Part shown: positions 1 to 64,000 of the stretch, piece by piece | Numbering within the stretch: position 1 is the stretch's first letter | Layout of the letters: every line of letters starts with the position of its first letter | Assembly: GCF_029227855.1 (NCBI RefSeq) | Contig: NZ_CP074356.1 | DNA from: Escherichia coli | Lineage (GTDB): Bacteria; Pseudomonadota; Gammaproteobacteria; Enterobacterales; Enterobacteriaceae | Strand: one strand, 5' to 3' | Length of the DNA stretch: 64,000 bases | Notes under the pieces: generated by a model | Database searches by the model: none | The model's input: only the letters and a program-made list of their open reading frames with translations | What the model was told of the DNA's origin: nothing | Translations under genes and position numbers: made by a program

Positions 1-338
1 CGCTGTCGAAAGAGACGCTCGCCACCATTATCGCCGGAAAACTGGCCCGTCTGGATAACGTGCTGCGCAGTCGCTTTGGTGCAGAAGTGGTCATTGAACC
101 GGAAGTGACGGACGAAATCATGAGCCGCGTCACCCGCGCGGAAAACGGCGCGAGGATGCTGGAATCGGTCATCGATGGCGACATGCTACCGCCGCTCTCG
201 CTGCTGCTGTTGCAGAAAATGGCGGCTAACACGGCGATTGCCCGGATTCGGTTGTCGGCGGTGGACGACGCATTTACGGCAGACGTGGAAGATGCTCAGA
301 ACGACGAGTCCGTCACAAAGGATGAAACGGTTTTATGA
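1..338 (+). CDS. tssH: ClpV/TssH AAA+ ATPase of T6SS, C-terminal fragment (5' end lies outside window)
   Basis: Frame open from window edge to TGA at 336-338; tail ...RFGAEVVIEPEVTDEIMSRVTRAENGARMLESVIDG... resembles Clp/Hsp100 C-terminal small domain; stop overlaps next start (ATGA); followed by tssA/tssM/hcp. Confidence 0.6.
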   Translation, partial: LSKETLATIIAGKLARLDNVLRSRFGAEVVIEPEVTDEIMSRVTRAENGARMLESVIDGDMLPPLSLLLLQKMAANTAIARIRLSAVDDAFTADVEDAQNDESVTKDETVL

Positions 339-1078
339 GCAGGTTGCGCGTTTTCCGGCAGACAGGATGGTTTATCGCGGGCCTGATGACGGGCTTACCC
401 GCCACTGCCGCGCCCGCAGAAACATCGTCAATGGCCGGTGTGGCGGTCGCCGTCGCCACCACGACCCCGCCGGATGCGACAGCCACGTCACAGGCCATGC
501 AGTCCTGTCGGCGGGAGTCCGCGGCGCTGGAGCGGCTTGACTGCTATGACCGCCTGCTGGCACCGCTGTCCCCGTCAGGGTTTGACGGGGCGCTGGTCAA
601 AGCCGGTTTTGTGGGCGAGGCCTGGACCCGCGCCACAGAGCAGGAAAAACGCCGCGAGGGCAACACCACAGAACTGCTGGTGACGCAGGTGCCGGGGGAG
701 CGCCCGACGGTGGTGATAACCACCCCGGCTATCGGCCATGTTCCGCCGCGCCCGGTGCTGATGTTCAGTTGCGTGGACAATATCACCCGGATGCAGGTGG
801 CGCTGATGCACCCTCTGGATGTCCATGATATCGCCGTCACTCTGAATGCCGACAGCCGGGCATTGCGTAGCCACTGGTTTGTGCGCGAGAACGGCACCCT
901 GCTGGAGTCCAGCCGGGGGCTGTCCGGGATTGATGAAATTAAGCAACTGTTCGGCGCAAAAACGCTGACAGTGGATACCGGCGCAGATAACGCCGCAGGA
1001 AAGCTGACCTTTAACATTGACGGGCTGGCAAGGGCGATTGCCCCCCTGCGCGTTGCCTGCCACTGGGCGGGAGAATAA
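335..1078 (+). CDS. T6SS-associated exported protein (VasI-like by position), 247 aa
   Basis: ORF with N-terminal hydrophobic signal-like segment (GWFIAGLMTGLPATAAPA) and Ala/Thr/Pro-rich linker; translationally coupled to clpV and tssA; assignment by synteny only. Confidence 0.5.
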   Translation: MSRLRVFRQTGWFIAGLMTGLPATAAPAETSSMAGVAVAVATTTPPDATATSQAMQSCRRESAALERLDCYDRLLAPLSPSGFDGALVKAGFVGEAWTRATEQEKRREGNTTELLVTQVPGERPTVVITTPAIGHVPPRPVLMFSCVDNITRMQVALMHPLDVHDIAVTLNADSRALRSHWFVRENGTLLESSRGLSGIDEIKQLFGAKTLTVDTGADNAAGKLTFNIDGLARAIAPLRVACHWAGE

Positions 1079-1082
1079 AAAT

Positions 1083-2495
1083 ATGGCAATGGACTTACGC
1101 GATCCGAATGTCTGGATAACGCACCTGCTGGAAAACCTGCCGGAAGAAAAACTGGCATCGGCGCTGAAAGATGACAACCCGGACTGGGAGTATATCGACG
1201 GCGAAATCGTCAAACTGGGATCTCTGGCCCACAGTCAACTGGATATCCCGGAACTCCAGCGCCGGGGGCTGGTCATTCTGGCTTCGGAGAGTAAGGACTT
1301 TCGTCTGCTGGCGCATCTGCTGAGAACCCTGCAACACGCCGGTGATCCTCATCTCGCATTGCGCCTGCTGGCGCTGTATGTGGAGCATTACTGGTCGGTG
1401 GCTGCGCCGCAGAATATGGCACATAAAAAACGCTTTGCCAGCCAGGTCATTAAACGCTTCGAAACAGGTATTGAAGGCTTTTCACAGAACGCCGCCACAG
1501 CGCAGCGCGACGCGCTGTCAGGGGAACTGGCGAAACTGGCGCAGTGCTGGCAGTCACATAACGCCCCGGAACTGGCACTGGCTACCGATGATCTTTTTGC
1601 CCTGTACCAGCGTGCGTTTAATCGTGCGGCACCGGCTCCTGCCCCCACTCCAGCGGCCTCCGATAGTTCACGACAGACCACCGCCACGTCTGAAAGCGGC
1701 GTGACGCAACCCAGTGCTCCGGCTCCCCAAATCGCCATCGACAGTCACGACGACAAAGCCTGGCGCGACACGCTGTTAAAAGTGGCGGCTATTTTATGTG
1801 AACGCCAGCCGGACTCGCCGCAGGGCTATCGCCTGCGCCGCCATGCCCTGTGGCAATCCATCACCAGTACACCCCAGGCGGAAAGCGATGGACGTACCCC
1901 ATTGGCTGCGGTCTCTGCCGATATGGTGGCGGATTACCAGTCCCGGCTTGCCAGCGCGGATATGGCGCTGTGGCAGCAGGTTGAGAAAAGCGTATTGCTG
2001 GCTCCTTACTGGCTGGACGGTCACTGTCTTTCTGCACAGACGGCACTGCGTCTGGGTTACAAACAGGTGGCAGACACCATCCGCGATGAGGTCATCCGCT
2101 TCCTTGAGCGTCTGCCCCAGCTTACCGGGCTGCTGTTTAATGACCGCACACCGTTTCTTAGTGAGCAGACGAAACAATGGCTGGCAGCTTCGCCCGACGG
2201 CAAAGTTGCACCGGTTGCGCAAATCGGTGAGGAATCGCAGGCAGCCAGAGCCTGTTTTGCTGGGCAGGGTCTGGAGGCGGCGCTGCGATATCTGGACATG
2301 CTACCCGAAGGCGATCCCCGCGATCAGTTTCACCGCCAGTACCTTGCCGCACAGTTGACGGAGGAGGCGGGGCTGATACAGCTTGCGCAGCAACAGTACC
2401 GGATGTTGTTGATGATAGGGAGTCAGATGATGGTGTCTGACTGGGAGCCATCATTACTTACGCAGCTTGAACAAAAATTCACGGCAGAACAATAA
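1083..2495 (+). CDS. tssA: TssA (ImpA-family) T6SS protein, 470 aa
   Basis: ATG at 1083 preceded by GGGAGA 7 nt upstream; ~470 aa with internal Pro/Ala-rich linker; immediately upstream of tssM as in VasJ-VasK arrangement. Confidence 0.6.
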   Translation: MAMDLRDPNVWITHLLENLPEEKLASALKDDNPDWEYIDGEIVKLGSLAHSQLDIPELQRRGLVILASESKDFRLLAHLLRTLQHAGDPHLALRLLALYVEHYWSVAAPQNMAHKKRFASQVIKRFETGIEGFSQNAATAQRDALSGELAKLAQCWQSHNAPELALATDDLFALYQRAFNRAAPAPAPTPAASDSSRQTTATSESGVTQPSAPAPQIAIDSHDDKAWRDTLLKVAAILCERQPDSPQGYRLRRHALWQSITSTPQAESDGRTPLAAVSADMVADYQSRLASADMALWQQVEKSVLLAPYWLDGHCLSAQTALRLGYKQVADTIRDEVIRFLERLPQLTGLLFNDRTPFLSEQTKQWLAASPDGKVAPVAQIGEESQAARACFAGQGLEAALRYLDMLPEGDPRDQFHRQYLAAQLTEEAGLIQLAQQQYRMLLMIGSQMMVSDWEPSLLTQLEQKFTAEQ

Positions 2496-2513
2496 AAGAG
2501 AACAGGAGTTTTT

Positions 2514-5500
2514 GTGTTCAGATTACCAACACCCCGACTACTCAGCGGACTCAAATCAGCCCTACGCCCGGCGATGCCCCGGTTTAAAGTCTCCGCTTTC
2601 TGGCTGCTGATACTGGCGTGGATTTTTCTGCTGGTATGGATCTGGTGGAAAGGCCCGACGTGGACGCTGTATGAAGAACAGTGGCTCAAACCACTGGCGA
2701 ACCGCTGGCTGGCAACGGCGGCATGGGGGATTATCGCCCTAGTGTGGCTTACCGTCCGGGTGATGAAGCGCCTGCAACAGCTTGAAAAAATGCAAAAGCA
2801 GCAGCGCGAGGAGGCCATTGATCCGCTCAGTGTGGAGCTGAACGCCCAGCAGCGTTACCTTGACCGCTGGCTGCTGCGCCTGCAACGCCATCTCGACAAC
2901 CGCCGTTTCCTGTGGCAGTTGCCGTGGTATATGGTCATCGGCCCGGCGGGCAGTGGCAAAACGACACTGCTGCGCGAGGGTTTTCCGTCCGACATTATTT
3001 ATGCCCCGGAGGGCGCACGCGGCGCAGAACAACGCCTGTACCTCACGCCCCATGTCGGTAAACAGGCGGTGATCTTTGATATCGACGGCACACTCTGCGC
3101 TCCCGCTGATGCGGATATCCTGCATCGCCGTCTGTGGGAACATGCCCTCGGCTGGCTGAAAGAAAAGCGCGCGCGCCAGTCGCTGAACGGGATTATTCTG
3201 ACACTCGATTTACCCGATCTGCTTACCGCAGACAAACGCCGCCGCGAACATCTGTTACAGACGCTGCGCAGCCGCTTGCAGGATATACGCCAGCATCTTC
3301 ACTGCCAGTTACCGGTTTACGTGGTACTCACCCGGCTTGATTTATTGCAGGGTTTTGCCGCCCTGTTCCAGTCACTGAACAGACAGGATCGCGATGCAAT
3401 TCTAGGGGTCACGTTCACCCGCCGCGCCCATGAAAATGATGACTGGCGAACAGAGTTGAATGCTTTCTGGCAGACATGGGTGGATCGAATGAACCTAGCG
3501 TTGCCGGATCTGATGGTCGCTCAGACTCACACCCGCGCGTCTTTATTTAGTTTTTCCCGCCAGATGCAGGGAAGCCGTGAACCACTGGTGTCACTGCTTG
3601 AGGGTCTGCTTGACGGCGAAAATATGAACGTGATGCTGCGTGGCGTCTATCTCACCTCTTCGCTTCAGCGCGGACAGATGGATGATATTTTCACCCAGTC
3701 TGCCGCCCGCCAATACCGGCTGGGCAATAACCCACTGGCGTCCTGGCCTCTGGTGGACACCGCACCCTATTTCACCCGTAGCATGTTCCCGCAGGCGTTA
3801 CTCGCAGAGCCTAATCTGGCAACGGAGAGCCGCGCCTGGCTGATGCGTTCCCGTCGCCGCCTGACGGTTTTCTCTGCCACTGGCGGCGTGGCGGCACTGC
3901 TGCTCATCACCGGCTGGCATCACTATTACAATGGTAACTATCAGTCCGGCATCACCGTGCTTAAGCAGGCCAAAGCCTTTATGGATGTGCCGCCTCCGCA
4001 GGGGGAAGATGACTATGGCAACCTGCAACTGCCGCTGCTGAACCCGGTACGCGATGCCACTCTGGCCTACGGTGACTGGGGCGACCGCAGCCGCCTTGCG
4101 GAGATGGGATTATATCAGGGGCGACGCATCGGGCCTTATGTGGAACGGACCTACCTGCAACTGCTGGAGCAACGCTATCTTCCGTCGCTGTTTAACGGGC
4201 TGGTCAAAGAGATGAACGCCGCGCCACCGGAGAGTGAGGAAAAACTCGCCGTGCTGCGCGTGATGCGAATGCTGGAGGATAAGAGCGGACGTAACAATGA
4301 GGTGGTGAAGCAGTATATGGCAAAACGCTGGAGCGAAAAGTTCCACGGCCAGCGCGATATCCAGGCGCAACAGATGTCCCATCTTGACTACGCGCTGGCT
4401 CACACAGACTGGCATGCAGAGCGTCAGGCGGGCGACGGTGACGCTATCAGCCGCTGGACGCCGTATGACAAGCCCGTTGTGTCAGCACAGAAAGAACTAA
4501 GCAAACTACCTGTCTACCAGCGAGTTTACCAGAGCCTGAAAACGCGGGCGCTGGGCGTTCTTCCTGCCGACCTCAATCTGCGTGACCAGGTAGGGCCAAC
4601 CTTTGACCAGGTGTTTACATCTGCCGATGACAATAAACTGGTTGTTCCACAGTTTCTTACCCGTTACGGCCTGCAAAGCTATTTTGTAAAACAGCGCGAT
4701 GAACTGGTTGAACTGACGGCGATGGATTCCTGGGTACTCAACCTCACCCGCAGCGTGAAATACAGTGACGCCGACCGGGCGGAAATCCAGCGCCAGTTGA
4801 CCGAGCAGTATATCAGCGACTACACCGCCACCTGGCGGGCCGGGATGGACAATCTGAATATCCGCAATTTTGAGTCCATCGGACAACTGACCGGGGCGCT
4901 GGAGCAGGTTATCAGCGGTGACCAGCCTTTGCAGCGGGCGCTGACCGTGCTGCGTGACAACACACAACCAGGCGCCTTTTCTGAAAAGCTATCTGCTAAA
5001 GAACGGGATGAGGCCCTGGCTGAACCAGACTACCAGTTACTCACCCGCCTTGGGCATGAGTTCGCCCCGGAAAACAGTACCCTGACAGTCCAGAAAGATA
5101 AAGAAAGCACGATGCAGGCCGTGTACCTGCAGCTCACCGAGTTACACCGCTACCTGCTGGCGATCCAGAACGCGCCTGTACCTGGGAAATCGGCACTGAA
5201 AGCCGTGCAGTTACGGCTTGATCAGAACAGCAGCGATCCCATATTCGCCACCCGCCAGATGGCAAAAACACTGCCTGCTCCGCTCAACCGCTGGGCAGGC
5301 AGGCTGGCTGACCAGGCCTGGCATGTGGTGATGGTGGAAGCCGTTCACTATATGGAAGTGGACTGGCGCGACAGCGTGGTGAAACCGTTTAACGAGCAAC
5401 TGGCAAATAACTATCCGTTTAATCCACATTCTGCACAGGATGCCTCACTGGATGCCTTCGAACGATTCTTTAAACCAGATGGCATACTGGATACCTTCTA

Positions 5501-6038
5501 CCAGCAGAACCTAAAGCTGTTTATCGACAATGACCTGAGTCTGGAGGATGGCGATAACAACGTCATTATTCGCGAAGATATTATTGCGCAACTGGAAACC
5601 GCGCAGAAAATCCGTGACATATTCTTCAGCAAACAGAACGGTCTGGGAACATCCTTTGCCGTGGAAACGGTATCGCTTTCCGGCAACAAACGCCGCAGCG
5701 TACTGAACCTTGACGGTCAGTTAGTCGATTACAGCCAGGGCCGTAACTATACCGCCCATCTGGTCTGGCCTAACAATATGCGCGAAGGCAACGAAAGCAA
5801 ACTGACGCTGGTTGGTGCCCGCGGCGGCGCACCGCGCAGTATCAGCTTCAGCGGGCCGTGGGCTCCGTTCCGCCTGTTCGGGGCCGGACAGCTGACCGGA
5901 GTACAGGATGGCAACTTTACCGTGCGCTTTAGTGTGGACGGTGGCGCAATGACCTACCGCGTGCATACCGACACGGAAGATAACCCGTTCAGCGGTGGGT
6001 TATTCAGCCAGTTTGGCCTGTCAGACACACTGTACTGA
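2514..6038 (+). CDS. tssM: TssM (IcmF/VasK) T6SS membrane complex protein, 1174 aa
   Basis: GTG start at 2514 with AGGAG 6 nt upstream; N-terminal hydrophobic helices; Walker A GPAGSGKTT encoded at 2940-2966; size typical of IcmF family. Confidence 0.85.
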   Translation: MFRLPTPRLLSGLKSALRPAMPRFKVSAFWLLILAWIFLLVWIWWKGPTWTLYEEQWLKPLANRWLATAAWGIIALVWLTVRVMKRLQQLEKMQKQQREEAIDPLSVELNAQQRYLDRWLLRLQRHLDNRRFLWQLPWYMVIGPAGSGKTTLLREGFPSDIIYAPEGARGAEQRLYLTPHVGKQAVIFDIDGTLCAPADADILHRRLWEHALGWLKEKRARQSLNGIILTLDLPDLLTADKRRREHLLQTLRSRLQDIRQHLHCQLPVYVVLTRLDLLQGFAALFQSLNRQDRDAILGVTFTRRAHENDDWRTELNAFWQTWVDRMNLALPDLMVAQTHTRASLFSFSRQMQGSREPLVSLLEGLLDGENMNVMLRGVYLTSSLQRGQMDDIFTQSAARQYRLGNNPLASWPLVDTAPYFTRSMFPQALLAEPNLATESRAWLMRSRRRLTVFSATGGVAALLLITGWHHYYNGNYQSGITVLKQAKAFMDVPPPQGEDDYGNLQLPLLNPVRDATLAYGDWGDRSRLAEMGLYQGRRIGPYVERTYLQLLEQRYLPSLFNGLVKEMNAAPPESEEKLAVLRVMRMLEDKSGRNNEVVKQYMAKRWSEKFHGQRDIQAQQMSHLDYALAHTDWHAERQAGDGDAISRWTPYDKPVVSAQKELSKLPVYQRVYQSLKTRALGVLPADLNLRDQVGPTFDQVFTSADDNKLVVPQFLTRYGLQSYFVKQRDELVELTAMDSWVLNLTRSVKYSDADRAEIQRQLTEQYISDYTATWRAGMDNLNIRNFESIGQLTGALEQVISGDQPLQRALTVLRDNTQPGAFSEKLSAKERDEALAEPDYQLLTRLGHEFAPENSTLTVQKDKESTMQAVYLQLTELHRYLLAIQNAPVPGKSALKAVQLRLDQNSSDPIFATRQMAKTLPAPLNRWAGRLADQAWHVVMVEAVHYMEVDWRDSVVKPFNEQLANNYPFNPHSAQDASLDAFERFFKPDGILDTFYQQNLKLFIDNDLSLEDGDNNVIIREDIIAQLETAQKIRDIFFSKQNGLGTSFAVETVSLSGNKRRSVLNLDGQLVDYSQGRNYTAHLVWPNNMREGNESKLTLVGARGGAPRSISFSGPWAPFRLFGAGQLTGVQDGNFTVRFSVDGGAMTYRVHTDTEDNPFSGGLFSQFGLSDTLY

Positions 6039-6048
6039 GGAGGCAGGG

Positions 6049-7401
6049 ATGAATAGTAACGGACTGACACAAACTATCGTTACCGGCAGTGACCCGCGCG
6101 GGCTGCCGGAATTCAGCGCCATCCGCGAGGAAATAAACAAAGCCAGCCATCCGTCACAGCCTGAGCTGAACTGGAAACTGGTGGAGTCGCTGGCGCTGGC
6201 GATTTTTAAAGCCAACGGTGTGGATTTACACACCGCCACCTACTATACGCTTGCCCGGACACGGACACAGGGACTGGCGGGATTCTGCGAAGGTGCGGAA
6301 CTGCTGGCGGCAATGGTAAGCCACGACTGGGATAAATTCTGGCCGCAGGGCGGTCCGGCGCGTACTGAAATGCTGGACTGGTTTAACTCCCGAACCGGCA
6401 ATATTCTGCGTCAGCAAATCCCCTTTGCGGAACCCGATCTGCCACTGATCTACCGCACAGAGCGGGCATTGCAGCTTATCTGCGACAAGCTTCAGCAGGT
6501 GGAGCTGAAGCGCGTTCCGCGCGTGGAGAATCTGCTCTATTTTATGCAGAACACGCGTAAGCGGCTTGAACCCCAGCCGAAGAGTAACGTTGAAAACGCC
6601 GTACAGACCACGGTTAGAACACTGATTTATGCCCCGGAAACAACGGCTTCCTCCACGCCAGAAGCGGTAGTGCCTCCCCTGCCCGACCTGCCTGAGATGA
6701 AAGTAGAAGTGCGCAGTCTGTCAGAGAATCCCCCACAGGCCAGTGTGATGAAGCAAGGCAGTACGGTAAGAGGGTTTATCACGGGGATCGCCTGTTCAGT
6801 GGCTGTCGCCTCAGCATTGTGGTGGTGGCAGGTCTATCCGGTGCAACAGCAACTGTTACAGGTTAACGACACCGCGCAGGGCGCAGCAACGGTGTGGATG
6901 GCCTCACCTGAACTAGAAAACTATGAGCGCAGGCTGCAACAGCTTCTTGGCGTCTCCCCGGTACAACCGCTGGAAACCGGGATGCAGATGATGCGTGTTG
7001 CCGACAGTCGCTGGCCGGAAAGCCTGCAGCAGCAGCAGGCCTCGACACATTGGAATGAAGCACTCAAAACCCGCGCACAGAGTAGCCCGCAGTTGCGTGG
7101 CTGGTTGCAGACCCGTCAGGACTTACATGCTTTTGCAGATCTCGTGATGCGGCGCGAGAAAGAGGGACTAACCCTTTCCTATATCAAAAATGTCATCTGG
7201 CAGGCGGAGCGGGGACTGGGGCAGGAAACACCCGTTGAGTCTCTGTTGACGCAGTACCAGGATACCCGTGCGCAGAAGCAGAATATAGATGCGCTGGAAA
7301 AACAAATTAATGAGCGACTCGAAGGCGTGTTAATCCGCTGGCTGCTGCTGAAGAATAACGTCATGCCAGAGGCGGCAACCGGGACCACGGCCGAAAAATA
7401 A
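6049..7401 (+). CDS. TssA-like / VasL-like membrane-anchored T6SS accessory protein, 450 aa
   Basis: ATG at 6049 after GAGGAGG (6038-6044); central hydrophobic segment ITGIACSVAVASALWWW; position after tssM matches VasL; family call by synteny, not verified. Confidence 0.5.
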   Translation: MNSNGLTQTIVTGSDPRGLPEFSAIREEINKASHPSQPELNWKLVESLALAIFKANGVDLHTATYYTLARTRTQGLAGFCEGAELLAAMVSHDWDKFWPQGGPARTEMLDWFNSRTGNILRQQIPFAEPDLPLIYRTERALQLICDKLQQVELKRVPRVENLLYFMQNTRKRLEPQPKSNVENAVQTTVRTLIYAPETTASSTPEAVVPPLPDLPEMKVEVRSLSENPPQASVMKQGSTVRGFITGIACSVAVASALWWWQVYPVQQQLLQVNDTAQGAATVWMASPELENYERRLQQLLGVSPVQPLETGMQMMRVADSRWPESLQQQQASTHWNEALKTRAQSSPQLRGWLQTRQDLHAFADLVMRREKEGLTLSYIKNVIWQAERGLGQETPVESLLTQYQDTRAQKQNIDALEKQINERLEGVLIRWLLLKNNVMPEAATGTTAEK

Positions 7402-7424
7402 TTATTTAATTAAAGGAGATTATC

Positions 7425-7907
7425 ATGGCAAATATGAGTTATTTATCTTTGAGTGGAGAGACACAAGGGCTGATTTCAGCAGGTTGCTCAACGCTTGATT
7501 CTGTCGGAAACAAAGCACAGCCAGAACATAAAGATCAGATCATGGTTTATGCGTTAATGCATTCCATCTCAAGAAGTCAAAATGTCAATCATCATGAATT
7601 AATTATCACCAAACCGGTTGATAAATCCTCACCATTGCTGGCAAAAGCACTTAGTGACAATGAAAAAATGGTAACATGTGAATTTATACTCTACCGAACC
7701 AGTAAAGCGGGTATTTACCAGCCTTATTATAAAATAAACCTGTCAAAAGCCCGAATATCAAGTATTGATTTTGTCACACCGCATGCTGTCCTGGAAAAAG
7801 AACTGGAGCCACAGGAGAGAATTGCCTTTATTTATGAAGATATTTCCTGGGAGCATACGTTAGCCGGTACGAATGCAATGAGTAAATGGCAGGATCGTGT
7901 ACAGTAA
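7425..7907 (+). CDS. hcp: Hcp (TssD) T6SS tube protein, 160 aa
   Basis: AGGAG RBS upstream; 160 aa; Hcp-like segments KSSPLLAKAL and ERIAFIYEDISWEH; no C-terminal extension; lower GC than upstream T6SS genes. Confidence 0.8.
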   Translation: MANMSYLSLSGETQGLISAGCSTLDSVGNKAQPEHKDQIMVYALMHSISRSQNVNHHELIITKPVDKSSPLLAKALSDNEKMVTCEFILYRTSKAGIYQPYYKINLSKARISSIDFVTPHAVLEKELEPQERIAFIYEDISWEHTLAGTNAMSKWQDRVQ

Positions 7908-7950
7908 TTTACTGTAATAACATAATAAATTACTATTGCGGAGAGATATA

Positions 7951-8865
7951 ATGGCTGGTTTAAGGAATAATAACAACACACAGAATGCACAGTGGGCTGA
8001 TTATGTGGGTGACATTCTTCGGGGGGCTCAACCGATAAACCAGCTAGTACCTCAGCACCCTTATCTTAACGACGTCCCACTCATTGATGAATTAAGGCGT
8101 CAGAACACTCATCATGTTATTCTCTTGACACTTGATGTTGCAAAAAAAATACTCAACTCAATAACATCATTTGATTACATTCATTTTATCACTACACATC
8201 CTTCAGGTATAAAAGATACACTCGCTTGGTTAGTTAACGCGGGTAAATTAATGACTGAGTTTGATGGAAATGGGAAAATTATATTTAACTTTAATACCTT
8301 AAAGTATACAAAAGCAAGTTACTTTGAAATACTTGGAGAGAAATATATAAAAATTACAACATCCAGCCCCTGGCTTTTAGAAAAGCTCGGTAAATATATT
8401 TTCTCTTCACGAGCGCCTCAAGTTCTGGAACTCGCTATTGGCTGGCGAGGAGCTTTATCTGAATCAATAAAAGGAGTTAAGTTCTGTATCTGGTTTTCAG
8501 TAGCCTGGAGAACCATAGAATTTATTATGAGTTCAGAGCGAGATCTGGTTAATTTTCTTGGTGATTTTTCAATGGATGTGGCCAAAGCAGTGATTGCAGG
8601 CGGTGTTGCAACTGCTATTGGAAGCCTGGCTTCTTTTGCCTGTCTTAGTTTTGGCCTTCCAGTAATTCTTGTAGGAGGAGCAATTTTACTTACAGGGATA
8701 GTGTGTACAGTTGTTTTAAATGAAATCGATGCTCAATACCATTTATCAGAAAAATTAAAAGATGCAATTAGAGATGGACTAAAACGGCAACAGGAACTTG
8801 ATAAATGGAAAAGGGAAAACATGACTCCATTTATGTATGTTCTTAACACTCCTCCCGTGATATGA
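7951..8865 (+). CDS. hypothetical protein, 304 aa, C-terminal Gly/Ala-rich hydrophobic helical hairpin; candidate T6SS cargo effector
   Basis: ATG 7951 with GGAGAG 5 nt upstream; ~220-aa polar N-terminal region, then two hydrophobic helices (AVIAGGVATAIGSLASFA and GLPVILVGGAILLTGIVCTVVL) and a charged tail; AT-rich; 43 nt downstream of hcp. Confidence 0.55.
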   Translation: MAGLRNNNNTQNAQWADYVGDILRGAQPINQLVPQHPYLNDVPLIDELRRQNTHHVILLTLDVAKKILNSITSFDYIHFITTHPSGIKDTLAWLVNAGKLMTEFDGNGKIIFNFNTLKYTKASYFEILGEKYIKITTSSPWLLEKLGKYIFSSRAPQVLELAIGWRGALSESIKGVKFCIWFSVAWRTIEFIMSSERDLVNFLGDFSMDVAKAVIAGGVATAIGSLASFACLSFGLPVILVGGAILLTGIVCTVVLNEIDAQYHLSEKLKDAIRDGLKRQQELDKWKRENMTPFMYVLNTPPVI

Positions 8866-8874
8866 GGATTAACT

Positions 8875-9129
8875 ATGCGTTTACATGTTAAATTGAAAGA
8901 GTTTTTTTCGATGTTTTTTATAGCCATATTATTTTTCCCTGCATTCAATGCTTCTTTATTTTTTACCGGAATTAAACCTCTATATTCAATAATAAAAGGC
9001 TCCACGGAAATATTTTATGATTGGAGAATGTTGATTCTATGCTTCGGTTTCATATCGTTTTCCTTGTTAAATATTCATGTAATTTTACTAACAATAATAA
9101 AATCATTCTTAATAAAAAAACAAAGGTAA
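8875..9129 (+). CDS. small membrane protein, 84 aa, two predicted TM helices; candidate immunity protein
   Basis: ATG 8875 with GAGGA 6 nt upstream, 9 nt after previous stop; very hydrophobic product; ends just after an A7 run at 9114-9120. Confidence 0.4.
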   Translation: MRLHVKLKEFFSMFFIAILFFPAFNASLFFTGIKPLYSIIKGSTEIFYDWRMLILCFGFISFSLLNIHVILLTIIKSFLIKKQR

Positions 9130-9341
9130 TCAATTTCGCCACAGACATAACAATACAGCTAACTCTTATATTTTTACTAATAGCTATCGTAATAGCACCT
9201 TTAATAGCTCCTTTTGTCACAGGATATGTCAATGCTAATTATCACCCCTGCGGTAATAACACGGGGATTTTCCCAGGAGCAATCTATATTAAAAATGGCA
9301 TAAAATGTAATAATGAACATATTTCTCGCAAGGAAGATTAA
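9021..9341 (+). CDS. hypothetical small membrane ORF (frame 0); possibly the 3' part of a frameshifted gene with 8875..9129
   Basis: Overlaps previous ORF in another frame; one hydrophobic helix LTLIFLLIAIVIAPLIAPFV; no convincing own RBS; frames would join with one extra A at 9114-9120. Confidence 0.2.
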   Translation: MENVDSMLRFHIVFLVKYSCNFTNNNKIILNKKTKVINFATDITIQLTLIFLLIAIVIAPLIAPFVTGYVNANYHPCGNNTGIFPGAIYIKNGIKCNNEHISRKED

Positions 9342-9454
9342 GCAGTTAAATAATTAAATATTCTAAAACAAACAGTTTTTAACGCCGGATTCCATGTCCT
9401 TTCTTGCACTGTCTTTGTCAGGAACAATTTCTTATGCAAAGAATTTTGTATTAT

Positions 9455-9477
9455 TGCCGCCAGAAATTCCTGGCGGC
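9455..9477. terminator. hairpin between convergent cargo ORFs and yafT
   Basis: GCCGCCAG-aaattc-CTGGCGGC inverted repeat flanked by AT-rich sequence. Confidence 0.4.
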
Positions 9478-9489
9478 AGATATAATTTA

Positions 9490-10275
9490 TTATTGATAGC
9501 GGTTAACCAAATCTTTTACCATCGCTTTATAGGTCTTTTGCTTAAGTTGTATGATTTGCTGCTCTGTCATATCAGTCGTACTGGCTTCATTCTTGCCGGG
9601 AAATGGTGGAAGCACTTTATATTCATAATTCACCGGCGACCAGGCAGCCCACTCACCTGTAGCTACATCCACCAGCGTGAATCGCACCAGATAGCGCAGT
9701 GAGATTGTGTTAGTCAGTTTTTCATTTTTATAATCGGACCATACTGTTGATTTCAGTGCAGTGTCATATTTTCCTGTCTGCAACGTATCCTGGTAAACAA
9801 TAATCGCTTTCTGATGGCCTTTTGCCGCCACAAAACGTAATGCCTGCATCCAGTTCATATTTTCAGCACTGGCAACATCCTCGTTCTCATTTTTATCTTT
9901 GTTTTTGTTACAAGTCAGAGGCTTTTGTCTGTCCGGGATACCAGAGAATGTGGAAACAGTATAATATTTTCGCATCTCCTCCTGCATAATGGTTTCCGGT
10001 GCGCGGTTGCCGGATTGAACAAGTATTACAGGTGAATTAAGGGGAACGCGGAACTCATCTCCATCAAGCGCAGCTTGAATATCCTCCTCGGATACGGCTA
10101 GTGTGGTTTCATTACCAAATAAGTCTTTGTCTGTTAGTTGCTGCGGAGCGTTTTTATTAAAATTACTTTGTGTGGTTTGAGCTTTTTTCTTCTTTTCATC
10201 AATAAGAGATTCAGAGACACATCCTGCAAGCAGCGACAATAATACATATATACAACAAACCTTTTTTGAATTCAA
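9490..10275 (-). CDS. yafT: YafT lipoprotein, 261 aa
   Basis: Signal peptide with lipobox LLAGC; Lys/Asn-rich; AT-rich; sits beside aspV as in K-12. Confidence 0.85.
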
Positions 10276-10546
10276 AATCGGACACTCCCTCGTCTGTCAT
10301 AATCATGGTAATGTTTAGCTAACGATTTTTAATTATATACTCCACTTGAATCAGAACAAACAAAAATAATATTAAATATTAATTCATTAAATCAATAGAA
10401 TAATAAAAATTATAACATGGAAATATATTTAAATTGAATGATTCGCTGGTATTATTAAATATTAATGAATGGTCAATCATATATAATTACCACATTTACA
10501 GCATAACAAAATAATTGAACGAAGAAATTGTGGGGTTTAAATACAA

Positions 10547-10582
10547 AAAAAACCGCAAAATTAAAAATTTTGCGGTTCTCTG
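10547..10582 (-). terminator. rho-independent terminator downstream of aspV
   Basis: On minus strand: stem AACCGCAAAAT/ATTTTGCGGTT followed by T8. Confidence 0.7.
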
Positions 10583-10604
10583 AACTCATTTTCATGAGTG
10601 AATT

Positions 10605-10681
10605 TGGCGGAACGGACGGGACTCGAACCCGCGACCCCCTGCGTGACAGGCAGGTATTCTAACCGACTGAACTACCGCTCC
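10605..10681 (-). tRNA. aspV: tRNA-Asp(GUC)
   Basis: 77-nt reverse complement of canonical E. coli tRNA-Asp including CCA; identical to the copy at 19539-19615. Confidence 0.95.
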
Positions 10682-10813
10682 GCGTTGTGTTCCGTTGGGA
10701 ACGAGGCGAATATTACGGATTGCCTCACCCTTCGTCAACGGTTTTTCTCATCTTTTGAATCGTTTGCTGCAAAAATCGCCCAAGTCGCTATTTTTAGCGC
10801 CTTTTACAGGTAT

Positions 10814-11545
10814 TTATGCCCGCCAGAGGCAGCTTCCGCCCTTTTTCTGCACCAGATCGAGACGGGCTTCATGTGCCGCAAGCTCTTCATCTGTCGCAAA
10901 AACAACGCGTAACTTACTTGCCTGACGCACAATGCGCTGAATTGTTGTTTCACCTTGTTGCTGTTGTGTCTCTCCTTCCATCGCAAAAGCCATCGACGTT
11001 TGACCACCAGTCATCGCCAGATAAACTTCCGCAAGGATCTGGGCATCGAGTAATGCCCCGTGCAACGTTCGTTTACTGTTATCTATTTCGTAGCGGGCAC
11101 ATAACGCATCGAGGCTGTTGCGCTTACCGGGAAACATTTTCCTCGCCACCGCAAGGCTATCGGTGACCTTACAGAAGGTATTGGTCTTCGGAATATCGCG
11201 CTTAAGCAACGAAAACTCGTAGTCCATAAAGCCGATATCGAACGCTGCGTTATGGATCACCAACTCCGCGCCGCGAATATAGTCCATGAACTCATCGGCT
11301 ACTTCGGCAAACGTGGGCTTATCGAGCAAAAATTCATCGGCAATACCATGTACGCCAAAGGCTTCCGGATCCACCAGCCGATCGGGTTTGAGATAAACAT
11401 GGAAGTTATTGCCCGTCAGGCGACGGTTCACCACTTCAACGGCACCAATCTCAATGATCTTGTGGCCTTCATAGTGCGCGCCAATCTGGTTCATACCGGT
11501 GGTTTCGGTATCGAGAACGATCTGGCGTGTAATTGCAGTGCTCAT
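10814..11545 (-). CDS. dnaQ: DNA polymerase III epsilon subunit (3'-5' proofreading exonuclease), 243 aa
   Basis: Translation [20 protein letters not shown]... matches DnaQ; start chosen at the conserved Met (ORF extends 3 codons further). Confidence 0.95.
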
Positions 11546-11609
11546 AGCGGTCATTTATGTCAGACTTATCGTTTTACAGTTCGATTCAATTACAGGAAGT
11601 CTACCAGAG

Positions 11610-12077
11610 ATGCTTAAACAGGTAGAAATTTTCACCGATGGTTCGTGTCTGGGTAATCCAGGACCTGGGGGTTACGGCGCTATTTTACGCTATCGCGGAC
11701 GCGAGAAAACCTTTAGCGCAGGCTACACCCGCACCACCAACAACCGTATGGAGTTGATGGCCGCTATTGTCGCGCTGGAGGCGTTAAAAGAACATTGCGA
11801 AGTCATTTTGAGTACCGACAGCCAGTATGTCCGCCAGGGTATCACCCAGTGGATCCATAACTGGAAAAAACGTGGCTGGAAAACCGCAGACAAAAAACCA
11901 GTAAAAAATGTCGATCTCTGGCAACGTCTTGATGCTGCGCTGGGGCAGCATCAAATCAAATGGGAATGGGTTAAAGGCCATGCCGGTCATCCAGAAAACG
12001 AACGTTGCGATGAACTGGCTCGTGCCGCAGCGATGAATCCCACACTGGAAGATACGGGCTATCAAGTCGAAGTTTAA
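11610..12077 (+). CDS. rnhA: ribonuclease HI, 155 aa
   Basis: [26 protein letters not shown]...; divergent from dnaQ. Confidence 0.95.
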
Positions 12078-12796
12078 GCCTGTGGTTTACGACATTGCCG
12101 GGTGGCTCCAACCGCCTGGCGAATTCGTGGCTTGTTTTTACTCTGTTTCATCGGATTTAGCGTTAAAGGAATAGTCCGTTTCCGGGCGACAATAAGTTGT
12201 AAGCAACCAAGCGCAGGAATATGCGCATTCAATAGTTTTCCACCGTGTTTGTTCCACGGGAGAACGTGGAAACGGCTGGCGTGTAGCACTTCAAAATTCA
12301 ACAAAGAGAGCCAGTCCAGCTGCCGCATCAGAGTAAACATCCGGCTATTATAGGGCGAGGTTTTGCGCAATACCGGCACAAGTTTTCGTAATCCCATTAA
12401 ACTGATGGGATTGAAGCCACTAATCACCAGCCAGCCATCATCAATCAATACCCGATCGGCTTCACGCAATAAACGATGCGGATCGGTGCACCACGGCAAT
12501 GTATGTGCCAGTAGACAAACATCAACGGATTTATCGGCAAAAGGAAGATGAAGTGGGTCCGCCTGCACCTGGACGGGCAGTCCTTGCGCAGAAACATTCA
12601 CTTGATGAGAAACCGCGCACGCTTCGCAATTGATTTCTGCGCTTAAATTGCCAATCTTAAGCAGATGAAAACCATACATTTTAGTGAACCACGGGTTGAG
12701 CTGGCGCTCCAGCGCCTTGCGATAAAGCTCTCCCCAGGGCAAATCGCCCCAGCAATCAGGAGCCACGACAGTTTGAGGGACTCTTGCCGGTTTCAT
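12074..12796 (-). CDS. yafS: SAM-dependent methyltransferase YafS, 240 aa
   Basis: Recognised YafS-like sequence [22 protein letters not shown]...; start taken at second Met to match known length. Confidence 0.8.
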
Positions 12797-12826
12797 CACA
12801 ACCTTCCGTTTCACACTGAGAGGTAA

Positions 12827-13585
<759 letters not shown>

Positions 13586-13656
13586 TAAAACTTTCTTGTC
13601 ATCGGCTCCGTTCGCCGTTATGATCGGTCGTCTTTTAAGCAACTATTGACACACAC

Positions 13657-15015
13657 ATGAAGGCAAAAGCGATATTACTCGCCTCTGTCCTGCTCGTGGG
13701 TTGCCAGAGTACCGGCAACGTTCAACAGCACGCACAGAGCCTTTCTGCAGCTGGTCAAGGGGAAGCAGCAAAGTTTACAAGTCAGGCACGATGGATGGAC
13801 GATGGGACGTCTATCGCGCCAGATGGTGACTTGTGGGCTTTCATTGGCGACGAGCTAAAGATGGGAATTCCGGAAAATGACCGGATTCGCGAACAGAAAC
13901 AGAAATATTTACGCAATAAGAGCTATCTCCACGATGTAACTTTACGGGCAGAGCCGTATATGTACTGGATAGCCGGGCAAGTTAAAAAACGTAACATGCC
14001 TATGGAACTGGTACTACTACCCATAGTGGAGAGCGCTTTTGATCCTCACGCAACGTCTGGCGCCAATGCAGCAGGCATCTGGCAGATCATTCCGAGCACG
14101 GGGCGCAATTATGGTTTGAAACAGACCCGCAATTATGACGCGCGTCGCGATGTTGTTGCTTCAACAACTGCCGCGCTGAACATGATGCAGCGTCTGAACA
14201 AGATGTTTGACGGCGACTGGCTTCTGACCGTAGCGGCTTATAACAGCGGCGAAGGTCGAGTCATGAAGGCAATTAAAACGAACAAAGCGCGTGGGAAATC
14301 CACGGACTTCTGGTCGTTACCGTTGCCGCAGGAAACGAAGCAGTACGTGCCTAAAATGCTGGCATTGAGTGATATTCTCAAAAACAGCAAGCGTTATGGC
14401 GTACGTCTGCCAACGACCGATGAAAGCCGTGCTCTGGCGCGTGTGCACCTGAGCAGCCCAGTTGAAATGGCGAAGGTTGCAGATATGGCGGGGATTTCCG
14501 TCAGCAAGCTTAAGACATTCAACGCTGGCGTGAAAGGCTCCACGCTGGGCGCAAGTGGTCCGCAGTACGTGATGGTGCCAAAGAAGCATGCAGATCAACT
14601 GCGTGAATCTCTGGCTTCGGGCGAAATTGCTGCTGTACAGTCGACGCTGGTTGCCGACAATACGCCGCTTAACAGCCGTGTTTACACCGTACGCTCTGGC
14701 GACACGCTTTCAAGTATCGCTTCACGTCTCGGCGTTAGCACCAAAGATTTGCAGCAGTGGAACAAACTGCGCGGATCTAAGCTGAAGCCAGGCCAAAGCT
14801 TGACGATTGGCGCAGGTAGTAGCGCACAGCGGTTGGCAAACAACAGCGATAGCATTACATATCGTGTGCGCAAAGGCGATTCGCTTTCAAGCATTGCTAA
14901 ACGCCACGGCGTGAACATCAAAGATGTGATGCGCTGGAACAGCGATACTGCGAATCTGCAACCAGGCGATAAGCTGACGTTGTTTGTGAAAAACAACAAC
15001 ATGCCAGATTCCTGA
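13657..15015 (+). CDS. mltD: membrane-bound lytic murein transglycosylase D, 452 aa
   Basis: Lipoprotein signal LLVGC, transglycosylase core, C-terminal LysM repeats. Confidence 0.9.
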   Translation: MKAKAILLASVLLVGCQSTGNVQQHAQSLSAAGQGEAAKFTSQARWMDDGTSIAPDGDLWAFIGDELKMGIPENDRIREQKQKYLRNKSYLHDVTLRAEPYMYWIAGQVKKRNMPMELVLLPIVESAFDPHATSGANAAGIWQIIPSTGRNYGLKQTRNYDARRDVVASTTAALNMMQRLNKMFDGDWLLTVAAYNSGEGRVMKAIKTNKARGKSTDFWSLPLPQETKQYVPKMLALSDILKNSKRYGVRLPTTDESRALARVHLSSPVEMAKVADMAGISVSKLKTFNAGVKGSTLGASGPQYVMVPKKHADQLRESLASGEIAAVQSTLVADNTPLNSRVYTVRSGDTLSSIASRLGVSTKDLQQWNKLRGSKLKPGQSLTIGAGSSAQRLANNSDSITYRVRKGDSLSSIAKRHGVNIKDVMRWNSDTANLQPGDKLTLFVKNNNMPDS

Positions 15016-15034
15016 CAAATCAGATAATAAATAT

Positions 15035-15058
15035 CCTCCGGCATAGCCGGAGGTTTTT
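15035..15058 (+). terminator. rho-independent terminator of mltD
   Basis: CCTCCGGC-ata-GCCGGAGG stem followed by TTTTT. Confidence 0.75.
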
Positions 15059-15061
15059 CAA

Positions 15062-15742
15062 ATGCGCCTATAAGGCTCTCTTACCAGCCGCGCCCTAACA
15101 GGCGCACACGATCTGACATTTGCATCCAACTTCGTTACTTACGGCCCGTAAACGGGCTGCCCGGATAGGGAATCGATAACTGCTCTCCCATTTTATCCTC
15201 TTCAAGCTGGTGCTTTATGTAATCCTGTATCTTCGCCGTGTTCTTACCCACTGTATCGACGTAGTACCCTCTGCACCAGAACTCCCTGTTCCTGTATTTG
15301 AATTTCAAATCACCAAACTGCTCGTAAAGCATCAGACTGCTTTTCCCTTTCAGATATCCCATAAACCCGGATACGCTCATTTTGGGCGGGATCTCCACAA
15401 GCATATGGATATGATCTGCACAGCATTCAGCTTCCAGAATCCGTACGCTTTTCCACTCACACAGCTTTCTCAAAATACTGCCTATTGCTCTACGCTTCTC
15501 TCTGTAGAACACCTGTCTTCGGTATTTTGGCGCAAAAACTATGTGATATTTACAGTTCCATCGGGTGTGCGCTAAGCTCTTTTCGTTCCCCATTGGGACC
15601 CCCTTTTGATTTCTTGTTTGACACTTGCAGTTGCCAGACCGCAAAGTGTTTTAACAAATCAAAAGGGGTTTTAATAACTGGCTCAAAGCTGAAAGCTTTC
15701 CGGAACCCCCAGCCTAGCTGGGGGTTTTCTGTGCACAATGAA
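15062..15742 (-). mobile_element. IS200-family insertion sequence (IS200/IS605 family), boundaries approximate (+/-30 bp)
   Basis: Single 152-aa Y1 transposase ORF; perfect palindrome AACCCCCAGC-cta-GCTGGGGGTT at 15704-15727; 5' UTR inverted repeat 15596-15672 pairing with the SD; ~0.7 kb extra DNA between convergent mltD and yafE. Confidence 0.65.
15135..15593 (-). CDS. tnpA: IS200-family transposase TnpA (HUH Y1 transposase), 152 aa
   Basis: MGNEKSLAHTRWNCKYHIVFAPKYRR...HIHMLVEIPPK... with HUH motif; start at internal ATG 15593 with GGGGG SD. Confidence 0.85.
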   Translation of the reverse strand: MGNEKSLAHTRWNCKYHIVFAPKYRRQVFYREKRRAIGSILRKLCEWKSVRILEAECCADHIHMLVEIPPKMSVSGFMGYLKGKSSLMLYEQFGDLKFKYRNREFWCRGYYVDTVGKNTAKIQDYIKHQLEEDKMGEQLSIPYPGSPFTGRK

Positions 15743-15743
15743 A

Positions 15744-15770
15744 GGCACCGATTCCCCCGGTGCCTTTTTT
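15744..15770. terminator. hairpin downstream of yafE stop (likely native yafE/mltD terminator)
   Basis: GGCACCG-attcccc-CGGTGCC with A-run on one side and T6 on the other. Confidence 0.5.
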
Positions 15771-15772
15771 AT

Positions 15773-16543
15773 TTATGCTGCTTTATGTGCTTCTACAATG
15801 ATGATATCACTGGTGAAAGAGCCATCATTCTGCAAGGCAAAATACGTTTTCACCTCTGTCGATGCGCTCTGTTGGTAAATGCGAATAGCGTCTACTAACG
15901 CTTCTGGCGTACGCATTCTCGCGACCCATGAAGAAAATTCCAGCGGTAACTTATCTGTAATTAAATTATCAACTATCAGATTGGCTTCATTGATTAACGT
16001 CAACCACTCACCGCTGGCGTAGTTTCGTACGTGAGAGGTATCGCGTAATGCTTCTACCGTCTGTAACCAGACGTCGCGCACTGGGTGCCCCGGAGACATT
16101 ACGTCCATCACAATCAGCCTACCGCCAGGTTTCAATATCCTATTCACTTCTCGCAGTGCTGCACCAACATCATGCCAGTGATGGGCAGAATAACGGCTGA
16201 TAACAATATCAAATGCGTTATCGGCAAATGGCAGACTTTCGACATAACCCTGGCGGGTGGTGATATTTTTCAGTTGCCGGGCTTCGGCAGCTTGTGCCAC
16301 GACATCCAGCATGTGGGCAGATAAGTCATACGCCACCACCGCGCTCACGTTCTGCGCAGCGACAAAGCTGGCATGCCCTGCTCCGCAGCCCATATCAAGT
16401 ACACTTGCATCAGGATAATCAGCCAGACGCACCGCCAGGCGCTGTAAATCCCGTCCGGATGCATGTACGGTACTAGTCAGATATTCGCTAGCTTGAGAGC
16501 TAAACTGCTTTTCTACGTGGTCATGGTGGGATTGTGATGTCAT
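15773..16543 (-). CDS. yafE: SAM-dependent methyltransferase YafE; full ORF 256 aa
   Basis: Contains SAM-binding motif VLDMGCGAGH; longest ORF annotated, shorter internal starts possible. Confidence 0.8.
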   Translation of the reverse strand: MTSQSHHDHVEKQFSSQASEYLTSTVHASGRDLQRLAVRLADYPDASVLDMGCGAGHASFVAAQNVSAVVAYDLSAHMLDVVAQAAEARQLKNITTRQGYVESLPFADNAFDIVISRYSAHHWHDVGAALREVNRILKPGGRLIVMDVMSPGHPVRDVWLQTVEALRDTSHVRNYASGEWLTLINEANLIVDNLITDKLPLEFSSWVARMRTPEALVDAIRIYQQSASTEVKTYFALQNDGSFTSDIIIVEAHKAA

Positions 16544-16620
16544 TGCGCTGTCCTTTTGTTGTTTGAGTATAAAAGGGCAGCGCCAAACGTTGGTCTGCCC
16601 TGTGGCAGACCTGACATACC

Positions 16621-17472
<852 letters not shown>

Positions 17473-17661
17473 CTACTGTTATAGGGATTTTAGCTCACTC
17501 TTTCAACGAGCAATTGTATATTGTTATGTAAGCAAGTGCTTACACCGGTCAGAAATTTGCTCATTATTGAGAACATTAAATCGGATGACATATCACGCAT
17601 CCTGATGGTTTAATGACAAATAAATTCAAAATATCTCATCTATTTTGCAACAGGAGCAAAA

Positions 17662-18576
17662 ATGAAAGCCACGTCGGAAGAACTCGCCATTTTTGTTTCG
17701 GTCGTCGAAAGCGGCAGCTTTAGCCGGGCAGCGGAACAATTAGGGCAAGCAAACTCAGCGGTAAGCCGGGCGGTGAAGAAGCTGGAGATGAAACTTGGCG
17801 TTAGCCTGCTTAATCGGACCACGCGGCAACTTAGCCTGACGGAAGAAGGCGAGCGTTATTTTCGTCGCGTACAGTCAATTTTGCAGGAGATGGCAGCGGC
17901 AGAATCAGAAATTATGGAGACGCGTAATACACCGCGTGGACTGTTGCGCATCGATGCCGCAACTCCAGTAGTGCTGCACTTTCTGATGCCGTTGATTAAG
18001 CCTTTCCGTGAACGCTATCCGGAAGTCACTTTATCACTAGTCTCCTCCGAAACGATTATTAATTTGATCGAAAGAAAAGTGGATGTCGCGATACGCGCCG
18101 GTACGTTAACGGATTCCAGCTTACGTGCCAGGCCGTTATTTAACAGTTATCGAAAAATTATAGCCTCCCCCGATTATATTTCCCGCTATGGGAAGCCAGA
18201 AACGATCGACGATTTAAAGCAACATGTTTGCCTGGGATTCACTGAACCCGCTTCCCTCAATACCTGGCCGATAGCCTGTAGCGATGGACAATTACATGAG
18301 GTGAAGTACGGTTTGTCATCCAATAGTGGGGAAACACTGAAACAGCTTTGCCTGAGTGGCAACGGGATTGCGTGTTTGTCCGACTACATGATCGACAGAG
18401 AAATCGCTCGCGGAGAATTGGTGGCGCTAATGGCAGATAAAGTGTTGCCAGTGGAAATGCCATTCAGTGCAGTCTATTACAGCGACCGTGCGGTAAGTAC
18501 GCGCATCCGGGCTTTTATCGATTTCCTTAGCGAGCATGTAAAAACAGCTCCCGGAGGAGCTGTCAGAGAGGCTTAA
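17662..18576 (+). CDS. yafC: LysR-family transcriptional regulator YafC, 304 aa
   Basis: N-terminal HTH ([32 protein letters not shown]) plus LysR substrate-binding domain. Confidence 0.85.
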
Positions 18577-19376
18577 TCCCATTCAGGAGCCAGACCTTCC
18601 GGGCTAACCAGGCGGTCGTTGCAATCCAGTGCGGCGATCGCTTTTTTATCTTCGGCATCAAGCTGTAAATTTTGTGCCTTAAGATTACTTTCCAGGTTTT
18701 TACGTTTAGTAGAAGAAGGAATTACTGAGTAACCTTCCCCCATAGCCCACGCCAGAATCACTTGTGCCGGAGTCGCATTGTGTTTAGCTGCGATACGAGC
18801 AATAACCTCATCTTTCAGGGCCTTACCATACGCCAGCGTCATATAGGAAGTAATATGGATGCCGTGCTGTTTAGCCCAGGCAACCACTTTACGGTTTTGC
18901 AGATAAGGAGAGAGTTCAATCTGGTTAGTAGCGATGTTTTCAGCACCAACAGCAGCAATCGCTTTTTCCATCAATGGGATCGTGAAGTTGGAAATACCGA
19001 TCTCACGCGTCAGCCCTTGTTTTTTGGCTTCCAGCAGCGCCTGCATAAACTCTTCAACAGAGACTTCATCGTTTGGTGACGGCCAGTGGATTAGCGTCAG
19101 ATCAACATAATCAGTACGCAATTTTTGCAGGCTCTCTTGCAGACTCGGGATCAATTTGTCTTTGCTGAGATTTTCAATCCAGATTTTAGTGGTGATGTAG
19201 AGTTCATGACGTGGCACGCCACTTTCTGCAATCGCCTGACCTACGGCAGCTTCGTTATCATAGATTTGTGCGGTATCAATTGCGCGATAACTAAGTTCAA
19301 GCGCCGTTTTCACAGATGAAATAACAACGTCGTCTTTGAGACGGAAAGTACCTAAACCAAATGCAGGGATAGCCAT
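18573..19376 (-). CDS. dkgB: 2,5-diketo-D-gluconate reductase B (aldo-keto reductase), 267 aa
   Basis: Aldo-keto reductase fold; matches DkgB/YafB. Confidence 0.9.
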
Positions 19377-19498
19377 AATATGCCTCTTTTAATGCTATTT
19401 TCGTTAACTGAGGTGATTATGGGCTTCAGACTGTTGCGGAAAAAGAGCGTAAAATGCAGAGGATTTTTGCGATTCTGGCAATAATAGATATACAGACG

Positions 19499-19529
19499 AA
19501 AAAAAACCTCGAGCGTTAACTCGAGGCTT
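19499..19529 (-). terminator. rrnH operon terminator
   Basis: On minus strand: GCCTCGAG-ttaacg-CTCGAGG hairpin followed by T8. Confidence 0.75.
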
Positions 19530-19538
19530 CTTAATAAG

Positions 19539-19615
19539 TGGCGGAACGGACGGGACTCGAACCCGCGACCCCCTGCGTGACAGGCAGGTATTCTAACCGA
19601 CTGAACTACCGCTCC
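19539..19615 (-). tRNA. aspU: tRNA-Asp(GUC), distal tRNA of rrnH
   Basis: 77-nt reverse complement of canonical tRNA-Asp including CCA. Confidence 0.95.
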
Positions 19616-19667
19616 ACCGAATTCTTTTACAACCACCGGTTTTATGACCGGCTTACTGCTAAATTTG

Positions 19668-19787
19668 ATGCCTGGCAGTTCCCTACTCTCGCATGGGGAG
19701 ACCCCACACTACCATCGGCGCTACGGCGTTTCACTTCTGAGTTCGGCATGGGGTCAGGTGGGACCACCGCGCTAAGGCCGCCAGGCA
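19668..19787 (-). rRNA. rrfH: 5S ribosomal RNA
   Basis: 120-nt reverse complement of E. coli 5S rRNA; one difference from the copy I recall. Confidence 0.95.
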
Positions 19788-19878
19788 AATTCTGTTTATC
19801 AGACCGCTTCTGCGTTCTGATTTAATCTGTATCAGGCTGAAAATCTTCTCTCATCCGCCAAAACATCTTCGGCGTTGT

Positions 19879-22783
<2,905 letters not shown>

Positions 22784-22966
22784 TCACAACCCGAAGATGT
22801 TTCTTTCGATTCATCATCGTGTTGCGAAAATTTGAGAGACTCACGAACAACTTTCGTTGTTCAGTGTTTCAATTTTCAGCTTGATCCAGATTTTTAAAGA
22901 GCAAAACTTCGCAGTGAACCTTTGCAGGTACACTCTGAAGTATTTTTTATTTAATCACTACAGAGA

Positions 22967-23042
22967 TGGTGGAGCTATGCGGGATCGAACCGCAGACCTC
23001 CTGCGTGCAAAGCAGGCGCTCTCCCAGCTGAGCTATAGCCCC
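22967..23042 (-). tRNA. alaV: tRNA-Ala(UGC), spacer tRNA
   Basis: Reverse complement of GGGGCTATAGCTCAGCTGGGAGAGCGCCTGCTTTGCACGCAGGAGGTCTGCGGTTCGATCCCGCATAGCTCCACCA. Confidence 0.95.
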
Positions 23043-23084
23043 ATAACATGTAGTTAAAACCTCTTCAAATTTGCGGTGCAAATT

Positions 23085-23161
<77 letters not shown>

Positions 23162-23229
23162 GTAGAGGTTTTACTGCTCATTTTCATCAGACAATCTGTG
23201 TGAGCACTGCAAAGAACGCTTCTTTAAGG

Positions 23230-24771
<1,542 letters not shown>

Positions 24772-24903
24772 AAAAGTTTGATGCTCAAAGAATTAAACTT
24801 CGTAATGAATTACGTGTTCACTCTTGAGACTTGGTATTCATTTTTCGTCTTGCGACGTTAAGAATCCGTATCTTCGAGCGCCCACACAGATTGTCTGATA
24901 AAT

Positions 24904-24916
24904 TGTTAAAGAGCAG
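24904..24916 (-). promoter_or_regulatory. boxA antitermination element in rrn leader
   Basis: Reverse complement reads TGCTCTTTAACAA between P2 and 16S. Confidence 0.7.
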
Positions 24917-24949
24917 TTGCGACGCGGCTTTCAGCTCACTGTCGCGAGG

Positions 24950-24990
24950 TGGCGTATATTACGCTTTCCTCTTTCAGAGTCAACCCTGAA
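24950..24990 (-). promoter_or_regulatory. rrnH P2 promoter
   Basis: Minus strand TTGACT (24978-24983) and TAATAT (24956-24961); matches the rrn P2 sequence TTGACTCTGAAAGAGGAAAGCGTAATATAC. Confidence 0.7.
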
Positions 24991-25059
24991 TTTCAGGATT
25001 TTTCTCTTCAACCGAACCGGCTGTTTGTGTGAAGTGATTCACATCCGCCGTGTCGATGG

Positions 25060-25120
25060 AGGCGCATTATAGGGAGTCGGCTCAGGAAGACAAGCGGAAA
25101 AATGCATTTTTATTTCAACC
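25060..25120 (-). promoter_or_regulatory. rrnH P1 promoter with AT-rich UP element
   Basis: Minus strand -35 CTTGTC (25088-25093), -10 TATAAT (25066-25071), GCGC discriminator; AT-rich 25094-25118; ~110 bp upstream of P2. Confidence 0.65.
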
Positions 25121-25136
25121 GCTCATCTTTTAATCA

Positions 25137-25709
25137 TTACGCCGGTTTTTGCTGCTTTTTTATCGCTTGCGGCAGGTCTGCCAGGCTATTTAACACCCAA
25201 TCTGCCGCGTTTTCTGCTTCAGGTGTAATAAGTTTACCCGTACGCACCAGCACTTTTGTTCCCACGTTCGCCGCAGCCGCTGCCTGCATATCTTCTAATT
25301 TATCGCCCACCATATAAGAAGCGGCCATATCAATATGCAAATAATCGCGTGCCGATAAAAGCATCCCCGGATGTGGTTTGCGGCAGTCGCAGACCTGGCG
25401 AAACTCTTCAACACTACCCTGCGGATGATGCGGGCAATAATAGATACCATCCAGATCGACATCGCGGTCCGCCAGCGACCAGTCCATCCACTCGGTCAGC
25501 GTTTCAAACTGTGCTTCAGTAAATTTACCGCGAGCAATGCCAGACTGGTTGGTTACTACCACCAGCGCAAAGCCCATTTTTTTTAGCTCGCGCATGGCGT
25601 CAATAACACCGTCGATAAATTCAAAGTTGTCGATCTCATGGACATAGCCGTGATCGACATTAATGGTGCCATCACGGTCAAGAAAAATTGCGGGTACGCT
25701 CTTCGCCAC
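25137..25709 (-). CDS. gmhB: D,D-heptose 1,7-bisphosphate phosphatase, 190 aa
   Basis: HAD motif FLDRDGTIN; matches GmhB/YaeD. Confidence 0.9.
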
Positions 25710-25790
25710 CTTTTATAGCTCCTTAATAAGGCATGTGACGCTAGTATCGCATGTTTCGACCAGCAAGAAAGTGCTCTTCGCATAAACCTG

Positions 25791-25822
25791 ATTGATTTAG
25801 ACGTCTGGATGCCTTAACATCC
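25791..25822 (+). promoter_or_regulatory. putative MetJ operator (met boxes) upstream of metN
   Basis: Perfect met box AGACGTCT at 25799-25806 flanked by degenerate tandem 8-mers. Confidence 0.45.
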
Positions 25823-25896
25823 ATTTCATTGACGGCGTTGCCCGTTCCAGGCATTCGAAATGCCACGACTAACTTAATGACGATAATAAATAATCA

Positions 25897-26928
25897 ATGA
25901 TAAAACTTTCGAATATCACCAAAGTGTTCCACCAGGGCACCCGCACCATCCAGGCGTTGAACAACGTCAGCCTGCATGTGCCAGCTGGACAAATTTATGG
26001 CGTTATCGGTGCCTCAGGCGCGGGTAAGAGTACGCTTATACGTTGTGTAAACCTGCTGGAGCGCCCAACCGAGGGTAGCGTGCTGGTCGATGGCCAAGAA
26101 CTGACCACGCTGTCAGAATCCGAGTTGACCAAAGCTCGCCGCCAGATTGGTATGATTTTCCAGCATTTTAACCTGCTCTCTTCGCGTACTGTTTTTGGCA
26201 ACGTGGCTCTGCCGCTGGAGCTGGACAACACACCGAAAGATGAGATCAAACGTCGCGTGACGGAATTGCTGTCATTGGTTGGTCTTGGCGATAAGCATGA
26301 TAGCTACCCGTCGAATCTTTCCGGTGGGCAGAAACAGCGTGTGGCGATTGCCCGTGCGTTAGCCAGCAATCCCAAAGTATTGCTGTGTGATGAGGCCACC
26401 AGCGCGCTGGATCCGGCAACGACACGTTCTATTCTCGAACTGCTGAAAGACATCAACCGCCGTCTGGGTTTGACGATTCTGTTGATCACCCACGAAATGG
26501 ACGTTGTGAAGCGTATTTGTGATTGCGTGGCGGTCATCAGCAATGGCGAACTGATCGAGCAGGACACGGTAAGTGAAGTGTTCTCGCATCCGAAAACGCC
26601 GCTGGCGCAGAAGTTTATTCAGTCGACCTTGCATCTGGATATCCCGGAAGATTACCAGGAACGTCTGCAAGCGGAGCCATTCACTGACTGCGTGCCGATG
26701 TTACGTCTGGAGTTTACCGGTCAATCGGTCGATGCCCCACTGCTTTCTGAAACCGCACGTCGTTTCAACGTCAACAACAACATTATTAGCGCGCAGATGG
26801 ATTACGCCGGTGGCGTTAAGTTCGGCATCATGCTGACTGAAATGCACGGCACACAACAAGATACGCAAGCCGCCATTGCCTGGCTGCAGGAACACCATGT
26901 AAAAGTAGAGGTACTGGGTTATGTCTGA
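25897..26928 (+). CDS. metN: methionine ABC transporter ATP-binding protein, 343 aa
   Basis: Walker [13 protein letters not shown] signature LSGGQKQR, C-terminal regulatory domain. Confidence 0.95.
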
Positions 26929-27574
26929 GCCGATGATGTGGCTGCTGGTTCGTGGCGTATGGGAAACGCTGGCAATGACCTTCGTATCCGGTTTTTTTGG
27001 ATTTGTGATTGGTCTGCCGGTTGGCGTCCTGCTTTATGTCACGCGTCCGGGGCAAATTATTGCTAACGCGAAGCTGTATCGTACCGTTTCTGCGATTGTG
27101 AACATTTTCCGTTCCATCCCGTTCATTATCTTGCTGGTATGGATGATTCCGTTTACCCGCGTTATTGTTGGTACATCGATTGGTTTGCAGGCAGCGATTG
27201 TTCCGTTAACCGTTGGTGCAGCACCGTTTATTGCCCGTATGGTCGAGAACGCTCTGCTGGAGATCCCAACCGGGCTAATTGAAGCTTCCCGCGCAATGGG
27301 TGCCACGCCGATGCAGATCGTCCGTAAAGTGCTGTTACCGGAAGCATTGCCGGGTCTGGTAAATGCTGCGACTATCACCCTGATTACCCTGGTCGGTTAT
27401 TCCGCGATGGGTGGTGCAGTCGGTGCCGGTGGTTTAGGTCAGATTGGCTATCAGTATGGCTACATCGGCTACAACGCGACGGTGATGAATACGGTACTGG
27501 TATTGCTGGTCATTCTGGTTTATTTAATTCAGTTCGCAGGCGACCGCATCGTCCGGGCTGTCACTCGCAAGTAA
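26921..27574 (+). CDS. metI: methionine ABC transporter permease, 217 aa
   Basis: Polytopic membrane protein; 8-nt overlap with metN. Confidence 0.9.
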
Positions 27575-27613
27575 CGTTCAACACAACATAAATAATTGAA
27601 GAAGGAATAAGGT

Positions 27614-28429
27614 ATGGCGTTCAAATTCAAAACCTTTGCGGCAGTGGGAGCCCTGATTGGATCACTAGCACTGGTAGGCTGCGGTCAGGATGAAAAAGAT
27701 CCAAACCACATTAAAGTCGGCGTGATTGTTGGTGCCGAACAGCAGGTTGCAGAAGTCGCGCAGAAAGTTGCGAAAGACAAATATGGCCTGGACGTTGAGC
27801 TGGTAACCTTCAACGACTATGTTCTGCCAAACGAGGCATTGAGCAAAGGCGATATTGACGCCAACGCCTTCCAGCATAAACCGTACCTTGATCAGCAACT
27901 GAAAGATCGTGGCTACAAACTGGTCGCAGTAGGCAACACTTTTGTTTATCCGATTGCTGGTTACTCCAAGAAAATCAAATCACTGGATGAACTGCAGGAT
28001 GGTTCGCAGGTTGCCGTGCCAAACGACCCAACTAACCTTGGCCGTTCTCTGCTGCTGCTGCAAAAAGTGGGCTTGATCAAACTGAAAGATGGTGTTGGCC
28101 TGCTGCCGACCGTTCTTGATGTTGTTGAGAACCCAAAAAATCTGAAAATTGTTGAGCTGGAAGCACCGCAGCTGCCTCGCTCTCTGGACGACGCGCAAAT
28201 CGCGCTGGCAGTTATTAACACCACCTATGCCAGCCAGATTGGCCTGACTCCGGCGAAAGACGGTATCTTTGTCGAAGATAAAGACTCCCCGTATGTTAAC
28301 CTGATCGTGACGCGTGAAGATAACAAAGACGCCGAGAACGTGAAGAAATTCGTCCAGGCTTATCAGTCTGACGAAGTTTACGAAGCAGCAAACAAAGTGT
28401 TTAACGGCGGCGCTGTTAAAGGCTGGTAA
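27614..28429 (+). CDS. metQ: methionine-binding lipoprotein, 271 aa
   Basis: Lipobox LVGC; NlpA-family binding protein. Confidence 0.9.
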   Translation: MAFKFKTFAAVGALIGSLALVGCGQDEKDPNHIKVGVIVGAEQQVAEVAQKVAKDKYGLDVELVTFNDYVLPNEALSKGDIDANAFQHKPYLDQQLKDRGYKLVAVGNTFVYPIAGYSKKIKSLDELQDGSQVAVPNDPTNLGRSLLLLQKVGLIKLKDGVGLLPTVLDVVENPKNLKIVELEAPQLPRSLDDAQIALAVINTTYASQIGLTPAKDGIFVEDKDSPYVNLIVTREDNKDAENVKKFVQAYQSDEVYEAANKVFNGGAVKGW

Positions 28430-28466
28430 TTTTTAGGCTGTTTCCACAATTTGTAATATCATTCAG

Positions 28467-28495
28467 GACGGGCGCTTGCCCGTCTTGTCATTTTT
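28467..28495 (+). terminator. terminator after metQ
   Basis: GACGGGC-gctt-GCCCGTC stem followed by T-rich tract. Confidence 0.6.
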
Positions 28496-28546
28496 ACAAG
28501 CTCCTGATTCAATATTGACGTTTTGATCATACATTGAGGAAATACT

Positions 28547-28951
28547 ATGCGTGCTTTACCGATCTGTTTAGTAGCACTCATGCTAAGCGGCTGTTCCATG
28601 TTAAGCAGATCCCCTGTCGAACCCGTTCAAAGCACTGCACCCCAGCCGAAAGCGGAGCCTGCAAAACCGAAAGCGCCGCGCGCCACGCCGGTCCGAATTT
28701 ATACCAATGCAGAAGAATTAGTCGGCAAACCGTTCCGCGATCTCGGTGAAGTCAGTGGCGATTCTTGCCAGGCCTCCAATCAGGACTCTCCGCCGAGCAT
28801 TCCAACCGCACGTAAGCGGATGCAAATCAACGCCTCGAAAATGAAGGCCAATGCGGTATTACTGCATAGCTGCGAAGTCACCAGCGGTACGCCAGGCTGC
28901 TATCGTCAGGCTGTATGTATCGGTTCTGCGCTTAACATTACGGCGAAATGA
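28547..28951 (+). CDS. rcsF: outer-membrane lipoprotein RcsF (Rcs phosphorelay sensor), 134 aa
   Basis: Lipobox LSGC, Pro/Lys-rich linker, Cys-containing C-terminal domain. Confidence 0.9.
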   Translation: MRALPICLVALMLSGCSMLSRSPVEPVQSTAPQPKAEPAKPKAPRATPVRIYTNAEELVGKPFRDLGEVSGDSCQASNQDSPPSIPTARKRMQINASKMKANAVLLHSCEVTSGTPGCYRQAVCIGSALNITAK

Positions 28952-29655
28952 GCAGTTTCCAGTTCGAGCAAATAGGCGTTATTCGCTCGCCCTATAAAGA
29001 AAAATTCGCCGTTCCGCGCCAGCCAGGTCTGGTAAAAAGCGCCAACGGCGAACTGCATCTCATTGCTCCCTACAACCAGGCCGACGCCGTTCGCGGCCTG
29101 GAAGCGTTCAGCCATTTATGGATCCTTTTCGTCTTTCATCAAACGATGGAAGGCGGCTGGCGTCCGACTGTGCGTCCACCGCGCCTCGGCGGTAATGCCA
29201 GAATGGGTGTTTTCGCTACGCGCTCCACTTTCCGCCCTAACCCGATTGGTATGTCGCTGGTAAAGCTGAAAGAGGTTGTTTGCCATAAAGACAGCGTGAT
29301 TCTGAAGCTCGGCAGTCTGGATCTGATAGATGGGACGCCGGTGGTGGATATCAAACCGTATCTCCCCTTTGCCGAATCGCTTCCAAATGCCAGTGCCAGC
29401 TATGCGCAAAGTGCGCCAGCGGCAGAGATGGCGGTGAGCTTTACCGCAGAGGTCGAAAAGCAGCTTTTGACGCTGGAGAAACGTTATCCGCAGTTAACGC
29501 TGTTTATCCGCGAAGTACTGGCGCAGGACCCGCGCCCGGCCTATCGTAAAGGTGAGGAAACGGGCAAAACCTATGCCGTCTGGCTGCATGATTTTAACGT
29601 TCGCTGGCGCGTCACCGACGCAGGTTTTGAAGTCTTTGCGCTGGAACCGCGTTAA
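28948..29655 (+). CDS. tsaA: tRNA (adenine37-N6)-methyltransferase TsaA/YaeB, 235 aa
   Basis: MSSFQFEQIGVIRSPYKEKFAVPRQPGL...; overlaps rcsF stop by 4 nt. Confidence 0.85.
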   Translation: MSSFQFEQIGVIRSPYKEKFAVPRQPGLVKSANGELHLIAPYNQADAVRGLEAFSHLWILFVFHQTMEGGWRPTVRPPRLGGNARMGVFATRSTFRPNPIGMSLVKLKEVVCHKDSVILKLGSLDLIDGTPVVDIKPYLPFAESLPNASASYAQSAPAAEMAVSFTAEVEKQLLTLEKRYPQLTLFIREVLAQDPRPAYRKGEETGKTYAVWLHDFNVRWRVTDAGFEVFALEPR

Positions 29656-29765
29656 ATTCGCGCCCTTCTCTTTTGACATTTCTTTTGCACTGGTAAACTA
29701 AATCACTTTTTTTGTCCCAGGCTCGCCTTGAGCCTGTTCTACCTTCCAACTGGAACCGTAACAAC

Positions 29766-31484
29766 ATGCGTACTAGCCAATACCTGCTCTCCACTCTCAA
29801 GGAGACACCTGCCGACGCCGAGGTGATCAGCCATCAGCTGATGCTGCGCGCCGGGATGATCCGCAAGCTGGCCTCCGGGTTATATACCTGGCTGCCGACC
29901 GGCGTGCGCGTTCTGAAAAAAGTCGAAAACATCGTGCGTGAAGAGATGAACAACGCCGGTGCGATCGAGGTGTCGATGCCGGTGGTTCAGCCAGCCGATT
30001 TGTGGCAAGAGAGTGGTCGTTGGGAACAGTACGGTCCGGAACTGCTGCGTTTTGTTGACCGTGGCGAGCGTCCGTTCGTACTCGGCCCAACTCATGAAGA
30101 AGTTATTACAGACCTGATTCGTAACGAGCTTAGCTCTTACAAACAGCTGCCGCTGAACTTCTATCAGATCCAGACCAAGTTCCGCGACGAAGTGCGTCCG
30201 CGTTTCGGCGTCATGCGTTCCCGCGAATTCCTGATGAAAGATGCTTACTCTTTCCATACTTCTCAGGAATCCCTGCAGGAAACCTACGATGCAATGTATG
30301 CGGCCTACAGCAAAATCTTCAGCCGCATGGGGCTGGATTTCCGCGCCGTACAGGCCGACACCGGTTCTATCGGCGGTAGCGCCTCTCACGAATTCCAGGT
30401 GCTGGCGCAGAGCGGTGAAGACGATGTGGTCTTCTCCGACACCTCTGACTATGCAGCGAACATTGAACTGGCAGAAGCTATCGCGCCGAAAGAACCGCGC
30501 GCTGCTGCTACCCAGGAAATGACGCTGGTTGATACGCCGAACGCGAAAACCATCGCGGAACTGGTTGAACAGTTCAATCTGCCGATTGAGAAAACGGTGA
30601 AGACTCTGCTGGTTAAAGCGGTTGAAGGCAGTAGCTTCCCGCTGGTTGCGCTGCTGGTGCGTGGTGACCACGAGCTGAACGAAGTTAAAGCAGAAAAACT
30701 GCCGCAGGTTGCAAGCCCGCTGACTTTTGCGACCGAAGAAGAAATTCGTGCCGTGGTTAAAGCCGGTCCGGGTTCACTGGGTCCGGTAAACATGCCGATT
30801 CCGGTGGTGATTGACCGTACCGTTGCAGCGATGAGTGATTTCGCTGCTGGTGCTAACATCGATGGTAAACACTACTTCGGCATCAACTGGGATCGCGATG
30901 TCGCTACCCCAGAAATTGCTGATATCCGTAACGTGGTGGCTGGCGATCCAAGCCCGGATGGCCAGGGTACGCTGCTGATCAAACGTGGTATCGAAGTCGG
31001 TCACATCTTCCAGCTGGGTACTAAGTACTCTGAAGCACTGAAAGCCTCCGTACAGGGTGAAGATGGCCGTAACCAAATCCTGACGATGGGTTGCTACGGT
31101 ATCGGGGTAACGCGTGTAGTAGCTGCGGCAATTGAGCAGAACTACGACGAACGCGGCATCGTATGGCCTGACGCTATCGCGCCGTTCCAGGTGGCGATTC
31201 TGCCGATGAACATGCATAAATCCTTCCGCGTACAGGAGCTGGCCGAGAAACTGTACAGCGAACTGCGTGCACAAGGTATCGAAGTGCTGCTGGATGACCG
31301 CAAAGAGCGTCCGGGCGTGATGTTTGCTGATATGGAACTGATCGGTATTCCGCACACTATTGTGCTGGGCGACCGTAACCTCGACAACGACGATATCGAA
31401 TATAAATATCGTCGTAACGGCGAGAAACAGTTAATTAAAACTGGTGACATCGTCGATTATCTGGTGAAACAGATTAAAGGCTGA
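29766..31484 (+). CDS. proS: prolyl-tRNA synthetase, 572 aa
   Basis: [44 protein letters not shown]...; start at conserved ATG. Confidence 0.95.
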
Positions 31485-31493
31485 TGCCAGAAA

Positions 31494-31520
31494 GGGTCCT
31501 GAATTTCAGGGCCCTTTTTT
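31494..31520 (+). terminator. rho-independent terminator of proS
   Basis: GGGTCCTGAA/TTCAGGGCCC stem followed by T6. Confidence 0.75.
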
Positions 31521-31536
31521 ACATGGATTGTATAAA

Positions 31537-32360
31537 ATGGATAAACCAAAGGCGCATTGCCGCCTGCTTCTCCCCTGCTTTTTTTCCTTTCGGCCTGTAC
31601 CGTAGATATCAGCCAGCCGGACTCATCAGCCACAGCGGTAGATGCCGGGGCGAAAACATGGGCAGTCAAATTCCAGCATCAAAGCTCTTTTACCGAACAA
31701 TCAATAAAAGAAATAACGGAACCTGATCTCAAACCCGGCGATTTGCTGTTCTCCTCAAGCCTTGGGGTAACCTCATTTGGAATCCGCGTCTTCAGCACTT
31801 CCTCTGTGAGTCACGTTGCAATCTATCTGGGTGAAAATAACGTTGCAGAAGCGACAGGCGCTGGCGTCCAGATTGTTTCCCTCAAAAAAGCGATGAAGCA
31901 TAGCGATAAGCTTTTCGTCTTACGAGTCCCGGATCTTACCCCGCAACAAGCCACAGAAATCACCGCATTCGCCAACAAAATTAAAGATAGCGGTTACAAC
32001 TATCGCGGCATTGTCGAATTTATTCCCTTTATGGTGACTCGCCAGATGTGCTCACTGAATCCGTTCTCCGAGGATTTTCGTCAACAGTGCGTCAGCGGCC
32101 TGGCGAAAGCGCAGTTAAGCAGTGTGGGCGAAGGAGACAAAAAGTCGTGGTTTTGTTCGGAATTTGTCACTGATGCATTTGCCAAAGCCGGGCATCCGCT
32201 TACACTGGCGCAATCGGGCTGGATTAGCCCTGCCGATCTGATGCATATGCGTATTGGTGATGTCTCTGCGTTTAAGCCAGAAACGCAGTTACAGTATGTT
32301 GGGCACCTGAAGCCTGGGATTTATATCAAGGCGGGTCGCTTTGTTGGGCTGACTCAGTGA
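31537..32360 (+). pseudogene. yaeF: YaeF NlpC/P60-family lipoprotein gene, apparently frameshifted in T7 run 31579-31585 (or sequencing error)
   Basis: ATG 31537 encodes MDKPKAHCRLLLPCFF then hits a stop; body of protein continues in frame 0 from TTG 31557; one extra T would restore a 274-aa lipoprotein with lipobox FLSAC. Confidence 0.55.
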
Positions 32361-32362
32361 TG

Positions 32363-32386
32363 AAAGCCGGAGAATGCTCCGGCTTT
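32363..32386. terminator. bidirectional terminator between convergent yaeF and nlpE
   Basis: AAAGCCGGAG-aatgc-TCCGGCTTT hairpin flanked by T/A runs. Confidence 0.65.
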
Positions 32387-32389
32387 CAA

Positions 32390-33100
32390 TTACTGCCCCA
32401 AACTACTGCAATCCTGGTTCGGGTAAAATTTACCTGCCGTATCGGGCGCTAATACTTTGGTTGGCGCACCGGTATCCGGATTAGCCTCAAGCGTAAAGTG
32501 ACCTTCTACTGACAGTAACATCGGTTTTTCACTATGACCGCGCGCCGCCAGGTAGCCACGCTCCAGCTCTGCATTATTCGCTACCATGAAACGTTTTCCG
32601 GTCGCGCAATCAGTGAAGGTCGCCGCATCAGCCATATAAAAATACATGCCCCGCAGGGTCATCGGCGTCATGGGTAAATTGGATTGCGCCGGTTCCAGCG
32701 TATAGTTGAACTGCGATTCAATCGGATTACCTTCACGATCGAGCATCTCCAGCGCATCGCCTTTCGCCCGATAATATGACTTTTCACCTTTGCTGTCGGT
32801 TAATACCAGCTTGTCAGCGGTTCGCGCCCATGTACCGTAGGAAGCGAAAGAGGAAGGCTCTTCACGCGCACCAAGATAGCGTTCATTCATCACCCAGGTT
32901 CCATCTTTTTCGAGGAACAAAGAGGTTTCGATCCCTTCGCAATCGGCACACGGCAGCACGCCGCGCCAACTTTGCGGCATCGGTTTCAGTTCGGCAGCCT
33001 GCGCCGGAGAAAGCGTGTCGACTTCGGCCCGATTATTACATCCCATCAGAGTAAAGAGGCTGATTACAGCCATCGCTGTCACTATCGCTTTTTTCACCAT
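32390..33100 (-). CDS. nlpE: envelope stress-sensing lipoprotein NlpE (CutF), 236 aa
   Basis: Lipobox LMGC; CxxC motif PCADCEG. Confidence 0.9.
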   Translation of the reverse strand: MVKKAIVTAMAVISLFTLMGCNNRAEVDTLSPAQAAELKPMPQSWRGVLPCADCEGIETSLFLEKDGTWVMNERYLGAREEPSSFASYGTWARTADKLVLTDSKGEKSYYRAKGDALEMLDREGNPIESQFNYTLEPAQSNLPMTPMTLRGMYFYMADAATFTDCATGKRFMVANNAELERGYLAARGHSEKPMLLSVEGHFTLEANPDTGAPTKVLAPDTAGKFYPNQDCSSLGQ

Positions 33101-33113
33101 CCATTCCTTCTTT

Positions 33114-33536
33114 TTATTCCCGACCGCTGCGCACTTTGCCGCGCATCGCCTTCACGCTTGATTTTTGTGCTTTCGATGCCAGCCTGCGCTCTTTTGATGC
33201 GCGGGTGGGCCGCGTGGGTCGTCGGGCTTTTTGTTCTGTTGTTAAATCTTTAATCACTGCCACCAGCCGGGCCAGCGCCGCTTCGCGGTTGAGCTCCTGA
33301 TTGCGGTATTCCTGTGCCTTAATGACAATCACGCCATCACTGCTGATCAAATGATGGCTGGCGGCGAGCAGACGCTCTTTGTAATACTCTGGCAGGCTGG
33401 ACGCCCGAATGTCAAAACGCAGATGAATAGCCGTTGAGGTCTTATTAACATGCTGCCCGCCCGCGCCCTGCGCACGAATGGCGGTGATCTCAAGCTCACC
33501 ATCGGGGATAGCAACATGTCGGGAAATCACAATCAT
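33114..33536 (-). CDS. arfB: peptidyl-tRNA hydrolase ArfB (YaeJ), 140 aa
   Basis: GGQ motif ([10 protein letters not shown]) and basic C-terminal tail. Confidence 0.9.
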
Positions 33537-34078
33537 GAAGGTTGTTGCCAGACGGTTAAGTTCACTTCCAGATTATTCTTATCATCCGATAACCAGATCA
33601 CGCCATCCTGAATCGTTGCCTGCAGCGTCATGGTACGATCGGCAAAGGCGCTTACTTTCGCCAGTTGTTCATCGTCCAGATACCAGACGGAAAGATTGGC
33701 AAACTGCGCACATTTGCTCTGATTTTGCTGCCACCAGATTTGCGCCGCCCGACTATTATAGGCAAACAGCGCTACTTCTGCGGCCTGGGTGCAGGCTTTC
33801 TTAATCCGTCGCTCATCCGGCAGCCCCAGCTCGATCCACAAATCAATGCCCAAATGATCGTTACGCAGCCACGCTTCCGGCTCATCATCGGCACACAAAC
33901 CACGGGTAAATTGCAGACGTTCATCAGCATATTTCAGCCACGCCAGCAGGCGCAGCATCATGCGCTCCTGGGTTTCTGAAGGGTGGCGCGCCAGCGTCAG
34001 AGAGGCATCGAGAAACTGGTTGCGGTCGAGATCGGCCACATTAACCGTCGCTTTATAAATTGTCGCTTTAAGCGCCAT
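33533..34078 (-). CDS. yaeQ: YaeQ family protein, 181 aa
   Basis: [22 protein letters not shown]... recognised as YaeQ. Confidence 0.85.
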
Positions 34079-34243
34079 AAGAAAACTCCTTTCGAATCAG
34101 GAGGCCATTGTAACGGAATACGTGCAGTTGCGGCGCTGATATTGCAGAAATGAGTGTGGTATAGTCACCTTGCGAAACAGAGTTTATCTTCGTAGGCTTA
34201 GACTTGCATCCACGGTTAAGTCAGAGTGCTGACAGGAGGGCAT

Positions 34244-34444
34244 GTGGAAAAATATTGTGAGTTAATACGCAAGCGGTACGCGGAAATCGCCAGCGGAGAC
34301 TTAGGATACGTTCCGGACGCGCTGGGCTGCGTTTTGAAAGTGCTGAATGAAATGGCTGCCGACGACGCCCTTTCTGAGGCTGTCAGGGAAAAAGCAGCAT
34401 ACGCTGCGGCAAACTTACTGGTGAGCGATTATGTCAATGAATGA
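34244..34444 (+). CDS. yaeP: UPF0253 protein YaeP, 66 aa
   Basis: GTG start at 34244 after GGAGGG; (M)[24 protein letters not shown]... Confidence 0.75.
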
Positions 34445-34691
34445 TACGTATCAACCAATCAATTGTGATGATTACGATAATCTTGAGCTCGCCTGCCAGC
34501 ATCATTTAATGCTGACACTTGAGCTGAAAGATGGCGAAAAATTGCAGGCGAAGGCCAGCGATTTAGTCTCCCGCAAAAATGTGGAGTATCTGGTCGTCGA
34601 GGCCGCTGGTACAACCCGCGAGCTGCGTCTGGATAAAATTACCAGCTTTAGCCACCCGGAAATCGGTACGGTGGTGGTGAGCGAGTCCTGA
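34431..34691 (+). CDS. rof: Rho-binding antiterminator Rof, 86 aa
   Basis: [37 protein letters not shown]...; overlaps yaeP 3' end. Confidence 0.85.
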
Positions 34692-34700
34692 TTGACTTTC

Positions 34701-34733
34701 GCCGGATGCGACGTTTGAAGCGTCTTATCCGGC
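34701..34733. repeat. REP (repetitive extragenic palindromic) element
   Basis: GCCGGATGCGACG...CGTCTTATCCGGC imperfect palindrome between convergent rof and tilS. Confidence 0.7.
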
Positions 34734-34739
34734 TTTCAC

Positions 34740-36038
34740 TTAACTAAGCGTTTTCTGCCAGACAAAACTGACGCCATTCTCACCTTCAGCCACACCTTCT
34801 TGCGTCACAAATACCCCTGCCGCCGCAATCAACGTTTCGCCATAAAACAGCAGTGGCGTGGTGTCACGTAGCCACGGCGGCACACCCAGCTCTTGCCAGA
34901 TTTTCTTTAGCTTACGTCCGCCGTTGCGTCCGACTATATGCAGCAATCCTGGCGCTTTGAAACGCACGCTGACCGCTTCGTCTGCACGCGGAGGGCGAAT
35001 ATCGCCTCCCGCAGTAAGCTGTACACTTCCCAGTCCCGCCAGTAATTCCAGCGGTTGTAGCCACGTCTGCCACGGCACAATGGTTTCGCTTTGCCCGGCA
35101 ACGGATTTAATCCACCACAGTTGCGACTGATAGCGGCGGATTTCAAACGCGCCCAGACGTAAACAGGGGGAAGCATCTTCCCGCGCCAGCGCCACTTCCT
35201 GCCAGATGCGCACCAGCGCGTCGCGGGAAGGCATCGGTGCATTCTGCCCTGCCAGCCAGCGACGGATAATCGCCGCGCGGCGGGCATCACTCATCGCCAG
35301 CATTGGCGCAATCTGCAGCGTCCCCTGCGGCGATTGACAGTGTGCTAAATCATCCGCCAGCAGTTCATCCAACAGGCTCTCTTGTTCAGCACAAAGTGCG
35401 GCGCTGCGGGCCGTTGCTTCGGCAAAATGCGGCCAACGCTGCTGCAATAACGGCACTACGCGCAGGCGCAGAAAGTTACGATCGTATGAGTCGTCCTGAT
35501 TACTTTCGTCTTCAATCCAGCGTAAACCATGCGCCAATGCCCACTGCTCCAGTTCCCCCCGCGTGCGGGCGAGCAACGGGCGGATAAGCCGTGTTCCGGC
35601 AAACTCCGAAACTTCCGCCATAGCCGAAAGCCCGGCAGGGCCGCTACCGCGTTTTAGCGCCAGCAGAAAGGTTTCACATTGATCGTCGAGATGTTGCGCG
35701 GTGACCAGCACTTCGCCGGGCAATAGGGTACGGGCAAATGCCTGATAACGCGCCTGCCGCGCCTGGGCCTCAATCCCCAGCCCCTCTTGCGCAAGTTGTA
35801 CGCGTTCGACCACCAGCGGCACCTGCCACTGTTGGCAGATGTTCTCGCAATGCCTAACCCAGGCATCGGCATTGGCACTTAAACCGTGATGCACATGGAT
35901 AGCGCGTAGAGTGACGCCCGGATTTTCCGTCCGCCACTGCACCAACTGATGCAGCAAAACGGTGGAGTCAAGCCCGCCGCTAAAGGCCACCAGAATCTGG
36001 CGTGAGGTGAGAAGTTGTCTATTGAGCGTGAGTGTCAT
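34740..36038 (-). CDS. tilS: tRNA(Ile)-lysidine synthetase, 432 aa
   Basis: PP-loop motif SGGLDS near N-terminus. Confidence 0.9.
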
Positions 36039-36102
36039 GATGGTGCGATTTTACAGTAGCAATGCCCGGCACGTTACCGGGCAAATGCGGCGATGACAAG
36101 CC

Positions 36103-36492
36103 TTACTGCTCATACAGTTCCAACGGCAGCCCGTCCGGATCGTTAAAGAACGTGAAGCGTTTTTGCGTGTATGGATCGACACGGATGGCTTCACACTTCA
36201 CGTTATGGCTTTCAAGGTGCGCCACTGCCGCATCGATATCATCAACGCTAAAAGCCAGATGACGCAGGCCGCAAGCTTCCGGTCGGCTGGGGCGCTCCGG
36301 CGGGAACGGAAATGAGAAAAGCTCAATCACATATTGCCCATTAAGCGCCAAATCCCCTTTCCACGAGTCGCGCGCTTCGCGATAGACTTCGCTTTGCAGC
36401 GTGAAACCAAGAATATCGCAGTAAAACGCTTTGCTCACCGCATAATCCGTCGCAATAATCGCAATATGGTGAACCTGTTTTAAACCCAGCAT
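36103..36492 (-). CDS. yaeR: glyoxalase/VOC-family protein YaeR, 129 aa
   Basis: MLGLKQVHHIAIIATDYAVSKAFYCDILGF...; start at internal Met to match known length. Confidence 0.8.
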   Translation of the reverse strand: MLGLKQVHHIAIIATDYAVSKAFYCDILGFTLQSEVYREARDSWKGDLALNGQYVIELFSFPFPPERPSRPEACGLRHLAFSVDDIDAAVAHLESHNVKCEAIRVDPYTQKRFTFFNDPDGLPLELYEQ

Positions 36493-36548
36493 AACGTCTC
36501 CTTTATTTGTTAACAGCACGTTACTCGCCCGGAAGCCGCTCTGGCAAG

Positions 36549-38690
36549 TTATCCCGCCATTTTTAGGACTCGTACGCGGTAAACGCCGTCTTCGTCCTGT
36601 TTCGCGCCGTGAATATCCGTTTCAAAACCGGGGTAATGTTGCCCTACGGAACAAAGCATCAGTAGAAAATCGAGTACTGTGCGGCTCTCTTTGGTCAGCA
36701 TTTCTCCTGGCATCAGCAGCGGTACGCCCGGTGGATAAGGCAGGATCATATTTGCCGACACCCTACCAACCAGTTGTTCCAGCGCAATGGTTTCTACTTC
36801 GCCTTTAATCTGCCTCTGCCATGCCTGATGTGGCGTCATGATCATCTCCGGCAAGGTATCGAATGCCCGCAACATCAAACCGGGAAGATCGTGTTTACGA
36901 ATCAGCTTATGGATCCCTTGCGCCAGATCCTGAATGCGCATATTGCGGTAGAAATCGGGATCTTCTGCATAGAGATCGGGTAGCATATTTTTGATCCGCA
37001 GGTTGAGATCGTAAGAGCGCTTAAATTCCGTCAACCCACGCAATAATCCCATTGCTTTGGTTTTATCGATTCCAATACTAAAGAGAAACAGCAGGTTATA
37101 AGGACCGGTTTTCTCTACTACGATCCCTCGTTCGTCGAGGAATTTTGCTACCAGCGCCGCCGGGATCCCCTCCTCGCTCATATTGCCCTGCTCGTCCATC
37201 CCCGGTGTCAAAATAGTGACTTTAACCGGATCGAGAAACATATGATCGGCATCCGCATCGTTAAAGCCGTGCCACTGTTCGCCAGGCGCAACGGGCCAGC
37301 ATTCGGCTTCATCCACCTGCGGCGGTTGCCAGATATCGAAAAACCAACCGTCAGACTCTTCCCGCAGCCGCTGGACCTCTTTGCGAAAATGCAGCGCCCG
37401 CTCCACCGAACGGTTAATCAGCCGTTTGCCCGGATTACCACGCAGCATCGCCGCCGCCGTCTCAACCGAAGCAACAATGGGATAACTGGGCGAGGTGGTG
37501 GTATGCATCATAAAGGCTTCGTTAAACGCCTCTTCGTCATACTCGCCTTTAATGTGGATCAGCGAAGCCTGCGATAACGCCGCCAGCATTTTGTGGGTCG
37601 ACTGCGTTTCGAAGATCACTTTTCCCGCAACACGCTCGCCGCTCATACCACTTTTACCCTGGTAGATCGGATGAAAATGGGTGTACGGCACCCAGGCAGA
37701 ATCGAAGTGAATCGACGGGACATCCAGCGTCTGTTTGATCCAGTCGGTGTTGTAGAGCAAGCCATCATAGGTGGAGTTGGTGATCACCGCATGAACCGGC
37801 CATTGAGCTTGCGTGGTAGCAGCGACTTTCTCTTCGATGCTGTCGCGAGTAAATTCACGGCGCGGGATCCCACCAAGAATCCCCAACGCATTACGCGTCG
37901 GTTTCAGCCAGACTGGCACTACATCGTTCATCATCAACAGATGCGCCAGCGATTTATGACAATTGCGGTCGATCAACAGCGTACTGCCGGACGGCGCGGC
38001 GTACATACCCACAATTTTGTTAGACGTCGATGTTCCGTTGGTAACGATATAACTCTGTTCCGCGCCAAAAGTCCGCGCGATGTACTCTTCCGCTTCCAGG
38101 TGTGGCCCGGTGTGGTCGAGCAACGAACCAAGCTCGGTAACCGAAATAGAGACATCAGCCTTAAGAGTATTCCCGCCGAAAAAATCATAAAACAGACAGC
38201 CAACCGGGCTTTTTTGATATGCGGTGCCGCCCATATGACCCGGCGTACAAAAGGTGTACTTCCGCTCTTTGACGTAGGTAAACAAGGCTTTCGTGAACGG
38301 CGGTGTAATGTTATCAAGATATTCGTCGGTGTACTGACGCATACGAATGGCGATATCTTCTGCCTGCCCCAGCGCATATTCAAAAAACCAGAGCGCCATC
38401 CGCATATCCTGCACGCTGACATCCATCGTCGAGTGGGTGTTGATGAAGGCATAAAGCGGGAGATATTCATTAAGCTGATTGATATCGCTACATAAATCGA
38501 GACTGTACTCATCCCAGTCAAAAATCACGCCGCAAATTCGAGGGTTATGTTCAATAAATTTCAGCAAATCAACGCTGTTTTGTGGCCAGATAATCTGAAA
38601 GCCTTGCGCCACCAGCGCCGACTCCAGTTCTTTGATGGGCTCATCTTTATAAAAGACGCCATGCGGTCCCATAATGGCAATGATGTTCAT
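36549..38690 (-). CDS. ldcC: constitutive lysine decarboxylase, 713 aa
   Basis: Orn/Lys/Arg decarboxylase fold; matches LdcC. Confidence 0.9.
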   Translation of the reverse strand: MNIIAIMGPHGVFYKDEPIKELESALVAQGFQIIWPQNSVDLLKFIEHNPRICGVIFDWDEYSLDLCSDINQLNEYLPLYAFINTHSTMDVSVQDMRMALWFFEYALGQAEDIAIRMRQYTDEYLDNITPPFTKALFTYVKERKYTFCTPGHMGGTAYQKSPVGCLFYDFFGGNTLKADVSISVTELGSLLDHTGPHLEAEEYIARTFGAEQSYIVTNGTSTSNKIVGMYAAPSGSTLLIDRNCHKSLAHLLMMNDVVPVWLKPTRNALGILGGIPRREFTRDSIEEKVAATTQAQWPVHAVITNSTYDGLLYNTDWIKQTLDVPSIHFDSAWVPYTHFHPIYQGKSGMSGERVAGKVIFETQSTHKMLAALSQASLIHIKGEYDEEAFNEAFMMHTTTSPSYPIVASVETAAAMLRGNPGKRLINRSVERALHFRKEVQRLREESDGWFFDIWQPPQVDEAECWPVAPGEQWHGFNDADADHMFLDPVKVTILTPGMDEQGNMSEEGIPAALVAKFLDERGIVVEKTGPYNLLFLFSIGIDKTKAMGLLRGLTEFKRSYDLNLRIKNMLPDLYAEDPDFYRNMRIQDLAQGIHKLIRKHDLPGLMLRAFDTLPEMIMTPHQAWQRQIKGEVETIALEQLVGRVSANMILPYPPGVPLLMPGEMLTKESRTVLDFLLMLCSVGQHYPGFETDIHGAKQDEDGVYRVRVLKMAG

Positions 38691-38744
38691 GTGTTCCTCC
38701 TGGAAAATCCTTCCTTAATCATAGCCTGCTCAAACCGTGGCGAT

Positions 38745-38775
38745 AAAAAAGGGCCACCGAAGTGACCCTTTTTCA
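38745..38775 (-). terminator. terminator downstream of accA
   Basis: On minus strand AGGGTCAC-ttcg-GTGGCCCT followed by T6. Confidence 0.65.
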
Positions 38776-38788
38776 GAACTTTTGCGAA

Positions 38789-39748
38789 TTACGCGTAACC
38801 GTAGCTCATCAGGCGCTGATAACGACGATTTTTTAAATCTTCAGTGCTTAACACGTCGAGATCGGCCAGATCCGCCAGCAGTTGCGCTTTCAACGATGCC
38901 GCCATCGCTTCCGGGTTACGATGAGCGCCGCCCAGCGGTTCCGGGATGATGGAGTCGATCAGTTTCAGCTCTTTCAGACGCGGAGCAATGATACCCATCG
39001 CTTCAGCCGCCAGCGGCGCTTTGTCGGCGCTCTTCCACAGAATGGACGCACAACCTTCCGGCGAGATAACGGAATAGGTGCTGTATTGCAGCATATTCAC
39101 TTTATCGCCCACGCCAATCGCCAGCGCACCGCCAGAACCACCTTCACCGATAACCGTACAAACTACCGGTACGCTAAGGCGAGACATTTCACGCAGGTTG
39201 CGTGCAATGGCTTCAGACTGACCACGCTCTTCTGCGCCCACGCCAGGATAAGCCCCCGGGGTGTCGATAAAGGTGATGATAGGCATCTTAAAGCGTTCAG
39301 CCATTTGCATCAGACGCAGTGCTTTACGGTAACCTTCTGGCGCTGGCATACCAAAGTTACGGCGAATTTTTTCTTTGGTTTCACGACCTTTTTGATGACC
39401 AATGATCATCACCGGACGACCATCGAGACGGGCGATACCACCGACGATAGCTTTATCGTCTGCATACGCGCGGTCGCCAGCCAGTTCGTCAAATTCATCA
39501 AATGCCAGGCGAACGTAATCCAGGGTATAAGGACGCTGTGGATGGCGTGCCAGTTGCGCAATCTGCCATGCACCAAGATCGGCGAAGATTTTACGCGTCA
39601 GTTCTACGCTTTTTTCACGCAGACGATGCACTTCTTCATCGATGTTAATATCCAGTTTCTCATCCTGACGGCTAACCGCAGTCAGAGAATCGATTTTCGC
39701 TTCCAGCTCTGCAATCGGCTGTTCAAAATCAAGGAAATTCAGACTCAT
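38789..39748 (-). CDS. accA: acetyl-CoA carboxylase carboxyltransferase alpha subunit, 319 aa
   Basis: [22 protein letters not shown]...; matches AccA. Confidence 0.95.
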
Positions 39749-39760
39749 AGTATTCCTGTA

Positions 39761-42700
39761 TTAGTCAAACTCCAGTTCCACCTGCTCCGAACCAATGAGG
39801 CCACGGAGATCGTTTAATAAACGATCGCTCGGAGAGACACGCCACGTCGCGCCAAAACGCAACCGCGCGCGTGCATCCGCCCTCTGATAGTAGAGATGTA
39901 CTGGAATTGTCCCAGAGCGGTGGGGTTCCAGAGACTGACGGAGTCGGTTTAAAAGCTGGTCATCAATTTGCCTGTCCGTCAGCGAGATAGCAAGCCCGCG
40001 AGCATATTTTTCCCGGGCTTCGTCAATATCCATCACTTCGCGAGCGGTCATTTTAAGCCCACCGCTGAAGTCATCAAAGCTGACCTGTCCGCTGACGATA
40101 AGTATGCGGTCTTTTTCCAGCAATTGCTGGTATTTATCCAGGGCGTCAGTAAACAACATCACTTCCAGCCGCCCGGAACGGTCATCCAGCGTGCAGATAC
40201 CGATACGATTGCCGCGCTTGGTGACCATAACCCGCGCGGCAACAACGAGCCCCGCAGCCGTGATGACTTTACCACGTTCTGTCGGGTGCATGTCTTTCAG
40301 CCTTACGCCTCCGACATAACGCTCAATCTCTTTTAAATACTGATTGATAGGGTGTCCCGTCAGGTACAGACCTAACGTTTCACGTTCCCCATCTAATACC
40401 ACCTGCTCCGGCCACGGTTGGCAGCTGGCGTAGGATTGTTCAATTTGTTCCGGCTCTTCGGCCAGCACACCGAACATATCGGCCTGACCGATAGCTTCCG
40501 CTTTCGCGTGTTGATCTGCCGCTTTTAACGCATCGCCCAGCGAGTTCATCAGCGCCGCGCGGTGTGGCCCAAGACGGTCAAACGCCCCGGACATGATCAG
40601 TTTTTCCAGCACCCGCCGGTTTAACTTTTTGGTGTCGGTTCGGGCGCAGAGATCAAACAGTTCGCGGAAGTAGCCGCCTTTATTACGGGCTTCGATGATG
40701 GTCTCAATCGGACCTTCACCGACCCCTTTGATCGCGCCAATACCATACACGATTTCGCCGTCGTCGTTGACGTGGAAATGGTAAAGACCGGAGTTTATAT
40801 CTGGTGGCAGGATTTTCAGCCCCATCCGCCAGCACTCATCCACCAGGCCCACCACCTTCTCGGTGTTGTCCATATCGGCGGTCATTACCGCCGCCATAAA
40901 CTCCGCCGGATAGTGCGCTTTCAGCCATAACGTTTGATATGACACCAAAGCATAGGCCGCAGAGTGCGATTTGTTAAATCCGTAACCAGCGAATTTTTCC
41001 ACCAGGTCGAAGATTTTCATCGCCAGTTCAGCGTTGATTCCGTTCTTTTCTGCACCTTCAGCAAATACAGAACGCTGCTTAGCCATCTCTTCCGGCTTTT
41101 TCTTACCCATCGCACGACGCAGCATATCCGCGCCACCGAGGGTATAACCAGAAAGCACCTGGGCAATCTGCATGACCTGTTCCTGATACAGGATGATGCC
41201 GTAGGTTGGCTCCAGTACCGGTTTCAGGCTTTCATGCTGCCACTGCACGTCCGGATAGGAGATCTCTTCGCGACCATGTTTACGGTCGATAAAGTTATCC
41301 ACCATCCCTGACTGCAACGGACCAGGGCGGAACAGTGCCACCAGTGCGATCATATCTTCGAAGCAGTCAGGTTGCAGACGCTTGATCAGGTCTTTCATGC
41401 CGCGCGATTCAAGCTGGAATACCGCCGTGGTTTCCGAGCGTTGCAGCATATCGAAGCTTTTCTTATCATCCAGCGGGATCGCGGCGATATCCAGAGGCGG
41501 CTCGCCATTCTTCGCCCGCCGCTTGTTGATCATCTCCAGCGCCCAGTTGATGATGGTGAGCGTACGCAAACCGAGGAAGTCGAACTTCACCAGCCCGGCG
41601 TATTCAACGTCGCTTTTATCAAACTGGGTGACCGGATGTTTGCCCTCTTCATCGCAATAAAGCGGCGCAAAATCAGTAATTTTGGTCGGCGCGATAACCA
41701 CCCCACCGGCGTGCTTACCGGCGTTACGGGTGACCCCTTCCAGTTTGCGCGCCATGTCGATCAGCGCCTTAACTTCTTCATCCGCTTCGTAGATTTCCGG
41801 CAGCTGCGGCTCGGCTTCAAACGCTTTTGCCAGCGTCATCCCCGGATCGGGCGGGATCAGTTTCGAGATACGATCGACAAAGCCGTACGGATGCCCCAGA
41901 ACGCGGCCTACGTCGCGGATCACCGCTTTCGCCGCCATCGTACCGAAGGTGATAATCTGCGATACCGCATCACGACCGTACATGTCTGCCACGTGTTCGA
42001 TAACCTGATCGCGTTTCTCCATACAGAAGTCAACGTCAAAGTCAGGCATGGAGACACGTTCCGGGTTAAGGAAACGTTCGAACAGCAGGTCAAATTCCAG
42101 CGGATCGAGATCGGTGATTTTTAACGCGTAGGCCACCAGTGACCCTGCACCAGAACCACGGCCTGGCCCTACCGGTACACCGTTATCTTTCGACCACTGG
42201 ATAAATTCCATAACGATGAGGAAGTAACCCGGGAAGCCCATCTGGTTGATAACCTGAAGTTCAGTATCCAGACGTTCGTCATACTCCGGGCGGCGCTTAA
42301 CACGTTCTTCCTCGTCAGGGAATAAAAATGCCAGACGCTCTTCCAGGCCTTCTTTTGCACGCTTGACCAGATAATCTTCGGTACTCATGTCCCCGGTCGG
42401 GAATTGCGGCAAGAAGTATTCACCCAGACGCACGGTTACGTTACAACGTTTGGCTATCTCAACGGTGTTGGCAAGGGCTTCGGGAATGTCGGCAAAAAGC
42501 TCGCACATCTCCTCTTCGCTACGCATATATTGCTGCGGCGAATAGTTACGCGGGCGTTTAGGATCGTCGAGGGTAAAGCCGTCGTGGATCGCGACGCGGA
42601 TTTCGTGTGCGTCAAAGTCGCTGCTGTCGATAAAGCGCACGTCGTTGGTCGCCACAACGGGCAAACCGCGTGATTCCGCCAGTTCCACCGCAGCGTGCAG

Positions 42701-43243
42701 ATAGCTTTCTTCGTCCGGCCTGCCGGTGCGGATCAGCTCGAGAAAATAGCGATCCGGGAAGTGTTCTTCATAAAACGCAACGCACTCATCTACCAGCGCG
42801 CTGTTACCACGCAAAAGACTGCGTCCGACGTCGCCCATGCGCCCGCCGGAAAGAAGGATCAACCCTTCGTTTAATTCGATAAGCCAGTCGCGATCGATGA
42901 TCGGCCCAGCTGCACCGTACCCGCGCTGATACGCTTTTGAGATCAGCAACGTCAGATTCTGATAGCCGGTATTGTTCGCCGCCAGCACCGTCAGGTGGGT
43001 TAACTCATCACCCAGCAGGTCGCACTGGACATTAAAATCTGCCCCGACGATAGGCTTAATCCCTGCGCCATGTCCCGCTCCGTAGAACTTCACCAGACCG
43101 CAAAGGTTGGTGAAATCGGTGATCGCCAGTGCTGGCATACCCAACGCCGCCGCCTTTTTTACCAGCGGTGCGGTTTTGGCCAGACCATCGATCATCGAGT
43201 AGTCGCTGTGCACCCGCAGGTGTACGAAACGTGGTTCAGACAT
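39761..43243 (-). CDS. dnaE: DNA polymerase III alpha subunit, 1160 aa
   Basis: [23 protein letters not shown]... PHP domain and polymerase core. Confidence 0.95.
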
Positions 43244-43279
43244 CTTCAGATTCCGGTTTACTTAATCTCGACACAAGAA

Positions 43280-43876
43280 TCAGGACGCAAGTCCCAGTGC
43301 GCGTTTGACAGGCCCAAAGCTGCGACGATGATGTTCAGTCGCGCCATATTCAGCCAGTTTTTCCAGATGAAAAGCAGTTGGATACCCTTTGTGTTGGGCA
43401 AAACCATATTGCGGGAAAACAATATCCAGCGCCGCCATTTCGGCGTCGCGCGTCACTTTCGCCAGGATAGACGCAGCACTGATTTCTGGTACGCGGCTAT
43501 CGCCTTTCACCACTGCCATCGAAGGCATCGGTAATTTCGGGCAGCGGTTACCATCAATCAACACATATTCCGGCGCAATATGCAGCCCAGCGACGGCACG
43601 CTGCATCGCCAGCATGGTCGCGTGTAAAATATTCAGTTCGTCGATTTCGTGGGGTTCCGCGCGGCCCAGACTCCAGCTCAACGCTTTATCTTTGATCTCT
43701 TCACAGAGCGCCAGACGGCGTTTTTCGCTCAGCTTTTTGGAATCATTCAGCCCGGCAATCGGGCGCGATGGGTCAAGGATCACCGCAGCGGTGACGACCG
43801 CGCCAACTAACGGCCCGCGTCCGACTTCATCCACACCCGCAACCAGCTGCGTGTGCGGATAAACAAATTCGATCAT
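43280..43876 (-). CDS. rnhB: ribonuclease HII, 198 aa
   Basis: [28 protein letters not shown]... Confidence 0.95.
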
Positions 43877-45021
43877 TGTGCTAACTCCAGAACGGCTTGT
43901 GCCGCCTGCTCATCGGCATTGCAGCGGATCTGCTGATGCAGTTCACGGAAGGTATCGTGCATCGCGTGGCTGGTTTTCCCGTTCGCCAACAGCGGTAACA
44001 GCGCCGCAGCCAGTTTTTGCGGCTCACACTCTTCCTGCAATAACTCTTTGACTAACTCTCTGCCCGCCAGCAGATTTGGCAGCGAGACATAATCAGTTTT
44101 CACCAGACGCTTCGCCAACCAGAAAGTGAAAGGCTTCATGCGATACCCCACCACCATCGGGCATTTCGCCAGCATGCACTCCAGAGCTGCCGTCCCCGAC
44201 GCCAGTAGTGCCGCATCACTAGCGACCATCGCCTCACGGCCCATCCCATCCAACATATGAACCGACAGGTCTGGCGCAACTTCAGCTTTGATGCGTTCAA
44301 ACTGCTCGCGGCGTTTGGCATTCACCAGCGGCACCACGATTTCGAGATCCGGATATGTCTGGCGCAAAAGCTGGGCCGTTTTCAGAAAATCGGCGCTAAG
44401 CATTTCGACTTCCGCACCACGGCTGCCCGGCAACAATGCCAGACAGTGGGCATCGTGAGGGATCCCCAGCACATCACGGGCACCATTTTTATCTGGATCT
44501 AATGGCATGGCATCAGCCATGGTATGACCGATAAAGCGGCACGGTACGTTGTATTTGTCATAAAACGCTTTTTCGAAAGGCAGAAATGCGAGCACCAGAT
44601 CGGTGGCTCTGCCTATTTTGAAAACTCGTTTCTGTCGCCACGCCCAGACGGACGGACTGACGTAATGAATGGTTTTGATACCCTGCTTTTTGAGGTTACC
44701 TTCAAGAGTAATATTGAAGTCAGGCGCATCAATACCGACAAAAACATCTGGCTTCAGTTCGCCAAAACGCTTTGTCAGATCGGCACGAATATGCAGTAAG
44801 CGACGCAGACGACCGAGCACTTCAACAATGCCCATCACTGCCAGTTCTTCCATTTCGTACCAGGCTTCGCAGCCTTCAGCCTGCATTCGTGGCCCGGCAA
44901 CACCAACAAAGCGGGCGTTGGGCACACGTTCTTTCAGAGCGCGGATTAAACCGGCCCCCAGGATATCGCCGGAGGTTTCTCCGGCGACCAGGGCAATCGT
45001 TAATGGACGCTGTTCAGTCAT
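43873..45021 (-). CDS. lpxB: lipid-A-disaccharide synthase, 382 aa
   Basis: [30 protein letters not shown]... Confidence 0.95.
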
Positions 45022-45809
45022 TAACGAATCAGACCGCGCGTTGAGCGTGCAAAGAAATCGGTAAAGGCTTTCACTTCCGGATATGTTTCCGCCAGTTCAG
45101 CAATTTCCGGTTTCACTTCATCGAGCGTTTTACCGCTACGATAAATCAGCTTATACGCATTGCGGATAGCGGTAATCGCCTCACGGCTGAATCCGCGGCG
45201 CTTCAGCCCTTCGATATTGACACCGAACGGCGTTGCGTGGTTACCCTGCGCAATGACATAAGGAGGGACGTCCTGCGCCACACCGGAGCAGCCGCCAACC
45301 ATCACATGCGCACCAATGATGCAGAACTGATGGACTGCGGTCATGCCGCCGATGATCGCGAAGTCGTCAACCGATACGTGACCCGCCAGCGTTGCGTTGT
45401 TGGCGAGAATACAGCGGTTACCTACCGTACAATCGTGCGCAATGTGCGCGTTGATCATCAGTAAGTTGTCGCTGCCCACCTTCGTCAATCCACCGCCCTG
45501 GACTGTGCCACGATGAATGGTGACGCTTTCGCGAATGCGGTTACGATCGCCGATTTCCACGCGGGTCGGTTCGCCAGCATATTTCAGATCCTGGTTAACT
45601 TCGCCGATGGAGGCGAACTGATAAATCTCATTATCGCGGCCAATTTTAGTATGACCATTCACGACAACGTGAGATTTCAGTACGGTACCCTCACCAATTT
45701 CGACATGGGGTCCAACGATACAAAAAGGACCAATGTGAGCGTTAGCGCCAATCGACGCGCCCTCTTCCACAATGGCGGTTGGATGCACAAAGGCGGATTT
45801 ATCAATCAC
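45021..45809 (-). CDS. lpxA: UDP-N-acetylglucosamine acyltransferase, 262 aa
   Basis: Hexapeptide-repeat protein [29 protein letters not shown]... Confidence 0.95.
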
Positions 45810-45812
45810 GTA

Positions 45813-46268
45813 TCAGGCCTCCCGGCTACGAGCACACATCATCGTTGCTTCGCAAACTACTTTACCGTCGACCAGAGCAACCCCTTTAAAACGGGTCAGG
45901 CCGCGGCGCGTTTTTTCGAAAGTGACTTCCATGATCATTTGATCGCCAGGCACGACCGGGCGCTTGAAGCGCGCTTCGTCAATACCAGCGAAGTAGTACA
46001 GCTCACCCGGTTCCAGTTTTCCTACGCTTTTAAACGCCAGAATACCTGTTGCCTGTGCCATTGCTTCCAGAATCAGCACTCCCGGGAAAATCGGTTTTCC
46101 AGGGAAATGGCCCTGGAAGAATGGCTCATTGACAGAGACATTTTTTACTGCGCGCAGAAAACGACCTTCTTCAAAATCCAGCACGCGATCCACCAGTAAG
46201 AACGGGAAACGGTGCGGCAGAAGTTCTAAAATCTCTTCAATCTGCAGAGTATGAGTGTTAGTAGTCAA
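45813..46268 (-). CDS. fabZ: 3-hydroxyacyl-ACP dehydratase FabZ, 151 aa
   Basis: TTG start at 46268 giving (M)[28 protein letters not shown]... Confidence 0.9.
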
Positions 46269-46372
46269 GATACTCTTCCTGTCAAAATATAAGAAACGAC
46301 AATAATAACACGGCCTGCCGCAATCGTAAGAATGAGACAGGCCGTAAAGTTTGGCGAACAAAAGATGGAACG

Positions 46373-47398
46373 TTAGTCTTGTTGATTAACCTTGCGCTCA
46401 AGCGATTTCAGACGCTTGCTCATGTCATCAATGTTCATCACCAGTGCAGCGGTTTTGCGCCAGACTTTGTTGGGTTGCAGCGGAATGCCTGAGGAATAGA
46501 CGCCTGGTTCAGTGATGGGACGCATCACCATACCCATGCCCGTAACCGTCACTTTGTCGCATATTTCCATATGCCCGTTGATTACGCTGGCTCCGCCGAT
46601 CATGCAGTAACGACCAATTTTCAGGCTGCCCGCCATAATGACGCCACCGGCAACCGCCGTATTGTCGCCAATCACGACGTTATGTGCAATCTGGCACTGG
46701 TTATCAATGATCACGCCATTGCCAATAACAGTGTCATCCAGCGCGCCGCGATCGATGGTTGTGCAGGCACCGATCTCCACGCGATCGCCAATAATTACGC
46801 GACCTATCTGCGGGATCTTCACCCAGTTACCACGATCGTTGGCATAACCAAAGCCGTCTGCACCTACCACTGTTCCGGACTGGATCAGGCAATTCTGACC
46901 GATCTGGATCTCATGGTAAATGGTTACGTTCGCCCAGAGACGCGAACCTGCACCGATTTTGCTGTTTTTACCTACGAAGCAACCGGCACCGATAATCACG
47001 TTATCGCCCAGTTCAACGCCGGACTCAATCACAGCGTTAGCGCCAATCGATACGTTGTTACCCAGCTTCGCCGTCGCGTCGATCACCGCACTGGGTGCAA
47101 TGTTCTGCGCGGGCTGCGGCGTGGTATCTAAAATTTGCGCCATGCGCGCGTAAGTCAGGTAGGGATTCTTCACTACCAGCGCGGCACTTTTCGCGAAAGG
47201 AAGATCGTCCTGGGTCATGACAACCGCGGACGCCTGGCACAAGCCTAAATGCTCACGGTATTTTGGGTTAACCATGAACGTGATGTGACCTGTTTGTGCA
47301 GATTGCATGGACGCAACGCCGGTGATGACGATATCGCCATCACCGTGTAGTTCTGCATCCAACTGCTGCGCTAAATCAGCCAGTCGAATTGAAGGCAT
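46373..47398 (-). CDS. lpxD: UDP-3-O-acylglucosamine N-acyltransferase, 341 aa
   Basis: [31 protein letters not shown]...; hexapeptide repeats. Confidence 0.95.
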
Positions 47399-47401
47399 TA
47401 C

Positions 47402-47887
47402 TTATTTAACCTGTTTCAGTACGTCGGCAGTGATGTCTTTTACATCGCTGCTGTTGTAAGCAACGGCGTTTGCATCAACAACCAGATCGATATCCTGGCT
47501 GTTGGCAACGGATTTCACAGCAGTCTGGATACGAGTAACCAGTTTGCCGCGTTCTTCGTTGGAACGACGTGCGCGATCCTGCTCAAAAGCCTGCGCTTTC
47601 TGAGCAAAAGTCTGGCGCTGAGCCATCACGTCTTTTTCCAGTTTGGTGCGATCGCTGCCCGCTTTCATGGACTGCAGCTTTTTCATTTTAGCCTGCAGAT
47701 CGGTTTCCATACGCTGCAGTTCGCTGGCACGGCCTTTGAACTCATTTTCCAGCGTGTTAGAAACACCGGTTTTCTGCGCTACCTGCTGGAACAGGCTGCC
47801 CATATTGACGATTGCAATTTTGTCAGCCGCCTGAGCAGAAGTTGCCAGTGCTAAACCGAGACCTGCAGCTAATAACCACTTTTTCAC
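47402..47887 (-). CDS. skp: periplasmic chaperone Skp, 161 aa
   Basis: Signal peptide then [22 protein letters not shown]... Confidence 0.95.
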
Positions 47888-48008
47888 AATAAACTCCTTA
47901 CCATCCCATTTGCACCGGAGGGTGCAGTTCTTTGCGTGGCCCGGCGATCTTATATTGATCGCCTAAAGTCATCGCTACACTACCACTACATTCCTTTGTG
48001 GAGAACAC

Positions 48009-50459
<2,451 letters not shown>

Positions 50460-50470
50460 CTAACTAACTC

Positions 50471-51823
50471 TCATAACCGAGAGAAATCATTGAAAAGTGC
50501 AAGCCCCATTAACAGCACCAGCAGAATCGAGCCAATGCGATAACAAAAGTCTTGAACCCGCTCGGATACCGGTCCGCCCTTGATCTTTTCGATCGCAAGG
50601 AACAGCAGATGCCCCCCGTCAAGTACGGGCAACGGAAACAGGTTAATTATCCCTAAGTTCACGCTAATAAGCGCAAGAAACGGCAGGTAATAAACAACCC
50701 CGAGTTCCGCTGTCATCCCAGCCCCCTTGGCGATAGAGATCGGCCCACTGAGGTTGTTCAGTTTCACATCACCGGTGATCAATTTTCCCAGCATACTGAC
50801 CGTCAGCTTCATCAGCTGCCACGTTTTGTCCGTGGCTTCGACGATGGCGTTGAACGGCCCATACTGGCGTACAACTTTATACTCATCTGGCAAAGGAATG
50901 ACTTTCGGCTCAATACCGACAAAACCAATCGCTTTACCATTACCCGGTTTACTCTCCGGGATTAATGTCAAAGACAAGGGACTTCCCTGCCTTTCGATTT
51001 CTAACGCTAAGGATTTACCCGGGTTATCCCGGACAAGCATCACAAAGGTCACCCACTGCGTTAAGGGCTGACCATCGACTTTAACGATCCTGTCGCCTGC
51101 TTGCAAACCTGCCTTGCTTGCCGCCGAGTTTGGCTGCACATTTTCCAGTACAGGTTCAATTTGCGGCCCACGAGGACGAATCCCCAGCGAAGATACCGGA
51201 TCTTCTTTATCAGGCTCAAACGCCCAGTGACGTAAATCGAGCTTTACATCCCGCCGTTGGTCGCTGCCAAATGGCGCTACCGTAATGGTGGTGCTTTCAT
51301 CGCCAATTTTATCGACCAACTGCAAACGCACGGCATCCCAATCAGGCGTTTCGATACCATCTACGGCTTTTAGTTCCGTACCTGGTGCAATTTGTGCTTC
51401 CGCAGCTATCGAATTGGCTGCTATTTCGCCAACCACCGGACGTACGCCAGGCACACCAATAATAAAAACCAGCCAGTAGGCAAAGATAGCAAAAATGAAG
51501 TTTGCAACCGGACCTGCGGCAATAATCGCCGCTCGTTGGCCGACAGATTTATTATTGAAGGCATGGTGGCGGAGTTCCGGAACGACCGGTTCTGCGCGCT
51601 CATCCAGCATTTTGACATAACCGCCCAACGGGATCAGGGCGATAACATATTCGGTGCCGAGCTTATCAGTTCGCCGCCAGAGCGCCTTACCAAACCCTAT
51701 TGAGAAACGCTCAACGCGAACACCACAACGCCGGGCAACCCAGAAATGACCAAATTCATGCACGGTGATAAGTACACCCAGTGCAACGATGAACGAAGCC
51801 AAATCCCAGAGAAAACTCAGCAT
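50471..51823 (-). CDS. rseP: regulator of sigma-E protease RseP (site-2 protease), 450 aa
   Basis: HEFGH zinc motif and PDZ domains; start at internal Met to match known length. Confidence 0.9.
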
Positions 51824-51834
51824 ATTACCTTCCG

Positions 51835-64000: not shown

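Follow-up and report, generated by a model that had tools for sequence, protein, structure and literature searches.

The distal upstream region of the Escherichia coli rrnH P1 promoter lies within the 3' end of gmhB

Introduction

At the rrnB P1 promoter of Escherichia coli, site I gives most of the activation by Fis, and the distal Fis sites contribute little. The co-directional upstream gene murI ends at -82 of that promoter, which puts the classical Fis sites II and III of rrnB inside murI. The rrnH P1 promoter was reportedly characterised together with the other six rrn P1 promoters by Hirvonen and colleagues, in work that appeared in J Bacteriol (183:6305) in 2001.

In the accessible text of Maeda et al. 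2015 (PMC4696680), the tandem P1/P2 organisation of rrn promoters is described, the number of Fis sites proposed for each rrn promoter is given as three to five, and the gel-shift count of Fis sites at rrnH agrees with that of Hirvonen et al. 2001. The rrnH forward primer of that study anneals in gmhB, at 25288-25273 of the DNA analysed here, or -231 to -216 relative to the P1 start as placed below (PMC4696680). The published rrnH fragment therefore has its upstream end within gmhB, at -231, and the 3' part of the gene has in effect already been treated as rrnH promoter DNA. The portion of the article available to us deals with the same locus and discusses neither the coding overlap nor an evolutionary signature, and no explicit discussion of a gmhB/rrnH overlap was found in the literature searched. 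Here we describe the geometry of this overlap, the Fis sites predicted within it, and the pattern of conservation that it shows across the Enterobacteriaceae.

Results

In the window, by which we mean the whole 64,000-nucleotide stretch of DNA analysed, gmhB, rrnH P1, P2 and the 16S rRNA gene all lie on the minus strand (Table 1), and the K-12 annotation gives the order metN, gmhB, rrsH. A 949-bp query from the locus found matches, annotated as gmhB, in 5,425 of 5,426 complete E. coli genomes. In profile searches the gmhB product matched TIGR00213 with 333.6 bits (cut-off 149.6) and NF006506 with 284 bits (cut-off 178). PDB entry 2gmw differs from it by two substitutions across all 190 residues, and PDB entry 3l8e was matched as well. 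By these matches, the product is GmhB, the D-glycero-beta-D-manno-heptose 1,7-bisphosphate 7-phosphatase. The next in-frame stop after the gmhB TAA is a TGA. In the K-12 allele CAA replaces the TAA of the window, and gmhB ends at this TGA, at -79 to -77, to give 191 amino acids. The longer allele is the commoner one, with a protein cluster of 4,842 members compared with 753 for the 190-residue form, and the window strain carries the minority allele. Codon 160 (25230-25232, minus strand) encodes Leu in the window strain and Pro in 79 of 82 genomes including K-12, where the context reads GKPITPE.

The rrnH P1 hexamers show 10 of 12 matches in a promoter scan. We infer that transcription starts at A25057, because the context of the -10 hexamer and discriminator is nearly identical to that of rrnB P1 and takes the same form in all K-12 rrn P1 promoters; position -n is accordingly 25057+n. 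The TATAATGCGCC(A/T)CC context is common to all seven K-12 rrn P1 promoters. The features of an E. coli-type rrn P1 are thus present, namely the hexamers, the 16-bp spacer, a G+C-rich discriminator and an inferred start 9 nt past the -10 hexamer, and P2, the boxA sequence and the 16S rRNA gene all follow downstream. The leader sequence TGCTCTTTAACAA is taken to be boxA, a known element of rrn leaders. Further into the operon, an Rfam StyR-44 match (22791-22899, minus strand, 124.9 bits) lies directly upstream of the 23S rRNA gene, as expected in enterobacterial rrn operons.

Table 1 Features of the gmhB-rrnH region. Positions are relative to the inferred P1 start at A25057.
Feature	Coordinates	Strand	Position	Description
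gmhB CDS	25137..25709	minus		190 aa, GTG start, TAA stop at 25139-25137; from the open reading frame list
gmhB codons 184-187	25149..25160	minus	-103 to -92	AAA AAG CAG CAA; unusual synonymous conservation
Predicted Fis site III core	25184..25198	minus	centre -134	GGGTGTTAAATAGCC; gmhB codons 171-176 (W V L N S L)
Predicted Fis site II core	25141..25155	minus	centre -91	GCAGCAAAAACCGGC; third base of codon 185 to codon 190
Predicted Fis site I core	25121..25135	minus	centre -71	GATTAAAAGATGAGC; intergenic, consensus score 8.6
UP element region	25097..25117	minus	-60 to -40	TGAAATAAAAATGCATTTTTC; A/T-rich, intergenic
rrnH P1 core promoter	25057..25093	minus		-35 TTGTCT at 25093-25088, 16-bp spacer, -10 TATAAT at 25071-25066, discriminator GCGCCTCC
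rrnH P2 promoter	24956..24983	minus		-35 TTGACT, -10 TAATAT; promoter scan
boxA antitermination sequence	24903..24915	minus		TGCTCTTTAACAA; rrn leader, read from sequence
16S rRNA gene rrsH	23230..24771	minus		Rfam RF00177, 1577 bits; 5' end at 24771

The gmhB stop codon occupies -82 to -80. The -35 hexamer starts 44 bp past the last stop base, leaving 43 nt between them, and the distance of about 45 bp given in a first-pass annotation of this DNA is accurate. That annotation also placed the UP element on the last codons of gmhB, which is incorrect: the UP element, placed at -60 to -40 by its definition at rrn P1 promoters, lies 19 nt beyond the stop and overlaps no codon. This region is conserved in the 82 genomes described below. 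The core promoter, the UP position and a Fis-consensus site at -71 all fall within the 79 nt that separate the gmhB stop codon from the inferred P1 start, and in the window strain only the DNA upstream of -80 is common to the gmhB coding sequence and the P1 upstream region.

Fis sites were predicted with a simple, hand-made score for a 15-bp core (G at -7, C at +7, R/Y at -3/+3 and an A/T-rich centre), with every position scored. As a positive control, the score placed each of the three published rrnB P1 sites without offset, at -71, -102 and -143. A Fis-consensus site at exactly -71 was found in six of the seven K-12 rrn operons, being scored there in rrnA, rrnB, rrnC, rrnD and rrnG as well as in rrnH. 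At rrnH the highest scores were 9.0 at -134, 8.6 at -71, 7.3 at -122 and 7.0 at -91, where chance alone gives about 0.16 hits of at least 8.5, and about 2.3 hits of at least 7, per 175 bp. The strict Fis pattern GNNYRWWWWWYRNNC occurs 9 times in the 64-kb window against 9.4 occurrences expected, and so shows no enrichment; a single match is therefore weak evidence unless it is conserved. When scores were averaged over the 82 genomes, the three best means among the 578 positions of gmhB and the spacer were those at -134 (8.54), -71 (8.15) and -91 (7.43).

The site I core begins 1 nt after the gmhB stop in the window strain; all its flank positions match the consensus, and there is one G in the centre. 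In the 191-residue K-12 allele the TGA stop overlaps this core by 2 nt, including the invariant G-78. The other two centres, at -91 and -134, lie 20 and 63 bp from site I and are predicted Fis binding sites. The -91 core spans the last five sense codons of gmhB, and its G and C ends, A-tract and right half match the consensus, while its left half is poor in E. coli. The -134 core is a perfect match to GNNYRWWWWWYRNNC. The first-pass annotation had expected a Fis region reaching to about -150 to fall on gmhB. The upstream activating region, delimited as at rrnB P1, does enter the last ~25 codons, with the predicted -91 and -134 sites inside the gene, and the core of site I is intergenic. The refuting condition named in that annotation, Fis and UP elements entirely downstream of the stop, thus holds for the UP element and the site I core, which give most of the activation at the well-studied rrnB P1, and fails for the distal predicted sites, which lie within coding DNA.

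To compare this arrangement across species, genomes were scanned, one per species, yielding 80 Enterobacteriaceae loci encoding GmhB, which with the window and K-12 make 82 sequences. An rrn P1-like sequence follows gmhB in all 80 loci. Of the 80 loci, 72 extend far enough to contain TATAATGCG and 17 as far as the 5' end of the 16S rRNA gene; most contigs break in the rRNA operon. In the alignment of the window, K-12 and the 80 loci, none of the 82 sequences has an insertion or deletion between -200 and -10, and all 74 sequences that extend into the interval -9 to +45 have gaps there. The gmhB stop codon itself moves, starting at -97 (n = 1), -94 (10), -91 (7), -88 (52), -82 (11) or -79 (1), and the DNA past early stop codons has the same sequence as where it is translated.

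Within site I, G-78, the AAA at -74 to -72, T-68 and C-64 are invariant in the 82 genomes, and -77 to -75 vary freely. When the seven K-12 rrn P1 regions are compared, no column upstream of about -40 is invariant apart from G-78 and C-64. At the -91 site, the corresponding G-98 and C-84, on either side of the A-tract at -93 to -89, do not vary in any of the 82 genomes, and C-84 is invariant whether it is coding or non-coding. Four further Enterobacterales (Serratia marcescens, Yersinia ruckeri, Erwinia pyrifoliae and Hafnia paralvei) were also compared. In each, an rrn P1 again comes after gmhB, whose stop lies at -86 to -92, and Fis-scoring sites occur at -71 in 4/4 and at -91 (-90 in Erwinia). 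The -134 site is found in three of the four, with no high score there in Yersinia. The -91 cores of these other families (GCGGGTTTAATAGGC, GCGGATTAAATAAAC, GCGGTTTTAGTGCTC) retain both G-98 and C-84, although the bases between them have turned over, and the codon that holds G-98 encodes Lys, Met or Gln. A motif kept despite sequence turnover at -91 is, at the level of sequence, the pattern predicted for a protein-binding site.

The block from -103 to -84 could instead be a DNA element of another kind, such as phased A-tracts that curve the DNA, a binding site for H-NS or Lrp, or a distal point of contact with the alpha C-terminal domain of RNA polymerase. A-tracts do occur at -103 to -99, -93 to -89, -74 to -71 and in the UP element, the first two about 10 bp apart. 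H-NS binding at rrnA, rrnB and rrnH was detected by genomic SELEX according to the accessible text of Maeda et al. (PMC4696680), and the left half of the -91 core is, as noted, a poor Fis match in E. coli. However, an invariant G and C 14 bp apart around an A/T centre is the Fis signature, the two bases survive complete turnover of the sequence between them in Serratia, Yersinia and Hafnia, and curvature alone would not fix G-98 and C-84. We regard such an element as an unlikely explanation of the block, and favor its reading as a Fis site.

Codon entropy was examined at 159 degenerate codon columns with a conserved amino acid, with permutation p values. Codons 184-187 stood out. AAA is used at K184 in 81/82 sequences, AAG at K185 in 77/77, CAG at Q186 in 55/57 and CAA at Q187 in 58/60. 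K185 and K184 have the lowest codon entropies after the start codon among the 159 columns, and Q187 ranks seventh. The mean z of these four codons is -1.84 (permutation p = 0.0003), and only the 5' end of gmhB has lower synonymous diversity. AAG and CAA are minor codons at the other Lys and Gln columns of gmhB, which are polymorphic; because minor codons are fixed at 184-187, codon preference is not the explanation there. Under the -134 site, synonymous constraint on codons 172-176 was not significant (p = 0.14), so amino-acid conservation alone could maintain that site, and no synonymous constraint was seen at codons 160-170.

The extra nucleotide constraint in the gmhB 3' end is thus real but local, confined to -103 to -92 and not extending over the whole 3' end. 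The superimposed coding and regulatory constraint proposed in the first-pass annotation, and the unusual synonymous conservation that it suggested looking for, are borne out at codons 184-187; calling the constraint strong overstates the case, given the result at -134.

Two other places of low synonymous diversity were seen. Codon L179 (25173-25175, minus strand; -118 to -116), an isolated and strongly conserved site, is CTG in 76/82 sequences (z = -2.05) and lies outside all the predicted cores. The lowest synonymous diversity in the gene is at codons 4-18 (~25655-25700, minus strand), where, in a ranking of 5-codon windows, windows 5-9, 6-10 and 4-8 take first, third and fourth place. These codons adjoin the divergent metN-gmhB intergenic region, and their low diversity may reflect translation initiation or promoter overlap.

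The result at codons 184-187 bears on another account of the locus, mere adjacency, in which rrnH P1 depends on intergenic DNA alone and no functional regulatory load falls on the 3' end of gmhB. The UP element and the site I core are indeed downstream of the stop, site I gives most of the Fis activation at rrnB, and the -134 site lacks a significant synonymous signal. Against this stand the minor codons fixed at 184-187, the invariance of C-84 in coding and non-coding contexts alike, and the lack of any indel over 190 bp in 82 genomes, which together make adjacency alone improbable.

Conservation of codons 184-187 might also serve the translation or mRNA of gmhB, through the termination context, a codon-specific Lys-rich tail, or a slippery heptamer. 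The KKQQK tail is conserved in the Enterobacteriaceae, and A AAA AAG (25161-25155, minus strand), which is in the 0 frame and precedes the gmhB stop by five codons, has the form of a dnaX-type -1 shift motif. Yet the same DNA is conserved untranslated after early stops, the codon containing G-98 becomes Met or Gln in other families while the G stays, and the 1-187 construct of 3l8e crystallised without the last residues. A role in translation is accordingly very improbable, and selection on the DNA itself remains our preferred reading. As a candidate in its own right, a dnaX-type frameshift site at A AAA AAG was rejected: the heptamer is present in Escherichia, and its first base is C in 40/82 genomes.

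The C-terminal tail of GmhB was then considered as protein. Residues 182-190 lie outside the TIGR00213 model, which covers residues 6-181. The crystallised E. coli construct 3l8e comprises residues 1-187, and the C-termini of distant GmhB homologues are unrelated. Because the tail falls outside the model, is unrelated in distant homologues, is truncated in the 1-187 construct and ends at a wandering stop, these comparisons suggest that protein-level constraint on it is weak, and its sequence may be set mainly by the DNA element. A protein-level explanation of the tail is weakened by the non-conserved tails of distant homologues and by the persistence of the same DNA after early stops.

Transcription from gmhB would proceed towards the rrn promoters. 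A promoter and terminator scan found no terminator-like site on the minus strand between the gmhB stop and P1. The best RNA fold of 25200..25058 has a z of -1.77 and no U tract. As no intrinsic terminator separates the gene from the promoter, it is plausible from the sequence that gmhB transcription continues into P1, P2 and boxA; Rho-dependent termination or a roadblock at the occupied promoter are possible alternatives. In a read-through RNA (25088-25128, minus strand), AGAUGAGCGG from the 3' half of site I could pair with CCGCUUGUCU from the -35 region, with an inner A/U stem. This hairpin was considered as a terminator and rejected on the same z value of -1.77 and the lack of a U run.

Discussion

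The locus is, in our judgement, likely to be the known rrnH tandem-promoter region packed against the co-directional gmhB gene, with the core P1, the UP element and the -71 site in the gap, distal Fis dimers at -91 and -134 in gmhB, and selection acting on the DNA at site II. In this arrangement, two Fis dimers beyond the one at site I would bind at the cores centred on -91 and -134, which lie on roughly the same helical face as site I. Site II would occupy DNA encoding the Lys/Gln-rich tail, past the conserved HAD fold. Selection on the DNA, at G-98, C-84 and the A-tract, would fix synonymous positions and forbid indels and leave the stop codon free to move. If rrnB P1 is a guide, most of the activation would come from site I and the UP element, and the distal sites would add bending and a modest contribution. 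Transcripts of gmhB would probably either run into the rrn leader or be blocked at the occupied promoter. The distal rrnB Fis sites are minor, and the functional weight of the gmhB overlap may likewise be small.

The geometry reported earlier for this DNA is confirmed. Its interpretation holds for the distal part of the upstream region but is wrong about the UP element and the site I core.

A broader proposal is more tentative, and we would put it at somewhat below an even chance. The Lys/Gln-rich GmhB tail (IKKQQK...) and the wandering stop may be by-products of selection on rrnH upstream activating DNA, that is, on Fis site II and phased A-tracts, throughout the Enterobacterales, and rrnA, rrnB and rrnH may pay for such overlaps in weaker P1 activity. 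If so, the regulatory sequence of one operon would dictate the last residues of a neighbouring protein, GmhB.

In rrnA, rrnB and rrnH alike, co-directional upstream genes end between -77 and -86. In the accessible text of Maeda et al. 2015 (PMC4696680), these are the three operons with the weakest promoter activity and the three with an H-NS SELEX signal. The match between a co-directional gene and the weak activity and H-NS signal may be a coincidence or an effect of construct design. Elsewhere in K-12, clpB ends at -152 of rrnG P1, and the neighbours of rrnC, rrnD and rrnE are divergent.

For practical work, an rRNA promoter can be altered when the 3' end of gmhB, murI or hemG is deleted or recoded, and constructs for the rrnH promoter need to carry about 150 nt of gmhB. 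The locus also offers a small, clean example in which regulatory DNA freezes synonymous sites and spacing while the stop codon drifts, across the Enterobacterales. The understanding of rRNA regulation is unchanged by it; the comparative signature is a supporting detail and no surprise.

Compared with other cases of dual-use coding DNA, gmhB shares the freezing of synonymous positions where a predicted protein-binding motif overlaps codons. It differs in three ways: the promoter under control is that of the operon downstream, only a probably non-essential tail of the protein is affected by the overlap, and the position of the stop codon shifts inside the motif. The closest counterpart is rrnB P1 with murI, which shares the core promoter architecture of rrnH P1 and, like it, has a Fis-consensus site exactly at -71. 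There the co-directional murI ends at -82, compared with -80 or -77 for gmhB at rrnH, and the distal Fis sites lie in coding DNA in both. The distal sites of rrnB are at -102 and -143, whereas those beyond -71 at rrnH, at -91 and -134, are predictions, and the rrnH UP element is a poorer match to consensus than that of rrnB. At rrnA P1 the co-directional hemG likewise ends close to the promoter, at -86, and a Fis-consensus site again lies at -71, but the upstream gene and the sequence beyond -80 are unrelated to those of rrnH. The layout described here is therefore ordinary and already known in kind, and it is implicit in the published rrnH fragments and in genome annotation.

What the first reader, a model, noticed from the sequence alone, without database searches (positions are those of the whole stretch)
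25791..25822. Met-box operator in the gmhB/metN divergent region
A perfect AGACGTCT octamer (25799-25806) is flanked by degenerate tandem 8-mers about 75-100 bp upstream of the metN start, consistent with MetJ/SAM repression of the metNIQ transporter.
Basis: partly seen in the sequence, partly recalled or inferred. Interest (0 to 1): 0.2.

Follow-up and report, generated by a model that had tools for sequence, protein, structure and literature searches.

The report
Known MetJ operator at metN promoter
This is the already-described binding site for the methionine repressor MetJ, sitting on top of the promoter of the E. coli methionine-uptake operon metNIQ; it is real and well conserved, but ordinary and already known.

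Summary
The window is E. coli chromosome, with gmhB on the minus strand and metN-metI-metQ on the plus strand. The perfect AGACGTCT is at 25799-25806, as reported.

One octamer alone is at chance level (0.65 expected per 64 kb). The array it starts is not. AGACGTCT-GGATGCCT-TAACATCC (25799-25822) scores 20.4 bits with the published met-box matrix. It is the only array in the window that passes the published thresholds. An array this strong appeared in 1 of 500 shuffled windows.

The same 24-mer, 74 nt from the ATG, is listed for b0199 metN in Augustus & Spicer 2011. That paper also reports 20-fold MetJ-dependent repression of a metN-lacZ fusion.

The upstream 8-mer ATTGATTT (25791-25798) is not a met box (-9.9 bits). 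It holds the -35 hexamer TTGATT.

A published transcription start maps to 25828. The boxes therefore lie at -29 to -6 and cover the spacer and the -10 hexamer TAACAT.

Across 118 Enterobacterales species, 25791-25822 is 94-98% conserved against about 60% in the flanks.

Verdict: interpretation supported, already known, low interest.

The parts
25799..25806 (.). Met box 1, AGACGTCT, a perfect consensus palindrome (-29 to -22 relative to the metN transcription start)
   Evidence: Scores 12.58 bits. Mean identity 0.983 over 118 species. The only variants are A/G at position 1, A/C at position 3 and one G/A at position 5.
25807..25814 (.). Met box 2, GGATGCCT (-21 to -14), lying in the promoter spacer
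   Evidence: Scores 4.22 bits. Mean identity 0.939. Most variation is at positions the matrix tolerates: G/A at position 1 and T/C at position 4. Rarer changes are G/A at position 5 (3 species) and T/C at position 8 (4 species). The non-consensus C at 25812 is invariant in 118 of 118.
25815..25822 (.). Met box 3, TAACATCC (-13 to -6), overlapping the -10 hexamer
   Evidence: Scores 3.63 bits. Mean identity 0.957. Part of the published 24-mer.
25792..25797 (+). metN promoter -35 hexamer TTGATT (-36 to -31).
   Evidence: TTGA is invariant apart from one A-to-C change at 25795 (117 of 118). The fifth base varies T/C, giving TTGATT or TTGACT. It is 17 nt from the -10 hexamer and correctly placed for the published start. 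The enclosing 8-mer scores -9.93 bits as a met box.
25815..25820 (+). metN promoter -10 hexamer TAACAT (-13 to -8)
   Evidence: T25815, A25816 and T25820 are invariant in 118 species. The hexamer ends 7 nt before the published start. This assignment is an inference from position and conservation.
25828..25828 (+). metN transcription start site (A)
   Evidence: Kim et al. 2012, supplementary table: MG1655 start at 222714 on the minus strand, 83 reads, 69-nt 5' UTR, with flanking sequence identical to the window. The orthologous start in Klebsiella pneumoniae has the same operator and a 71-nt UTR.
25828..25896 (+). metN 5' untranslated leader (69 nt)
   Evidence: Runs from the start at 25828 to the ATG at 25897.
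25897..28429 (+). The regulated operon: metN (25897-26928), metI (26921-27574), metQ (27614-28429)
   Evidence: ORFs. Identical E. coli genomes annotate metN. K-12 annotation gives metN, metI and metQ.

Best explanation
Positions 25799-25822 are the MetJ operator of the metNIQ (formerly metD) methionine ABC-transporter operon. It consists of three contiguous 8-bp met boxes. When S-adenosylmethionine (SAM) is plentiful, MetJ-SAM dimers bind one per box and stabilise each other through contacts between neighbouring dimers. This is established knowledge for the MetJ ribbon-helix-helix repressor. The array spans -29 to -6 of the sigma-70 promoter: -35 TTGATT at 25792-25797, a 17-nt spacer, -10 TAACAT at 25815-25820, and the start at 25828. 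Bound repressor therefore covers the spacer and the -10 element and keeps RNA polymerase from initiating. Methionine uptake is shut off when the cell has enough methionine and SAM. Shown here or in the papers read: the sequence, its statistical excess, its conservation, the transcription start, and MetJ-dependent repression of the upstream region. Inferred: that these exact bases are the ones contacted, and that the mechanism is promoter occlusion.
For: The array scores 20.43 bits and is the only qualifying site in 64 kb. An array this strong appeared in 1 of 500 shuffles. It is the identical 24-mer published for b0199 metN, with a 74-nt gap. The same 24-mer is listed for Salmonella LT2 and Klebsiella, a variant for Yersinia pestis, and other met-box arrays upstream of metN in Haemophilus and Vibrio. 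The Ec.metN-lacZ repression ratio is 0.05 in wild type versus delta-metJ. The published start at window 25828 places the boxes at -29 to -6. For an independent footprint I retrieved 120 loci with a pattern from the metN N-terminal codons, which is blind to the operator. All 118 usable species carry the array at the same place. Of these, 113 pass the thresholds and 5 miss only because box 2 falls just below the per-box cut-off. Mean identity is 0.94-0.98 for 25791-25822 against 0.57-0.60 in both flanks. Substitutions fall mainly at positions the matrix tolerates. The 61 nt around the site match in 5424 of 5426 complete E. coli genomes, at 99% identity or more in 5027.
Against: I could not read any footprint or point-mutant data for these exact bases. 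The primary papers (Gal 2002, Merlin 2002, Marincs 2006) are not held, and the gel-shift figure is an image. Boxes 2 and 3 are weak (4.2 and 3.6 bits). Box 3 coincides with the -10 hexamer, so part of its conservation is owed to the promoter. The promoter hexamers match only 8 of 12 consensus positions, below the scan tool's cut-off.
Confidence: 0.93

Rival explanations
1. The operator has four boxes, as the first reader drew it (25791-25822), with ATTGATTT as a very degenerate fourth box bound through cooperativity.
For: 25791-25798 is as conserved as the true boxes (0.947) and is in 8-bp register with them.
Against: It scores -9.93 bits. It has T at position 3, a base never seen in the 832 half-boxes behind the published matrix. 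In other species it becomes GTTGACTT, which is even worse as a met box (-16.9 bits) but closer to the -35 consensus TTGACA. The published site has 3 boxes.
Confidence: 0.05
2. The conserved block is only the metN promoter, and its resemblance to met boxes is incidental.
For: The -35 and -10 hexamers lie within or next to the block, and box 3 overlaps the -10.
Against: Promoter spacers are normally free to vary, yet this 17-nt spacer is 94-98% conserved over 118 species. The array's score occurs in 0.2% of shuffled windows. Variants fall mainly at positions the matrix tolerates. The upstream region is repressed 20-fold in a MetJ-dependent way.
Confidence: 0.02
3. The array is a shared operator that also represses the divergent gene gmhB.
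For: The two genes share a 187-bp intergenic region. MetJ operators are shared by divergent pairs elsewhere, such as metJ/metB and metE/metR.
Against: The gmhB start reported by Cappable-seq maps to window 25736 on the minus strand. The boxes therefore sit 63-86 bp upstream of it and outside its core promoter. In the stretch of Table S1 I could see, the K-12 rows go from b0199 straight to b0260, with no b0200 row. The same paper shows that sharing a region with a met operator need not give regulation, as with exbB next to metC.
Confidence: 0.04
4. The inverted repeat TGGATG-CCTTAA-CATCCA (25806-25823) followed by TTTCATT is an intrinsic terminator or RNA hairpin.
For: The consensus terminator scan flagged it.
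Against: It lies upstream of the metN start at 25828, and no co-directional gene lies upstream, since gmhB is on the other strand. The T-run is interrupted and the stem has only 3 G-C pairs. The dyad is what adjacent palindromic met boxes produce anyway.
Confidence: 0.01

Closest known systems
MetJ operator of E. coli metNIQ (b0199; formerly abc-yaeE-yaeC, the metD locus)
   Same: It is the same object. The 24-mer agacgtctggatgccttaacatcc, 3 boxes, 20.45 bits and a 74-nt gap to the ATG are as tabulated by Augustus & Spicer 2011. Over 25700-25910 the window differs from K-12 at only 3 positions, none in the operator or promoter.
   Different: Nothing of substance.
Other E. coli MetJ operators (metA, metB/metJ, metC, metE/metR, metF, metK, mmuP)
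   Same: All are tandem 8-bp AGACGTCT-like repeats near the start of the gene, bound by MetJ with SAM.
   Different: metN has 3 boxes, and one of them is a perfect consensus. Among the other K-12 operators tabulated, 2-4 boxes are listed for metC, metA, metB and metF, and none of those visible contains a perfect AGACGTCT box. The gap to the ATG is 74 nt because the leader is 69 nt long.
metN met-box arrays in Yersinia, Haemophilus and Vibrio
   Same: Same gene, same regulator and same tandem architecture.
   Different: Sequence and box number differ. Yersinia pestis has agccgtctagacgccttaacatcc. H. influenzae has 2 boxes 45 nt from the ATG. V. cholerae has 4 boxes 91 nt from the ATG.

Membership tests
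MetJ operator (met-box array) | Two or more contiguous 8-bp repeats related to AGACGTCT, in strict 8-bp register | tested here: met
   Three contiguous boxes at 25799-25822. The neighbouring 8-mers in the same register score from -9.9 to -19.4 bits.
MetJ operator (met-box array) | Passes the published weight-matrix thresholds: each box at least one quarter of the consensus score, and the whole site at least the consensus score | tested here: met
   Box scores are 12.58, 4.22 and 3.63 bits against a per-box cut-off of 3.15. The total of 20.43 bits exceeds the required 12.58. An array of at least this score appeared in 1 of 500 shuffled windows.
MetJ operator (met-box array) | Sits at or overlaps the promoter of a methionine biosynthesis or transport gene | tested here: met
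   The boxes lie at -29 to -6 relative to the published metN start, which maps to window 25828.
MetJ operator (met-box array) | Conserved at orthologous promoters in species that have MetJ, more strongly than the flanking DNA | tested here: met
   In 118 Enterobacterales species the boxes are 0.94-0.98 identical against 0.57-0.60 in the flanks.
MetJ operator (met-box array) | MetJ- and SAM-dependent repression of the downstream gene in vivo | not testable with these tools
   Published: the Ec.metN upstream region driving lacZ has a repression ratio of 0.05 in wild type versus delta-metJ. A review reports regulation by L-methionine and MetJ.
MetJ operator (met-box array) | Direct MetJ contact with these bases, shown by footprint or point mutants | not testable with these tools
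   A gel shift on the 400-bp operator fragment was published, but only as an image. The primary papers are not held.
Sigma-70 promoter (metNp) | -35 and -10 hexamers 16-18 nt apart, with the start 5-9 nt after the -10 | tested here: met
   TTGATT, then 17 nt, then TAACAT, matching 8 of 12 consensus positions. This is below the scan tool's cut-off of 9, so one search did not list it. The published start lies 7 nt after the -10. Key bases are invariant or nearly so in 118 species.
Intrinsic terminator | A G+C-rich hairpin followed by a U-run, within a transcribed region at the end of a transcription unit | tested here: not met
   The hairpin at 25806-25823 was flagged. It lies upstream of the start at 25828, no co-directional gene lies upstream, and the T-run is interrupted.

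The most novel reading that the evidence does not exclude
The operator itself holds no novelty. The most novel reading my evidence does not exclude concerns the 69-nt metN leader just downstream. It has a hairpin close to the 5' end (25831-25846) with compensatory changes across genera. It has a second hairpin (25850-25864) and a nearly invariant single-stranded motif, CCACGGCUAAC in most species and CCACGACUAAC here (25863-25873). It also has an A-rich stretch before the ATG with no Shine-Dalgarno sequence. Together these could form an undescribed post-transcriptional control or mRNA-stability element of the methionine transporter. No Rfam family matches.
Probability: 0.12. Interest if true: 0.35.

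Novelty: already known. Interest (0 to 1): 0.06.

Why it matters
The site explains how E. coli and its relatives shut off high-affinity methionine import when SAM is abundant. That has been in the literature since 2002 and in comparative-genomics tables since 2011, so this finding adds no new biology. It does confirm that the first-stage reader can recognise a short operator from raw sequence. It also refines the anatomy. The operator is 25799-25822, the adjoining conserved 8-mer holds the -35 hexamer, and the third box doubles as the -10 hexamer. That dual role explains why the whole 32-bp block is nearly frozen across Enterobacterales.

Tried and rejected
(1) Testing the octamer alone for significance failed. 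0.65 copies are expected per window, so only the array is informative.

(2) I tried to read the primary papers: Merlin 2002, Gal 2002 and Marincs 2006. None is held. I therefore could not check how the original authors drew the boxes, or whether a footprint exists.

(3) The consensus promoter scan did not report the real promoter, which matches 8 of 12 positions. Instead it reported ATGCCA-16-GATAAT at 25860-25887. That site would give an almost leaderless mRNA, and the one start-site dataset I could read for this strand does not support it. Its hexamers are conserved, so a minor second promoter is not excluded.

(4) The Cappable-seq table was cut off when stored and showed only plus-strand entries near this locus. 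It gave the gmhB start but no second check of the metN start.

(5) The Rfam search of 25650-26000 at E-value up to 1 found nothing.

(6) RNAalifold on 110 leaders gave no consensus structure, because the Serratia and Rahnella group aligns poorly. A structure I drew by hand did show covariation.

(7) The five species first scored as having no array are threshold artefacts. All five keep a consensus box 1, and box 2 scores 1.99-2.83 bits.

Full report
**Context.** The window is Escherichia coli chromosome. A 601-nt stretch around the finding is 100% identical to many complete E. coli genomes and is present in 5424 of 5426 of them. Those genomes annotate gmhB and metN at these positions. In the window, gmhB runs 25137-25709 on the minus strand. 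metN (25897-26928), metI (26921-27574) and metQ (27614-28429) are on the plus strand. A ribosomal RNA operon, which K-12 coordinates identify as rrnH, lies next to gmhB on the minus strand at 19542-24771. Over 25700-25910 the window differs from K-12 MG1655 at three positions (25762, 25847, 25859). None of them is in the operator or the promoter.

**The observation.** AGACGTCT is at 25799-25806, as reported. It is the only exact copy in the window, but 0.65 copies are expected by chance and 49 of 100 shuffles have at least one. The octamer alone therefore proves nothing.

I scored the region with the published MetJ information-weight matrix (Augustus & Spicer 2011, Table 3). In 8-bp register the scores are:

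| Coordinates | Sequence | Score (bits) |
|---|---|---|
| 25791-25798 | ATTGATTT | -9.93 |
| 25799-25806 | AGACGTCT | 12.58 (consensus) |
| 25807-25814 | GGATGCCT | 4.22 |
| 25815-25822 | TAACATCC | 3.63 |
| 25823-25830 | ATTTCATT | -19.42 |

The published rules require each box to reach a quarter of the consensus score and the whole site to reach the consensus score. Under them, 25799-25822 (3 boxes, 20.43 bits) is the only qualifying site in all 64 kb. In 500 dinucleotide-preserving shuffles, weak two-box arrays were common (0.69 per window). Arrays of at least 20.4 bits appeared in 1 of 500 shuffles, and arrays of three or more boxes in 4%. The array is well beyond chance.

**It is the published site.** Table S1 of Augustus & Spicer 2011 lists, for E. 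coli K-12 b0199 metN, 3 boxes, 20.45 bits, a gap of 74 nt to the start of translation, and the sequence agacgtctggatgccttaacatcc. That is window 25799-25822, and 25823-25896 is 74 nt. The same 24-mer is listed for Salmonella LT2 (gap 75) and Klebsiella pneumoniae (gap 76). Yersinia pestis has the variant agccgtctagacgccttaacatcc. Haemophilus influenzae and Vibrio cholerae have different arrays, of 2 and 4 boxes. In that paper, 400 bp upstream of E. coli metN driving lacZ gave a repression ratio of 0.05 in wild type versus delta-metJ. The metNIQ boxes were among the "known metboxes" used to seed the matrix. [quoted passage not shown] 2002.

**Independent conservation footprint.** To avoid selecting on the operator, I scanned genome contigs with a degenerate pattern for the first 11 codons of metN. 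This gave 120 loci from different Enterobacterales species. Of these, 118 had enough upstream sequence.
- 113 of the 118 carry a qualifying array 72-85 nt from the ATG, and 63 have the identical 24-mer.
- The 5 "failures" all keep a consensus box 1. They miss only because box 2 scores 1.99-2.83 bits, just under the 3.15-bit cut-off.
- In a MAFFT alignment, mean identity to the window is 0.947 (25791-25798), 0.983 (box 1), 0.939 (box 2) and 0.957 (box 3). The flanks score 0.597 (25710-25790), 0.573 (25823-25830) and 0.598 (25831-25896).
- Substitutions inside the boxes fall mainly at positions the matrix tolerates: A/G at position 1, C/T at position 4, A/C at position 3.
- Within E. coli, the 61 nt around the site match in 5424 of 5426 complete genomes, at 99% identity or more in 5027.

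**The conserved upstream 8-mer and the mechanism.** Kim et al. 2012 (PLoS Genet., supplementary table) report an MG1655 transcription start at 222714 on the minus strand. It has 83 reads, is assigned to b0199 metN, and gives a 69-nt 5' UTR. The flanking sequence is ...CTGATTGATTTAGACGTCTGGATGCCTTAACATCCATTTCA. An orthologous start in K. pneumoniae has the same operator. With the mapping window = 248542 minus the K-12 coordinate, the start is A at window 25828.

This gives the following layout:
- The -10 hexamer TAACAT is at 25815-25820 (-13 to -8).
- The -35 hexamer TTGATT is at 25792-25797 (-36 to -31), 17 nt upstream of the -10.
- The three boxes lie at -29 to -6.

Across 118 species the TTGA of the -35 is invariant apart from one A-to-C change at 25795, and the fifth base alternates T/C, giving TTGATT or TTGACT. 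That moves it toward the -35 consensus and further from a met box. T25815, A25816 and T25820 of the -10 are invariant, and the start position is a purine in 109 of 118.

The likely mechanism follows. It is established that MetJ dimers bind cooperatively, one per box, with SAM as corepressor. Three such dimers would cover the spacer and the -10 and exclude RNA polymerase. The position, the conservation and the MetJ-dependent repression are shown. Contact with these exact bases and occlusion as the mechanism are inferred.

**Rivals.** Four alternatives were considered.
- A four-box operator is unlikely. The fourth 8-mer scores -9.9 bits, has T at position 3 (never seen in 832 half-boxes), and varies toward the -35 consensus. 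Cooperative binding to a very poor box cannot be excluded without a footprint.
- "Promoter only" fails because spacers are not normally conserved, and because of the published MetJ dependence.
- Shared control of gmhB is unlikely. Its Cappable-seq start (K-12 222806, plus strand, score 31.4) maps to window 25736 on the minus strand. The boxes are therefore 63-86 bp upstream of it.
- The terminator-like hairpin at 25806-25823 is simply the dyad of boxes 2 and 3. It lies upstream of the start and so is not transcribed.

**Comparison and novelty.** This is the known MetJ operator of metNIQ, not a relative of it. All sequence-level defining features were tested and met. The two experimental features, in vivo MetJ dependence and direct contact, cannot be tested here. 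The first is published and the second I could not read. Novelty: already known. Interest: very low.

**Seen in passing.** The 69-nt metN leader is more structured and conserved than a plain UTR. Details are in the separate list. Hand-drawn hairpins at 25831-25846 and 25850-25864 are paired in 75% of cells, against 29-38% for slid controls. Their covariation score is 0.257, against 0.113 or less for the controls. No Rfam family matches.

Noticed in passing
window 25828-25896 (metN 5' leader): The leader has a hairpin close to its 5' end (25831-25846) with compensatory changes between genera: ACGG/CCGT, CCTTGG/CCAAGG, CGGGG/CCCCG and TCCC/GGGA. It has a second hairpin, GGCAT/ATGCC, at 25850-25864. 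On 110 species the cells are 75% paired against 29-38% for slid controls, and covariation is 0.257 against 0.113 or less. RNAalifold alone found no consensus, and no Rfam family matches. It may be an mRNA-stabilising 5' hairpin or an undescribed regulatory element.
   Followed up: partly
window 25863-25873 and 25880-25896: A nearly invariant single-stranded motif sits here: CCACGGCTAAC in most species, CCACGACTAAC in this window. It is followed by a conserved A-rich stretch, ACGATAATAAATAA, running up to the ATG, with no recognisable Shine-Dalgarno sequence. The same bases form the promoter-like ATGCCA-16-GATAAT reported by the scan. A minor second promoter giving a near-leaderless mRNA is therefore not excluded, although Kim et al. 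list only the start at 25828.
   Followed up: partly
window 25736-25751, minus strand: This looks like the gmhB promoter. A conserved island (AGTATCGCATGT, 25743-25754, identity mostly 0.9 or above) reads on the minus strand as an extended -10, TGCGATACT. The Cappable-seq start at K-12 222806 (plus strand, score 31.4) maps to window 25736, seven nt downstream. That gives a 27-nt leader before the GTG start codon at 25709, with an AAGGAG ribosome-binding site.
   Followed up: partly
window 25812: The non-consensus C at position 6 of met box 2 costs 2.95 bits in the matrix, yet it is invariant in 118 of 118 species. Positions 1 and 4 of the same box vary freely. This suggests selection for a deliberately sub-optimal box or for a spacer feature. 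I have no explanation.
   Followed up: no
window 19542-24771, minus strand: A complete ribosomal RNA operon lies immediately beside gmhB: 16S rRNA at 23230-24771, two tRNAs, 23S rRNA at 19879-22783, 5S rRNA at 19670-19785 and a further tRNA. K-12 coordinates identify it as rrnH. The many short ORFs listed at 23330-25100 are spurious frames within and just upstream of it. Rfam also reports StyR-44 at 22791-22899 in the spacer next to the 23S rRNA.
   Followed up: partly

What the first reader, a model, noticed from the sequence alone, without database searches (positions are those of the whole stretch)
31537..31600. yaeF 5' end disrupted by a 1-nt deficit in a T7 run
The ATG at 31537 encodes MDKPKAHCRLLLPCFF and then terminates after a few codons, while the rest of YaeF is in frame 0 and only reachable from a TTG at 31557 without a positively charged n-region. 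Inserting one T in the T7 run (31579-31585) yields a continuous 274-aa lipoprotein with a canonical signal peptide and lipobox (…PCFFFLSAC). This is either a pseudogene, a start-site shift that removes lipoprotein targeting, or a homopolymer sequencing error (same signature as at 9114-9120).
Basis: seen in the sequence. Interest (0 to 1): 0.4.

Follow-up and report, generated by a model that had tools for sequence, protein, structure and literature searches.

The report
One-base loss in yaeF T-run
An E. coli lipoprotein gene (yaeF) reads one T short in a run of eight, which breaks its start region; the change is unique to this sequence and is either an assembly error or a recent, ordinary gene-killing mutation, and nothing here is new biology.

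Summary
The window has T7 at 31579-31585. The ATG at 31537 opens a 22-codon frame that stops at 31603-31605. The rest of yaeF (267 codons, to 32360) lies in the -1 frame and can only be reached from TTG 31557.

T7 is derived and private to the window. The closest complete genome (JNEC-KY178, 17 substitutions in 64 kb) and an independent short-read assembly (0 substitutions over 9.2 kb) both have T8 and an intact 274-aa YaeF. No complete RefSeq E. coli genome matches the T7 stretch exactly.

The window's only two indels against KY178 are both 8-to-7 contractions of A/T runs, the longest class present. The other one breaks ykfM. The window spans an rrn operon and an IS200, so it comes from a long-read or finished assembly.

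The same T7 recurs in public assemblies on at least three backgrounds, some error-ridden and some clean. Eight-base runs also vary among clean assemblies of the window's own lineage, so a real mutation is not excluded.

My estimate is about 55% homopolymer under-call, about 40% real recent frameshift that removes lipoprotein targeting, and about 5% anything functional. Only reads or resequencing can decide. Either way the finding is ordinary.

The parts
31579..31585 (+). T7 homopolymer. It is T8 in all close relatives. The one-base deficit shifts the frame inside the part of yaeF that encodes the signal peptide.
   Evidence: The K-12 allele reads TTTCTTTTA here, so the tract is specific to this allele.
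31537..31605 (+). Remnant of the authentic yaeF start: the ATG, 22 codons (MDKPKAHCRLLLPCFFSFRPVP) and a TAG stop. It keeps the positively charged n-region but loses the lipobox.
31557..32360 (+). Main body of yaeF in the -1 frame: 267 codons from TTG 31557. From the residues FFLSAC onward it is identical to the intact 274-aa allele. It carries the permuted papain-like (Peptidase_C92 / NlpC-P60) domain.
31587..31598 (+). Lipobox codons L-S-A-C (CTT TCG GCC TGT), in the downstream frame only.
   Evidence: pattern [LVI][ASTVI][GAS]C.
31489..31520 (+). Terminator-like hairpin with a T6 tail just after the proS stop codon. The yaeF start lies 17 nt downstream.
   Evidence: -20.5 kcal/mol, z = -6.1. 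The consensus scan did not list it.
29766..31484 (+). proS, the intact upstream neighbour. It is useful as a quality control because it is split in the error-rich assemblies that also show T7.
9114..9120 (+). A7 run inside ykfM (A8 in relatives). This is the only other indel in the window against its nearest relative, and it has the same 8-to-7 signature.

Best explanation
This is yaeF, the gene for a permuted papain-like NlpC/P60-superfamily lipoprotein that sits between proS and nlpE. In this allele two substitutions created a T8 tract inside the signal-peptide codons (...PCFFFLSAC). In the window the tract reads T7. This is a derived, private, one-base contraction. It separates the ATG and the charged n-region, which now end in a 22-codon stub, from the lipobox and the catalytic domain. 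The most likely cause is under-calling of the homopolymer length in a long-read-based assembly. In that case the organism has a normal T8 and an intact YaeF. The sequence facts are shown by the tools. The cause is inferred from the pattern and cannot be shown without reads.
For: (1) Against the nearest complete genome, KY178, the window has 17 substitutions and only two indels in 64 kb. Both indels are -1 contractions, and both fall in two of the seven 8-base A/T runs, the longest class. None of the 60 runs of 6-7 bases differs. (2) Both contractions are derived (outgroup strain 7/2) and private. KY178 and SRR5866348 (0 substitutions over 9.2 kb) have T8. KY178 and five independent assemblies of the same lineage have A8 in ykfM. 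(3) None of 5,426 complete RefSeq genomes matches the 94-nt or 321-nt stretch exactly. (4) The window runs through a complete rrn operon and an IS200C copy. Short-read contigs of this region end at or near those elements. The source is therefore a long-read, hybrid or finished assembly. In one nanopore assembly that was analysed, most residual errors were false deletions in homopolymers (PMC12007338). (5) The identical T7 product and the identical truncated YkfM reappear in assemblies that are plainly error-rich, with split proS, tilS, accA and dnaE and many other homopolymer deletions. These tracts are therefore recurrent under-calling sites. (6) Both hits break genes that are intact in every close relative examined.
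Against: The assembly is otherwise very clean. Five of the seven 8-base runs and all shorter runs agree with KY178, and no other gene is broken. That is unlike typical noisy nanopore consensus (versus 21, 28). T7 also occurs in clean-looking short-read assemblies on other backgrounds: L008 and L009, and 20 of the 24 contigs read have an intact proS. Within the window's own lineage, 8-base runs differ among short-read assemblies that show no SNPs among themselves across up to 15 kb of overlap. The run at 10545 is A9 in three assemblies, and ykfM is A9 in one. Real slippage at such runs therefore happens on this timescale. The window's branch also carries four private SNPs, so it is not a zero-length branch. 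The sequencing platform is unknown.
Confidence: 0.55

Rival explanations
1. A real, recent slipped-strand deletion (T8 to T7) in this isolate. It turns yaeF into a pseudogene, or at best into a mistargeted protein. Ribosomes that start at the authentic ATG stop after 22 codons. Any start at TTG 31557 would yield MPPASPLLFFLSAC..., which has a lipobox but no positively charged n-region and only a short hydrophobic core. The enzyme would then not be exported and lipidated.
For: The tract does change in nature or in clean assemblies. T7 occurs on at least three backgrounds, each with a T8 nearest neighbour. T6 occurs in L034, which has no other homopolymer change in 12.7 kb. 20 of 24 T7 contigs read have an intact proS. 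8-base runs vary inside the window's own near-SNP-free lineage. The window is otherwise clean and has four private SNPs. A/T runs of this kind are described as likely hypermutable through replication slippage (PMC1088944). Shine-Dalgarno pairing is weak for both starts (-3.1 and -3.4 kcal/mol, background mean -2.1).
Against: Two independent frameshifts in conserved genes, both contractions and both in 8-base runs, on a branch with only four SNPs in 64 kb is a high indel-to-SNP ratio. T7 is absent from the two nearest relatives and from every complete RefSeq genome with this flank. The two within-lineage run changes seen in other assemblies are expansions, not contractions.
Confidence: 0.4
2. 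The T7 form is functional. Either the TTG start yields an active 267-aa cytoplasmic enzyme (a start-site shift, as NCBI's pipeline annotates it), or low-level transcriptional slippage or a -1 ribosomal slip on U7 restores the exact wild-type protein. In that case the tract would act as an expression dimmer or an on/off switch.
For: NCBI records annotate the T7 allele as a 267-aa YaeF-family enzyme from the TTG. The domain is untouched. A -1 slip of tRNA-Phe on UUU UUU, or one extra U in the mRNA, would give exactly ...CFFFLSAC (read). The tract length varies (T6, T7, T8) across assemblies.
Against: No relative conserves the frameshifted arrangement, and T8 in frame is the rule. K-12-type alleles lack the tract altogether. 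Selection against slippage becomes evident at runs of about nine A/T, not seven (PMC1088944). The TTG product lacks a usable signal peptide. T7 is sporadic and not fixed in any clade examined. There are no expression data.
Confidence: 0.05

Closest known systems
[quoted passage not shown]
   Same: Same locus (proS-yaeF-nlpE). The DNA is identical to the KY178 and strain 7/2 allele except for one T. The same domain hits are found. The family is described in PMC3142127, which notes that many members carry lipoprotein signal peptides.
   Different: The reading frame is broken between codons 16 and 17, so the annotated 274-aa lipoprotein precursor cannot be made from the sequence as written.
Homopolymer-length errors in long-read assemblies (false single-base deletions that fragment genes)
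   Same: A single-base deletion confined to the longest homopolymers, private to one assembly, breaking genes that are otherwise conserved, in an assembly that spans repeats. The same tract is contracted in demonstrably error-rich assemblies (PMC12007338).
   Different: There are no errors in the runs of 5-7 bases, where noisy nanopore consensus usually also fails. The platform and reads are unknown.
Slipped-strand frameshift pseudogenes and simple-sequence contingency loci
   Same: A mononucleotide tract near the 5' end of a surface-protein gene, with more than one length seen among closely related genomes.
   Different: The tract is short (8). It is absent from most E. coli yaeF alleles. The off state is rare and sporadic. 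Nothing shows reversible switching or selection.

Membership tests
YaeF/YiiX permuted papain-like enzyme (Pfam PF05708, NlpC/P60 superfamily) | Significant match to the family profile above the curated cut-off | tested here: met
   PF05708 at 46.2 bits (cut-off 27) and PF00877 at 37.5 bits (cut-off 23) for the 267-aa product. The scores for the intact 274-aa protein are the same.
YaeF/YiiX permuted papain-like enzyme (Pfam PF05708, NlpC/P60 superfamily) | Orthologous position and sequence identity to annotated yaeF | tested here: met
   proS-yaeF-nlpE synteny. The only difference from the KY178 and strain 7/2 yaeF is the missing T.
YaeF/YiiX permuted papain-like enzyme (Pfam PF05708, NlpC/P60 superfamily) | Enzymatic activity with a permuted Cys/His catalytic arrangement | not tested
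   Catalytic residues were not mapped individually. The downstream sequence is identical to the intact allele. The family's properties are taken from PMC3142127.
Bacterial lipoprotein precursor (signal peptidase II substrate) | One polypeptide with a positively charged n-region, a hydrophobic h-region and a lipobox [LVI][ASTVI][GAS]C | tested here: not met
   a rule-based check. The intact allele meets it (net +2, LLLPCFFF, LSAC, Cys21). In the window the ATG product has no lipobox, and the TTG product has a lipobox (Cys14) but no charged n-region. SignalP and LipoP were not available.
Frameshift pseudogene | ORF disrupted relative to intact orthologues, with the disruption being the derived state | tested here: met
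   T8 in the outgroup and in both nearest relatives, T7 only in the window.
Frameshift pseudogene | The lesion is present in the organism's DNA, not only in the assembly | not testable with these tools
   No reads are available. The source assembly could not be traced.
Homopolymer assembly artefact | Indels restricted to long homopolymers, biased to deletion, and private to the assembly | tested here: met
   2 of 2 indels are -1, both in 8-base runs, and both are absent from all lineage relatives.
Homopolymer assembly artefact | Reads or an independent platform contradict the consensus | not testable with these tools
   No read data.
Phase-variable contingency locus | Tract conserved across alleles, with both on and off states common within lineages | tested here: not met
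   The tract is absent from the K-12 allele. T7 is sporadic (at least 29 contigs, against more than 1000 for the intact allele) and is not fixed in L008's background.
Programmed frameshift or transcriptional slippage gene | The frameshifted two-ORF arrangement is conserved among homologues, with a slippery run of about 9 or more A/T | tested here: not met
   Relatives are in frame with T8. The run here is 7. The threshold is from PMC1088944.

The most novel reading that the evidence does not exclude
The allele-specific T8 tract in the yaeF signal-peptide codons is a true mutational hot spot that repeatedly switches this envelope enzyme off (T7, T6) in clinical phylogroup-D-type E. coli lineages. 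Residual slippage on U7 might restore traces of the exact wild-type protein. That would make it a crude contingency-like switch in a species that rarely uses homopolymer switches.
Probability: 0.04. Interest if true: 0.4.

Novelty: already known. Interest (0 to 1): 0.08.

Why it matters
It matters mainly for annotation hygiene. If the sequence is taken at face value, yaeF and ykfM would be scored as lost, or yaeF as a 267-aa non-lipoprotein from a TTG start, as NCBI's pipeline already does for the same T7 sequence in other assemblies. Pan-genome, pseudogene and lipoproteome counts would inherit that call. The case also shows that finding the same frameshifted product in many public assemblies does not prove it is real, because error-prone assemblies reproduce the same miscall at the same tract. 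It opens no biological question.

Tried and rejected
(1) I tried to count T7 against T8 in the 5,426 complete genomes with 46/47-nt queries in which every seed must span the run. Both the T7 query and the T8 control returned nothing, because BLAST's low-complexity filter masks the tract. The test is uninformative.

(2) I tried to trace the window's source assembly through its private TssM L600Q variant with three alternative starts (1174, 1154 and 1144 aa). It is not on record.

(3) I used the window's ProS allele as a lineage marker. It is far too common (29,210 blocks), and all ten places shown have the 274-aa YaeF.

(4) I looked for a clade in which T7 is fixed. In L008's background T8 is the norm and T7 is sporadic. 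L009 has no private protein marker, and the short-flank look-up still merged samples. Inheritance of T7 could therefore not be shown or excluded.

(5) Methylation-motif error signature: none of the window's private SNPs lies in GATC or CCWGG (read from the contexts).

(6) The promoter/terminator consensus scan around yaeF gave no more hits than shuffled sequence.

(7) I considered the 70-aa minus-strand ORF at 31457-31669 that overlaps the tract. I dismissed it as a by-product of the six-frame listing, with no supporting evidence.

Full report
**What is in the sequence**

The window is E. coli chromosome, running from the T6SS genes through proS-yaeF-nlpE to cdaR (annotation transferred from the syntenic region of strain JNEC-KY178).

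- Positions 31579-31585 are exactly seven T.
- The ATG at 31537 encodes MDKPKAHCRLLLPCFFSFRPVP and then meets TAG at 31603-31605.
- The remaining 267 codons of yaeF, ending at 32360, lie in the -1 frame. The only start codon that reaches them is TTG 31557.
- A strong hairpin with a T6 tail (31489-31520, -20.5 kcal/mol, z = -6.1) follows the proS stop. The yaeF ATG is 17 nt further on.

**What the intact gene looks like**

The best-matching complete genomes span 322 bases for the 321-base query. The alignment shows a single difference, T8 instead of T7. There, yaeF is annotated as a 274-aa 'YaeF family permuted papain-like enzyme', WP_021523001.1, beginning MDKPKAHCRLLLPCFFFLSAC.

Both the 274-aa and the 267-aa forms hit Pfam PF05708 (Peptidase_C92, 46 bits against a cut-off of 27) and PF00877. 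The family is the circularly permuted branch of the NlpC/P60 superfamily, and many of its members are fused to lipoprotein signal peptides (PMC3142127).

A rule-based check gave the following:

- The intact N-terminus has a net +2 n-region, a hydrophobic core and the lipobox LSAC with Cys21.
- The window's ATG product has no lipobox.
- The TTG product (MPPASPLLFFLSAC...) has the lipobox but no charged n-region.
- Shine-Dalgarno pairing is weak for both starts.

K-12's allele reads TTTCTTTTA at this site, so the T8 tract is specific to this allele.

**Polarity and privacy of the change**

Over the whole window the nearest complete genome is JNEC-KY178, with 17 substitutions (11 of them inside the rrn operon) and two gaps in 64 kb.

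- Both gaps are one-base contractions of 8-base A/T runs: T8 to T7 in yaeF, and A8 to A7 at 9114-9120, which splits the 155-aa YkfM into an 84-aa stub plus a remainder.
- KY178 has seven 8-base runs in this stretch, the longest class. The window contracted two of them and none of the 60 runs of 6-7 bases.
- With strain 7/2 as outgroup, both contractions are derived in the window, together with four private SNPs. KY178 has two private SNPs and no indel.
- A lineage-specific TsaA allele led to an independent short-read assembly (SRR5866348). It is identical to the window over 9.2 kb apart from having T8.
- A lineage-specific YafT allele led to more assemblies of the same lineage. Five of them, plus KY178, have A8 in ykfM, one has A9, and only the window has A7.
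- No complete RefSeq genome matches the T7 stretch exactly.

**Recurrence elsewhere**

The exact 267-aa product, which only a T7-type frame can give, is already on record. It is found on 29 contigs (41-42 index blocks) under several NCBI accessions and is named as a YaeF-family enzyme rather than a pseudogene.

All retrieved loci carry T7, but on other backgrounds. Several are 0-4 SNPs from strain 7/2, and one is about 30 SNPs from it. T7 is therefore polyphyletic, with a T8 nearest neighbour each time.

The assemblies that carry T7 differ in quality:

- Some are plainly error-rich, with split proS, tilS, accA and dnaE and further deletions in runs of 5-8 bases.
- Others are clean. Of 24 contigs read, 20 have an intact proS.

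In L008's background T8 is the norm, and one assembly even has T6. The truncated YkfM behaves in the same way.

**Weighing artefact against mutation**

For an artefact:

- Both indels are deletions, both fall in the longest homopolymers, both are private, and both break conserved genes.
- The window spans a whole rrn operon and an IS200C copy, where short-read contigs stop. It therefore comes from a long-read, hybrid or finished assembly.
- In one nanopore assembly that was analysed, most residual errors were false deletions in homopolymers (PMC12007338).

For a real mutation:

- The assembly is otherwise clean.
- T7 exists in clean assemblies elsewhere.
- Inside the window's own lineage, 8-base runs differ among short-read assemblies that show no SNPs among themselves across up to 15 kb of overlap. 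The run at 10545 is A9 in three of them.
- Such runs are described as likely hypermutable (PMC1088944).

My rough estimate, which is inference and not a computed probability, is about 0.55 artefact, 0.40 real recent frameshift and 0.05 a functional reading. The tools cannot go further without reads.

**Consequence if real**

Translation from the authentic ATG ends after 22 codons, and no start codon follows the stop in the downstream frame. Initiation at TTG 31557 would compete with the ATG 20 nt upstream and would give a protein without a usable export signal (this is inference). The outcome would be loss of the envelope lipoprotein, which is an ordinary pseudogenisation.

A -1 slip on U7, or one extra U in the transcript, would regenerate the exact wild-type protein. 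However, seven bases is below the length at which selection against slippage becomes evident (PMC1088944), and no relative conserves the shifted arrangement.

**Verdict**

This is a known gene carrying a known kind of lesion or error. The same sequence is already present in public records. It is of low interest beyond a caution about annotation.

Noticed in passing
window 9114-9120 (ykfM, 8875-9341): An A8-to-A7 contraction splits the 155-aa YkfM into an 84-aa stub and a 106-aa ORF. It is private to the window. Five assemblies of the same lineage plus KY178 have A8, and one (L031, DRR794474) has A9. The same 84-aa stub is on record in 47 index blocks from several backgrounds.
   Followed up: yes
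window 10545-10552 (intergenic, upstream of tRNA-Asp at 10605-10681): This A8 run is A9 in three independent assemblies of the window's lineage (L026, L027, L030) and A8 in the window, KY178 and L028, although these assemblies show no SNPs among themselves across the overlaps. It looks like a real, inherited homopolymer polymorphism.
   Followed up: partly
window 25577-25584 (gmhB): This T8 run inside gmhB is intact in the window. It is contracted to T7, splitting gmhB into 146 and 50 aa, in L007, L010 and L011. It is another tract that is repeatedly shortened in public assemblies.
   Followed up: partly
L034 8620-8625 (GCA_974488985.1): The yaeF tract is T6 here, giving a 291-aa ORF that runs in from upstream. 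There is no other homopolymer change in 12.7 kb.
   Followed up: partly
window ~15032-15736: An IS200C-family element (tnpA) lies between mltD and a methyltransferase gene. It is shared with KY178 but absent from strain 7/2 and from L014-L016. Alignments to those loci break at this point.
   Followed up: no
window 21555-23219 (23S rRNA and the 16S-23S spacer of the rrn operon): Eleven of the 17 substitutions against KY178 cluster here in small groups. This looks like differences between rrn copies (gene conversion or copy assignment in assembly) rather than point mutation.
   Followed up: no
window 4372 (tssM codon 600): A private T-to-A change gives TssM L600Q. This exact protein is absent from a collection of about 15 billion proteins under three alternative starts, so the source assembly is not on record there.
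   Followed up: yes
NCBI protein records EKO4495896.1, EMO7739223.1, ENG6786726.1, HBL6981883.1: The annotation pipeline names the T7 allele as a 267-aa YaeF-family enzyme from a TTG start instead of flagging a frameshift. The lesion is therefore invisible in protein-level surveys.
   Followed up: partly
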